DNA of 64,000 nucleotides. It comes from Corallochytrium limacisporum Hawaii (lineage: Eukaryota; Protista; Pluriformea). Position numbers and translations under genes: made by a program. The notes under the pieces are model-generated. The model saw only the letters and a list, made by a program, of their open reading frames with translations. It was not told the DNA's origin and did not search any database. Positions 1 through 64,000 of this stretch are shown here, piece after piece. Positions within the stretch are counted from its first letter, which is position 1. Each line of letters begins with the position of its first letter. The stretch covers positions 1-64,000 of the forward strand of contig PDIP01000024.1 in NCBI GenBank assembly GCA_002811645.1, read 5' to 3'.

Positions 1-100
1 CTCACTCACTCACTCACTCACTCACTCACTCACTGACTCGCTTTGTCACTCGCACGGACACAGTCACTTTGACTCACTCAACTCCCCTCACTCGCTCACA
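1..100 (+). repeat. (CTCA)n microsatellite, degenerating after about position 35
   Basis: ctcactcactca... perfect over 1-34, with imperfect copies to about 100. Confidence 0.85.
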
Positions 101-3100
101 CGCAGGGTGCAGAAGTGAGCGACAGGTTCATCCGCTCGTGGTTGTCGAAAAAGCCAGTGCACGCATTAGATAAAGGAATTACAGAATGCCTCGGGCCCGT
201 GTGCTGTCAGAGACTCGTGTCCAGAGATTGGCTTAGATAATGTACACAAACGGAAGCGGAAAGAACCTTTACGGTGTCAGGCAAAGGTCCTTATCACAGG
301 GTACTTACCTCCGAGGTCTTTGGTTTTTTCCGAGGTCTTTGGTCTTTTTCTACTTGGAAAAGAGCGGGAGATGACGCCCCATCGCAAAACACTTGATCAA
401 CACCCACCACACATTCTCGCGGAAGGAAAAGGATATCCCTCCCCCGATAAACCCAGGAAAATGGCAACCAGAGCAGATTGAATTGGGTTTCAACGCAGGT
501 GCATTTTGCTCCCAAGGCCCTCTGTCTGCGTTGGGTCGATCGCTCTTTTGATGATCTACCAGCGAGAAACAACAGCAGACCATGGCGAAGTAACTATTCC
601 TCCATGGTGTCATTTGCATACGCTAGCCGAGGAACCCACCCTGATCACAATCCGGAGAACCACAAGAGTGGGTTGCAGGTAATGAACAGACGTTTCACGG
701 ACGACCAGGCCTTTGGGTTTTTCGTGGGTGCAGAAGGTACCACCAATCAAGTCCCCAATGTGTGATACGTGGTACACAGCCGTAACTTTGTGCCGACCCC
801 GTGGATACTCTGGGTTTTGGGACCGGCCCCTCCGCCCCCCAACCAGCGTTGGGTGTGACCTCAGGCAAATTTGTTAACCACTCACGGCCTCTCTTATGTC
901 CCCCTTCCTTTCCCCTTCCCCCCTCCCCCCCCCTTTCGTGCCGATTTTCATTTCTTCCCTCACCACCCCAACCACCAAAAACCAAGCCCCCCCCCTTTTC
1001 CCTTCCAAGGGGAGAGCTAATCTACGTGAGGAACAAACTGGGTGAAGGGGGGGGGGGGAAGAAGGAAGGACTAGAACGAGGTTGAAACCGGTACCTTTCC
1101 GGTACCTTTACTATTCGTTTCCCTCTCTCCAAAAGGAAGCCCCGGGGGGGGGGGGTTGTCGCGGGGGCAGCAGCAGTCGCGAGGGAGCGGGCCTCCAAAT
1201 CGCTCTTTTCCCTTCTGGTTTTCTTGGATCGATCGGTTACGGTACCACTTCTTTCGATGTCTGGCGCGAAAAAAATTGCATAAAAGTAGAAACCCCTGAC
1301 ATTTTTGGTTCTTTGATTTTGTACTGGTTTCCGGTGGTCTGCGGGTTCACGACCAAGGCCAGTGCCCCTCTTCTTCTCCCCGGGGGGAGGGGGGGTGTGT
1401 GTGTTCCCTTTCCCGGGCCACGCAATGGAGCAGGTGAGTGTGCGAGAATCGGAAAGGTCAGTAGATGACCATCTCTTGGGAGAGTCGGAAGCGAGAGGAA
1501 CAGGACTGTCTAAGCATGCTCTCTTGGATGGTTGTGGTGCTAAGCCTACACGTTCTAAAAGAGGTTTTGCAGTTACTTCCTGCCTATTCAATGGAAACAT
1601 TAGTTGATGGAATTCACTAGTCCAATGTGTTGGGGTGATAACGGTTGGTTCTCCCTGAAGTTAACAGTCAGGTTAGCATGGTCCGGAAGGGGCGCTGGAA
1701 GCATTCAAATTTGGAAGGCAATAGTGTTTGCGATGGTTCATGTAAATTTGAAACAGAACACACTTAGTGGTGTTGGCGGTGACATCGCGTAGAATAAGTG
1801 ATTCCCCGTTACTACTCAACTGTAGACAGAGCCGCCTCTGTCAGATAGTCAAGGCCCTTTCTCGTACGACCTCGTCGCTTGCTCTATTTCATTGAACCCC
1901 TGCAAGAATCATATCACTTCACGAGGCGGAAACCCGTCCATGGCCCAGCGGCAAACCTCCAGCCTAAACGTTTGGATGCTTGCGATCCCGGTTAAATATA
2001 TGGGGCTCTGATTTGAAAGAAGCAGTGCGGACTGCTTCCCCTGCCCAATTCATTCTCTCGCTGACCCAGCTCGCTCACCAAAATGCATGTTGTGGTATAT
2101 TCACAGGTTCACCCGCAATTAGTTCTGCGATTCCTCCAAACGTTTATATTTTTTTTTTGCGCTCTGTCATTGCCCGTGCGGTATTCCCCAGTTCCTTTTA
2201 GTAAGATAAAAAGACGGAAAACGATAGCGTAACCATCGCACTCCGCGTCGGGACGGGTACCCTGTGATGTTTTGAACTTGGTTGCTGGTTGCTTTTGTTA
2301 CGGCTTCTGCAGAGGGAGAGTTGGGTGCGTGAGTACGCGCTCGTCCTTGGCGCGTAGTCACGGTGTTGTTCCGGAAGGCTGGTGGGAAAAAGAAAAAAAA
2401 AAAACACGAAGCAAGACGATGAGCAGCAAGGCTTTCCCTTTCCTCCCTGCCTGCTTGACATTTGTTCTCGAGGACGTTGTGGAAAGAAGTCAACGGACAA
2501 AACTCTGTCGCAGGTCGCCGACAAGGCCGGCGCTTACGATTTCCCCCCCCCCGGCGGGCCGGGGGGCCGGGGGGCCGGCGGGGCGGGCGCCAACTCCCAA
2601 TGAATTCACTGGCTGCTTGCTTGTCCCTTGTTGATGATGTCGCTTTGTTTTCGTTGCGTTGTCGACGTGACCGTGATGTTTTCTCGGTGCCCAGCAATAC
2701 ACTTAGAGAATTGACTACCAAGGCAGACTACCAAGGCAGGTGATATTTTTGCACGTGTATTGCGCTATGCATCGGTTTTGTTTGCTTTGTGTGGCGGTTG
2801 TTGCCCGAAATAGCTCCTGGTCCGGAAATAGGCAACAAGTTTACATATTGAATGTACTGAGGTTGCTGTTTTCATTGGGCGTTCGGCTGTCTTTGTGGTC
2901 GCCGCCGTTGGCGGTGGGTGTTGACCGCTGTTGCCCGTATCAACAACTACCCACCGGCGTTCGTTGTTGAGGTGAGAAAGTGAAAGGTGAAAAAGAAGGT
3001 GACACAGAGAGAGCGCTGACGGAAGTGTGCTGGTTGGGCGACGAGTGGTGTCACTGGATGGCCATCGAAAACATAGGTTGGCGGTCACCCTAAACACTTC

Positions 3101-3781
3101 TTAACGTATACTTCTTTGCGGAGTAGGGATCAGCCCGAACGGTGATGTCGCAACGCAGCGATCTAACCCAAAATCACGGGAATTTTGCTTTGTTTCTACC
3201 GTCCTGCTAAGTTGTCGCGCGCGAAATTCGTTGTAGGCAAGTCTCAATATAACCTGCCTATCTTCCGGCGGCTGTGGCTTCACACGCGGTTGTTGTCCTT
3301 TCTCTAGACATGAAAGTAACATTCAAGGCATACCCGGCAAAAGCTCGCGGGAAGGGAAAAGTAGCAGCTCGAAGAGAGTACACAGGATGACGAGACTTGG
3401 AAGAGTATGGGATTACCCAAACATGCATGCCTGCCTGGATTATAGTGCGTTCTCTTGGTAGGAAATTAATTGGTTGTAGAGGAAGACACAATGACTCGGC
3501 CTCCCATACCTTCTTCGTGTAATCTACAATCTTTACATGAACTAATACAAAGGGATGATGATGACAAGCACCAGGAGCATAACCTGAAACTACCTGAGCT
3601 GGAAGTGTGATTGAGGTCCAAACAGTAGATACCAGAACTCTCATGTGAGCCCCGAGCATCGGAGATATGAAGTGTGAAACAGCAGGAGTGGCGGCACAGG
3701 TGGTGGGAGTACAAGCACGGGACAGTTGTATGCTGTCTCAGTGTTCTATACTTGCATGCTTTTCACATGCATTACAGTATG

Positions 3782-4082
3782 ACCCAGTTGGACGCTCTCC
3801 CTCAGGCAATATACTTTGCAATTATCAGATCGGCAAGTCAGACATTTATTTCCGTTCAAAGAAAATGTCTTGGAAGACTGAGGACACACAACAATCATGC
3901 CAGCCCTCCGGCAATAAAGATCTTGCCGGGAGTACTTCCTTATAACCTAGTTGGACGCTCCGCAGTCTTGCAATTATCAGATCGGCTACCCAAGACATTT
4001 ATTTCCGTTCAAAGAGAATGTATCGGAAGGCTGAGGACACACAGCAATCATGGCGAAGCCCGTACGCCATAAAGATCATACC
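3782..4082 (+). repeat. Imperfect tandem direct duplication (2 copies, about 140-160 bp)
   Basis: Blocks agttggacgctc / ttgcaattatcagatcggc / agacatttatttccgttcaaaga / ctgaggacacaca / caatcatg / ataaagatc occur in the same order at about 3782-3927 and 3945-4082. Confidence 0.85.
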
Positions 4083-6640
4083 ATTCGAATATACCTAATC
4101 TCGAAACAAAGCCATGGATCGCAGTCAAAGGCGCCGAGAAACCTCCCAGCAGGGGTATTTTGTATTTGATCGAGAATCCGCAAGTTCCTTAACCACCTGG
4201 GAACGGGGCTTGCAGTAACTGTCTCTTGGTACACAGCAAAATGACCCACACATCAAGCAGGTTAGCACTTGGCAGGCTTAGTTCAGAATGAAATGGTTCA
4301 GGTTCACTGCAGTGTAGAATCGGGGTGCAGACTGCTAGTCGGGGAGAGTTAGCAGTATTTTTTTTCGGTTCCATAGCGATCAATTTTGGAGAAACCCTTC
4401 GAAGATTCACTCCGAACCCCTGAGGTGGTGTGGGGAGAGATTGGCGCACCATGGATCAAAGTCCAGTGTGAGCTGACCTACAGATTGCACTGGGATGAAG
4501 ACCACGAGACAAATGGCATGGTTTCTCGACCGTACAATGATAAAGAACGGTCTCACACTGCACGACGGGGCAAGTGAAGGAGACAAACACTTGCGGAGAA
4601 ACTGATCCACAGGAAGACTAAACAGATCTCCATATCTCTAGGCTCCTCTGCCATCACCCAATGTCCTGGACAACGGATGAGCAGCCCCTCCTGGGTGCGG
4701 AACTTTGGACGAAGGAGGCGAGGCGTGAAGACTGGTCATTCGCGACTCTTCGATGCTATATTTGGGTTGGGCTCGACTGTCTTTGAGAAATGGACACTGA
4801 GTCGCAGGATTCTCTGCGCCTGGGACAAGCCTCTTGAATGCGACTCAACGGACGATGACGGATGCGTGACCTATTGGCGCCACCCGGGAAGGGCCGACGG
4901 TGAGCACTCCGTACGAATGTGGCCGTCATCGACAGCCGTTGAAGAGACCAACTGACCATGCAAACAGCATTGACTGAGACGCCATCACGCGTTTTCGGGA
5001 TGTTCGCAATTGACGGGATGTGGCCAGTGTCAATACCATACTCTGCATGTACCCTGGTGCATACATCCCATTCCTACTCGAACTTGAGCTTGCAATCACA
5101 GCAACTGAGGACTTTTTCGACCCGCTCACACCCCATTGTCAGAGGCTGCTGATATCCGCCACCTCCCGGCTTCCGCCGAGTGTCCCCGGTGGCCGGACGC
5201 GCTTATAAGCGACACTGACTGGGCAAGACAGGGTTAGGGGTACGAGTAGGGCGAGAAGTCGATGATTGAAAGCTCTACACATCATTAGGTGCAAATCTTC
5301 TGACGGGAGATCGCGAACAATTCCGGTCAGCATCACCATAGTTTTTTCCCCACTAAGGTCCCTGATTAATACGCGGCTGCAAGATGGCATGCACGCAGAG
5401 ATAGAACCGATGCGGGACGAGAGCGGACCAAGGAGGAATCTGCTACAATAAGGTTGCGGTCCCAACTCTCGTGAAATTACTCAATACATTCAGTACAGGC
5501 GAGAATCCTGTGCACGTCTCTGTGGGCCAAAAAAACAAATATCATCGAGAACAATACCGTCGTACAAGGCGAAATGGAGTGAGCATATTGATTGTAAGAT
5601 TAAATAGATTCTTAATCTATTGGTCTCTCCTCTGATAATTGATGAGGTTCTCAGTTTATTATCAGGAGGTGCCGCTCAGACTGGAGGGCAAATTGTAGGG
5701 GCCTATTTAATGGGCTCCTCCCCCCGGGGGGGGGGTCGGTTTTCTTTCTCCACGGCCAGCAGCACCAAGGCGGGCCACCGCATGAACCGGGGTACCACCA
5801 GCAAGAAGCTCTTGCCATTCTCGGTACCTAAACCGAATCGTAGGAAAACGGTGTCACGGCAATGTAGGCATGCGAGCATGTGCTGCGTACGTGTGCTGGC
5901 GAACTATTTCCTGATACGTTTGACTTCCTGACGGTCCACACTCCACGGGATGTGGAGGTAGGAACAAGCGCAGTGTTCATCAGAGACATCTACAAACACC
6001 GCCAGATGGTCTCCGCCATCGCTGTAACAGGGCGCGATGCCGCGATGCAGCACTTTCGACCACGAAGGTGGCGGCAAACCGTTAGCAGAAACCCGCCCCA
6101 AATTGCTTCGAAGTAGGTGCCGTGTTTATTCCTTTGTTGCCTTTCGCGGTGGTGAGTGCTCCGGTGGCGTGAGTGTGATGCAGAGGTCTGCATGTCTTTG
6201 CGTAGCTGGGAACAGCTGGATCGCCTACGTACTGGTGGGTTCGGCAGGCATCGGTGTAACGGGTCCTTGGTTCCGTATTGACCACGAACCGCACAAATAC
6301 AGACGGGTCGCCTTTTTCAAAAATTCTCCTCTTCGGTTCCTCGTTCCTTTGTTGTGCCACCGAAATGCTAGCCCTGCCACTCTCCCGGCGGTGTCCACGG
6401 TCTCCACGTAACGATATTCAGCTCCATGTTTTTTCACTGCCCATGTTCCTGTACACGTTCAAAAAAATTTCTCCGAATGTTTCTCCTCCTCCTCCTTCGT
6501 TGTTGTGGCTTGCCCCGTTGGTTCCCCTCGTTTGCCCCGGGTTCACAACAACCTAACCCGCTAACTGACTGGCTACCACCCCCCCTAGCAAGGTTGTGTT
6601 TGGTAACCGAAGTTGCTCCCCAGACGCTCTCCCTTTCTCG

Positions 6641-6670
6641 CTCTCTCTCTCTCTCTCGCTCGCTCGCTCC
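6641..6670 (+). repeat. (CT)n/(CGCT)n microsatellite
   Basis: ctctctctctctctctcgctcgctcgct. Confidence 0.8.
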
Positions 6671-8568
6671 TTCACAGCGGGTCACTATATCGAGCAGGTG
6701 GGCACCCTAAAAGAGGAACTCGGGAGGAGATCTTCCGCCGAGTCGACTGGCCACTGTCCCTCTCCCGGAAGGTACCCCGCAAGAGGGCGGCCCTCTTCCC
6801 CCTTTTACTCTTTCTTTTCGCCACTTTCCAACCAAACCAAACACAAAGGTCCTGCATTCATCTCTAGAGTTCTTCTATCGGTGGTATCTCTATACTGAAC
6901 ATACGGGGTCCCCTTGGGCGACCCGGGCCTTTCGGGGGTTTGTATGCCACGACCGCGAGCCAAGGGGGGCGAACCGAAAAGGAAAGGAAAAAAAAAAGTG
7001 AGAAGGTTTTCCGAGGGAATGCCTGCCCAGTACTGCTCGACGTCCCGCAGCGGTGTTGTGGACCTTGACCATCACCATCGTCGTCATCATCAAACAGAAG
7101 GACCGAGTGTCATCTATCCGTCATCGTTGGGCCACGCACTTCGGTTTTTGCGCTTGCTTAAAAAACATGGTGACTGGGATGTTCCAAGCGGGCTTTCCCG
7201 GCAGTACGTGATGCACTAGAGCGTTCGTGCGATGCACGATGGTACGTGATGTAGCGTGATCCGGGTCGCCCGGAGACATTGAAGCTGTCCCCAAGAAGAA
7301 CACCCACGACCGCATTGCCCACCGTACAACCATAAGTCTGAACACCGAGCTCGTCACCCCACACATTTTGGATACGATGAACTTCTCGCTGACTCCGTGC
7401 TGTGATCGCGGAAAGGGGGGGCCAGACGTGGTTTCCGCACTCCCCCGGTGTCGAATTCGCGTCGCAGGATCATGGCGGAACTGTGTGTGTAGGTATGTGT
7501 GCGTGTATGTTTTGTGTCGCAGTCGGCCTTGTCATCTCACACACTCCGTCATCCCGTGGGTTCCGGTGAGGAGAAGCCGAGGCTACGAAGGAAGCCAGGA
7601 TCGCGAAGTCCCGGGGGACGTTTTGGATGAGTAATGATGGCCCGTAATCCAAAACCAAAAAAAGCCAAAGAGTTCCCCCCCTCCCCCTTCTTCCTTTGGG
7701 GGGAGAGTCATAGTTCTGCGCCCAGATCGAGAGGCCCGGAAATTCCCAAACCTCCCAAAAAAAAAAAATAGCCGTCAGCAAGAACACCGTGCCACCCCAA
7801 CTCACCAAAGAGGAGATCCCCCGGTCAGCGCAGCAGAGACAAAAGGGAAGGGGGGCGGCCATCGAATCCCTTGTCTCATAGTCAATGTATTGTAGTTTGG
7901 AAAGGGGGCTGGGGGGGGTTCTGCGATGGGGGCTCCGTGGCTTTTTGTTTTTCTTTTGTGTGTTCATTTCGGGCAATGAACAAAGGGCTCTCTCGCGGTC
8001 TCTCTCTCGTCCTTCTCCGGGGCCCCCCTCTCCCCGCAGAAAACCAGGCCACGAACGGGCAGGCGCAGCAATAACAAAAAAAAAGTCATCGTTTTCACCA
8101 ACCGCCTAAAAAAGAAAATTGACACAGAATCAGTACCGAACCGGAGAAGGATTTTTCCCGGGGGGGGGGGGGGGGACAGAAAGGTAGGGAAAAAATTGGA
8201 AACGGTGTAGAGAGAGAAAAAAAACAAAGCCCGGTCGGGTCCCCTAGCGTGATCCCAACCAGCAGCCCCGAAGCGGTACTTTCAGTACTGAAAAGCCGGC
8301 CGCATTCTTTAGGCCCGGTGGGTGCGGCACTTGGCCCCGGGGCGGCCCAGAAACATTGTACAACATACACAATCTTGCCACTCTTTGCTATAGTATATTA
8401 TGTACTGGAAAATTTTCCCTTCACGACCCCGGGAGGTATTTGCGAAATCAGGGCAGGGTGTAGCCGGAAAAGGAAGGAGTAGTCGTGCAGGGCAGGAAGG
8501 AACGCAGCCAAAAGGGAATAAATAGAAAGAAAAAGGAAAAAGAAAAAAAGAAAAAAAAAGGAGAAAAA

Positions 8569-8869
8569 NNNNNNNNNNNNNNNNNNNNNNNNNNNNNNNN
8601 NNNNNNNNNNNNNNNNNNNNNNNNNNNNNNNNNNNNNNNNNNNNNNNNNNNNNNNNNNNNNNNNNNNNNNNNNNNNNNNNNNNNNNNNNNNNNNNNNNNN
8701 NNNNNNNNNNNNNNNNNNNNNNNNNNNNNNNNNNNNNNNNNNNNNNNNNNNNNNNNNNNNNNNNNNNNNNNNNNNNNNNNNNNNNNNNNNNNNNNNNNNN
8801 NNNNNNNNNNNNNNNNNNNNNNNNNNNNNNNNNNNNNNNNNNNNNNNNNNNNNNNNNNNNNNNNNNNNN
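8569..8869. other. Assembly gap (N run) flanked by purine-rich low-complexity sequence
   Basis: 301 N characters. Confidence 0.99.
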
Positions 8870-9060
8870 GGAGGGGTGGGGTGGGAGGGAAGGGAGAGTA
8901 TGTGCATAAAGTTCCGGAGCCCCGCATTAAAAAACTTCACTTGTTTAAGTCCACTGGGGCCGGGCAAAGGGTAAAAGGGGGGGAGGGGGGGAGTGGGGAG
9001 GAAACAAAAAAAGTGTTTGATGGAAAAGGGAACCCCGATCCTCGGGTGCCGGGAAAGAGA

Positions 9061-9128
9061 GAAGAATTGAGAGAGAAACGGAGAGAGAAACGGAGAGAGA
9101 GAGAGAGAGAACGGAGAGAGAGAGAGAG
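9061..9128 (+). repeat. (GA)n-rich microsatellite
   Basis: gagagaaacggagagagaaacggagagagagagagaga... Confidence 0.8.
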
Positions 9129-9720
9129 GGGGGGCAGGCTTCTTGTGGTCGTGCTGCACCTCTCTGCGCGGGCTCGTGTTAAAAAGACGAAAGAAGAGGG
9201 GAAACGGGTGCTCGGTCGATGGCGGGCGTATTGTGATACCGCCGGCTTCACGTTACACACAAATGGCAACCCGGATGGGGGACTTCGGTGGAAGGGGGAA
9301 ACCCGCGGGATCCGAGTTTCGGGATCGCCTTTGGTGTGCCATCGTCTTCTGTCCCACTTGTCGCATCGCTTTCGTTCCCCATTTGTCTTTGTGACGTTGG
9401 ACCACAACATTAACGTCCCCGCTGGACATTTTTGATGTGTTTGTCAGATTATTTGTTCTTCAGCGTGGATGGACCCACGGATGATCTGCTAGGACAAAAG
9501 TCTGAAGCCCGAATCCTGAGCAGCTATTCGATGGTCCTCAGTGTGATTGGAAATCGCAGTGACCGCAGAAGCTTCGTAAAGCCCGAAGGCAAAGCGAAAA
9601 TTGAATCTTGACCAACTATAAAAACCGCGACGTCCCGAGCGAAAAGGATAGCAAAGCGTAGACAGTACAAATTGATTAGAACTAGACAGCGTGCCCAGGG
9701 TTGGAACTTAGTTTGCCGAA

Positions 9721-11676
9721 ATGCAGTTATCTATGGGTTCTCTGGCATTGGCCACTGCGGCAGGTATGCTGGCACAGATGCCGATGGTGCTGGCCCAGGC
9801 ACCAGGCGATGATTGTCTGACCCACGCAAACTGTGACGACACATCTTTCTGTAGCGCGGCCGAACCTCGCGTCTGCACAGTGTATCAAGGACAGGGAATG
9901 CCCTGCGACACGAATGCAGCGCAGTGTGGGGCCGGCTTGACATGTGAGGGGACGGAAGAAAATGGAGCACTCACCGGAAACTGCATCTGGTTGGACCCGG
10001 ACCAGACCACAGAGGAATATTTCACAAAGTTTCAGCATGGCGACACAGGACTCTGCCTTGCCCGAGACAAAACTGATAATGATAAGGCCTATCTTGACGA
10101 CTGCACATCACAGAACGCAGTTCTCATCCGCATGGAATTTGGGTCGAAGAAACTGACAGACAATGAAGACGGAAAGTGCCTGCGCTTGAGCGAGGACGAC
10201 GATTCCAGCATGTATTTTGGGGATAACTGTGACGACGCGCGGGCACGATGGACCGCCTTGCAGGGTGATGCGTTATCTCATTTCTTTGCATCAGCGTTTT
10301 TCACGGACAATGGAGCTTTCGCGGACCATTATATCCAGCAAGTTGGCACCGATGTCAAGGTTCTCCCTGTCGGCGACGCAGATAATCTGAATCCCTTGAC
10401 CTGGAGCTACGCCCCGGAACTGCCCGCCATCGATTGTGAAGTTGGCGACTGGACGGAGTGGAGCACCTGCACCACAGACTGTTCGTCCACACGGCAACGG
10501 ATTGCGCAGATTCAGCCTGAGAATGGCGGTGCAGAATGCCCGGCGCTGACAGACGAGCGCGGCTGTGACGCAGGTGAGGGCAATTGCGCTCAGGAGTGTA
10601 ACGAAGCTTGGACTGATTGGCAGGGTGACGAGTGCAACAGTGCGGAACAATGCACAGGTACGTTTGCCCGGTTCCGCACGCGCTGTGATCAGCGGGACAC
10701 GCAAAGCTGCGTGGACACCGAGTTTTGCGCCAACCTTGAGACGGAGACGGCAACCACGGACGAGAACACCGCCACGGAAACGAACACAGGAACTGAAACT
10801 GGCACTGGCACGGAAACTGGCACTGGCACGGAAACTGGCACTGGCGGCAACCCGTCAACGGACGGTGCTACCGATGCGGATGCCACGGCAGACGACGGTG
10901 GCTCCGGTGGTGGCAGCATTGCGATCGTTGCCGGCATCATTGGTGCTGTGGCAGCCCTGGCCGTAATCATCGGAATCTTCGTCTGGCGCCGACGACGGAA
11001 CTCCAAGGGAGGCGACTCTGAAGTGAGTGCTGTCTCTGGCGCCATGGAAAAGGGCCAGGGCGGTGGACTCGGAGCTGGAGCTGCCGCTGTTGGTGTTGGG
11101 GCGGTGGGAGCTGCTGGCCTCGCAGCTGCTGCTGTTCCCTCGTCGCGCCACAGTGGCGCATCAAGTGGCATGGATTCGACGGGCCGGGGTTCCGGGGCGG
11201 CCCTGCTGGCCGGAGCGGGGGTTGCTGCCAGCAGCCACGACGGCTCCAGCACCTATGATACGTACAGCGACCCTAGCTTGGGCCCCTACAGAACCTCCTC
11301 GTCGGTAACCACGTCCATGGCCACTCGAGCCCTGCCTACCATTCCTCAAACCGAGACGCAAAAACAGTTGGAGAAGGAGCATGTCTATGCCGGCGTGACG
11401 TACGCTTCGTACAGCGGCTCATCGTATCTCGAGACACCGAAGGGCTACAATCAACACCGCTCCACTACGGACATGACCGATGAGATGGGTTACATGGATA
11501 CATCTGACGCTTCGCACCCCCCTACGTCCCATACGTCCCACGAACAGAAGCATTTACCAGCTCCGGATCAATCCGCGGCCACGGACGCTACGCAGCAAAG
11601 CATGAGCACTCAGTATGCCTCCACTAACTCCAACTTCTACTCCGAGGCAGAAAGTACACGTCCTGCCCTGCCGTAG
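9721..11676 (+). CDS. Type-I membrane protein: signal peptide, Cys-rich module, ricin-B-lectin-like domain, thrombospondin type-1 (spondin-like) repeat(s), Thr/Gly/Glu stalk, TM helix, Ser/Thr/Tyr-rich tail
   Basis: 651-aa ORF. Hydrophobic N-terminus; GLCL..C and KCL..C..W lectin-like pattern; DCEVGDWTEWSTCTTDC..RQR..QPENGGAECP TSP1 signature; TM IAIVAGIIGAVAALAVIIGIFVW followed by RRRR; TATA-like ctataaaaa at about 9616. Confidence 0.85.
   Translation: MQLSMGSLALATAAGMLAQMPMVLAQAPGDDCLTHANCDDTSFCSAAEPRVCTVYQGQGMPCDTNAAQCGAGLTCEGTEENGALTGNCIWLDPDQTTEEYFTKFQHGDTGLCLARDKTDNDKAYLDDCTSQNAVLIRMEFGSKKLTDNEDGKCLRLSEDDDSSMYFGDNCDDARARWTALQGDALSHFFASAFFTDNGAFADHYIQQVGTDVKVLPVGDADNLNPLTWSYAPELPAIDCEVGDWTEWSTCTTDCSSTRQRIAQIQPENGGAECPALTDERGCDAGEGNCAQECNEAWTDWQGDECNSAEQCTGTFARFRTRCDQRDTQSCVDTEFCANLETETATTDENTATETNTGTETGTGTETGTGTETGTGGNPSTDGATDADATADDGGSGGGSIAIVAGIIGAVAALAVIIGIFVWRRRRNSKGGDSEVSAVSGAMEKGQGGGLGAGAAAVGVGAVGAAGLAAAAVPSSRHSGASSGMDSTGRGSGAALLAGAGVAASSHDGSSTYDTYSDPSLGPYRTSSSVTTSMATRALPTIPQTETQKQLEKEHVYAGVTYASYSGSSYLETPKGYNQHRSTTDMTDEMGYMDTSDASHPPTSHTSHEQKHLPAPDQSAATDATQQSMSTQYASTNSNFYSEAESTRPALP
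10783..10845 (+). repeat. 18-bp coding tandem repeat (GTGTET)
   Basis: ggcactggcacggaaact x2, plus one partial and one diverged copy. Confidence 0.85.
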
Positions 11677-12879
11677 CCCAAACATTCCATCTCATTGAAA
11701 TCATTTAATATTACATTCCATTTTCATCGTCATCGTCTTTAACGAACAGGATGGGCACGCACCCATGGTCATGGTCATGTTCCTCTTTGGGATGCCGCCT
11801 GTGTGGTGCTATTCACCAAGGAATCATATGGAGGACGTCATGCTGGGATACGCGCCATCTACTTCACACTGATCCTGACCATACTGTGTCCGTCTACGTC
11901 AAAGATACAATTGGAAGGCTTCAGACATGTCCATGTGCTTGCCTTTGGCCAGCCCATCTGTGGCAGTGAAACCGACCGTTTCGGTTTCCTGGAAATGTGA
12001 ACAACGCACACAGAAACGGCAGCAAGGAGACATATCAGATCAACAGCAACGATCCGCCGCGCAGGAAACCCCCCAATGATCCGCGGTACACCACTTTCGG
12101 TTTCGAGTCAGCGGTCTCCTGTTATCGCATTGCAGCGGGCGAAGCGCACGGACCGGCGGTTGGTCAATTGCACTCGCCATCACCGGACGTGGGGGGTTTA
12201 TGTATTTTACCGGGGCAGAGAGAAGCCGACTTCGTTCGCATGTTCGGTTCCGGTGTGGCCCGACGGGGGTTGGGGACCGAGGCCGTGCAAGGGGCCGTGC
12301 GCGAGTGTTCTTTTGGTTTCGTGCGCACACAAAGGAAAAGTCCTTGATCCCAAAGTGGCTTCCCAGGTGCCCGTGACCCTTGTCTGCCCTTTCCCGCTTC
12401 TCTCTCTCGCTCTCTCTCGCGCTCTCTCTCTCTCGCTCTCTCCCCCTCCTCCCCTGCCCTATCGCGCCCCTGTCCTAATAATTTTTCTTGCTGACGGAGC
12501 CACTTTTTTCTTTCCTCTTTTCTTGTTAACCTGGCATGGGGCAGGTTTTGCTGGGAAAATGAGAGGGCTGGCCCCCCCCCCCGGGAAAAGGGGGGCCGAT
12601 GGGGGACGGAAGGCAGGAAAGGGGGGGTCCAGGTCCCCGGGTACTCAGCTGCAGGCGGAAGGGGGGGGGGGTTTAGTGGTCCGTGGTTGCTGCAGATTGG
12701 CTGCAATCTGGAAAAAGTAGAGAGAGCCTTGAATCCGTCGTCTCCTCCCACTCGCTCGCTCTACTACTCGCTCTTCTCTCTCTCCGAAAGAAAAGGGTAG
12801 TTGGAGGGTTGTGTTAGCTCTAGTGCGTCGTGTGTTTTCGTCAGGTCTTGTCTTATGGGGCGGCGGGCGCAAGGCACTT

Positions 12880-12903
12880 GCAGCAGCAGCAGCAGCAGCA
12901 GCA
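12880..12903 (+). repeat. (CAG)n microsatellite, intergenic
   Basis: cagcagcag... about 7 units. Confidence 0.8.
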
Positions 12904-13545
12904 AGAAGTTAAGGCGCGGGGAGATAAACCTTTTGAAACAAACGGGAAGGAGGCACACCCGGAGCCCGAATAGGCCGAGTGAAACCCGTGTGCTGTCCCT
13001 CAAAAAGGCAAAGGGTTACCTACTGCAATACCAACATTCTCTCAGGACACACACTCACGAAAGATTAGGAACCCGAGCGGGAGAGCCGCGAGTGTGCGCA
13101 TTCGCGCAGACTACCACTTGAAAGGCCCGCTTTTTCGTTTTGCCGTCTGTGCTTTGCACCATTTCTACATGTGGCGAAGCCATGTGTTCGATGTGCAGTA
13201 CTGCGGCTGGGTTGGATGCGATTTCTAATCTCATCGGGTTCGGAATGTTGTGATGGTGGAACCCGTGTGTGTCCCTGTGGTCTTTTCTGCTCTTGCTGCT
13301 TCTTCTTCTGGTTGTTCTTCGACTCTGGCATCTCCACACCAATTTTGTCTGTTTCTTGTGTTCACGCAAGTTTCTAGCTCTGTCCAGGCCCGCCCCCCCT
13401 CCCCCGGCCCCGGGGGCCGAGTTCGGTGGGGTTCCTTTGCAATTACGGGTCTCCAGCCAGTGATGGCCAAATTTAGGGGGACCCCTCGCTCTTGTCCCCG
13501 GGGGCTGGGGCTTTGAAACCGTCCCTCCCCCCTCCCCCCGCTGCA

Positions 13546-13631
13546 CTCCTCTCCCTCTCTCTCTCTCTCTCTCCCTCTCTCTCTCCCTCTCTCTCTCCCT
13601 CTCTCTAACTGTCTCCTCTCTCTCTCTTCTC
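13546..13631 (+). repeat. (CT)n polypyrimidine microsatellite
   Basis: Long ctctct tract with interruptions; a similar tract lies at about 12398-12441. Confidence 0.85.
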
Positions 13632-14203
13632 CTCCCCTTCCCCCCCTTGCTCCCCCCCACGCCCCAGACCTCCCAAAGAAAGCAAAGGTAAAAAAAAAAA
13701 ATGAAGAAGAAAAAAAAAGTTATCCTTCGCCCTATCCTCAGTCCGGCACAAGACTTCGCAGATCTGACCCGCTCTCCCCCCCCTCTCGCTCACTCGCTCG
13801 TCGTAAGAGCTACCTGCCTGCGCACACACAGACCCACACACACACACACCCCGCGGCACAGCGGAGTACACAGCGGCGCCTTCTTGTCGTTTATCGCGGT
13901 TGTGTTAAGAGGATAGTAGCTACGTGGGTAAGGATAAATATAGAACAGGATGAAACGGGTATTGGCGTGGAATTTCTCTGAAGACTGCTGGATTGGACAG
14001 GTAGATCAACCATCGAATGCTCCCATTGGTGGGCAGAATATGCGAATGACGTGATACGAGTCAGTGGGACATCGCTCAACTGCATATCAAGATATCGGAC
14101 TAAGCAATGCCATGATATGCTATTTGCAAATTAAGAAACTATATACACAGAGTAGCCTTAGGATAAGCATTCACGGGAACAGAAACTGAAGTCCATCACA
14201 GGT

Positions 14204-17200
14204 ATGGCGGGACCAGCCGGGTGGAAAGTAGTCTCTGAACTGACAGGCAGGCATCCGGCTCCATCAGACCGTCGGCGGCTGACCTGGCGCCAGCTACGGG
14301 ACGACTACGAAGAACACGCAGGCTTTCGCCTGCCCTCCGCTACTGCAGCGAGTGTGAATCTGCCATGCAGCCTGAACTACGAACCGTTCACGGTTGGCCA
14401 ACCGATCAGTGGCACCTGGAGTGCACGGGTCGGTCGGGGCGTATCGTCATCGGATAGTCTGTTGTATATGGGTACATTGAAAGGCAGAGTTATGACTTAC
14501 GCTCCAGGATCAGGCAAAATTGTTGCGTGTTGGGGCACCGGCAACGATCTCGCCGTCGAGCGGGTTGTTGCCCATCCGACACGGCCGGAAGTGCTGGCCA
14601 CTTGCCATGACGAACAGGTCAAGCTCTGGGTTCTCCATTCGAGCCACAATGCAGGATATAGCCGTGGGTCATCGATGATTGGTGTTGGTAGCCAACGACG
14701 GGGATCGAATGCTTCAGAGGCATCAAGTGTCAGTGCGGGAGACTATGGCCGCAGGGGCTACCATGCCTCGGAGCACATCACAGCCACGGCAATGAGCTTC
14801 GAAATTTCCGGCACAGGCCATCATGAGGTAAGCGGTGGTGGACAAGCGGCACCAGATTTGCAGCCCTACCGCCGGGCAGCATTCAGCCAGAACGACGACT
14901 CACTCATGGCCGTGACCAGGCCTTCGGGAGCGAAGCTTCTGGACATCGTCAGCCGCAAGACTCTGATGAGCTTCGGCAGTAGCACCGTCACTACGGCTGC
15001 AGCTACGACAGACACTCAACAGCAGTTCATGCAGCAGACACAGCCTTCTCTCCTAGTCGCTGACAGGCACTCGTGGACTGCAGCCACTCCACCAACCCTT
15101 ATGCATGCGCGCATCCACAACCGTTCATCGGCGGGAACCCAAGTCCGCTCATCTTCCCGGGACCGCGCTATGCGTAGACGTCGATCACGTGACGATGGTG
15201 TCGGCTCTGTAACTCCCTTGACCGTGCGTCGGAGGGAACATCGTCGTTTGCGCCTGAGCCGGACCTTTAGTGCTTCGGGCGCTATGGAAGTGGACGATCA
15301 CAATCACGATCATGGTACCAGAGGCAGCAATGCGAGCATCCTCACCGCAACCTCTTCCGTTGACAGTACGCTCACGGACGGAGGCGACTACGATGATGAT
15401 GCTCTCGACGACCTCGTATCTGACTTGAACAGAGATATCAGTCTGACGCGGACGCAGAGTGATGTGTCAGAACCATACTTTGCGCTCGTCGAACCTCTGC
15501 CACCACGGTCTCGACCCGCGCACAATCACCGCCATCGGAGCCGGCAAAGGCGATACCGACCGCATCAACAGCAACCGGTGGTTGATATTGACTGTCTCAT
15601 TGCTCCGGTCTTCCATCCGAAATCCACAGTACTGCTCTACGGCAGTTCAATGTGGGACTGGCGGGCTCCTCATGGCATGCTGCACGACTTTGCACCCACG
15701 GCACAAGGTCTGGATGGTCCTCCGGCGTTCCATCCGAATGGTTACCATCTTTTCCTTGGTCGACATGTCTATGATCTACGTTACCTACACAGCAGTGGCG
15801 GCAACATGAGCAGGATGAGCATCACTGGCAACGACGTATATATGGATTTGCCAGCCTTGTCGAGCTGCACGGTTCATTTTACAGCTAACGGACGCACCCT
15901 TGTGGCGTACCGTCGCAACCCGTCCGTTACATACTTTACGGAGCAGCTCGGGGGTGGTAATGTGCAAATTCGTGAGGCTAGCTTGGACTACGGCCTCCTG
16001 CGCAGCTATTTCACTCACGACATCCTCGATTTGTCTGTCGCCAGGCACGCTGACAGTGTCGCTATCTTTGAGCATTTGGACCCATCCCGTGAGGTCTACG
16101 GTGCCAGCCTCCTGAACGTTCGCCGCTCAACAGAGGCAGCGGACAGCCTGGAAAACAGTCCGCACACTGCCACTGCACTGCGCAGGCATCGAGCCGCAAC
16201 CACTGGCAGCCATTCCATGCTCGGACCTGGCGATTCGACTACTGGCGTGATACGTAAACCACATGAAGAGCCGGAAACAAACTCTACGGTCTATGCCCAA
16301 TGTATGACTCGTAGGCCGCCGCCAGAAGTGCAGGGCCCTGTACTAATCAACGGTGGTACAGCCTTACACTGGCATCAGTTTATGCATCACCTGGATGTCC
16401 TGGCACGTGTGGGGGACTACCGCGTGGCAGGCAAGGTCGCTGGTCCGGGGGCTCTACCATGGCATCAAGAACAGACTGTCAAGGCCATGAGTAGTACCGA
16501 TGTCGTCAGTCCGCGTCGGACGACGGACGAAGAGGACGATTTTACCTTCTTCGCGTCGCAGCGTTGGCTCCGCTCCGTTCTTGCCCCATCCAATGTTGCG
16601 AGCTTGGCTTTGATGGCGGCATGCCACGTCGCGGAGGTCCTGGAATGCCTCGAAGTGGATATGCATAACGCTTCACCGCACCGCAACAGTAGACGCCAAC
16701 AGCTCGCGTCCTTATCTGGGGACGACCGAGAACAGCGCCTCGCGGCGACGGAGGCCAGAATCCAGGCCCTTCTATCGGATGCAGCCATCCGAACCCTGGC
16801 TCTCCTGGTCAGCCAGGAACACATGGATGAACCGTTCCTGGTAGCTAAAGGATTGGAGGCATTTGAGCGGATTCACCGCCTAGGTACAATGATTGCTGAC
16901 CGCCATGATACACAGAATCGTCTATTGCGCCGCATGGGCAAGCTTGTAGACCACAATTCTTTCCTGATTCTAGCCGACACGGGCAATTTCCCGGCCGCGG
17001 TGCAGATCAGGGACGTGCTCGAGTTGACCTGGAAGATAGACATTTGTCTAAGCTACATGAAGGTAGGTGGACTAGAGTCTAAGCGGGATGCTGCGCAGCA
17101 TCTCGTTGACATCACGGCCAACCCAACTTTCTTGCATGACAATCCGATGCTACTGAAGACCACGGGCCATGGCCAGCCAACGTCTGGCAGTGGCGGTCCA

Positions 17201-17434
17201 TTGAAATCGCACGTTGTCGTAAAACAATGGAAGTACATTGCGGGTATGACATATGCTCTGGCCGTAGCACCAGTTCTACCACTGATACACCGCCTACGTG
17301 CCGACGGATTAGACGACGAAGTGCAGGTCGCAGCCCACCGTGCGCTCTCAAACGTCGCCTCGTACAGCTCAGAATGCCGTCGCTACCTTATGCGCCAGGG
17401 CTTTGCCGATGAAATCGTTATGTACGGAGCATGA
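14204..17434 (+). CDS. DCAF1: DCAF1/VprBP-like CUL4-DDB1 substrate receptor with permuted domain order (WD40 then ARM)
   Basis: 1076-aa ORF. LLYMGTLKGRVMTY..SG, FHPKSTVLLYGSSMWDWR..MLHDF..PAFHPNG..VYDLR and LPALSSCTVHFTANG match the DCAF1 WD40 (WDxR/DLR motifs); C-terminal LLSDAAIRTLALLVSQEHMDEPFLVAKGLEAFERIHR matches the DCAF1 ARM region as I recall it. Confidence 0.75.
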   Translation: MAGPAGWKVVSELTGRHPAPSDRRRLTWRQLRDDYEEHAGFRLPSATAASVNLPCSLNYEPFTVGQPISGTWSARVGRGVSSSDSLLYMGTLKGRVMTYAPGSGKIVACWGTGNDLAVERVVAHPTRPEVLATCHDEQVKLWVLHSSHNAGYSRGSSMIGVGSQRRGSNASEASSVSAGDYGRRGYHASEHITATAMSFEISGTGHHEVSGGGQAAPDLQPYRRAAFSQNDDSLMAVTRPSGAKLLDIVSRKTLMSFGSSTVTTAAATTDTQQQFMQQTQPSLLVADRHSWTAATPPTLMHARIHNRSSAGTQVRSSSRDRAMRRRRSRDDGVGSVTPLTVRRREHRRLRLSRTFSASGAMEVDDHNHDHGTRGSNASILTATSSVDSTLTDGGDYDDDALDDLVSDLNRDISLTRTQSDVSEPYFALVEPLPPRSRPAHNHRHRSRQRRYRPHQQQPVVDIDCLIAPVFHPKSTVLLYGSSMWDWRAPHGMLHDFAPTAQGLDGPPAFHPNGYHLFLGRHVYDLRYLHSSGGNMSRMSITGNDVYMDLPALSSCTVHFTANGRTLVAYRRNPSVTYFTEQLGGGNVQIREASLDYGLLRSYFTHDILDLSVARHADSVAIFEHLDPSREVYGASLLNVRRSTEAADSLENSPHTATALRRHRAATTGSHSMLGPGDSTTGVIRKPHEEPETNSTVYAQCMTRRPPPEVQGPVLINGGTALHWHQFMHHLDVLARVGDYRVAGKVAGPGALPWHQEQTVKAMSSTDVVSPRRTTDEEDDFTFFASQRWLRSVLAPSNVASLALMAACHVAEVLECLEVDMHNASPHRNSRRQQLASLSGDDREQRLAATEARIQALLSDAAIRTLALLVSQEHMDEPFLVAKGLEAFERIHRLGTMIADRHDTQNRLLRRMGKLVDHNSFLILADTGNFPAAVQIRDVLELTWKIDICLSYMKVGGLESKRDAAQHLVDITANPTFLHDNPMLLKTTGHGQPTSGSGGPLKSHVVVKQWKYIAGMTYALAVAPVLPLIHRLRADGLDDEVQVAAHRALSNVASYSSECRRYLMRQGFADEIVMYGA

Positions 17435-17785
17435 TGACTGAAGTGTCAGTAAGAGTGATCAGTGACAAAGAACCACATTTTGTAACATTTACTTGTATGA
17501 TATTCTACTTTAAACTCCACTTTAAAGAATATACAAATAGCCAGCTCTACAATACCCCTGTAACCTGCGGGCCCAATTCTGGAACCGAGCCCAGTACATC
17601 TGCTATCGCGCCGGAACAGGCCAAACTCGGATATCCCCTCTCCCCGGGGGGGGGCCGCCCCGGGGAGAGGGAAGAGAGCGGGTTAGTACTTTTACTATCG
17701 CACCACTGAACGGCTTCGATTATGATATCCGGGATTTCCCCGTACATGTGCTCTGCAGTATATATTATAATTTTTCGCCACTGTT

Positions 17786-17857
17786 GCTTGTATCGTCTAG
17801 TGGTTAGGACATCACGTTGTGGCCGTGAAAACGACGGTTCGATTCCGTCTACCGGCA
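17786..17857 (+). tRNA. tRNA-His (GTG)
   Basis: Cloverleaf: D arm GTCT-AGTGGTT-AGGAC; anticodon stem TCACG/CGTGA with GTG at 17819-17821; T arm GACGG-TTCGATT-CCGTC; acceptor GCTTGTA/TACCGGC plus discriminator A; no intron; TATA-like tatattataa about 25 nt upstream. Confidence 0.93.
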
Positions 17858-18180
17858 CTTTGTCTCCGTACTCCTCCTCTTCCGGGAGGGGCCGGATATA
17901 ATGCCAGTACCCGCATTTTCAAATTGCGACTGAGGTCAAACTCAGCTTGGAAGTGCCACACTCTTTTTTTTTTTTTTTTTTTCTTGTGGAGGCATTGGGA
18001 AGCGCAGACAGGGCAATGTCGGAGCGCCACCCATGCAAAGGACCGCCATCGTGAATGAGATGGAGCGTGGTGAAAGTGCCAGATGATCACATTGGGAAGG
18101 CTCAGGCCATGATGATCGTATGCTATGTATTGTGCTCGTGCACACTGTCTATTAATTATGAATATATTATGATGAACTGA

Positions 18181-18714
18181 TCATGCTTCCTCTTTATGTT
18201 CAACTCCTAGAAGGTTGTCAAGCCAACCAAAGGCCAAGGGTTTCGTGCTGGTTTGGACCACTTCAAATTCATCCCGTGTCCATTTCTCCAGGACCCAATC
18301 TGCAACGTCGCTCTTGCTAGCTGGACGACCGATGCCGAGTCGCAGACGTTGAAACTTCTCCGTCCCAAGCGCATTGATGATTGATCTCACACCGTTGTGG
18401 CCTTGAGCGCTGCCACCATCCTTAGGACTGACTTTGCCCAGAGCTCGGCTAAGATCATCATGTATAACGACGATGTGTTCGGGCTTCGTTTGCTGTACAA
18501 TCCGCTTGACGCTCGACCCGCATACATTCATAAAAGTCTGTGGGATGAAGAGCAGAGACTCTCCTTTGGGAGTCTTCAGGGAGGTTTTGGTATTCAATAC
18601 GCCCAGATTACGCTGTGCAGCGTAGGCTTTGAGTACGTCAGATCCCAGATTATGTCTCTGGAGATTCGATCTCAAATTACCGAGGCCGACAACCAAACAA
18701 CGTAGTCGCATCAT
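18181..18714 (-). CDS. PTH1: Peptidyl-tRNA hydrolase, bacterial/mitochondrial Pth1 type
   Basis: VVGLGN, RHNLG, PQTFMN, HDDL, GHNG and RLRLGIGRP motifs. Confidence 0.93.
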   Translation of the reverse strand: MMRLRCLVVGLGNLRSNLQRHNLGSDVLKAYAAQRNLGVLNTKTSLKTPKGESLLFIPQTFMNVCGSSVKRIVQQTKPEHIVVIHDDLSRALGKVSPKDGGSAQGHNGVRSIINALGTEKFQRLRLGIGRPASKSDVADWVLEKWTRDEFEVVQTSTKPLAFGWLDNLLGVEHKEEA

Positions 18715-19185
18715 TCCATATTCTACAGATGGCGCTGACGGTTGTTCACGCTAATGCCTTGCTTTCCCCTTCAACCTCCCCGCATACTCTCTGTTCTGAA
18801 GAAAAGTTTCGAATGTTTACGACTCATGTTTCCAAACTAATCAAATTTCCATGGATCGGAAACCGCTGAAATAGGACACTGCTACTGTATGTGTTCCCTG
18901 GGCAGTCGCGTGTGTGCCAACCAACTTCAGGTCCTCCCTCCCAGCTCCCCAGCCCTCACCCACCCGGGCCCACCCAGGTGAGGGGAAAGTCCCGCTCGGC
19001 AGTGGCCCGGCCGGTGCAGGACGTGTGCGTCACTGTCGGTCACGGACCCTGGCCACCCGTGGCTATTTGAGCAAAACTCTTTGCAGTGTAAACTGAGAAG
19101 TAGCTAAAACAGGATATTAAGTTGAGGGTAAACAGCTTTATTTTCAAGGCTCGGATCAATAAAGAAGAGGCTGAGACAATAAGCA

Positions 19186-19491
19186 ATGTTTTTCACAAGA
19201 ACACTACGCATGAGCGGTGGTAGTGCGTTACCTCCGAAGCACGGTGGAGAAGTTCCCTTCGTCGCCAGGGCCCGTCGTGGGGGCGTGCCGGATCCACCCA
19301 TGAAGGGACCACTTCAGCCGCCTACCATCACCAATGCACGTAACAGGAACATGGCTGTGGGAGGTGCACTGTTCATCTTTGCTACCGGTGTTTACGCGTA
19401 CACCTTTATTGCCATTGGACAGGAAGACTTTGAGCTGGATTCATTGCCTGCCAACCAAGATCCTACACAGCAGAAGCGTACTATTGGGTGA
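19186..19491 (+). CDS. COA3: Cytochrome c oxidase assembly factor 3 (COA3/CCDC56)-like; start may be the ATG at 19210
   Basis: RNRNMAVGGALFIFATGVYAYTFIAIGQEDF: one TM helix plus the Y.YT..QEDF motif. Confidence 0.8.
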   Translation: MFFTRTLRMSGGSALPPKHGGEVPFVARARRGGVPDPPMKGPLQPPTITNARNRNMAVGGALFIFATGVYAYTFIAIGQEDFELDSLPANQDPTQQKRTIG

Positions 19492-20472
19492 AAGCGAGAT
19501 GCCATTTTTTGCGTTCATAAGTTAGTTTGACAACGGCAATATCCGAGACTAGTCTTGTTGAGTAATGATACCTATTTAACCATACAAACGGCAAATTTCT
19601 ATACATATCGAACCTGAGTTGGTTTTATCGCTGATCCATTCGATGACAATTATTATCAAAAGCTAATGAGGCCGCGATCTCTTGCTTCAATTTAAGGCAT
19701 GATCATTGACACTTGCGTTCGGCTAAAGACGCTGCCTACGTCCCACATCGCTTCCAGCACAAAGCCAACTTTTTGTACACTTTATATCAATAAAAATTGA
19801 TCAATTATTTGGCAACCCATACTCACAAGTAGGACTGGATGTCAGTAGAGGTAGATTCACTATGAGATCTCGCTCCCTCACCGGTCGCTGTCAACCGCTC
19901 TATACCCTCCACCACCCCTCCCGCTGCCGTGTTTTCCTTTTTGTTTTGGCTTTTTCTTTGCTTTGGTTTCTTTCAGGCCGCAGTTCAAAGTCTTTGGGCT
20001 TTGGCCGCGCAGACAGGAGTCGGGGTTTGTTTCCGTACACCCCGAAAGATGGGATTCAGGGCGGTGCGAGGTTGGGCGCCAGTGTACCACGGGGCCATCG
20101 GGACGTAAGCGAAACACCGGGAAAACACTTGAGAAGTAAGTCCGTACCAGTGCTCTTTTGATATCCTACGTGGTCTCAGCATCACAGTCCCTGGGGTCTG
20201 TATAGTAGAGGTGCATGCGTTTTCTGCATTAGGGGTATTTGAGAATTTAATGTGATCATGAGATGGGGGAAATGAGTCCTTTTTTGGTGTATGTAGTCGA
20301 TATCCATAAAACGGAGCTGAGCGGGTTGTGAAGAGACAACAGGGAGCATCTCTTCACATGATTTGAGGTTTATCTGGTTCAATAGTGCACTGGAAACGCT
20401 CCTAGCTACGTGCGGTTATTTTTTTCGGGGTGACTTTATTCAGTCACAGATTTTAACAGATCAATTACTAAA

Positions 20473-22095
20473 ATGGTGCTCCTCGCGGCAGCAGTGTGCA
20501 CCAAGGCTGGGAAGCCTATTGTCAGTAGGCAATTTGTAGAAATGACTCGCAGCCGCATTGAAGGTCTGGTGGCTGCATTTCCGAAGCTGGTTGGCACTGG
20601 ATCTCAGCACACGTTTGTAGAGACTGAGTCTGTTCGCTATGTTTACCAGCCCATGGAGTCTCTCTTCATGCTGCTGATCACAACAAAGAACTCCAATATT
20701 CTTGAGGACCTGGAAACACTACACTTGTTTGCGCGTGTTTTGCAGGAGTACTGTCGCGTCTTGGACGAAGCTGAAGTGTCGGACAATGCCTTTGAATTAC
20801 TCTTTGCCTTTGATGAGATTATTTCCCTCGGATACCGCGAAAGCGTCAACATCGGCCAGATTCGCCAATTCACTGAAATGGACTCCCATGAAGAGAAGAT
20901 TTTCCAGATGGTGCAGAAGAACAAGGAACGCGAAGCCAAGGAGGAGATGAAGCGTCGCATGAAGGAGCTCGAACAGCAGCGCAAGGAAGCGCAGAAGATG
21001 GGCTTAGGTGGCGCTGGCGGCCGCGGTGGCATGGGTGGCATGGGCGGCACCCCTGGATTTGGTGCAAACTTTGGTGGTAACATGGGCGGAGGCATGGGTA
21101 TGGGCTCAGCGCAAGCTATGGGTGGTATGGGTGGATTTGATAACCCTCCGCCTCCACGTCAGCCTGTCTCCACTGCCGGTGGCGGCAGCGGTGCTCCAAG
21201 CCGCGGCATGAAGCTCGGTGGCCGTGCCAAAGCCAACGATTTTGTCGATGCCCTGCGTGCTGAGGGTGAAAGCGTTGCGCCAGGCGTGGCGGATTTGATG
21301 GGAGGCGCTGGTGCACAGGCCGCTGCGCAGCCCGAGGCTGCGCCAGTGATGGAGCAACAGATCAACCGGGAGAGTGTGCATCTGCGTATGGAGGAACGCA
21401 TCGTTCTGAGTGCGACTCGTGATGGTGGTGTGAATGGTATGGAGGTCAAAGGTGACCTGTTCCTGAACATTAATGACCCCGGACTGGCCAAGATTAGCAT
21501 TCAGCTCGATCAGGGTGCCCTTCCCGGGGTCAACTTCAAGACTCACCCCAATGTGGACAAGAACGGATGGAACGGTGCGCAGAAGATTGGCCTCAAGGAT
21601 CCTACACGTCCCTTCCCCGTCAACACGGATCTCGGTGTGCTCAAGTGGCGCTATGAAGGTCGGGGTGACAACGACGTTCCCTTGCTCATCAACTGCTGGC
21701 CCACTCCCGTGGGAGATGGCACATGTGAGATAAACATCGAGTACGAACTGCAGCGTACAGACCTGCAACTGCAGAATGTACAGGTTCTGATCCCCATCCA
21801 GGGCGGACAGCCGACTGTGAACAATGTGGAGGAAGGCGAGTATATGTTCGACCCTCGCGCTCACGGTTTGATCTGGCGCATACCCGCCATCACTGCAAGC
21901 AACGCAAGTGGGACCCTTGAGTTCGTTGCACCGGGACAGGATGCGAATGCATTCTTCCCTGTGCACGTCAACTACGCGTCCGAAATGTCATACTGTAAGG
22001 TTTCTATTGCTGGTGTCTCGAGCGTGGAGAATGGGCAAGAAGTGCCGTTCTCGCTACAGGCGATGCAGTCCCCAGAACGTTACGAGTTTGCTTAG
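20473..22095 (+). CDS. ARCN1: Coatomer subunit delta
   Basis: MVLLAAAVCTKAGKPIVSRQFVEMTRSRIEGL longin domain; SNILEDLETL; MDSHEEK; mu-homology domain KTHPNVDK...PFP...VLKWR...INCWP; Gly/Met-rich linker. Confidence 0.97.
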   Translation: MVLLAAAVCTKAGKPIVSRQFVEMTRSRIEGLVAAFPKLVGTGSQHTFVETESVRYVYQPMESLFMLLITTKNSNILEDLETLHLFARVLQEYCRVLDEAEVSDNAFELLFAFDEIISLGYRESVNIGQIRQFTEMDSHEEKIFQMVQKNKEREAKEEMKRRMKELEQQRKEAQKMGLGGAGGRGGMGGMGGTPGFGANFGGNMGGGMGMGSAQAMGGMGGFDNPPPPRQPVSTAGGGSGAPSRGMKLGGRAKANDFVDALRAEGESVAPGVADLMGGAGAQAAAQPEAAPVMEQQINRESVHLRMEERIVLSATRDGGVNGMEVKGDLFLNINDPGLAKISIQLDQGALPGVNFKTHPNVDKNGWNGAQKIGLKDPTRPFPVNTDLGVLKWRYEGRGDNDVPLLINCWPTPVGDGTCEINIEYELQRTDLQLQNVQVLIPIQGGQPTVNNVEEGEYMFDPRAHGLIWRIPAITASNASGTLEFVAPGQDANAFFPVHVNYASEMSYCKVSIAGVSSVENGQEVPFSLQAMQSPERYEFA

Positions 22096-22623
22096 ATTGA
22101 GGACTTTGAACCCAAGGTGAAATATCACCGTGCTTTCTTAGTAGCTCATGATCTTGATCACCTGGCCCTATTGGGCAAAGCAAGTCAAAATAAAAAAGAA
22201 ACAACCTTCAAAGTCAAACGCCCTTTCTCCTTCGAATACGTCCGCCAGATCTCAGGGGTTTGCAAAAGACGGGGACATCCCCGGCACCCCCACCCTCCCC
22301 CCTCCCCCCTTCCTCAATCAAACAACGGCGCAACTGGGCGTACTCGTAATTTCCCTACCGCCTTACACCCGCAGTCTTGAGGTCGCTAACCGTCGTGAGA
22401 CCCCGCTTCCTGGAGAGCTACCAAGCGGGTGGTTGAGTCCCTTTGAATCCCCGAAAGTGATGACCAGGACAATAAAAACAAGTCAACAAAATGATGCTGG
22501 GAACATGAAGATTGGCTCCTGAACCTCCAATACGGGTAAAGATGTCTTTCAGAAGATAAGTAGTTTGTTCTGACTGATCTTCAAGGGGTTCCTTCCATTT
22601 GCTTCAGAGGCAGGTCTGGAGTC

Positions 22624-25600
22624 ATGAGTATCGTTAGTATTGGGTCGCTACAGCGCGACAGCAGTGTACATGACCATGCTGTGCCACTCTCACAGAACAC
22701 GTGGAACCACACGAGTGCCAGATACACAGTCTTTAGTGCGTCGTCCGGGTTTCGGGACCTGCGACCCCTCTTGGATCCGAGTGGAGTTTGCCTGGTCACG
22801 GACCTTGGAGATCCCAAAGAATATAGCGACAAACAAATCTCAGTTGCCCGTGAATGGGCAGAGGCTGTACTTTGGAACCTTCAAAGTTCTTCGGCCAGCT
22901 TTAGAGGAGATATTGTGGTTTTGGAGGGGATCCATCAACAAGGACATGTAGGGAATCCGGCCCGAGAATTACCGAACTTGCCACAGACTGGAATCACCGT
23001 CCACAAATGGTCTATCGATGATGATGCACACAGCGCGGAACAGTTTCTCTCTTGGACCGAAAGGATTGATCTCTTCCTCATCATGGCGGTTTCAGCCGAT
23101 CGGATTCGACGCCTAGTGACACTGATTGATGACGCCAAGGGTACCAGCCCGCGCACAGCGATTGTAATGGCTGGTAGTGCGTGTCTGCAGAGTGACGACG
23201 GAAAGGTGATTGACTTCACCCTGTCCCTGCCCCCCTTGTACCGCACCCGCGTCCTTGGGCCTGACTCGAGTGGTGTCATTCTGCCACACGTCGGCCTGAA
23301 TGCTAGCTATGTACGGACAGGAAGAGCTGAGTCTGGCAGCGTCGGTGGGCTGGCCTTCGTCGTGCAGAGCCGAGGTATCGGTGCGGCGGTGGTAGAGTGG
23401 TGTCGGATGGCCCAGAACATTTCGCTGGGGATGTTTATCGATCTCGGAGAAGGGAGCTCACAGCGCAGTGACCAGGTTGACAATTATGAACCCGCTCACC
23501 AAAGCGACAGTGCAGACTGTGAAGCCTTATCAATCAGGTATATCAATGATGATGAACCCACGATTGAATGGGACAACATTGTGACCACTCTTGGGGACGA
23601 TCGACACTGCAATGCAATCTTCCTCTGTGTAGACTCGATTGCCAATGCGCGTAGCTTTCTTAGTGCCCTGCGGGAGGTCAGTCTGACGAAACCCGTAGTT
23701 GTCTTTCGGGGACAGAGCCAACCTCAAAACAACACTTTCGAAGATGCTGTGTTCAACGCGGCACTGCGTCGCTGTGGTGCGTTGAGGGTCAGGACTCTAG
23801 CCGAACTATTCCATCTCACCGTTGCTCTGGGGACGTCAGTTCCGACCGTGGGCGGCCACGGCTGTCTGCAGGTCGTCAGCAATGTTCGCGTACCCCTCAC
23901 ACGGCACACCAGCCAGCGCGCGACCATGACGTCACTCCCTGCAAACGCAAACCGCAGTGCATTTGTTGATGCCACACTTGCTGCTTTGCGCAGTACTGAT
24001 AATGACGGCGTGCTTGTTGTCTACGCGCCTCTGGCCGGGCCACGGGATTCCATGCTACTGGCGGAGAGTCTTGGGACATTGTGCACATTGTCGAATCGAC
24101 GGCATGGAAGCGGCCAGGACAATGGTGGTGAGTGTCTTGCATCCAAAGCTTTACTTTTCTGCGTCCTTGGAGTGCGTGAGGAGGAAACCAGGCGCTTGGC
24201 GGATGCGTGCTTGGGCATTCCTGTGTTCCGTAGGCCAGATGATGCGGAACGGACCTTTGAACTGCTCTACAATCGACATCAAAACCTGCAGCTGCTCTAC
24301 GAGACTCCTCTATCGATCAGACAAGATGGTGGTGTTGCGGCCGAAAATGATGTTAACGCACCCGAGGAGGAAGCCGTAGTGCATGAACAGAAAGCCTGCC
24401 TTGAAGAGAAGGCAATTGCATGCTGCAAGGACACCACTGCAGCCGCGTTCGTTGCCAAGTTGTCAGACCGCAGGCGAACCCGTCTGCAGAGTCAGAGTAG
24501 TGATGGAATAGCTTCGACGATGGAATCACGGCAGATCCAGTCACAGCCGCACACACACAGACAAACGATTCGCAGTCCATTAATTCCCTTGCTCAGCGAG
24601 GTCGAGAGCAAACAGCTGTTACAGGCCTACGGTATTCCTACAGTGCAAACCATGGGACCGTGTCAAACAGCGGATGACGCTGTGGCAGCCGCGCGACAGG
24701 TGGGCTACCCAGTCGTTCTGAAACTTCAGAGCCGACTTCTGGCACACAAAAGCGCCATCGGCGGCGTGCAACTGAATCTTGTCAATGAGGACGAGGTTCG
24801 GTCAGCGTTTGCTCGAATCCGATCCGCTGTAGATGTGTGGATCAAGGATTCCTCATCGGCGTCTGTGAATTTGTTTTCTGCGGAAGAAGCGGAGATATCT
24901 GCTGCATTCCAAGGCGTCAGTGTACAGCGCCATTTGCCGCTTGACCGTGGGTTCGAGGTGCAGATCGGTATGCACGTGGACCCCCACTTTGGGCCGATTG
25001 TGACTTTTGGCCTCGGTGGCCGCGCTCTGGAACTGAATCCCTCCTCCGGTGGTGGTGGTGGCACTGGTCAAACCGTCGGCCTACCACCACTGAATGGAAC
25101 ACTAGCTAAGCGCATGCTTGAGGCCAGCACGGTATATGAAGGACTGCGCTGGAGCCCCCGGCTGATGGCCACACCAACTCATATGTCATCATCCCCGATA
25201 CCAGAAGCAGAGCATGGCAACATCAAGGCCCTGCGCAGTCTGGAGCGCCTGCTCGTGGACTGGAGCGTCCTCGTGGCGCAGCAAAGACGCATCATGGAGG
25301 CCACGCTGAATCCTGTGCTGGTGACGGCGACTGAATGTGTGGTTCTGGACGCTACCGTCCGGCTCTTTCCCCCGTTTATCCCGTATGCCTCGCTTCCCAG
25401 GCCAGCCATTCGTCCATATCCTCTGCAGTATATTCGTCGCGGATGGCACGCTCGTAATCGTCGTGATAGTCACCATTCTGAGGTAGCTATCTCCGACAGT
25501 AGCCACTCTGGGAACAACAGCAACGGTACCCCCCCAGGTGCAAACATAAACCTTACCTTCCGTCCTATCAAGCCGGAAGACGAACCCGCGGTGCGTGACT

Positions 25601-26256
25601 TTCACGCTTCTCTCAGTCGACAGAGCGTGTACCTGCGCTACTTTGGCTTTGTTAACCTTGAGGCACGTATTGCCCACGAACGATTGGCACGGCTCTGCTT
25701 CATCGACTACGACCGCGAAATGGCCCTCATTGTGCATGTGGACAATATACCGGACACTGTTGTAGCAATGGGCCGCCTAAGCCGCCCACATCTTGGCCAC
25801 GGACCAACCACTGCGGACATTCCTGGGTCCGCAGTGGAGGGCGAAATCAGTCTTATCGTCAGCGACGAGTGGCATGGCCATGGCATTGGCAAGGAACTTG
25901 TCACTCAACTCGAATACATTGCAGCCCTGGAAGGTGTGTCGATCGCAACTATGGAGATCATGCGAGAAAACACACCGATGCAGTCGCTGGCTGAGAAGTT
26001 GGGCTACACACTACACTTTGGAGGAGAACACATTCGCGCACACAAGATGCTGTCCCCATCCGGAAATGAAGAGATGTCCGCGGCGGAAATAGCGGAAATC
26101 GCGTCGGAATCAGCCGATGCAGTACCTGACCTGGGCAGTGAACCCAATACTACGGCTACAATGGAGAAGACGCGTCCTCCTTTGCTACGAGGTTCGAGCA
26201 TCCTTCACGCCCAAACTCTGCAGGATATCAACAGCATGATGGAGGACTTGTGGTAG
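22624..26256 (+). CDS. Bacterial-type Pat/PatZ(YfiQ)-like protein: degenerate NDP-forming acyl-CoA synthetase domains, ATP-grasp, C-terminal GNAT acetyltransferase
   Basis: RVLGPDSSG; LLSEVESKQLLQAYGIP; GYPVVLKL..HKS.IGGVQLNL; DPHFGPIVTFGLGG; LPPLN; RPAIRPYP; RPIKPEDE; SVYLRYF; RLCFIDYDREMAL; GEISLIVSDEWHGHGIGKEL; EN.PM..LAEKLGY. Confidence 0.9.
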   Translation: MSIVSIGSLQRDSSVHDHAVPLSQNTWNHTSARYTVFSASSGFRDLRPLLDPSGVCLVTDLGDPKEYSDKQISVAREWAEAVLWNLQSSSASFRGDIVVLEGIHQQGHVGNPARELPNLPQTGITVHKWSIDDDAHSAEQFLSWTERIDLFLIMAVSADRIRRLVTLIDDAKGTSPRTAIVMAGSACLQSDDGKVIDFTLSLPPLYRTRVLGPDSSGVILPHVGLNASYVRTGRAESGSVGGLAFVVQSRGIGAAVVEWCRMAQNISLGMFIDLGEGSSQRSDQVDNYEPAHQSDSADCEALSIRYINDDEPTIEWDNIVTTLGDDRHCNAIFLCVDSIANARSFLSALREVSLTKPVVVFRGQSQPQNNTFEDAVFNAALRRCGALRVRTLAELFHLTVALGTSVPTVGGHGCLQVVSNVRVPLTRHTSQRATMTSLPANANRSAFVDATLAALRSTDNDGVLVVYAPLAGPRDSMLLAESLGTLCTLSNRRHGSGQDNGGECLASKALLFCVLGVREEETRRLADACLGIPVFRRPDDAERTFELLYNRHQNLQLLYETPLSIRQDGGVAAENDVNAPEEEAVVHEQKACLEEKAIACCKDTTAAAFVAKLSDRRRTRLQSQSSDGIASTMESRQIQSQPHTHRQTIRSPLIPLLSEVESKQLLQAYGIPTVQTMGPCQTADDAVAAARQVGYPVVLKLQSRLLAHKSAIGGVQLNLVNEDEVRSAFARIRSAVDVWIKDSSSASVNLFSAEEAEISAAFQGVSVQRHLPLDRGFEVQIGMHVDPHFGPIVTFGLGGRALELNPSSGGGGGTGQTVGLPPLNGTLAKRMLEASTVYEGLRWSPRLMATPTHMSSSPIPEAEHGNIKALRSLERLLVDWSVLVAQQRRIMEATLNPVLVTATECVVLDATVRLFPPFIPYASLPRPAIRPYPLQYIRRGWHARNRRDSHHSEVAISDSSHSGNNSNGTPPGANINLTFRPIKPEDEPAVRDFHASLSRQSVYLRYFGFVNLEARIAHERLARLCFIDYDREMALIVHVDNIPDTVVAMGRLSRPHLGHGPTTADIPGSAVEGEISLIVSDEWHGHGIGKELVTQLEYIAALEGVSIATMEIMRENTPMQSLAEKLGYTLHFGGEHIRAHKMLSPSGNEEMSAAEIAEIASESADAVPDLGSEPNTTATMEKTRPPLLRGSSILHAQTLQDINSMMEDLW

Positions 26257-26372
26257 TAGCCATGCTCTAAAAGAACAATCAAAATGTTTATTCACAACGA
26301 TTTCTAATGGACACCTTCTGATAGGTTTCCAGCATAGCATTTGTTTTTGTCTCGGGGTTTGCTGGTCAGTTC

Positions 26373-29300
26373 TTAGAATACATCCGCCTCCTTCTTCTTA
26401 ACTACCTTCTTCCACTGTGGCAGCTTCTCGAAGGCCTCCCGGTCCATGCCAAAGGCCACCTTGAAGTCCTCATCACTAATGTGGTCTTCTGGGTGGGTAC
26501 GGTCAATGTCCTTAGGCAACTGATCACCACGCTTGCCTTTGATGTCCGCCAAGGGATAGATCTTCACATTGGCTGCCAATTCCTTCAGACGGTCCAGTAC
26601 AACCTTCACAGTTGCCGGTGACCTATCCGGCAGTTCAGCAAAGAATTCGCTGGTTTCGACGTCCTCCGATCCTTTGTCTGGCACACCATAGATATCAGTT
26701 CTGAAGCTACCCCCCTCGTGGCCTTCAAACTGCACAGAGATTTCGCATGGATCTCCTGTGCCCCAAGGAATGGCCTCTATGGTCGTGATCACCACATTCG
26801 GAGGGAACCACTCAGGATCCACCTCCCCAACCACAGCCATATCGCATTGGTGCTTCTGTAAAGCCTCCACACTCTTTAGTCCGGCCACCAACTCTTCCTT
26901 GCGAACACGTGAACTGACCCACAGGTAGAGTTGAGTACTCTTCTCATCCTTCTTTTCGCCCTGGACCGCGACGGCGATAATGCACAGAGCCCAGGAACTC
27001 AGACGATGGTAACTGCAACCTCGAGAGGCGATGAGTTTTGGGTAGCCACCGATGTAGTCCACAGCCCAGACCGTGACCTCCCGGTAACCGCCACGTGTGC
27101 TGACCTGCGGCACAGCCTTGGTTGCTTTCTGGACCGCCGCAAATTCGGTGCAGTTCTTTGTCGCCATGGTCTTGTCCGCTTTGCCATACAGTTCTTTTGC
27201 AAGCCCCGGAAGTAGTGCCTTCTCAGCACGGGCATCCTCCGAATCTGCGTTTCCTTCACAGAGGAAGACTTTGCCACCGCAACGCACTATGGCTGAAGTG
27301 TCGTGCGCCAACAATGCCTGTGCACTAGTAGGAGTCAGGGGTACAGTTTTACCGGAAATGAACGCTCGATCACAGGCACGGATCACGGTGAGTTCATCTC
27401 CAGTGTGATCATTGTCCTGGGTCACCAAGAAGCAATGCTCGTGTAACATGCGACCAAAATGAGGCGGTTCTTGGCCCTCCACAACCATAACTTGCTGAGC
27501 ATGATACTGGCTATCGTTAATTTCCTTGGCACGCAAAGCAAGGGCAGCCTTGGCTGGAGGGGGCACTTTACTTCCTTGCCAGAGGTACATAACGTACATT
27601 TCTCGCTTCCCAGCAAACTCATAGACAAAAATGTATGCGCGCGTGGAAGCCAGGATCCGGTGCTCACGGTGTTTAGCAGCCTCTGAAAGTTTCCCTTTCT
27701 CATTTACAACCCAAACCTTCATGTCTCCAGTGCCATTGTCACGGTCCGTGAAGAGGGTTTGCGACGGTTCGTCCAGCTGTTCAATACTCTCTCCAAATTC
27801 CTCAATATGATTGTAGTTACGCTTCTCCTTGTCAGCTCCCGTGGTGTATGGGGTGGCGTCCTTGCGCTTTATGTTGCCGACCTGTCCGACTTCCAGGGTC
27901 ATACCGCCTTGGAAATCAGAGAAGAGCTCTTTGAATACCACGTCCTCACTCCCAGCAACTTCACGGTTGACCGGCGGTAGTTCAGCAGAATCCTGAGTTC
28001 CAATGTTGAAAAAGGTACCATCGCCAAGTCGTATATCCTCCAAGAGTTCTTTTTGCAGATCCTCTGCCAAAGCTACGGCGTTGATCTTGCAGTCTTCCGA
28101 AGCAAATCGCCCGCTCCAAATGAAGATCTCGTTGAGTCCCTTGACAACTGTGCAGGCGTGTTGATCCAAGATGCTAGTGCTGGGAATGCCAACGGCTACT
28201 TCGTTGTGGGAGTCCTCTGTGACATGGATGAACTTCACACTACCCTTCCACAGTGTTTCAAAAGCCTGGTCGTCGCCACTCGTCTCACGGCAGCTTTTCG
28301 GTCCCCGTCGAGCATCGAAAGTGCCCAGACTAGCGGTGCTGCCTTTGAACTTGCCCGTGAGCTTCTCTTCCGCAGGCAGAAGCAAAATGCTCCAAAACTT
28401 CTTTGCATAACCCCTGTCCGCCATGTGAGGTTGGTCGTCAATCTTGATCACAGGGATCCTACCGCCATAGAGGGAGTCCCTGATGCGATGTGCTACATCC
28501 ACAGCTCGGCCCTTCTCCGTAATGCTTGCCGCCGCACCATTCCAAATATATACACATATTTTGGTCTCCAGAACATAACAATCGTCATGACTCATAGACT
28601 CGGGACGGAGCGGAACGCGCAATGTGCGGGGACGACGCTTGCCCTTGATGGCATAGAGACAGATCCGGTCCTGCCGCTCTACTTTTTGCAAATGGCTCTG
28701 GTCTGCAGAACTCATGATGGACATTCCTTTACGATTCATTACGCTCACTGACACACGAGTGGGTGACACACTGCTGGAGCGGAAGTGTTTGGTACGGTCT
28801 GCCGCTAAGAGGGGCTGATCTGCAACAGAGATCCGCTTGTTTACGTGCGTGGTCGCCCCAATAGTATCGGTATCAGATGTGTAAACAATAGCGCTTGAGG
28901 GTGGTTTGTTACGTATCTGGTTGATCTCGCGCTCTGCTGCTGGCTTGATTTCTACGGGTGTGGGCTTAGTGCCATCAATCTGCAGGGCTGAGACGTCACC
29001 TTCAGCAACAGACTCGCCCGTGCCCCCGCGGCTACGGGTCTTGCGTTTTGGACGAGTTGGTGTCTTGAATTTACTGCCATCCCCTTCTTCCTTAGCTACT
29101 CTGTCAGTGCCTTCCCCTGGCTCATGCTCATCTGCCTGCTTCACGGCGGCTGCACTGTCGGTAGCTGCATGATGCTTCTCTGGGCCCTTCGGACGATCCT
29201 TGGCCATGTCACCGGGGTCGTGTGTGCTGTCATCTACCTTCGGTTGGACGCTCTGACGGAATGCGTCCATTTTGCTGCCAGCGCCCTCCGCCTTCTGCGT

Positions 29301-30173
29301 GTCACTCTCCGGCGCACCCAACGTATCCGCTACTTTTGTCGCCTTCGCCTTTCGCTTCATCTTTGGCCTGCCCTTGGCCATGCGTGCGGTAGCTTGGTCC
29401 GCTTCCTTGAAAGCCTCCGATTTTTCTTCAGTTGGTGTATCGGTCGCTGACGCGGTGGCAGGAGACGTCGGCGCCTCCACTTCAGCCTCAATCACTCCGC
29501 CCTTTCTTCGGACTGGCTTTGGTGGAGCTCCCATTGGCATAGGTCCGCGGGCTAAGATGCCTTCCAGGGCTCCTGCAATACCAATCTTTTTGCCGACATT
29601 TGCTCTGTTTGCCATGACTCCGGCGCTTGTTGGCTCTGGAGTGTCTGGAGTGCTCCCTACGGCTGATGATGACCGCGACGATCGCGCAAAGGCTGCTGGG
29701 GCAGATTCTGGTTCAGTATGGTCACCCCTCTCTCCTGTAGGATCTTTACTGGATCCATTATCCCCGTGTAATTTTACACCGCCTGGCCGATTCGGTCTTT
29801 CAAAATCACCTCGCTTCTCGCCTGAATTGTCCTCGTCAGCCGCAGCTGCTGCCTCTGCTGCCCTTTCGGCCTCCTCCTTGGCACGTGCTTCCTCTTCCTT
29901 TTTCTTGGCTTCTGCTTCCGCCCTGATCCGGGCCAACCTCTCTTGCACTGCCTTTGCTTTCTCGGAGTTGGCAGGCACAGAGGAGGGCCGCTCTGTTGTC
30001 AGTTTGGACGCCTCGCCCTGCTTCTTCAAACGTGCGAGCCTCTCCGCAATTGACTCTCTTGGTTTGCTTTCCTCTTTGAGCACTTCCTTCTTTTCTGCCT
30101 TCTGTCCTTCCGCAGCTGGTGAGCCACCAGCCGCTTGCAGGCGTGCGATGCGCTCTTTGATCGACTCCACCAT
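26373..30173 (-). CDS. Villin/supervillin-like gelsolin-repeat actin-binding protein with headpiece and long N-terminal extension
   Basis: LYAIKGKRR..DDCYVLE..IYIWNG; IFIWSGR; YLWQG..VVEGQEPPHF gelsolin repeats; C-terminal headpiece HISDEDFKVAFGMDREAFEKLPQWKK..KKEADVF. Confidence 0.9.
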   Translation of the reverse strand: MVESIKERIARLQAAGGSPAAEGQKAEKKEVLKEESKPRESIAERLARLKKQGEASKLTTERPSSVPANSEKAKAVQERLARIRAEAEAKKKEEEARAKEEAERAAEAAAAADEDNSGEKRGDFERPNRPGGVKLHGDNGSSKDPTGERGDHTEPESAPAAFARSSRSSSAVGSTPDTPEPTSAGVMANRANVGKKIGIAGALEGILARGPMPMGAPPKPVRRKGGVIEAEVEAPTSPATASATDTPTEEKSEAFKEADQATARMAKGRPKMKRKAKATKVADTLGAPESDTQKAEGAGSKMDAFRQSVQPKVDDSTHDPGDMAKDRPKGPEKHHAATDSAAAVKQADEHEPGEGTDRVAKEEGDGSKFKTPTRPKRKTRSRGGTGESVAEGDVSALQIDGTKPTPVEIKPAAEREINQIRNKPPSSAIVYTSDTDTIGATTHVNKRISVADQPLLAADRTKHFRSSSVSPTRVSVSVMNRKGMSIMSSADQSHLQKVERQDRICLYAIKGKRRPRTLRVPLRPESMSHDDCYVLETKICVYIWNGAAASITEKGRAVDVAHRIRDSLYGGRIPVIKIDDQPHMADRGYAKKFWSILLLPAEEKLTGKFKGSTASLGTFDARRGPKSCRETSGDDQAFETLWKGSVKFIHVTEDSHNEVAVGIPSTSILDQHACTVVKGLNEIFIWSGRFASEDCKINAVALAEDLQKELLEDIRLGDGTFFNIGTQDSAELPPVNREVAGSEDVVFKELFSDFQGGMTLEVGQVGNIKRKDATPYTTGADKEKRNYNHIEEFGESIEQLDEPSQTLFTDRDNGTGDMKVWVVNEKGKLSEAAKHREHRILASTRAYIFVYEFAGKREMYVMYLWQGSKVPPPAKAALALRAKEINDSQYHAQQVMVVEGQEPPHFGRMLHEHCFLVTQDNDHTGDELTVIRACDRAFISGKTVPLTPTSAQALLAHDTSAIVRCGGKVFLCEGNADSEDARAEKALLPGLAKELYGKADKTMATKNCTEFAAVQKATKAVPQVSTRGGYREVTVWAVDYIGGYPKLIASRGCSYHRLSSWALCIIAVAVQGEKKDEKSTQLYLWVSSRVRKEELVAGLKSVEALQKHQCDMAVVGEVDPEWFPPNVVITTIEAIPWGTGDPCEISVQFEGHEGGSFRTDIYGVPDKGSEDVETSEFFAELPDRSPATVKVVLDRLKELAANVKIYPLADIKGKRGDQLPKDIDRTHPEDHISDEDFKVAFGMDREAFEKLPQWKKVVKKKEADVF

Positions 30174-30939
30174 GTTTCCACCTGTTCGTCTAGATCGTAC
30201 ACTTTACTCCTGTAGCCCCATACATATATGGATGTCTTAGAATTTTTCTCTACATACCATGGACAGAAAACAGTGTCTTAATTCACCAATCTAGGTCCCG
30301 GGATATGAATAAATTCCTAAACTTCTGATGTACCTCCGTTGCACGGCGACTGTTTGTTTCACCGCCCGCCCCGTTCCGGAGGAGACCCGCTTGTTTCGCC
30401 TCACAAAGCACCAGCTTGGTCTCGGCCAAGCGGTGATGGCGAGGTCCTTTGTTTTGCTTGTTACTGTGAATGCGCAAGGAGAAAACGCTTGCACCGATAA
30501 AAAAAAAATTGAAAGCAAAGAGTGTCCGTCGCCTGCCTCTTTATCCGGAGGCTACGCGCTTGAGAGTCCCTACGCGCTCCATGCGGTACTTAATCTATGA
30601 AAGTGGCAAAATGTGTTCTCTGGGGAATATAAACCCCCACTAATTCAAAACAAATCAAGGGGGGAGGGCCGCGCAACATATCAATGGCTATACATTTTGG
30701 ACCAATCAGAGGTATTTATTCAGGGGCCTATTTTATCCGAAATTTTAACAAAATCGCGCCCCGTAAAGCGCAAGCCTATTTCTCCCGCTTGCCGACAAGG
30801 AAGATATTGCACGGTCGGTAGGATCGCAGCAGCCACAATCTGGTGGGACGAGTCCCAGCCGAAGGTCACGATGATCTCAGTCGCCGACAATTGCTGGTAA
30901 TTCACTTCCGCTAACATCTAGGGACACTTCTCCTCCGTT

Positions 30940-31764
30940 ATGACAGGAAGCATGGTTTATCCATTCAACACTCATATTCGACGTCAATCCCTGCGATCTA
31001 TGGTGGGCGCAGTGCTGCCCGAGAAGGTGACCCGTGTGGCCGCCGGCATTCTGTGGGGCTGCCAAGGCACTACTGCCTGTGTGACTTTTCGAAAGTCTGG
31101 ACAAAGGTTAGCAGAATTTCCGGGCGGTAAGGTTGAGGACTGTGAAACTCTGCAAGAAGCCCTTGCGAGGGAATTGCGGGAGGAAATTGGAGTCGAGGTG
31201 CAGCAGACGAGGCCGATCTTTGCCCTCCTGGAGAAGCACTTTGAGTTACATATTTTTGACGTCTTAGAATATCGGGGAAATGCTGATTCCATGGAAGGAC
31301 AAGATATGGGCTGGTACCCTGCCAGAAATCTTGTGGATCTACAGTGGCTCCCGAAGAATCTACACCTAGTCAATGCATTTGCGCAACCGCGTATAGTGTA
31401 TCTTGTTAATGATGTCGGGTACAATCACATTCAAGGTATGAATATGCCAATCACTCTAGCAGAAGCGTCACCTTTCAAGCACGTTCTCATTCGTCACCAA
31501 ACAGGACCGGATGAGTTGTTTTCGCAAGACGAAGCCCACCTCCGCGTTATCAAAGACCCACTAGAAGCGGCATCTAATTCCTTGAATCCATGCATGCTGT
31601 GTCTAGAAGCTAACCAAGTGCCATGGGATCTCACAAAGCTTTCATCGCTACCCATCTTTGGCTTTGTCATCAACGTTGCGCCAAGACTGCCGTTTGATGA
31701 CCCGCATCTGGCAATATTATCCAGATCTCTCAATGATCTCCACCGCATGATCACACCACTATAG
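30940..31764 (+). CDS. MutT-like Nudix hydrolase with C-terminal extension (possible degenerate thiamine-phosphate-synthase-like domain)
   Basis: Nudix box EFPGGKVEDCETLQEALARELREEIGV; MutT-type EGQ..GW..L..W.P.N. Confidence 0.8.
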   Translation: MTGSMVYPFNTHIRRQSLRSMVGAVLPEKVTRVAAGILWGCQGTTACVTFRKSGQRLAEFPGGKVEDCETLQEALARELREEIGVEVQQTRPIFALLEKHFELHIFDVLEYRGNADSMEGQDMGWYPARNLVDLQWLPKNLHLVNAFAQPRIVYLVNDVGYNHIQGMNMPITLAEASPFKHVLIRHQTGPDELFSQDEAHLRVIKDPLEAASNSLNPCMLCLEANQVPWDLTKLSSLPIFGFVINVAPRLPFDDPHLAILSRSLNDLHRMITPL

Positions 31765-32124
31765 TCGCTAAGGTAGATCACCGGTAGTGCCATCCACCCA
31801 TACCCATTATCATTGTAAATTAGACTCACCTACATCATCGTCGCCATTCGCAGTGAGCTCATACTTCCCCCTCCCCCCTCCGTTTGAATTCTTCGCTCTT
31901 CCAGTCGCACCCTGCCTGTTAATTTTCCCCGAGCACCTGTCCCCTACCAGCCGCAAACGGTCGCCTGCGATGGGGCAGCTGCAGAGATCAGTGCCACAAG
32001 GTGCACATGGTACTTAACGCACAGAATGGCCCAAAACACTATGTTGGACATGAATGCGTCGTCGAAAATGACTTTGAGACGATGGGCTGCGCCTCTGTAA
32101 TCTAATCTATTTCATTTGCGGTTT

Positions 32125-32540
32125 ATGAGTATGCCTGTGTCTTCAGGAAAGACGTCGAGCCTGCAACTTTCGTACGCAACATGTACCGATCCTGAGCATC
32201 CACCACATTCAGCACTTGTAACAGAGGGTAATGAGTACTGGGTGACAACTGACCTCTATCCGCAAGCCCTTGGATTTCACGTAGATAACATCACCAACGG
32301 TGGAAAGATTGAGATTGTGAGTAGCAGAGCATTTGTGTTGAGCACGCAGAGAACAGCGGCCCCGAAGACGGTTCTGGGAAGTACGACGTGGTCTCAATAA
32401 CAACATTATCAAACGAAGGTATCGGGAAGCGGCAACAGAAGACAATCGATCTTGGAGGTGCCCTTTGGGGGAGATTGAAACTGACAATCAAGTCGGGATA
32501 CGGCCTATTCTGCGCAATCTACTCGATCGCACTCGCATAA
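32125..32540 (+). pseudogene. IFT25: IFT25 (HSPB11) homologue with a frameshift at about 32326
   Basis: First frame: SYATCTDPEHPP..EYWVTTDLYPQ (cf. ATSSDEKHPP..FWTTTGMFPQ). Second frame from 32328: SICVEH..GKRQQKTIDLGGALWGRLKLTIKSGYGLFCAIYSIALA* (cf. GQLQ..YLRFIIVSAFDHFASVHSV), ending at TAA 32538-32540. Confidence 0.8.
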
Positions 32541-32564
32541 GGGGAGAACCAATCTTTGTAAATA

Positions 32565-33089
32565 ATGTCGGACAGGAAAGATCCAGTTACGGAGCCATTG
32601 CCAGATTACTACCAAATCCTGCAGGTTCCAAGAGACGCAGAATTGAGGGTGATAAAGCAAAGCTTCCACCGCCTTGCTCGTGCAAACCATCCGGACAGAA
32701 ATGACCAACTTGGCGTTACGGTACATACGGCTAGCAAAGAAGAGACCATGGCAAAACTTAATGAGGCCTGGAATGTACTCAATGATGACAAATCCCGCAG
32801 GTATTACGATGCCATCCTCCATTCGCAGGAAATTCGCCGACTGTGTCCTGTTTGGGACCACATCAAACTGAATGCTATGGAGTTTGATGATGCGGATGAT
32901 GTGTACTTCGTGGAGTGCCGTTGTGGTGGGGAGTACATCTTGGAAGCGAATGATGTAAGAGAATCTCGGGAGAATCATGACCGGTTAAAGGCCAAGGACA
33001 TCTTTGCCAACGTCCTTGCGGAGGTTATTGCGGTGCAGTGCAATACGTGCTCGCTGGCAATCGATATCTCGATTCAGCCATCTTTGTGA
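32565..33089 (+). CDS. DPH4: DPH4 / DNAJC24 (J domain plus CSL zinc finger)
   Basis: DYYQILQV..HPD..LNEAW.VL..RRYYD; CRCGG...QCNTCSL. Confidence 0.93.
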   Translation: MSDRKDPVTEPLPDYYQILQVPRDAELRVIKQSFHRLARANHPDRNDQLGVTVHTASKEETMAKLNEAWNVLNDDKSRRYYDAILHSQEIRRLCPVWDHIKLNAMEFDDADDVYFVECRCGGEYILEANDVRESRENHDRLKAKDIFANVLAEVIAVQCNTCSLAIDISIQPSL

Positions 33090-33224
33090 GCACTCTGTAA
33101 TCAAAAATCTACTTCACAGTTTACTGTATTTCAAATTTTCCAATTTCTTTGGTTCTATTGTGATATCCTACTTCATGTTATGACCGGTGCGTCCTATGTA
33201 GGTTTGCAGTTGTGCTGTGATCAC

Positions 33225-33695
33225 CTATTCTGCAGCCTCGGTCGACATTGCGTACAGTTTTGTCCATTCTCGGGCATTAGCTAGCGCCTTTGGTTCATCA
33301 TTCTTCCAAAGGTCAGCCACATCGGTTGCAAGAGGGTCATCAGGGTTAGGTGCACTGAGTAAGGCTTGAATGGACAGGAGGACTGTTCTAATCTGCAGGG
33401 CAGGGCTCCATTTGTCCTTTAGGATGTCCAGGCAGATCCGTCCGAGTTTATCAATATTAGGATGATAGATTTTGGTCATAAAGCGCACCTTGGGAGGAGC
33501 CATTGGGTAATCCTCGGGTAAGAAAAGTTCCAGTTTGAACTTGCCACCCTCGAAAGGAGTGTCTCCAGGTCCATCCATCACGACGAGGAAGTGCCTTGCG
33601 TTGTCCTCAGCGGGTTGCGCATCGATACCCTGCACTGGCTCTGCCATCAGGCGCTGTGTTTCCTTAAGGATCCGCTTTGGGAGCATATTTGACAT
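33225..33695 (-). CDS. UBE2N: Ubiquitin-conjugating enzyme E2 N (Ubc13)
   Basis: [17 protein letters not shown]; [61 protein letters not shown]. Confidence 0.97.
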
Positions 33696-34541
33696 GATTA
33701 GTAGTGTGTGTGCAGTCTATGGGAATCCCGAATGCCCCGCTCTATACTCTTGTAGTTTATATCTCCTCTCGTGTTATGGCTTCCCCGTCCCAGTATCAAG
33801 TCTTCGGAGGTACTTATGTTCCGAATGGTTTTTTTAAATATCTGGCCAGGGTTAAGCACTGGCTTACACTTTCTCTATGCGAATTCATGTACCTTTGCGG
33901 ACGTAGGTCGGCTACGTTTCTTCAAGTATATTGGTCCCGTAAGCACACGCCCCCTGCACCACAGCGAAATGAAAACAACTCGCTCCTCTTCCTCCGCTCC
34001 CCCCGTACTAAACCATACGCATCCTGCCTAGGATCAAGAGACTGACGCTCCTTGGCGATCATCGGGAGTCTATTTTTGCCCTGCTGTCCGTTTGGGGGCT
34101 TGCGTTCGCTAAAAAGCCGTTTGCGAACTACGGTCTCCAGCTAGTCTTAACAACGGTTCCACCTGGCTTTGGGTAGGGACGGTGGAGTTCTCTCGGTTGA
34201 TTTCCAGTACTTTTCCCCCCGCCTTGCAATACCCACCGGAGGGTGGGAGGGAGTCTTACCAGCCCCGGAACACCCTCGGCGGGTCTCTTTGCTGCCAAGG
34301 TATTTGGAGATTACTTGGCAGCTGGCCTGTACTAGCAGAGCAAGACACTATTATTAATTGTCACATTCATATTGAATGATCAACATCGCGATGATGGAGA
34401 CATCATTGGATGTAAATTCCAATCTTGTTGGATGTAGGATGGGAATGCGTGATCGTGAACAGTTCCGCCGGCCTTATCTCCAAGGGGAGCCAGCCCCGAA
34501 CCAGTCGGAACGACGTTGTCGAAACCTTCGATAGGAATACC

Positions 34542-36456
34542 AGCATCTATGAAGGCTTTGATGAACCACAGGCAGCAGATGCCATGAATGAATAGGACAG
34601 TCTGATGGATGAAAGGTCCTTTAGGGAGGCTGTACAAATGAGCTATGGATCAGTCCGGCCTAGTATGCGCACAGCTACAGCTCGCAAGCAAGAGAGACTA
34701 CGTACGGGAATAAGTTCACCCAACAGTCAAGGTGATCAAGGCTTAGACCGCCCTGGAACGTCTGCAGTACGTGCAGCGGGATATAAGACGGCAAGGGACC
34801 GCCATGGTTAACTCACACGGGCAGGTCGTGGCCAGGGACCAGATCCACCCCTGATTGAGAAGCAGGATAGTGAATTTGACAAGTTAAGGAAGCTGGAACA
34901 GAAAATCATGAATTTAGTGGAAGAAAGTTTGACGGCAGAACGTCGTGGTAAGGCTCTTGAGGCTTTGGAGATGGCTCGGGAAGCCCACAAACTAGAGAAG
35001 AGCTTAAATGCCCAGAGGAAATCCCAGGAAATGAAAGTCATTGCCAATCTGGATCTCACATACTCTGTGATGTTCAATCTTGCAAAACAATACGAAGTTA
35101 ATGCTATGTATGACGAGGCTCTGCAAAGTTATCAAGCCATCCTAAGGAATGAGGCCTTCAGTAGTGTAGGTCGTCTGCGAATCAACATGGGAATATCTAC
35201 TTTACACAACAGAACTACCACAATGCCATTCGTATGTATCGCACGGCTCTTGACCTTGTGTCAGGAGCGTACAAGTACATGCGCACCAAGATAATGCGCA
35301 ATATTGGCACTTCGTTCGTGGAGTGGGGACAGTACAACGAAGCCATTGTCTCCTATGATACTATTATGAACGAGACCCCTGATTTCCGCACCGGCTTCAA
35401 CCTCATCCTGCTACGCCCTCGGTGATCGTGAACACATGAGGACTACACAGCTGCAGAAATATACGCAGACCTCGCACTGAAACATGACCGGTACAATTCA
35501 CTTGCTATGGTCAACAAGGGCAATATAAAATATGCTCAAAGGGACTTTGACGAGGCTAGGCGTTTGTACGCGCAGGCAGTCCAGAACGATCAGTCCTGTT
35601 TCGAGGGGCACTACAATCTAGGATTGGTGTACCGTCGTCTGGCACAGTTACAGAAAGCCCGTGACTGTTTTAAGACAGCGCATAGCTTGAAACGCACAAC
35701 GGTAGAACCAATTTACCAGATGGCGTGTCTCTTTGATGAAGATGGTTTGATGGATGATGCGAAGGAATGGTATGGCAAAGCACTGACCATTGTACCTACC
35801 GACGCCGGTCTGCATCAGCGTCTCGGTGACCTCTACGAGGAACTTGGAGACCTTGCCAGCGCATGTAACAGCTACTCCGAGGCCCACAAGTATAACTCTA
35901 CGGATGTGCACATCATTCATTGGCTGGCTGCCTACAGGAAGAAGACTTCGCCCAGGCCATAGAGTATTTCAAACGAGCAGCAATTGCTCAGAGTCGTGAA
36001 GTGACGTGGCGTCTGATGACTGCTGCATGCATGCGTCGCTTAGGGAATTTGCAAGGTGCCTTGGAGGAGTACAAGAGCATCGATGCGAGTTTCTCACCGA
36101 ACGTGGAGAGTCTCAAATTCATTGTGAAGTTGATGAGGGATTTGGGCCTGGACAAGCAGACTGACACCACAGCCTAGTACAAAGAATATGTGACGAAGCT
36201 GCAGCGGGCCGAAAAGTGGGCTAGGGACAACCCGAAGGTCGAGAAAGAAACCGTACTGCTGTCCTTAGGAGAGTTGAAGAAGTCGCGTCGCAATCGGCAA
36301 AAGAAAAGGCCATCAACTACGAGTATCGATGTGAACTATGCCGATCCTCTCAGTGGAGATCTTGAGGCCCCAAGTCTGGTTCAGATAACCATGAGCGGTG
36401 GCACGGCCAAAGACTTCGGCGAGACCGAGTTGGATGACAAATCGCTGCCCATGTGA
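34542..36456 (+). pseudogene. IFT88: IFT88 pseudogene (true 5' end uncertain, perhaps about 34390)
   Basis: Colinear IFT88 blocks: IYEGFD; F.EAV..SYG.RP; RPGTSAVRAAGY; LEQKIMNLVEES; NLDLTYSVMFNLAKQY; GRLRINMG/NIY; KIMRNIG..F..GQY; GDRE; YADLAL..DRYN..A.VNKGN; YNLGL; PTD; WLAAY; AIEYFKRA; W.LM.A.C.RR.GN; IDVNYADPL; DFGETELDD. Stops TAG 34593, TAA 34809, TAG 36175; frame changes at about 35191, 35411, 35440 (with deletion) and 35935. Confidence 0.93.
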
Positions 36457-36553
36457 GCAATGAGTAGTTGGATTCCTTCGGACAAACGGACGTGACAATG
36501 ATAGCACAGATCTATGACCATTTCTACGACTTTCTTTCTGATTAGTTTTGCAT

Positions 36554-37189
36554 TCAGACTTCAAACAACCCCGTCTGTGAATAGTTACCGTCGCCGGTCC
36601 GACCTAACCGCCGCCGATTTTCGGCCTTTCGACCGTTCTCGATCATGGTCTTAATATGGTCATGATCTTGTTCTTTGAGCTTCGAGTTGTTTGCAAGGGC
36701 ACTCATTTCCGCAAGGCTCTCTCGTGCTTTCTTTAGGTCCCTGTTTTCGAATACCTCTAGTTGCTCAAGGAACCCTTTGTTGGGCTGCACAAAGGGTCTT
36801 GCTGTACGGATAGCTTCGAGGACTGTCTGTACGTCATGATCTGTGGCCGCTGCAAGATATGCTATGCAGATTGTTGTGCTACGACTAATTCCCGCGATAC
36901 AATGGATTAGAATATTATTTGTACGGTCAGCAAGTCTTTGAGCATGGATCCATTTGCAGCACTTGTCGAAATGGTCAATGAGGGGCTCGAATTGGGTATC
37001 TGTTACTCGAATATTCAAGTATTGGATAGCAGCTTTGCTCGGGTCAATTCCTTCTCCTTCAAATCCGGCCCTCTCGTGAAGTGATACTATATGCGTGATC
37101 TTATAACGCCTGATTTGCTTTAAGTCTTCTGCATCCTTCAGACTACCCAGGTATATGTCGGGCAAAATCTGACTAGCTCCGTTTCCCAT
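36554..37189 (-). CDS. Atypical dual-specificity phosphatase, DUSP22/DUSP15-like (N-myristoylation motif)
   Basis: MGNGASQILPDIYLGS start; ITHIVSLH; catalytic HCIAGISRS; PNKGFLEQL. Confidence 0.9.
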   Translation of the reverse strand: MGNGASQILPDIYLGSLKDAEDLKQIRRYKITHIVSLHERAGFEGEGIDPSKAAIQYLNIRVTDTQFEPLIDHFDKCCKWIHAQRLADRTNNILIHCIAGISRSTTICIAYLAAATDHDVQTVLEAIRTARPFVQPNKGFLEQLEVFENRDLKKARESLAEMSALANNSKLKEQDHDHIKTMIENGRKAENRRRLGRTGDGNYSQTGLFEV

Positions 37190-38112
37190 AACTATTGATC
37201 ATGGAATCCATGAAACCAAGCCACAGTTGCTTCCACAGATCTTAAAATATACTGTAATCTGCGCTCCCCAAGTACAAATAGCTGCGCAATGAGCAGCCGT
37301 GTCCACGATTCCATCTACGGATGGTTTCCTGATATGTGACGGCTCGATCCTCCTCTTCCCCCTCCCCCTCCGGGGCCGAACTCTCAGCTACCGATTCCTT
37401 TATATATAACCTGAGGATCTCTCTAGGAGAGCAGGGTGGTTTCCGATTGCTTCAGTACTCCTCAATCCCGCGAGAATCCGCTGTCTGTCACTTCCCTAAT
37501 TTCGGAGTCTATTTTTGTTCCCCGTATTTTCAGCTTTCCCTTGGCGCGTGGTGGTAACTGCTCTGTTCTTTCAATTCTAACTCATTCTACCGTCGCTGGA
37601 AGCCAAGTCCATTCAGAGCCCCCCACATGCGGAGAGAAGAGCCATGGGGGTCCCTTTTTCGAAAGCAGATGCGGGGCAGGCCCATCCCCGAGACTGAACA
37701 GCTGGCTTTGTTGTAGCCAACGGCGCTTCCAAAGCTTGCAAATTGGTCACCTTCCTCGACGGTGTGCTCCCTGCCTGTAAGCCCGGAATAAGGGAAATTG
37801 CAATGGCTTTTCGGCCGGGGTGCATTGGCTTGGCTACTGCCGCCTGAGGCGCTGCTGTTGATTTACAGGTCGATGGCACTTTGCGGGTCGGAAGGGAACA
37901 ACAATGGACTGTACTCCACAAAGAAGTACCTATGGAGCAAGCGATGCTCAATTTCATAACGAGTCGTTTGTGATTGATGGTTTTTGAGAGCAGCTATAAG
38001 GTAGAGTAGGAGCTGTCAATCATTCTTACCTTTACTGTCAGGAAAGGAACTTTTATTTTTGTTTTTTTTGGAATTTTGGGCCCTGGGATAGAAAGCAGAC
38101 AATTACTGAATC

Positions 38113-39426
38113 ATGTCTGCCTTCCTGGGATCTCAAATCGAGGTTATTACCGCCTCAAAAATTCGGTATGTTGGCTCACTTATAAGTTTGGATAGGGAAA
38201 CGTCCACGGTCACTTTGGGCGAAGTGCGGTTCTTTGGTAGCGAAGGCCGGCGTGGCGGCGTGAACGAAATTCCGGCAATGGATGCTGTCTACACCAGCAT
38301 TGAATTCAAAGGAACGGACATTGAGGAATTGCACGTCCTGGAACAGCCCAAACAGCAGGCTCCTCCCCAGCAGCAGGTACCTCCTCAGCAGCAGCAGCAG
38401 CAACAGCCACAGCAACCGCCGCCGGCGGCCGCGGCGGTGGTACCCGTCCAGGAACGGCAGCAGCAGCAACAACAGGCAGTCCCTGCTGCTGAACCCGCAC
38501 CGGTTGCTGATGCCAAGCCAAAGAACGCATGGAGTGCAGGGCGGCCCGGCGGAGCTGCTGCGCCCACGGCGAAGCCCGCTACGGTCAATGCACCGGGTGT
38601 CGTGGAGTCCGTCCCTCAGCACAAGCCAGCCGAGCCTCAGGCCGTGGGCACAGTCCAACCTTTGCCCAGCTCTGGCAGTACCAGCAGTGGTCAGCGCAGT
38701 GGAGGACGTGGTGGACGCAAGCCTCGAGAGTACGATGACAACGACAACCAGCCGTACCGTGGCGGACGTGGTGGAGGACGTGGTGGGCGAGGCGGTCGCG
38801 GAGCCCGTGGCGGTCAGTACCAAAACGGCAGCGGGGATCATCATCACCATCGGGGACCCCACTACAAGCCTGGAACAGGAGATTTTGTGGCCCATAAAGG
38901 ACGTCCTGCCAGAAGCGGAGATCTGAAATTTGACTCTGAATTCGATTTTGAGGCATCAAACCAGGTTTTTAACAAGGAAGATATTGAGAAGGATTTGCGA
39001 GAGCAGTTGGAGGCTATGAAGGTGTCGGGAGCAGGTGCTGGAGAAGCGAATGCCGAAGCAGACGGTCCAGATATCGCTGATTCAGAGAGCAAACCAGAGC
39101 GCCCTGCGGGTGTGCACCCAGGAGCAGACCTCAGTGCTCTCCTCGATTCTGGTGACACCTACGACAAAGAGAAGTCCTTCTTTGACAATCTGTCTCGTGA
39201 CTCTGGTGGCAGGAAGGATCGTGATGAGATCCGTGCAGAGCAGCGCGCAGAGCGGAGCACGAACATGGAAACTTTTGGCATTGCTGGCCTCCCCCAGAAC
39301 CACTACCGCGGCCGTGGACGTGGACGTGGTCGTGGTCGGGGTCGAGGACGTGGACGTGGTGGTCAGAACAGAAACTATGACTCCAGTGAAGGCACAACGA
39401 CCGTCAGCAGTAGTGTCCAGCAATAA
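38113..39426 (+). CDS. LSM14: LSM14/Scd6/RAP55 P-body protein
   Basis: Lsm14 domain FLGSQIEVI..IRYVG..FFGSEGRR..FKGTDI; polyQ/P; RGG repeats; DFEASN.F.K; YDKEKSFFDNLS; NMETFG; terminal RG repeats. Confidence 0.95.
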   Translation: MSAFLGSQIEVITASKIRYVGSLISLDRETSTVTLGEVRFFGSEGRRGGVNEIPAMDAVYTSIEFKGTDIEELHVLEQPKQQAPPQQQVPPQQQQQQQPQQPPPAAAAVVPVQERQQQQQQAVPAAEPAPVADAKPKNAWSAGRPGGAAAPTAKPATVNAPGVVESVPQHKPAEPQAVGTVQPLPSSGSTSSGQRSGGRGGRKPREYDDNDNQPYRGGRGGGRGGRGGRGARGGQYQNGSGDHHHHRGPHYKPGTGDFVAHKGRPARSGDLKFDSEFDFEASNQVFNKEDIEKDLREQLEAMKVSGAGAGEANAEADGPDIADSESKPERPAGVHPGADLSALLDSGDTYDKEKSFFDNLSRDSGGRKDRDEIRAEQRAERSTNMETFGIAGLPQNHYRGRGRGRGRGRGRGRGRGGQNRNYDSSEGTTTVSSSVQQ

Positions 39427-41813
39427 GGACCAGGGCTGTGTTTGAAGATTCAATTACACCGGATTAATTACACGATATGGTATTGAGCTACCATCCAACC
39501 TAAACAATTAGATGCAACGGAAGATCCGAAATGTCAAGAGAAGTAAGCCGTTTCTTCGATAGGCAGTTAACTCTCAGGAGGATGTGGCCAGTTGGTACAC
39601 ACTAATGAACGTTAGAACAGAATGTTCTAAAACTGTTGTTACTCCATGTGTCTGGTAAGTTCGTTGAATTCTTGTAAAATATGATTGTCTTGGCGGTATA
39701 GTAATCTAATACACATTCGTCAATCTCCTTATCAGAATGAACTTAGTTGGTCCTCTATCCCACAAATTGTATTCAATAGCAGCGATAGTAGAAAAGTGTA
39801 TTCAATTTTGTGCTTACCGTGTAGTTCTCATATTTGGCAATTAAGAGGGATAATTGCTTCTTCATATGCAGCCTCCGGACATTGTTACGAAATAGTTGAT
39901 TTGGACCACTCGTCGATATGGAGTTTGAGAGGGTGAGTTTAGAATTCACGTTTACCTTACCCATTTTTTGAATTGATGCGGAAAAATTCACCTTCAGGCA
40001 CCCACTAGACACCTATGGATCTCAGCATTGCAATATTAGTGCATTCGTGCTATTATCGACGTCTCTGCTTTCTTCCACTCGACAAATGCACTGCCATCAC
40101 CGTAGGCTAGGAGCATTAGGTCTCTCCTTGCACTGTTTTCGTATTTTAAATCTGTGTGTTTGACCACACACTAATCTTCAGTGTACATAGCTTGGAAAGA
40201 TTCTGTTGCGGAACGACTCTCCTCTCTCTGTTCCAGTGTCGCAGTGTCGGAGGCGCGTTTGTGGGAACTCAATCTGAATATATACTACCCCTCCTAGCTG
40301 ACCAGCTCACCTGGGCAGAAACCATCGCATACTGGCCACACCACCGATAAGGTAAGGCAATTTTTATGATGTATGTGTCGGCCCACCCCCTCCCCCCCCT
40401 CCCCCAAATGGTTCCGGTGTAAAGGAGGGCGAATGGTGCCCCTATCATAACATAACCTTGGACTCTGACATCAGTGTATCCACACGAGTGCGGTCAACTT
40501 TAACTCTCACCCGACGACGACGCGGGAGGAAAGGGAACAAAGTATCTATCTGATGTGGTGGTGCTGTCCGGACTCGAAGTAATGGGACTAGCAGCTGGTC
40601 TTGCCATTTCCAATTCCCAAACAGTCATTTGCATAAAATTAACATTCAGAATAACCAACCAGATATTTTCCCATGTTCAAGACAGGGCTTACTTGAATGG
40701 GGGGGGGGGAACACATGCGAACCTCACCACTGCATGTCACTTTTTGTTAATCCCTACGTTATTTTATTTCGCCGCCGGCATGGTCGTGACACTTCCGAAT
40801 ATGAAATATGGTAGCCCCATGTATTCTTATAGGGGGTAACCACTACAACCGGCTGTGCCCACTGGCGATTGTTTTGTGACCTAACTACTAACCGATATGG
40901 TACCCAAGGCAAATTCTGCCAAATGTGATTGGCGAAATGATTTCAAGTTTGACAAAAACTGCGGGGAATCCTGATATAGGGCTGACCGGGGAGAGCCACC
41001 ACGCTTAGGAATGAGAATTGGTGTGGTGCGATGCTTCAACACGCAGTGCCTAAGTAGGTACAGAAATGTTATTAGAAAGGGTGTACTCCAAACAGCCATT
41101 GAGGAAAGTGGGCCGCTGCCGGTTCAAATTGAACCAGTGGCTGCGGTTGGGAGTGGCCGAAAAGAAACTGTGGCGAAGGAGAAAGGATGGAGTCTGCGCA
41201 GGGGGATTGCTGTGCCACGAACAAAAATTTATGATTGCAACTGCATGCCGGTCCGGTCCGGAACCGGCAGTGATGCTCTCTGTACTCTGTGACAATGCCA
41301 GCACGAGCGATAAGTTTTGCCTCGCTTGCAAATCGAACGCCGCGTCGATTCGGGCCGCTCCAGGGAAGCCTCATTTTGAATTATACCAACCAAGATTTGA
41401 TATGCGGTGAGGAGGAGGCGGTCCTTGTTGATTGTGCTGATATCTCTGAGCCTAAACGGGGGCATCTTGGTGGGGCGGCGGGGTCTGGGGACGCTGGGCT
41501 GCGCTGTAGGACGTGCCGCTGCTGGGCAGGAACCGACCACGAGAAGGCGGTCCCCAGCCTGCCCAGTTCACGAAGTCTGCTGGTACCGCCCGGCTTTCAT
41601 CTAAATAATTTGTTATTTTTAACTCCGAGAAATCCGAAGCATTATCCAAGGAACCTTCTTGGTCGCCCAAGTATTTGCGGCTGGATATTACGCAAAATAA
41701 AATTGCTCTACAACCTTTCCCTGTTCAATTTTATTAGTTTCCAGTTTCCAAGATCGTAAATCGTGAACAATATGTGAATACTCTGCTGAAGTACAGAAGC
41801 AAAAATTTCTGTT

Positions 41814-43145
41814 ATGCTTACCGGAGAGAGTCCGGGTCGGTCGAATGCCGCCCATCCAGACCAAGAATGGCGGAGAAATGTGGTCATTGATTTCTCGAAT
41901 GCTGTTGACTGGCTGAAATCTTCTAGCCCATTTATTCTTCTTCTCTTTCTTCAGACTGTCAAATTAAGCTATGTTGTGGCGGCAGTAACAGGGATCATGC
42001 TGTGGGTGTTTACATATCAATGCACGCAACTACTACAAGACGCCGTAGCCCGCCGACAGCACCACAAACTGGCTCTCTTAGCCATACTATGCGCCCTAGG
42101 CACTACTCTGTTCAAGCACATTTGCGGGATACAGTACTTCACAAAGACGGATTCATGGCAGTCCTTGGTATCGGGAATTACTCTGGTCGGGACACACAAA
42201 CCAATGACTGTGTGGGATACTCTTATGGTTATTTTCTTGTGCGACGCATTTGCAGCGGCCCTCGCACTGACACTAAAGCTGAGCCTGACGTACATGGCAA
42301 TGTGTTACGGGCTCCGGTATCAGGCCAACAGCAGCGCACCCGTGGGCGAGGAAGGGATGTCAAATGACAATGAAGAAGGTCCCAGGGATACAAGTCGCAC
42401 CCCGAGCATCCTCACCCCAGGTTGGCATGTTGAAGGCTGGTTAAATTTATGTGAGAATTCCATTATCTTCTACCGCATGCTGCTACCGACGGGATTCTGG
42501 ATTCAATATTTTATGCGTGAGATCCGTATGGTCGACTTTGAAGAGGCCAGAGCTGCTGTGACCATCGGGCTCGCCAGCGAGGAAGACAGTCACGAGCCCG
42601 GCATGCAGAAAGTAAACACGGACATCGTAATGTACCACATCCACATCTTCTGGCTGTTTGCCCTGCTCATTATGTACGTTCTGCTCAAGGCGGGTTTTGC
42701 GTTTGGTCAAGGGTGCAAAGTTTTCAATTCTTTAGATCAATTAACACAACTCCGTAAGCGGACGATTTGGTTGCACGGCGCTGCACACTGGCACAATTGG
42801 CTGGCGGGTTCAGCAGGCGAGGGCTTAAGTCACAGCCCAGAGCGGACCAAAGAAAGCTCGGGACACGCAATTCAATCCAGCATGATGACCATGGGAATAT
42901 CTACAAATTCCAAATCAACAGACATGTATGACTACCATAAGGAACCAAGAGCATGTCCGGTATGTTTCGATCCTTTGGACGCGGTGAAGGTGCGGTTGCG
43001 GTGCGGCCACATGTTCTGTGATCCTTGTCTAACGCAGTGGCTCAAGATCGAGAGCACATGCCCTGTGTGTCGAGCAGATGTACCCATGATCAATGGGCAA
43101 TGCTGGGGTGGAGGAGAGATGTACATGTCAGTTGTTCTTTTCTAA
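41814..43145 (+). CDS. RING finger and transmembrane domain protein (RNFT1/2-like E3 ligase)
   Basis: WLKSSSPFILLL; several TM helices; YRMLLPTGFWIQYF; C-terminal C3HC4 RING CPVC..CGHMFC..CLTQW..TCPVCR followed by W..G....V.LF. Confidence 0.82.
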   Translation: MLTGESPGRSNAAHPDQEWRRNVVIDFSNAVDWLKSSSPFILLLFLQTVKLSYVVAAVTGIMLWVFTYQCTQLLQDAVARRQHHKLALLAILCALGTTLFKHICGIQYFTKTDSWQSLVSGITLVGTHKPMTVWDTLMVIFLCDAFAAALALTLKLSLTYMAMCYGLRYQANSSAPVGEEGMSNDNEEGPRDTSRTPSILTPGWHVEGWLNLCENSIIFYRMLLPTGFWIQYFMREIRMVDFEEARAAVTIGLASEEDSHEPGMQKVNTDIVMYHIHIFWLFALLIMYVLLKAGFAFGQGCKVFNSLDQLTQLRKRTIWLHGAAHWHNWLAGSAGEGLSHSPERTKESSGHAIQSSMMTMGISTNSKSTDMYDYHKEPRACPVCFDPLDAVKVRLRCGHMFCDPCLTQWLKIESTCPVCRADVPMINGQCWGGGEMYMSVVLF

Positions 43146-43238
43146 ATGGAGCAAGAGTTCGGTTCTCTTGAGTAAAAATTAGTATTTCATCTCACTACAA
43201 AATCCTTGTAACATATCATATCCGTTCGTTAGAACTGT

Positions 43239-43514
43239 TTATTGTCTCGAGCTATCTGCACACACATTGAGCGAGGCACGTAGGTTGTTTAGAGCTTCGT
43301 GCAATTTCGCAATTCGATCCGCAAACTGCGCAAAAGAGTCTTGGTCGTTAAGAACGGCCTTTAATTTTGCGGTGATTTTGTCCATACATTCTCCTGCTTC
43401 AATGTAAAGCGTACTTTGGTGCACAGTAAGAACTTGTTTCAAATCGTCAATGTCCTCTATGCCAGCCAGTGACACTCCCAGGTCACTAATATCTACATGT
43501 GATTCGGTATCCAT
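43239..43514 (-). CDS. Small coiled-coil protein (91 aa), possibly BLOC-1/BORC subunit-like
   Basis: ATG-initiated, convergent with the RNFT gene, heptad amphipathic pattern; family assignment is weak. Confidence 0.5.
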   Translation of the reverse strand: MDTESHVDISDLGVSLAGIEDIDDLKQVLTVHQSTLYIEAGECMDKITAKLKAVLNDQDSFAQFADRIAKLHEALNNLRASLNVCADSSRQ

Positions 43515-45251
43515 ACTCCGTGTGAGAGAGCGTCCATACCGCTGTGAGCGCGAGTAACTTGCAACCTACTTCACACATCTACAGGAACAGTCAGTGTAAC
43601 TTTCTTCCATCCTTCAAATACCGAGTGGAAGCTGGCAAAGCACGAAAACTAAGGAGGACAGTCCGAACGGCACCGTGGCACCTTCCCAATCACCTAAAGT
43701 CTTTTCTTTGAACCTCTAAACTGGAAACCTAATATACTCGTTAACTGTTAGTCCACTTGAATATGTCCTACCTTTCGACACACCCCTCCAACCGCTCTTT
43801 GGTCCATTTCCCTTTGAATTGTCGATCACCTTGACGGACTACGGAAGGCGTGTAAGAGAGGGACTGGGAACATAAATGGTCTAAAGATTATCCCAAAATC
43901 CTTAGCCAAGGGCCCCCGGGGGGGGGGGGTGGAGGCCCTCGTGCCAGTCCCAATCTGCCTTTTCCCTCTCTTTAGAGAACACAGTACCGGCTGAGTGGTC
44001 TGTTAGTCGGTTGGTTGGATAGGGCGGTGCAAGGTTGGGCGGAGAAGGGAAGGAGGAGGTGGAAAAGTTCTGCGGCTTTGTCCCGGTCTGCCCCTCCTCT
44101 GCTGCTAATGGAAATCTGTCGACGTCTCCCATCCCTGGGAGGCACACGGTACTCACCACACTATTGGAAACCGTTGCTGGTGTCCCCTGCTCACCGCCCA
44201 GACAATGTTGCTCTTTGGGTAAGTGTGGGGCCACCGTGACCGCCGTCGGAGGATTCATTCCATACATTCTCTCGCAGGTCCGCCTCCGACAACATCCCGC
44301 TGACCAGCTAAGTGCAACCCAGTAATAATAGTAGCACTACAAATACAGGAATGGGAAGGAAGTATTTTTTTTTTCTTCTTCGTCCCATCACTCCCCCTCC
44401 TTCAGACCCATACCGCGGAGTGGTCACGACACGCTTTACCGCAGTAGAACCGCTTGTGTTTACTATGAAGTCGTGTCCACCAAGAACCATTGGGACGGTG
44501 GCGGCAGGCGGACCCCCGGCACCCATCATCCGTCATACAGAATTCAATCATTTCATCAGTCGTCATCATTCATAGTGAATGTACCTGAAGCTGAGGACGG
44601 CCAGGGGTCGGTCCCGACCTGGGAGGGTGGCGTTGCGAGAGAAATAAAATTTTCTTTCGGCCTCGGGCCAGACAAATGAAGCAAGCAAATCTTGGGGCCT
44701 TTGAATGAGTATCGAAGGTCGGTGTTTTGGGAACGGGATTTGGGTGGCCGGGGGTGGGGGGGGAGGTAACTCTCTATCCGCTCCTGAGTTTCCTCGTAGT
44801 AACATTTACTATGCGACGATATCAAAGGCCTGGGGAGAGCGGGTGAAAATTTTTCTCGTGCCCTGCTTTCCCGGGACCGCCGAAGCGTTGCCCACTCTTA
44901 ACTGGTTTTGTATAGTAAAACAACCGCCTTTCCCTTTGGATTCTGCGGACGAGTTGGAAACGCCGGAAGGAAATAAGGAGGGCATCAACCGCCCTACGAC
45001 TCTGGATGGTTACTACAGACCATAGGTACCGTGTTCGAACGAGGCGGTGGTATGCGTGTCAAAGAATTTACCATGGGCAGCAACAAAGAAGGTATTGAAA
45101 AGCATTAATTCGTTTTCTTACAGGTATCAATACCAAATCGTAAACTTACCTTCGGGACCTGGACAGCGTCCTCTTCCATATTGAAAGCGATTGAATTAAA
45201 ACATACCAAGGAAATCCTGTAGTGGTGGGTTGTATTGGTTCTAATACAGAT

Positions 45252-46292
45252 ATGACAGAGTCAAACGGTACAGAGACCGTAAACAAAAAGAGCCATGGCT
45301 ACAGGTTCAAACAGCAGAAACTACCCGCGTGGCAGCCTGTGCTGACTCCTCGGACTGTCATTCCCATCTTCTTTCTCCTGGGAATTATTTTCCTGCCCAT
45401 TGGCATTGGTATGCTTGTAAGTAGCAATGACGTTGTGGAAAGAGTAATTGAGTACACAAATTGTACACCAACTGGGTCGGACACTCCGTGCTCTGAGACA
45501 ATCAGCGGCAATCCCACTGCGACCTGTACGTGCGATGCGGACCAACTGTCGTTCACTCTGGATTCGGACATCAACGAAGAAGTGTATGTGTACTACCAAC
45601 TCACGAATTTTTACCAGAACCACCGTCGCTACGTGCGCTCTCGGGACTATAGCCAGCTTAAAGGTGACGACATTGCTATCGGTGCCTTAAACAGCGACTG
45701 TGACCCTATCAGGGACGTAACACTAGATAACGGGACGCTAGCCAACTACGCTCCCTGTGGTCTGATCGGTGATTCTCTGTTCAATGATACCTTCACTATG
45801 TCCGGACCAAATGGAGCAGCAGTCACTCTGGCAGCCAATGACATTGCCTGGCAGTCGGATCTGGACGAACTATTTAGCAATCCGACCACCTTTGACGGCA
45901 CGGTGCCACCGCCGGCTTACAATGACGTGCCGATTGTCGACTTAGACCATGGTTCTGGTACCGGCTACGAGAACGAAGACTTTATCGTTTGGATGCGTGT
46001 GGCGGCACTTCCCACTTTCCGAAAGCTCTGGCGCCGTATCCCTGACGGTTTGGCTGCTGGTACCTACACGATCACCATGGACTACACATTCGACAGCACC
46101 GCCTACAGTGGCGAAAAAAGCGTAATTGTCTCCACCACCTCTTGGATTGGTGGCAAGAGTGACTACCTTGGCATTCTCTACATGGTCACTGGCTCTATTC
46201 TGATTCTGATGGGAGCTGGTCTTGCCATCCACAATGCTGTTCGGCCACGCAAGTTGGCTGACCATCGCTACCTCAAGTGGAACCCCAAGTAA
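45252..46292 (+). CDS. CDC50: CDC50/LEM3 (TMEM30) P4-ATPase flippase beta subunit
   Basis: FKQQKLPAWQPVLTP; YYQLTNFYQNHRRYVRSRD..QL; PCGLI..SLFNDTF; IAW.SD; NEDFIVWMRVAALPTFRKL; SWIGGK. First ATG is 45252 (the ORF track starts at GTG 45222). Confidence 0.96.
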   Translation: MTESNGTETVNKKSHGYRFKQQKLPAWQPVLTPRTVIPIFFLLGIIFLPIGIGMLVSSNDVVERVIEYTNCTPTGSDTPCSETISGNPTATCTCDADQLSFTLDSDINEEVYVYYQLTNFYQNHRRYVRSRDYSQLKGDDIAIGALNSDCDPIRDVTLDNGTLANYAPCGLIGDSLFNDTFTMSGPNGAAVTLAANDIAWQSDLDELFSNPTTFDGTVPPPAYNDVPIVDLDHGSGTGYENEDFIVWMRVAALPTFRKLWRRIPDGLAAGTYTITMDYTFDSTAYSGEKSVIVSTTSWIGGKSDYLGILYMVTGSILILMGAGLAIHNAVRPRKLADHRYLKWNPK

Positions 46293-46604
46293 CAGACTTT
46301 AAATATTTCAAACCAAACATAAGGTTCCTGTTGTCCATCCTCAACAAAGTATGACTAATATATCATATCCCAACATCACAATCATTCTTCGGCAGTCACA
46401 TGTATCCCATGAAAACGGAATTGTTATGGATTCGTTGGAAACTCTTTTGGAAGTTCGATGTATTGTATGGACTATGTATTATGTGACAAATAAAAACAAA
46501 ACTTACGAGTTATGCTTGAACGGATGGATGTGAAGATATGGACGTGAAGACGAAGTTGAGTACTGTGGATGACTAAATTTTGATACCTGATCAGTGGAAC
46601 CTAA

Positions 46605-47267
46605 TCATCGACTACCGTGGAATGCAATTGGCGGTGCATCAATCTCCACACTAGCCAGTGAGTCCATTGATGACGACATGGCACACTCCAAGTTAATGGC
46701 ACTGTCCGCGTCATCATCTTCTTCGTGTTCTTCTTTAACTGCCGTGAGTGACGAGTACGAGGACTCCTCATCCAACGGAAGCAGGTGGTACTGATTAGTC
46801 TCAGAGAAGCGTACACTGTTGCTGACACGACGCCTCTGTGGCCGTGACGGGCATGACTCGTACCACCTGCCAGTAAAGACAATTGTGGTCAGTGCAAACA
46901 TGCAAATAGTCACACTAAGGCTGATGCCCAGGTATACTTTAAAATGTGGCTGAGATTTCAGAGACTGCATTGTTTTCAGGAAACGACGATGCAGACTGTG
47001 GTCTTCGTCTTCATCCAAATATTCGGCCTGCGGACTTGGGTTGGCCATATGCCGCAGCTTTTCACCGCTCCAACCACCAGGAGTTGTGGTGAAAAGCAGA
47101 GACGTCAAGATTGTAATACAGCACAGCAGTACCACAATCAAAACAATGTACTTACTATTCGCAGTCAACGACTTATTTCCGTCTATCCGTCGATGGATTC
47201 CGTGACTGGCAGATCGGCCCAGTCGGACGCCAGCCCGCAATAGTCTTTGCGCGGACAGAGCACGCAT
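46605..47267 (-). CDS. Hypothetical membrane protein with two TM segments and an acidic tail
   Basis: YIVLIVVLLCCITILTSLLF and VYLGISLSVTICMFALTTIVF; first ATG 47267; convergent with CDC50. Confidence 0.6.
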   Translation of the reverse strand: MRALSAQRLLRAGVRLGRSASHGIHRRIDGNKSLTANSKYIVLIVVLLCCITILTSLLFTTTPGGWSGEKLRHMANPSPQAEYLDEDEDHSLHRRFLKTMQSLKSQPHFKVYLGISLSVTICMFALTTIVFTGRWYESCPSRPQRRRVSNSVRFSETNQYHLLPLDEESSYSSLTAVKEEHEEDDDADSAINLECAMSSSMDSLASVEIDAPPIAFHGSR

Positions 47268-49070
47268 TTGTCTGATTCTTCGAGACTTTCTAAAACTTGT
47301 AAGCCCTAAATGTAAACCAACCACTTACTCCAGAATTAACTCCCCTTTTTTCTAACCCGGGTGCTTGTTGATCAAATACAAATATCCGTGGTAAAGATTC
47401 TCAAGACATATTCTGTACCCGACAGGAAAAGTCAAGTCTGTTCCCTTTGTGCAAAAGAATCGTGTTGTTGCTTTAATCTTACGTACGGTTTTGTCAAGTA
47501 GTATTTAAGACAACACATGGTTGAGAAATACCTTATATCCAATAACTACACAAAGTAAAAATTGTCTAAGCTGCGCAACCATGTGCGCCATGAAAAATAA
47601 ATGCCAATTAATGCATTCGCGACCGTACGGGCTTCCCAAAGATATGAAACAAGCAAGCAGCACCGCTCCGTGGTGCACAAACTCCCGAAGCCTCTGGGAA
47701 GGGGAAGGCTCGAGAAATTAAGGACCGGAGAGGGGGGAGGTGTTTGCGTCCGGTAGAATTGTGTGTCTTTGCGCTGACGCTGCCTCAGTTTTCGGGCGAA
47801 GACGAATGGCTTCCGAAAACGACTTGGGGCGCCTTCACAGGTGAGGAGGGGAAGGTTCGGGGAGAGAGGGGGAGGGGGGAGGGGGAAGCCGGGACTGTTG
47901 GACCCAAAAAACCTCCCCCCCACCCCTCCCAAGCCTTGCACATTCCAGAACGAATACAACCCACAGTGCCACCCCCCTCACCTTGTAAACAAAAAAAAAA
48001 TATCAATGGGGAAGGGGAGAAGAGGGAGGAGAGTGTGCAAACAAACAAAAAAAAAAGAGTAAGGACAACCCGTAAAAAGTTCCAAAACTCAGCGAACTGG
48101 GATGTAATCGAAACGCCAAGAGGAAAAAAAAACAGAAGAAGTAATACGCTTCTTTTAGGAATGAATGTCTCGAACCCCCGCGACCCTTGGGTTCGTTTGT
48201 GGCAGTGTGCATTTGGGGGACGCGTGCGAGTGCGTAACGATTTGATGGATGGGTGCCCTGCAGCGTTTGGTGGGTTCGCCGCCGGAGAAAGACGAGAGTA
48301 TCCTTTTTTTTGTTTGTGCATCAAACCTGAGCATCTTGTCTGATACTAATGCTATACTTGGACGGCGGTTGATGATGGGAGAGTTGGTCATTGATGATGG
48401 CTGATGGCTGATGATGATGCGCGGTTGTGTTCCGTTGGTGGTGGTGGGTTTCGGTGGTGCGGTCCGTAGCTGGGACCGGAAGCACCGGTTCAAATTTGTG
48501 TCGCCATATTTCTTTTTTGTCCTGCTCCTATCCTTCGTTCCCTTTTTTATGCAAACAACAGCCCACGTTCACAGAAGCGAGCAGTTTTTGGCTCGTCCTC
48601 TCCCTTCCTTTTTTTTTTCCTCCCCTTTCTCGGAGCCACACGGAGAGAGAGAGAGACCGCTTTTTTGCCCCGGAAGGAGGGGGAGGGGGGGGGGTTTTTT
48701 GTGGATCGGCATTGATGGAAGGGTCTCTCGGTCGTGCAAAATTTCCAGGCTTTAACACAGGAAAAAGTTGTGACGTGTGAATAGTGCTACCCCTTGTGCC
48801 AGGGAATTGAATGCACACAACAACACCAAACGGACAGCGGATCAAAGAACAGCAAGACACAATCCGACAACTATCGGCAAGACTCGTTCGAAAAGATTTC
48901 AGACCAGAACGTAAGGTTTGGTCCGGGACGTTTGTAACAGACACACACACACCTCAAAGGGTATTTAAGTGTGATCCGTCGGCCCCCACCACTACAGTGA
49001 TCACCTGCACAACTCATTCCCATTACTTCATTCAAACTCAGTTAGTCCATAACTAAAAAAACACATAACC

Positions 49071-50846
49071 ATGGATTTCGAAAGCCCCATTGTTACCGCC
49101 GCCATGGCCTCGGCCGTGACTGCTGCCGTGTTCATGATGGCCAGCAACAAGAAGCGCAAGGTCTCCACCCGCACTCAGATTAAGAAGGCTGGTGACGGTA
49201 AGCCCAACATGCACCTGTGCAACCACACCAAGATCTTCAAGGAGCAGGTCATCAAGGTCACCGACGACGTCTACGTCGCTGTCGGCTACGCCTTGGCCAA
49301 CACCATCATGATTGAGGGCCCCAAGAGCATCATCATCATCGATGTCGCTGAGTCCGAGGACGCTGCCCGGGACGTTATGAAGGAGTTCCGCAAGATCACC
49401 AAGAAGCCCGTCGGTGGTGTCATCTACACCCATTTCCACTCCGACCACATTGGTGGCACCAACGTGTTCCTGGAAGAGGCTGAGGACCGCAATAAGGTCC
49501 CCATTTGGGCCCACGAGACCACCGGCCAGCGTATGCTCCAGTTCGGTTCTGTCATGGCCCCCATTGCCTACTACCGTGCCGCCCACCAGTTCGGTACCTT
49601 CTTGAGCCCCCCTGCCCTGGAGAACTGCGGTATCGGTCCCAAGATTCGTGTCGGCAAGGATGAGAAGATTTCTCTGGTTACCCCCACTCACACCTACAAG
49701 GGCGAGCACAAGGACATTGTTATCGATGGTGTCAAGCTGCGCCTGGTCTACGCTCCCGGTGAGACTGATGACCAGACCGTCGTCTTCTACGACAAGGGCC
49801 GCGTTCTGTTCGCTGCTGACAACTTCTACGAGTCCTTCCCCAACCTGTACGCCGTGCGCGGTGTGCCTAACCGTGACACCATGCAGTGGGCCCGCTCCAT
49901 CGACATCATGGCAAAGACCATGCCCGATGTCATGGTGCCTTCCCACTCTCTCCCCGTTGAGGGCCGGGATGAGATCCAGCGTCGCCTGCAGAACTACCGT
50001 GATGCCATTCAGTTTGTGCATGACCAGTCCGTGCGCCACATGCTGAACCGCCGCCACCCCGACGAGATCTGCTCTCTGGTCCAGCTGCCCAAGCACTTGG
50101 CCACCGAGGAGTACCTGAAGGAGTTCTACGGTACTGTCGGATGGAGTGCTAAGTCCGTGTTCGCCGGTTACCTCGGTTGGTTCTCCGGTTACGAGGAGGA
50201 TCTGTGGAAGCTGACCCCCGGTGACTATGCTGATCGCATTGTCAAGATGGTCGGCAGCACTTCCAAGGTGCTGGAGGAGGCTGAGGAGGCCTTCGCTAAC
50301 AACGATTTGCAGTGGTGCCTGGAGCTGTGCACCTACCTGCTGCGCCACGACCAGGGTGATACCAAGCGGGCTCATGACCTGAAGATCGAAACCCTTCTCA
50401 AGCTGGCTGACACTCAGATCTCTGCCAATGGTCGCAACTGGTACATGACCACTGTGGCTCGCCAGAACGAGGGTCTGGATATTGTTGTGCCCCAGGACGC
50501 TCGCGACGACGCCATGGTCAACATGCCCCACACTGCCATGTGGTCTGCTCTGCAGGTCCGCCTGAAAGCCGAGGACGTCGAGGGCAAGACCAGTTCTCTG
50601 TGCTTCAAGCTGAGCAACCCCAACTCTTCCTGGACTCTGTTCATCCGCAACTCTTGCCTTCACTTCGTCGAGAAGGGTGACGAGAACGCTGACATCGTTG
50701 TTGAATGCACTGACGAGGCTCTTCGTCAGCTCATTGCGCGCCCCACTTCCATTGCCGGCAACTGGGTGTCTGGTGCCTTCCGCTTCAAGAAGGGCAACAT
50801 GGCCAGCTTCGCTGCTTTCTTCGGTAACTTCGAGCGCGGTATCTAA
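49071..50846 (+). CDS. Alkyl/aryl sulfatase (SdsA1/BDS1 family): metallo-beta-lactamase, dimerisation and SCP2-like domains
   Basis: IYTHFHSDHIGG; APGETDDQ; DNFYESFPNLYAVRG..RD; VPSH; YRDAIQFVHDQ; YLKEFYGTV.W; GYLGWF.G; NGRNWY; C-terminal SCP2-like domain; very strong C-ending codon bias. Confidence 0.93.
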   Translation: MDFESPIVTAAMASAVTAAVFMMASNKKRKVSTRTQIKKAGDGKPNMHLCNHTKIFKEQVIKVTDDVYVAVGYALANTIMIEGPKSIIIIDVAESEDAARDVMKEFRKITKKPVGGVIYTHFHSDHIGGTNVFLEEAEDRNKVPIWAHETTGQRMLQFGSVMAPIAYYRAAHQFGTFLSPPALENCGIGPKIRVGKDEKISLVTPTHTYKGEHKDIVIDGVKLRLVYAPGETDDQTVVFYDKGRVLFAADNFYESFPNLYAVRGVPNRDTMQWARSIDIMAKTMPDVMVPSHSLPVEGRDEIQRRLQNYRDAIQFVHDQSVRHMLNRRHPDEICSLVQLPKHLATEEYLKEFYGTVGWSAKSVFAGYLGWFSGYEEDLWKLTPGDYADRIVKMVGSTSKVLEEAEEAFANNDLQWCLELCTYLLRHDQGDTKRAHDLKIETLLKLADTQISANGRNWYMTTVARQNEGLDIVVPQDARDDAMVNMPHTAMWSALQVRLKAEDVEGKTSSLCFKLSNPNSSWTLFIRNSCLHFVEKGDENADIVVECTDEALRQLIARPTSIAGNWVSGAFRFKKGNMASFAAFFGNFERGI

Positions 50847-51104
50847 GTTCATTCGAAACTTCACAGGGAAACTTGCGTCACGCACAATCAATAGGGTATT
50901 TGTTGGGAACAAATTCCACAGTTCTATCACCACATTGCGGGCATGTTGATGATTCAGAGGAAGACTCAATCCTTCCCTTTCAATCAACCCGCGCGACCAA
51001 AAAAAACAATTGAGTAATGAAGTAATTATTAAGTATTATACTAACGACACAACATGCCAGCCTTCACAGACAGTTTGTCTTTCTTTGGACATGGAAAATG
51101 ACCG

Positions 51105-53978
51105 CTACAGATAATCCCGAATGCTCATGCGTCGGACGCACCGCCACGCACTGCCGTCCGCGACACGGATCGACCAGACCGTATCGTGAACATTTGTCAG
51201 TCCAGCGTGACGATTAGACCGGCTATATCGCGCAATCGCCGAGTACGCATCAATCAGACCGGCCACCACAACCGATAGGAGCAGATTGACGCTGGTCATG
51301 TTCCAGACAAGGAAGAACATGCGACTTGCTTCGCCCATGACGGACGCGTACCCGTCCATGATAATGTACCAATTGTTAACAACCATCAGCTCCCACAAGG
51401 TTAGATAGCCTTGCATAATGTTGTCAAAGTTTGAAAGGTAGAAGAGACCGCTGGCCCCGTTCTCAGGATCGTAGTTGGGACCGCAACAGTTTGGGTAGAC
51501 CTTGCCCGCAAACAGCTCCATGGCCAAGATGGCGACGGGGTAGAAGAACACCAGCATCGTCATAGCGTAGATGGCGGCTAGGGGCACAATGTTTAGGATG
51601 TCATCAACGAGATGGTTGCTGAAGGGAATGATGCGGAATAGCCTGAAAAGTGGCATAGCTCGTAACATTTTGGCACGCCAGAACACGGGCCATTGCTCCA
51701 GGACTCGACCGATAAATGTTACGAGAACGACTCCAACGTCAAGGCGCAGTGTGATAGAATGAGCCGTCATTGTAGTGCCGTACACGGTTACGACAAATAC
51801 TACATCCGTTAGGAGGATTAATATCAGGCTTCCGCTGACCCAGTTCATGGCGAGGCAAATGGTTTCGAGCGTTCTAGTTCCGTTTTCATCTTCAAGCGTA
51901 CCATTGGTTCCATGACCGTGTGCTCCTGATCCACCCTTCAATGCATCCCGACACACCTGCTCCACAAATATAGCCACCGCGTAGAGCACCACCGCCCCGC
52001 TCATAGAGTAGCGCCAGATGCGTGATCCGTGAACGGAGCGGGCCCATGTTGCCCATGTACTGATCATGCGATGGAACCCGCTGCCGGTGTTCCTGTCCGT
52101 GTCGCTGTCCTCCTCGGAGAGCCTGTGTTCTCGAGCCCTGCTGAACGTTAGGCGGTGGACGCGGTACAGGGTCGCAAACTGTTCCCGTGTCAGGCTGTCC
52201 GGGAGCTCGCGGTGGCCGGCGCCTTCATTCACGGGAGAGACGAGGATCTGCGAGGCGGAGTACTGTCCCGGCTGAAGGTAGCCCTCTTCCGAAGGGTCCG
52301 CAAAGTTCTGCCCGCTGTACATTTCCGCGGCCGTCGCATTGTCGCGGCTGTTAATGACATCCGCACGCCCAGACAATAGACGGTATAGAAGAATGTACCG
52401 CAATGGCTCTTGGAACGCTCGAGGGCTGGCCTCGAAGAGGGACGTTTGCGAACGATGCTGCTCTACAAAAGAGAGCAATGGGGACCGCTCTGTGAAGTTC
52501 TCGCTTTCCATTGCAGTGCTATGTTCGTGCTCGTACAGCTGCCGTTCTTGATCTGGTTGCCTCTGACGAGCCGCAATGCTTGCCGCGTGTTCCTCCTCCA
52601 GACCCTCTTGAATCATGCGGTACCGCAGCTCATCTGTGACGTTCTCGTCACGCACATCCTCCGACAGGCGGTCGTCTCGGGACTTGTGGGTGCGCAATGC
52701 GGTATGGATGCCATTGTCGATCACTTCCATGAATCGCGCGAAACGAGAAAAGGAGAGCGAGTCTCGTCCTTCCCGCGTCAGTTCGTCAAAGGCCGCGCTG
52801 AGCGCCAGCTGTCTGCGGTCTTCCAAGCGGTCCTGTTTGTCTTCAGATTCCTTGCTGTATCGTTCGTAGACAACTGCGATGAGCAGATTTTGGAACAGCA
52901 GAGTGGTCATTGCCACGAAAGAGACAAAGATCAGTACGTTCCACGGACTGTGAAGTTGTTCCTGGAGCATGATGTCGGGGTGGTTTGCGGTAGTGAGAAG
53001 GACGTAGAAGCTCAGAAAGCTCCTCCATAGAGTACCGTACCGTTCATTGTCGTAGGTCATGCCGTAGAGCACTTCTCCTGCGTAGGCATAGATTAGTATC
53101 GTGAGCAGCAGTACCACCACAAAACTAGAAAAGATCCGTACTGTCCTGAAGATATGTCGCAATGCCCTGCGCACGGGCGAAGCGTAGAATGGCCGGAGCA
53201 TCAGGAATACTCGGCCAACGCGTGTGACACGTCGCCAGGAAAAGTGATCGCGCGGGTGGATATGACCCCAGAGCAAATTGAGACCCCCCCAAGCACAGTT
53301 CACGTATAATGCTACCAATGCAAGGATCACAAAGATCACAATCCGATCCTGGATCGTCGAGTGCCAACCCCGAGACATTATCTGCAGGCCGAGATCTGCA
53401 GTGAAGAAGAGCACAAGCGCCAATTCAATGCAGAGACTGGCGATTGGGCTCAAACTGCAGTAGGAAAGCCACGGTGCCCCTGTGTAAACGTTGTGCGGGG
53501 CTTCCAGGATCGATAGAGGGATATAGATCAGCACAGCGATAAGTTGTGCCGTGTGCCAGCGCCAATTGGTATACAGCCCAAAGCATTTCATTGCCCACGC
53601 CGAGTCAAAATCGACAATAAAGGGCAGGTTTTGCTCGCCGGCGACAAAGAACACTGCAGCGCGGAGGAGGGCTTCGCGTTCGAACGGTTCCGACTCTTCA
53701 GATCCATTCAAATTGTTGTTTGTTGCTGAGGCGATACTGTCAGGAGTCGGAACAAGCGGGCTATTGGCCCCACGCATGGAGTTGTGTTTAGAAGGCATAC
53801 GATCACGCTCTGACTGACGACGTGGAAGAAACCCTTCCTCTGCGTCGTCGACCCTTAGTATTGGTGGCACTTGCCTGGGCCTGCGCGGTTGTGTGTCGCT
53901 AAAGCGGATTGACGAACGCTGTGAGCTGTTCTCCGAGCCCGTTGGTGTCCTGAAACTCGGTGAATCGAACTGTGACAT
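51105..53978 (-). CDS. TPC: Two-pore channel (TPC)
   Basis: Two 6-TM repeats; pore 1 YVLLTTANHPDIM; NLLIAVVYERY; pore 2 NFDNIMQGYLTLWELMVVNNWYIIMDGY; dileucine motifs EREALL and ERSPLL. First ATG 53978 (track starts at GTG 54044). Confidence 0.93.
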   Translation of the reverse strand: MSQFDSPSFRTPTGSENSSQRSSIRFSDTQPRRPRQVPPILRVDDAEEGFLPRRQSERDRMPSKHNSMRGANSPLVPTPDSIASATNNNLNGSEESEPFEREALLRAAVFFVAGEQNLPFIVDFDSAWAMKCFGLYTNWRWHTAQLIAVLIYIPLSILEAPHNVYTGAPWLSYCSLSPIASLCIELALVLFFTADLGLQIMSRGWHSTIQDRIVIFVILALVALYVNCAWGGLNLLWGHIHPRDHFSWRRVTRVGRVFLMLRPFYASPVRRALRHIFRTVRIFSSFVVVLLLTILIYAYAGEVLYGMTYDNERYGTLWRSFLSFYVLLTTANHPDIMLQEQLHSPWNVLIFVSFVAMTTLLFQNLLIAVVYERYSKESEDKQDRLEDRRQLALSAAFDELTREGRDSLSFSRFARFMEVIDNGIHTALRTHKSRDDRLSEDVRDENVTDELRYRMIQEGLEEEHAASIAARQRQPDQERQLYEHEHSTAMESENFTERSPLLSFVEQHRSQTSLFEASPRAFQEPLRYILLYRLLSGRADVINSRDNATAAEMYSGQNFADPSEEGYLQPGQYSASQILVSPVNEGAGHRELPDSLTREQFATLYRVHRLTFSRAREHRLSEEDSDTDRNTGSGFHRMISTWATWARSVHGSRIWRYSMSGAVVLYAVAIFVEQVCRDALKGGSGAHGHGTNGTLEDENGTRTLETICLAMNWVSGSLILILLTDVVFVVTVYGTTMTAHSITLRLDVGVVLVTFIGRVLEQWPVFWRAKMLRAMPLFRLFRIIPFSNHLVDDILNIVPLAAIYAMTMLVFFYPVAILAMELFAGKVYPNCCGPNYDPENGASGLFYLSNFDNIMQGYLTLWELMVVNNWYIIMDGYASVMGEASRMFFLVWNMTSVNLLLSVVVAGLIDAYSAIARYSRSNRHAGLTNVHDTVWSIRVADGSAWRCVRRMSIRDYL

Positions 53979-56900
53979 TTGGAGTTTCTGGATCTGTTCC
54001 GGTTCTTGTTCTAGTTCACAACGGGCCTGTTCACCCAGGATCACCGCCCTGTATACTCAGCTTGTTGGTCATGAATCCTCCATCTCTTTTCTGTCCACCC
54101 ACTCTCGCATATCTCTGTATTACAATCCATCAGTGTCAATTGTCGTCAAGTCCATGATCCTAAGTCTAGTACCTTTGCTCCAGGCGCATCGTGTAGGTAT
54201 TTGACTGTTTTTCCACAGTGCATTTTCTTCTCCGATGCGCGCCTCCACTTTTCCCCGTTGATGTAGAGAATAGCGTGTTTCCTTTTTCAGACAATTCTAG
54301 AGCAGTCTTGCCAATATAGAATACTCCGTATATATAAATATTTAGCGTTTAATATTATTGATCAATTTATTCGCCACACTGCTGTTCAGGGCAGACTCCT
54401 TCACAGGGAGGAGCTCGACACAATCGTAGACTTTACTCCTCGAACATCGTGCAGTATCAAACATCCACGATCTAGAATACATGTTCTCCAACCACCGCCA
54501 TTGATCTTTTATTGACATCATGGTCGAGAAGGTACCCTCTGCTCGTTGTTCTTTTGCGCTCATCGATGCGGTCAAGTGAACAATAAGCGCCATGACTTGG
54601 ACTAGTTTCTTGTTTTTGATCTCAACCATGAAACGGATTCGTGCTAAGGAAGCCAGTCCGGCATTTTTCTCCCATCAGTTTCACATCAAGTTTTCTCGCA
54701 AAGGTTCCTTGGTCTCTTGGCTATTAGGTAGATAGTATAGTATGGAACGAATGGAGTCGACATGATATGTATGGGCGGACTCTTGTATTGCTTTGTCACA
54801 GAACGAGAAGATCCTCAAACTCGCGCACAATTTTCCAGAAAGTCAATAAGGGAGCAGCTGTTTAGAAATGGGGACAGAGTATAACTTGGTAGCAGTCGCG
54901 CATTCGATTGGCCCAGCTCATAATAATAGTAGAAGCTTTACAATGCAAACATCATCGCACTCATTTCATCCCCGAACCCCAGACTAGCCAGTGTGACTTG
55001 TAAATTGACTTGTCGATCTCCCCCACACAAAGAGCGGGCACGTCAACATCGGACCTCAGAGAGTCTCTGGTATGTGTCTGGGCTATTTCTGTATCACTCT
55101 TTGGCTATTCTTTCCGCCTCCGAGGGAAATTCTTTTTTTCTTCTGCAAGCGCTCGTCAACCCACACTGAACGTGCAAACTCAACTTCCTCGGGCCCGGAC
55201 CACAGTACTTTATAATACTTTTCCGACCGGTGCAGATTCCGTTGAAGCGCCAGCCGTCATGGAAAGGTCCGGGCTTGCTGGTGCGCTGTTCGTCGTCTTG
55301 GCCAAACGTGGAAAGGAAGCCGGAAAGCAGAATTTTCAGGTGGAGCATGCGAAACAGAGCAGTGAGGATAGGTGAGTGTAACGTCATCCCAGACCGGGAT
55401 GACATGTTTGTAGTATCATCGCAAGCTCACAAAGTTAGTGTACACTATGCATCTCCGGCTAGGAATCAAAACATTAACAAGCAACCTGATTGTGATCGCC
55501 TCCGTATGGGCGGTACGCCCTCGTGCTATCATTCTCGAGCGAGACGAATGGGCTGGCCCAAAAGACGCGAACGTCTTCATCACATAGAGCGTGCAGGTCC
55601 CACATGCTCTTCACGACTATAGCTGATGTGGGCTGGCCAGTACATGACAAGCCCTGGAGTGCACATGGAGGTGGGGGTGGGAGGGCAAACTGCTCAAACC
55701 GTTCCAACACGTCTCCCATCTCAATACCGTTTTCACGCCTGGTGCCCCAAGTCATTTCGCAATCATGAAAAGAACTGGCATCATCGCAAATGAGAAACCG
55801 AGATCTACGTCCTACCGTAACTTGATGTGCAGATTGTGTTTGAGCCTCGCCATTTTTCTGCTTCAACTATTGTGTGCCAAGTGTTTTGTGTGTGACCAGC
55901 GCCAGATGATCTGGTACCAAGCTAGGTCCTGGGTTGCCAGTTCTTCGTTTTCCTTCTTTCCAATTCTTCTTGAACTTTGTGCCCTTTTGGGGACGAGTGG
56001 ATGGTTGTATTTGTTCTTACCCACTCCCGTGATCTGTTCGTAGTGGTGTGTTCCATCTGTTGGTGCCCAAGCATTCAATGGTGCTCAGCTGCAGCAAACC
56101 GACAATAAATTGAGGGTGAGCAGTGCTCTCTACATACAAGCCTCTACTGCAGGGTTTAGAACACGGTCGGCGGAAGGCAATCAACAGTTGGCTTCCGTCC
56201 GAACAGGTTTGAACGGCTAGCTGACTAGGTTGCTGTGATTGGTCGTGACACCGGTTTGGTGCAGTCATCAAAGCATGACAGTCTGAACTTGATACTGTCT
56301 GAGTCTGTGCATTTGAAAAAAAAATGCTGGGGCCAACAATCCGATATTTTTTCCACCATATCATTCCCTTTGCAATACGGTAATTATACAGTAGTCAGTG
56401 TTTGCTGGAGTTTCGGTTGAGTATGCTGGAAAACTGTGACTAGCAGCGAGTTCTTTGAGAAATTCGGCCAAAATAGTGTATACGATAAACTGGTTCCCAA
56501 ATGAACAGATTAAAGTACGGTCCAAAGAAGGCCATAGTTAACGGCCAAGTGAAATATTATAGTGACATGCCATACCGCAAAGACTCTCTTGGTCCCGAAG
56601 ACGATTAATGCGTCAGACTTCAATGGAAGTTTTGTTAACGTTTCCGCGAATTCCAAAGAAGGGGTAATATCAAACGGCAAGAGGATTTACAACCACCGGA
56701 TAGGCGTGCTGCGAGAGCGCAAACAAGCAGCAAGGAAGAGGTACATAAGATTTTTTCTCTCTCCGAGAAATCCAGATCCGTACATTAAGAATGCTGAATG
56801 CTTTAGGTCAGTGTATAATAGCTGGTGTCGTTACACGAAACTGCCAAAACATGCCCGACATTTGAAATTCGTTGGCCTTCTTAAGGGCCAATATGCATAC

Positions 56901-59900
56901 TCCTGTGCCGGTGCCGTGCGTCGCTTTTTTCTTCAAGTTTCTAACTGTCCGTCGAGAAACATAGAAGCTTTCCTGTGGGTGGTGGACGGTGCGACTCTCA
57001 ATTTCACATTGTAGACTGCGTTGCTTGGAAGACTCTCAGAATCAACTGGGGATCCGAGAGAAATTCAATGTTTTCAACAGGATCGTTCAATTCTCGATAC
57101 CAACGCCAATGGTTCCAGTCGTCAAAATTGTTCTGTGCATGAGCCAGAGCTGGATCCTCGCCCACGGCGCGAGATTACAGACTTTCCGGTCTTTCGTATT
57201 CACTGTATGTATCGCTCATCTGCGGCACGTACCCAGCCCTCGCACACTCGAAACCCACTCAGCTATGGACGGGGACAGTAGTGCGATTCGTGTCCGTGTG
57301 GTCACGAAGAAGAACGATACACCTACGGTGTTTTGCGGGCCACCGCAATCAGTTGAATGCCGCCCGGTTATTGTGTTATTCACGCATCCTCCCTTAGCAA
57401 TTTACCATTGATAAGCTCCATCCTCCGACGGTTGGTTGCGTTGTTCGCGCGCGTCGATCGTGCTCGTGTGGGATGTCTGCACGGTTGGACACGAAGTAAA
57501 TCTATGTGCGTCAGCTATTTCGTTCCCTATCGATGAAGAATGCAACTGACCAAGGAAGTGGTAAACCATGGTAAACATAGGTACATGTTGCAGTTGTGCA
57601 CAGTCAACATCGAGACCGCGAGGATCTATTCTTCACCATGCGCACAGCGCCAGAAACTGCCCAAACCAACAGATTGTTTCTGGCAGTGAAGGGATTAGAA
57701 ATATTTATCAAACAGTGAGGTATTGTTCACCAAATGTTTCAACCCTTGAACAGAATGCATTCTAGTATCAGTCTGTAAGACCTGAGGTTGGCCAACTTCC
57801 AAAGATGGAAGGTCCGCAAAATTGGTCCCACAGCGATATCGGTGCCATTGCTTTTTGACAACCCTCACCATATATGGAGGGGAACTGCAGTAGTGAATAT
57901 ATAGAGGCTCCTCAACGGTAAGCATTGACCTGTGTTTTCACATCCTGACGAGGAAAAATTGGTCCAACCGGCCAAGGAACTAGAGATCTTCGATTCTCTT
58001 CGGTGAGACTCCAAGGGTGGCCGCCACCTTGGCCACGGAGGTAGAAGGCACGCGTTCTACGGCATGTGGCGACTTGGCCTAACATCGTCTCTGCGGAAGA
58101 GCACATAGACCGTAGAACCCAATTGTATAAAAGTGTTCTCCTGGAATAAAAGCACCTCCACCTTGAAATTCGTTCCACACGAGAAATACATAACAGATCG
58201 ATGGAATATGGATCATTCCCAGCACTGTCCAGAACGTGAGAGGACAGTGCGATACATGTGCAGTCAGTCTTTGTAGGCCTTTGCGCATGCCATTGGGATC
58301 ACCACATGCCCACAGGGATCGACGACCGACCGATCCAGAGTACTACGATGAGGACCGGCAAAAGGACAGTGCCAAGGCCATTAGTTTGGCCGCCAGCGCC
58401 AAGTCACAGTTGCCTCCCCCACCCCAGCTGGACACTCTACCATCAACACCCACTTCCCTGTTATTTCTAGCACTTTCTCCTTCTTATTCTGCTTCTGCTT
58501 CTCATCTCCCTTAGCCTAAGACCGGCGACAGAATAAATTTGACGCAGAATGCAGCGGTGGTGCTTTAAAGAGAATAGCTAAGAGATCCTGCCGGGACGAG
58601 ACGGGTTCGTATGATATGTACATAGTTGGTAACAAGGGGATCTAAACCCCCTTCGCTTTGCGAGCAACTACGATGGCCATACATATTCAATTGGTTAGAA
58701 GGCGGCTGAGATGGTGAAGCAAAAATTAATTGCAGGAAGCTCCGGTATTCGCGGGTGAGGTTTTTCTTCAGTAGTCACTGTCGGTCATCCTTTCCGGTTA
58801 ATGTCATGGATTGATTTGGCAACCCTAGAATGAACTGCTCTACCCGGGATTTCTTAATGAGAAAATTTCCTTCTCATTCCTCTCAGCCCTGCAGAAGACT
58901 TACTATTTACAAGGCTACTCCAGCCATTTGAAACACTCTCTACAAAGACAAAAAGTCTGCCCCAACTTGCCTGGACTTTAGCCTGAAGAGCAGTGATTTC
59001 AAGGAAGCCGGAAAGAAAAAAAAACAAATAGCCGCAGATAAAGAATAGTAGGTAATGTATACTTAAAGTAGATGTCAATTGGGTCCCCCCCCGGGGGAGG
59101 CCTGTCGAATGGGTCGTGGTTGTTCCGTTCGGTTTCACCAAAACACTGCGGGCATTGGTTTGTTGGTATTGCCGCAACCTCAAGACTTTCCCAAAGTATT
59201 ACTCCAGCGGTCTAAAATGGCAAGTCCAGGGGATCCAGACTGTTTGCATTTCTATTTGCTTTGTGGCAATGTGTTAGTTGAGTGTGTTTCCCAACAACCA
59301 GCGGTGTAGTGATCACGTATGGACACCAGTACGGCACTATTGGCAAAAGCTGTATACCACTCTGAAGGCACTTTACGACGAAATAACAGGGACAATAACA
59401 ACATGATGGTAGTTCTGTTTGCATGCACATCAGACCCCCTGAAACATGGACTGAGGAAGAAAAAAAAACATGACAATGCGTAGATGCAAGGATCCAGTGC
59501 TGTGTGGGGGCTGCCAGCTGAACTTTAATTATATTCCCTGACACGAGGTGAGGGTGAGGATACACGCCAAGTCAGTAAGACATCTTTCATGCCTTGCCAC
59601 CTGACGGGCCAGTTTCTGGAAACTTCAACTATGCCAGTTTGCACGAATGGAACTGACGAAAGGGAAGAGCTGCGTACCCCATCCCACTTACATATTGTCA
59701 ATGCTGTGAAAACGTGCTGTCGCTCTAAGGATTCACAGTTGACCGGTCTCTCCCGTCAACGCCTGAAACTACAAACTATCAGGACAAATCAGCGTGAAAT
59801 GTATACGGAAGACAATTGAGTTTGAGGAAAGCATCCGCTTTTGTTGTTGAATGATATACACGGCTCGGCGAAATATCTCGTAAGTGTTCTCGCGCTCTCG

Positions 59901-62051
59901 CACTATCCCAAGCCACATACTGATCACTCTTACACTAAACACAATGAGGTTGTGTCCATTCCTCCAATTCTAATGATGCTAGGTCTGCCTAAGGCCGAGG
60001 ACAAACGACAGATAATGCCATTCGACTACACAGGGGTATATAGCTGGGTGTGGTGCTGCTTCACGTTGAGCTTCGGGTCTCCACTCAATAGTGAAGCGTT
60101 ATCCCATCAAAAAGGTATTCTTGTTTCATATAGTACGCATATTTGTGTCACACAGAATCCAAACTTTCCTATCGAGATCGTCAGATACGCGTGTTTGTGA
60201 CACCCTCTCGAAGCACGAAAGCCATTGCCTTTTCGAACTACGGACCCTGTATGATGGAGACAAAGGGGATGAATAGCCCCGTTCACAACCTCTCCTTCAT
60301 GCCTCGATGTTGCTACTTCTGACGTGGGCACACAGATGGAAAGAAGTGAGGTAAGTCTCTCAACAAAGCGAACCATGTTAAGTGGATGACTGTCCGTCTT
60401 TCTCGCTATGCCCTCCCCATCCGTGGTAAAGCCTTTTTGGTTTTGTTGATTACTTCAAAGACTCAATGGGGAATACCGGCTTTAGTGAGCACACTGACCA
60501 CGCTCTCAGCACTATCATGGCGGATCACTGACAGATTGTAAGGTAACGGGGACTCTGGAGCTAGAAAGGTTACATTTCCACGAGCAAACAGAAGTTCGTA
60601 GCATGGACATCAGCGAGAACCAGTCGAACGGTCGGGGACAAATGCAATTTTCAAAGTTTCTTCAACAAAAGAAGAGCCATACATTAGGTGCTCTCACATG
60701 TTTTGGGAGAACAGGAGAATCATTTAGAGTTTGTGGATTGCCTGACACAAGTTCTCTTGTCGTAGTTTCGAATTTCCCAACAAGTTAGTATGGGGTCAGG
60801 AACAGTAAAGCAGTAATATTGAGGGAATCGTCTCGATAAAGACCGGCGAAGTTGAAATTACAGTACAAGATGGCTTGCAGTTAAGATGGACTGAAGCCGG
60901 AAGGGTCTCTAGTCCCTTCTTGAACTGAGAAGGGGAAGCAACAAACACCTATCTATGCAGGTAAGGAAGGTCATCGTTCGACACTAAGGAACGCCACGCG
61001 GGTTCTCGTCATCGCTGACTGCAACAGCACTATTAACCGAAACAACATCCATGCAGTTCGCTGTCCATTTTTCGAGCAAAAAACAATCTATGGACCTTTG
61101 TCGTGACAAGAAGACAAACTTTTGTTAACGAGGGAGCGAGCAGAAGAATTCACAGAGGAATGTGATCCCAACACATGAAACCGAAGGAACTGTACAAATG
61201 AGATCGTAAAGTTCGAATCTGCAATTTATTTCCAGTACTAGCTGTCCCTTGATTGTCTCACCCGGATCATTCTACCATTCCTCCGGTTGGGAACTGAAGG
61301 AGTGTGCACTACACGACAAGAGAAAAACAATAGTCGTTGATTTGAGCGAAGGAGAAGGAATTGGAATACCTATGGTGAGCTACGGGGAAGTCACATTCGC
61401 AACCCCAAGACCTTCATGTTTTCCTCTCCACCTCTCTGTTGCATCGAGCACACTAAATGAGTCTTTGTTCTGAGCACACTGAGCATTGGAAATGCACAGA
61501 AACAAGACACGGGGAAGACCTCTTTCTCATCTGTCAATGACTTTCTGAAGGAAGGCGTACTAATGTGTGAGTTGGTCGGGGCCGAATAATAAGGAAGAGA
61601 GTGTATGGGAAATAGTAGTAGCACGAGAGCGCACCTGCCGAGAATGATCGCTCCGTGGGTGTCAACGTACAGCTGTCCTTTTGCCGGCGGTTTCGACCCT
61701 TTCCCCTTCTCTCGCCTTCTGTGAATGAGTGAACTTGGAGAGGGCGGCCGGTGAGGGTGGAGCGGGGAGGGGGGAGCGGGGAGAGGGGAGGGGAAAAGAG
61801 AGATGGGCGAGACGCCTGCCACAGGACATCTTCTGCACCAGAAAGCCTTCGTAACTCTACTCACGAGCGCATTGAATCCGTTGTCCAGGCGCATCTTCGA
61901 AGTGAGACATAGATTCACTCGCATTACGTTCGGTACACCACAAGCATAGAAACGTATTTTATGAAGAAAGGTATTCATGTAAGAAGTGTAGATTGTAGTC
62001 TATGTCATGAAACAATTGTAGATTGCTAAACACATAGAACACACAGCAACC

Positions 62052-62420
62052 ATGGGTGCAAACTCCTGCCTGAAGGGCTCTTTGTCAAGGACCACTAGCG
62101 AGGAGATCCGCCGATCCACACGCTCAGTTTGTGTGCGGAACGTCCCTGTAACAGAAGGTGTCGCAGATGCTGATTATGAACGTAAGGGAAGGGTTGCTCG
62201 ACTGAACCCGGTTGAACTGCGCCGCGCGCAGCTACAGATTAAGAAGGTTCAGGATGAGCTTGGCGTGCCTCTGGAGTGTCGCCCTCGCTTCAGCATGAGC
62301 ATGCTCAAAGAAGAGGAGTTCCGTCGTATGTGCAGTAGTCCTCGACGCGAGAGCAGGGCCTCCCTGTCGATTCGATCTGAGGACTCCTACGGATCCGACA
62401 TCTCCGACATGAGTGAGTAA
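62052..62420 (+). CDS. Small protein with a Phactr/Bni4/neurabin-like PP1-binding module
   Basis: Good start context (gcaaccATGG); SCLK..RSVCV..V...ADADYERK..RLNP..I...ELGV..CR.RF resembles the Phactr/Bni4 C-terminus (DYDRR..RLT..I.KEL..MEVH..SR..TRF). Confidence 0.6.
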   Translation: MGANSCLKGSLSRTTSEEIRRSTRSVCVRNVPVTEGVADADYERKGRVARLNPVELRRAQLQIKKVQDELGVPLECRPRFSMSMLKEEEFRRMCSSPRRESRASLSIRSEDSYGSDISDMSE

Positions 62421-62603
62421 ATTGATCTCCTCGAAGTATTTTAAAACCGAATTTTCCATAGTCAGTCATACGACACATTCAGCGTCATCGTCATTAACAT
62501 GAACATCATCGAACATTGTCCATATCACATCCATTTTGTTAAAGTAGAGTAATATAGCATACCACATCATCACCATTCATTCAATCAACGCGCTTTCAAA
62601 GAT

Positions 62604-62702
62604 ACATCTGCCCCTTTAGACAATGTATGAGCATCTCTTGGCATTGTGTGTGAACATCTGCCCCTTTAGTCAATGTATGAGCATCTCTTGGCATGGTGTG
62701 TG
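62604..62702 (+). repeat. 50-bp tandem duplication (2 copies)
   Basis: acatctgcccctttag[a/t]caatgtatgagcatctcttggcat[t/g]gtgtgtg at 62604 and 62654. Confidence 0.92.
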
Positions 62703-64000
62703 TAGATATCATGCTGATAAAAACAGTGTAAGCCACGACAGCAATAGTATGTCAGCGAAAGTCAGTGAAGTGAGGAGATCAATCTGGAAGTGCCTCGCAT
62801 GAACTTTCACTCCGATGGCTCGGGGGTTCACCCGGCATATAATAGTCAATTAACCAGGGTTGAACTTGGGCCGTAAAACTGGTAACAATTAGTACTGAGT
62901 CTCCTACATACGCAATTCACAGGTCTCCTGTACTTTGTATATGAATGAAGCAGCCTCTATGTCGGCTGCGAAAGCTGCACAGTTTTGGTGGAACGTGTAA
63001 GCCATGGATCGCTTCGATATTACCCAATAGTTCAGAATTTTCGGTCGCTTCCCACTGCTGCCATTTCACCAACTGTTTCCCACAGCGCATATGTTGAATG
63101 TACCGATATTATTCTCGCCGTGTTGTTTCTACGTCCGCGCACCTGCACAGAGGACAGAATAAAAAAACCATACAGACTCGTATCCTTCACAAATTGATCC
63201 GCTACAATTTACCGGTGCCCCAAAGCACACCCAGTGCATGCCCAGCCAAACTAGGAGGTGGTTCGGTATGCCCCCGATTGACCATATGTCTTCTAGAGTC
63301 TTTACTATTGCTATCGATATCCCCAAGATTTCGGTAGTGATATCTAGCCTGTAATGGAACCTAACGAAGACCACCTTGGGTGCGTGGCAGAGCTCTTGTG
63401 TTGCGTCAAAGGTAAGCTAAGGTTACTCGCTTCATAGTGCTAACATTGCTCGTCCATATCCCATTGTTCAATATGATATAGTCAACTTGGAGCAGAGTGG
63501 TACCTGTCGCACACGCCTTGACTGGTGGACGGGGTTCTAATCTTGGCATGGGAACTTGGGCCTATTTTTGCCAGCTTTCTGCTGTACCCTTAGCTCGCCC
63601 CAACGGACACCTCTCTCAGATCTTCGTAGTTGTCAACAATTCGAGGTGTCATGTGTACGCGAGTTCACACTTCATATATATATACATTTAGTACGGAGCT
63701 AAAATACTATTGTGGACAACCAGAACCATTGACCATTCCTACGGTTGCCTCCCTGGCTCTCTAACTGGTCCGCCGTGGGTCGTTTGCGGTGGTAATCAAG
63801 AAAACCACAAAAAAAGCAAAACTCAATGCCCTTCGACCACTGCTTCATTGCACACCGACTGAGTAGGTTGCAGTTCCAGGAATGAGTAGGGAAGCACTTC
63901 GGACGAAAAAAGAGAAGCAACCCACGGCACTTCACAAGACAACTGAGTTCGATAGCAGATCCGCTATGGCATCCCATCGGAAGCAGCTCAATAGGAGAAG

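Follow-up and report, generated by a model that had tools for sequence, protein, structure and literature searches.

A probable unitary IFT88 pseudogene, presumably decaying since flagellum loss, in Corallochytrium limacisporum

The IFT88 locus and its lesions

The window, that is, the whole stretch of DNA that was analysed (64,000 nucleotides; positions 1 to 64,000 of the forward strand of contig PDIP01000024.1, assembly GCA_002811645.1, Corallochytrium limacisporum Hawaii), contains on its + strand, at 34476-36456, one colinear homologue of IFT88, a protein required for flagellum building. We read the locus by three-frame translation of positions 34300-36500, which gave one reading hopping across frames. 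A tblastn search of the window using the full-length IFT88 orthologues P0056 (780 aa) and P0078 (843 aa) as queries yielded four colinear + strand pieces (frame 0: 34596-35192; frame 2: 35189-35410 and 35441-35935; frame 1: 35941-36306) with 38-55% identity, so that the short + strand ORFs do join into a single IFT88, as the first-pass annotation of this DNA had proposed. Three of the pieces were searched separately against PDB sequences and matched chain 8bd7_A in order (residues 121-228, 230-301 and 458-617); this chain, deposited as IFT88, was the top or sole match for two of the three.

We then joined the pieces with an X at every break and aligned them with six orthologues using MAFFT. 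Colinearity holds throughout this alignment, from the N-terminal motif as far as the C-terminal "LP" end, and the match extends to a final "LPM" and a TGA stop at 36454-36456. The joined reading served for comparisons with the orthologues, all database searches being run on unjoined, unrepaired sequence. The profiles TPR_1, TPR_2 and TPR_8 exceed the Pfam cut-offs in the IFT88 pieces; there is no IFT88-specific Pfam family, and Pfam backs the TPR assignment only, the name IFT88 coming from the names of PDB chains. A protein search using a 164-aa piece as a query was dominated by generic TPR proteins, and the matches were to IFT88 only where one to three stretches together spanned the entire query; it also retrieved proteins of 675-843 aa, P0056 and P0078 among them, that cover the query whole and whose sequences are plainly IFT88. 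Over aligned columns the locus is 31-39% identical to the six orthologues, and functional IFT88s are 33-58% identical among themselves. The locus is colinear with IFT88 over its whole length and matches it better than generic TPR proteins, and it retains a TPR solenoid with the conserved motifs at both ends.

From 5' to 3', all on the + strand, the lesions and the pieces between them are as follows, the two strains compared being represented by the contigs X3 and X4 described below. The N-terminal piece (34476-34592, frame 0) bears the conserved "D-x-Y-x-G-F" type motif; the open stretch of frame 0 starts no earlier than 34416 and has no ATG before 34587, a lesion absent from the first-pass list. 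An in-frame TAG (34593-34595), common to both strains without difference in X3 and X4, separates it from a second frame 0 piece (34596-34808), aligned from P0078 residue 26. An in-frame TAA (34809-34811), found in both strains and in the marine-metagenome contig X5, is followed by a frame 0 piece (34812-35191) matching 8bd7_A residues 121-228. A 1-bp deletion in a run of A (35191-35192), present in the window strain only, changes the frame from 0 to 2 and leads into a TPR piece in frame 2 (35192-35408) matching residues 230-301 of the same chain.

A second frameshift (35406-35409, frame 2 to 0) lies between "...FNLI" and "CYALGDREHM", and coincides with the left edge of a 369-bp deletion of X4 (35409-35777). 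The ten-codon remnant "CYALGDREHM" (35409-35438, frame 0), recognised by translation and alignment, abuts an internal deletion junction (35439-35441) that is out of frame (0 to 2) and lacks about 150 codons, the missing block corresponding to P0078 residues ~310-461 and to 8bd7_A residues ~302-457. Beyond it, a TPR piece in frame 2 (35441-35932) matches 8bd7_A residues 458-617 and ends at a frameshift from frame 2 to 1 (35933-35936) between "WLAAY" and "QEEDF"; this shift is common to both strains, and the X4 contig spans it without a gap. The C-terminal TPR piece in frame 1 (35935-36174), delimited by alignment with the orthologues, is cut by an in-frame TAG (36175-36177), again common to both strains, and the C-terminal tail (36178-36456, frame 1) ends in a conserved "LP-x" and the original TGA.

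The three stops lie exactly where the first-pass annotation had placed them, its three frameshifts (about 35191, 35411 and 35935) resolve to the intervals above, and its junction near 35440, thought to skip roughly 140 residues, is real and skips about 150 by alignment. It had also described the large neighbouring ORFs as free of lesions, and those of 1076, 1210, 1266 and 979 aa indeed run without interruption. An alternative genetic code was considered and rejected: the standard code gives normal readings of the neighbours, and the stops come together with frameshifts.

The locus thus resembles functional IFT88, such as that of Chlamydomonas in the IFT-B train structure 8bd7 or animal IFT88/Polaris, in its full-length colinearity, N-terminal motif, TPR arrays and C-terminal end of "LLPE" type. 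Unlike these proteins, it is interrupted by three premature stops and no fewer than three frameshifts, misses the deleted block of about 150 codons and lacks a start codon. Because an uninterrupted ORF is missing, we file the locus as IFT88-derived; as read from its sequence, it would encode no functional member of the family.

Flagellar genes in the rest of the genome

Several other IFT-B genes carry breaks in the assembly, where alone they were read. IFT54 (C7:75961-76277, - strand) has a frame change inside its CH domain, with overlapping matches. IFT46 (C88:~255000-255492, + strand) is open only in its C-terminal third, with a frameshift just upstream, stops before that and a decayed N-terminal part. 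IFT57 (C143:188816-189830, - strand) has one frame change, where only 13 nt separate GT from AG, too little for an intron. Judged by these breaks, all three look disabled. In the window as assembled, an IFT25/HSPB11-like gene (32116-32540, + strand) has a frameshift near 32370-32390. This gene is upstream of IFT88 at a distance of about 2 kb, and the DPH4-like and UBC13-like genes that separate the two are live.

Domain searches of the draft assembly gave no match for tektin, the radial-spoke head, BBS5, the IFT81 CH domain or Cluap1/IFT38. IFT172 and IFT80 were not found either, the IFT80/IFT172 TPR families matching only IFT-A proteins in this genome. CFAP20-type domains do occur in intact ORFs (C246:160745-161263, + strand; C171:237743-238255, - strand); they lie within ORFs of 2245 aa and 679 aa and were rejected as canonical CFAP20, which has ~190 aa.

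A search of the genome with DHC_N2 returned one intact dynein heavy chain ORF of 4907 aa, presumably cytoplasmic dynein 1. The only other trace of a dynein heavy chain is an axonemal fragment (C261:50910-51308; L020:8671-9252; - strand) with an internal TAG, whose best PDB matches are DNAH2 and inner-arm I1-beta and whose motor domain should lie where an opposite-strand gene now sits. For neither axonemal nor IFT dynein did the genome yield an intact heavy chain. These absences and breaks are consistent with the flagellar apparatus being gone, absence from a draft genome being no proof. The ciliary gene set, which the first-pass annotation had singled out as bearing on its claim of flagellum loss, is broken at IFT25, IFT46, IFT54 and IFT57, and many of its other members were not detected.

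The IFT-A genes are in a different state. Long intact ORFs encode IFT122 (C88:229405-232968, + strand, 1187 aa, E = 1.5e-205 to 8bda_L), IFT121/WDR35 (C173, L021:2213-6583, - strand, 1457 aa, full Pfam architecture, E ~1e-123) and IFT144/WDR19 (C177, L022:2172-7712, - strand, 1847 aa, E = 2e-94), their E-values against solved IFT-A chains ranging from 1e-205 to 2e-94. Two further ORFs are assigned tentatively, their family matches being weak or covering part of the length: an IFT140-like ORF of 1240 aa with weak resemblance (C25, L023:3671-7390, - strand) and an IFT139-like ORF of 1629 aa with an IFT139-like C-terminus (C49, L019:1752-6638, + strand).

Together the IFT-A genes amount to about 22 kb of open frame with zero lesions, against at least seven lesions in the 2 kb of IFT88. 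Such a difference would be very unlikely were both evolving under equal neutrality, and it argues that IFT-A is still under selection. Since the IFT-A genes are intact, decay of the ciliary genes appears non-uniform, and not every "ciliary" gene would be free to decay. The odds seem to us evenly balanced that selection keeps IFT-A intact in a genome whose IFT-B, axoneme genes and axonemal and IFT dyneins have died or disappeared. In the published pattern, as summarised in PMC5654045 (van Dam et al., 2013), IFT-A and the BBSome are lost and IFT-B is retained, for example in Thalassiosira. C. limacisporum agrees with the modular loss outlined in that summary, in that IFT subcomplexes are lost as modules rather than singly, and reverses its direction, IFT-B and BBS5 being gone or broken and IFT-A kept. 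Our literature search for IFT-A-only organisms returned nothing useful. No such organism is known to have been described.

The same ORFs give some standing to the idea that the organism kept its flagellum, as a reduced or IFT-B-independent cilium built on intact IFT-A, and that IFT88 alone became dispensable: IFT122, IFT121 and IFT144 match at the E-values given above, and the IFT140-like and IFT139-like ORFs are open too. However, such a cilium would have to do without an intact axonemal or IFT dynein heavy chain and without tektin, the radial-spoke head, BBS5, the IFT81 CH domain, IFT38, IFT172 and IFT80, none of which was found, and a preprint on C. limacisporum's life cycle by live imaging never mentions a flagellum (zero occurrences of "flagell"). 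We regard a retained cilium as improbable to a high degree.

Copy number, gene model and independent sequences

To look for a second IFT88, we searched all 286 contigs of the assembly (24,109,830 bp) in six frames. None was found, the remaining matches to IFT88 being generic TPR proteins with 24-27% identity. An intact paralogue, which the first-pass annotation had named as a possible objection, is therefore missing from the 24.1-Mb assembly, an incomplete draft about 83% BUSCO-complete (Grau-Bove et al., 2017, PMC5560861); given this completeness, an intact copy may lie in unassembled DNA, and an intact minor allele or a rare spliced isoform may exist unseen at the contig level.

A public protein model of 324 aa (P0001) is 100% identical to the locus over its match and is evidently an annotation of it. 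Its three + strand exons (34908-35165, 35441-35905 and 36205-36453) are joined by two GT..AG "introns" (35166-35440 and 35906-36204), which cover conserved IFT88 coding sequence and are retained in the X3 contig. As far as the sequence tells, the model is a gene-finder's detour around the frameshifts, its introns artificial. In presence/absence surveys, P0001 would score as "IFT88 present".

The lesions were checked in assembled contigs from four studies, which provide contig-level evidence rather than raw reads. X1 contigs are identical at the locus, X1 being the probable source of the assembly. X3 contigs (2015, another study) are identical over 34344-37200, with no joints and unspliced, and leave intergenic positions 33870-34343 uncovered. 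The X3 contig over the UBC13-like gene (33225-33695, - strand) carries, on the gene's 5' side beyond 33835, 20 T's (+ strand) that are not genomic, probably a cDNA library artefact that served just as a hint of RNA origin. Because the intergenic gap is uncovered and a non-genomic homopolymer tail is present, X3 is probably cDNA-derived and the locus probably transcribed, unspliced; the RNA status of both X3 and X4 is a tool's guess.

X4 (2015, a third study) comes from a different strain, 17 SNPs away in 4 kb, and retains all three stops and the 35934 shift. At 35191 it has an extra A and reads "MGNIYF" like the orthologues; since this restores the frame, the frameshift of the window strain is a young 1-bp deletion. 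X4 lacks 35409-35777 (369 bp), with ends TG..CA and no microhomology; because these ends are not intron-like, the gap is X4's own deletion rather than an intron. The marine-metagenome contig X5 (2023, 151 nt) agrees with the window throughout 34666-34816, TAA included. Being common to both strains, four lesions (the three stops and the 35934 shift) predate the strain split, and at least two are younger and strain-specific (the window strain's 35191 deletion and X4's deletion of 369 bp). Old common lesions together with young private ones are the pattern expected of a neutrally decaying gene.

Both strain-specific indels fall within the 2 kb of IFT88 and none in flanking genes. Coding SNPs between the strains number 6 nonsynonymous and 3 synonymous at IFT88, a ratio compatible with neutrality in a sample of 9 that is too small to say more; in the same comparison, the intact phosphatase gene next door gives 3:1 nonsynonymous to synonymous. 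At columns invariant in the six orthologues the locus keeps 76% of the residues, against 78-95% in real orthologues, and its changes are more radical.

It is slightly less probable even than a retained cilium that introns or programmed recoding allow a shortened functional TPR protein, such as the 324-aa model, to be made. The model does span the locus with GT..AG boundaries, and the locus is present in probable RNA contigs. Yet the putative introns align codon for codon with conserved IFT88 and stay unspliced in the X3 contig; the sole skip, in X4, has TG..CA ends and other coordinates; the frames abut or overlap at 35191, 35407 and 35934, leaving no room for an intron; and the predicted protein would miss more than half of the IFT88 TPR solenoid.

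Least credible of all, and already largely refuted, is that the natural gene is intact and that faulty sequencing, faulty assembly or mutation in laboratory culture produced the lesions. The assembly is indeed a short-read draft of 286 contigs, and the 35191 frameshift does fall within a homopolymer and is missing in the other strain. But runs of two other studies reproduce the lesions, with X3 identical throughout and X4 keeping the three stops and the 35934 shift at a distance of 17 SNPs, the 2023 marine-metagenome contig has the TAA, and the window's ORFs of 1000-1266 aa are free of lesions. An intact ORF in other runs, which the first-pass annotation had likewise raised as an objection, did not turn up among these contigs.

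Decay after flagellum loss and its significance

Taken together, we consider it very probable that the locus is a unitary IFT88 pseudogene, transcribed unspliced and unable to encode IFT88, and that it has been decaying neutrally since flagellum loss. We infer that the loss of the flagellum is the cause of the decay. The ancestor that C. limacisporum shared with flagellated Syssomonas would have carried a motile flagellum, an ancestral motility that the I1-beta dynein fossil supports. The lineage would then have given up flagellum building; once the flagellum was abandoned, constraint on IFT88 would have been lost and the IFT-B genes would have turned neutral, and stops, small indels and deletions would have accrued in IFT88 by neutral decay.

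With three stops and few indels over its 2 kb, IFT88 would, as a rough estimate, have diverged neutrally by only a few percent. The decay of IFT88 would then, again roughly, lie several-fold beyond the strain divergence of about 0.4-0.6%. The first-pass annotation had spoken of a recent loss of the flagellum; the still readable gene and the broken ciliary set agree with this, and because the shared lesions predate the strain split, the loss is "recent" only when set against the lineage's age.

The decay of flagellar genes after flagellum loss is a known kind of event. In the oomycete Hyaloperonospora arabidopsidis, as reported by Judelson et al. (2012, PMC3471859), a lineage with flagellated relatives likewise stopped making flagella, and its compact, intron-poor genome likewise holds disabled but recognisable flagellar gene remnants amid housekeeping genes that are intact. 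Unlike the case described there, C. limacisporum is a holozoan, its decay is polymorphic between two strains, and IFT-A is intact beside dead IFT-B.

A cryptic flagellated stage has been predicted for C. limacisporum (Torruella et al., 2015, as relayed by secondary sources). A sole IFT88 copy that is broken in two strains argues against a hidden flagellated stage inferred from gene hits. The warning of the first-pass annotation, that such fragments could lead to a cryptic flagellated stage being wrongly inferred, is apt, since just such an inference is in the literature for this species. In the searchable literature, we found nothing linking C. limacisporum to flagellar pseudogenes or to IFT88.

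At least one key flagellar gene counted as "present" would thus be a pseudogene that is transcribed and that transcriptome homology searches, or patched models such as P0001, would count as present, so that presence/absence tables of flagellar genes need re-scoring for gene integrity. The statement on a cryptic flagellum feeds reconstructions of the unicellular ancestor of animals, and the locus would correct an inference published for one of the close relatives of animals. As an instance of how a gene decays once an organelle is lost, it is moreover dated and polymorphic. An intact IFT-A in a genome without a usable IFT-B was unexpected; if selection does keep it, IFT-A would have a role independent of cilia, such as that of a coatomer-like coat in membrane traffic, and C. 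limacisporum would provide a natural setting in which to study it.
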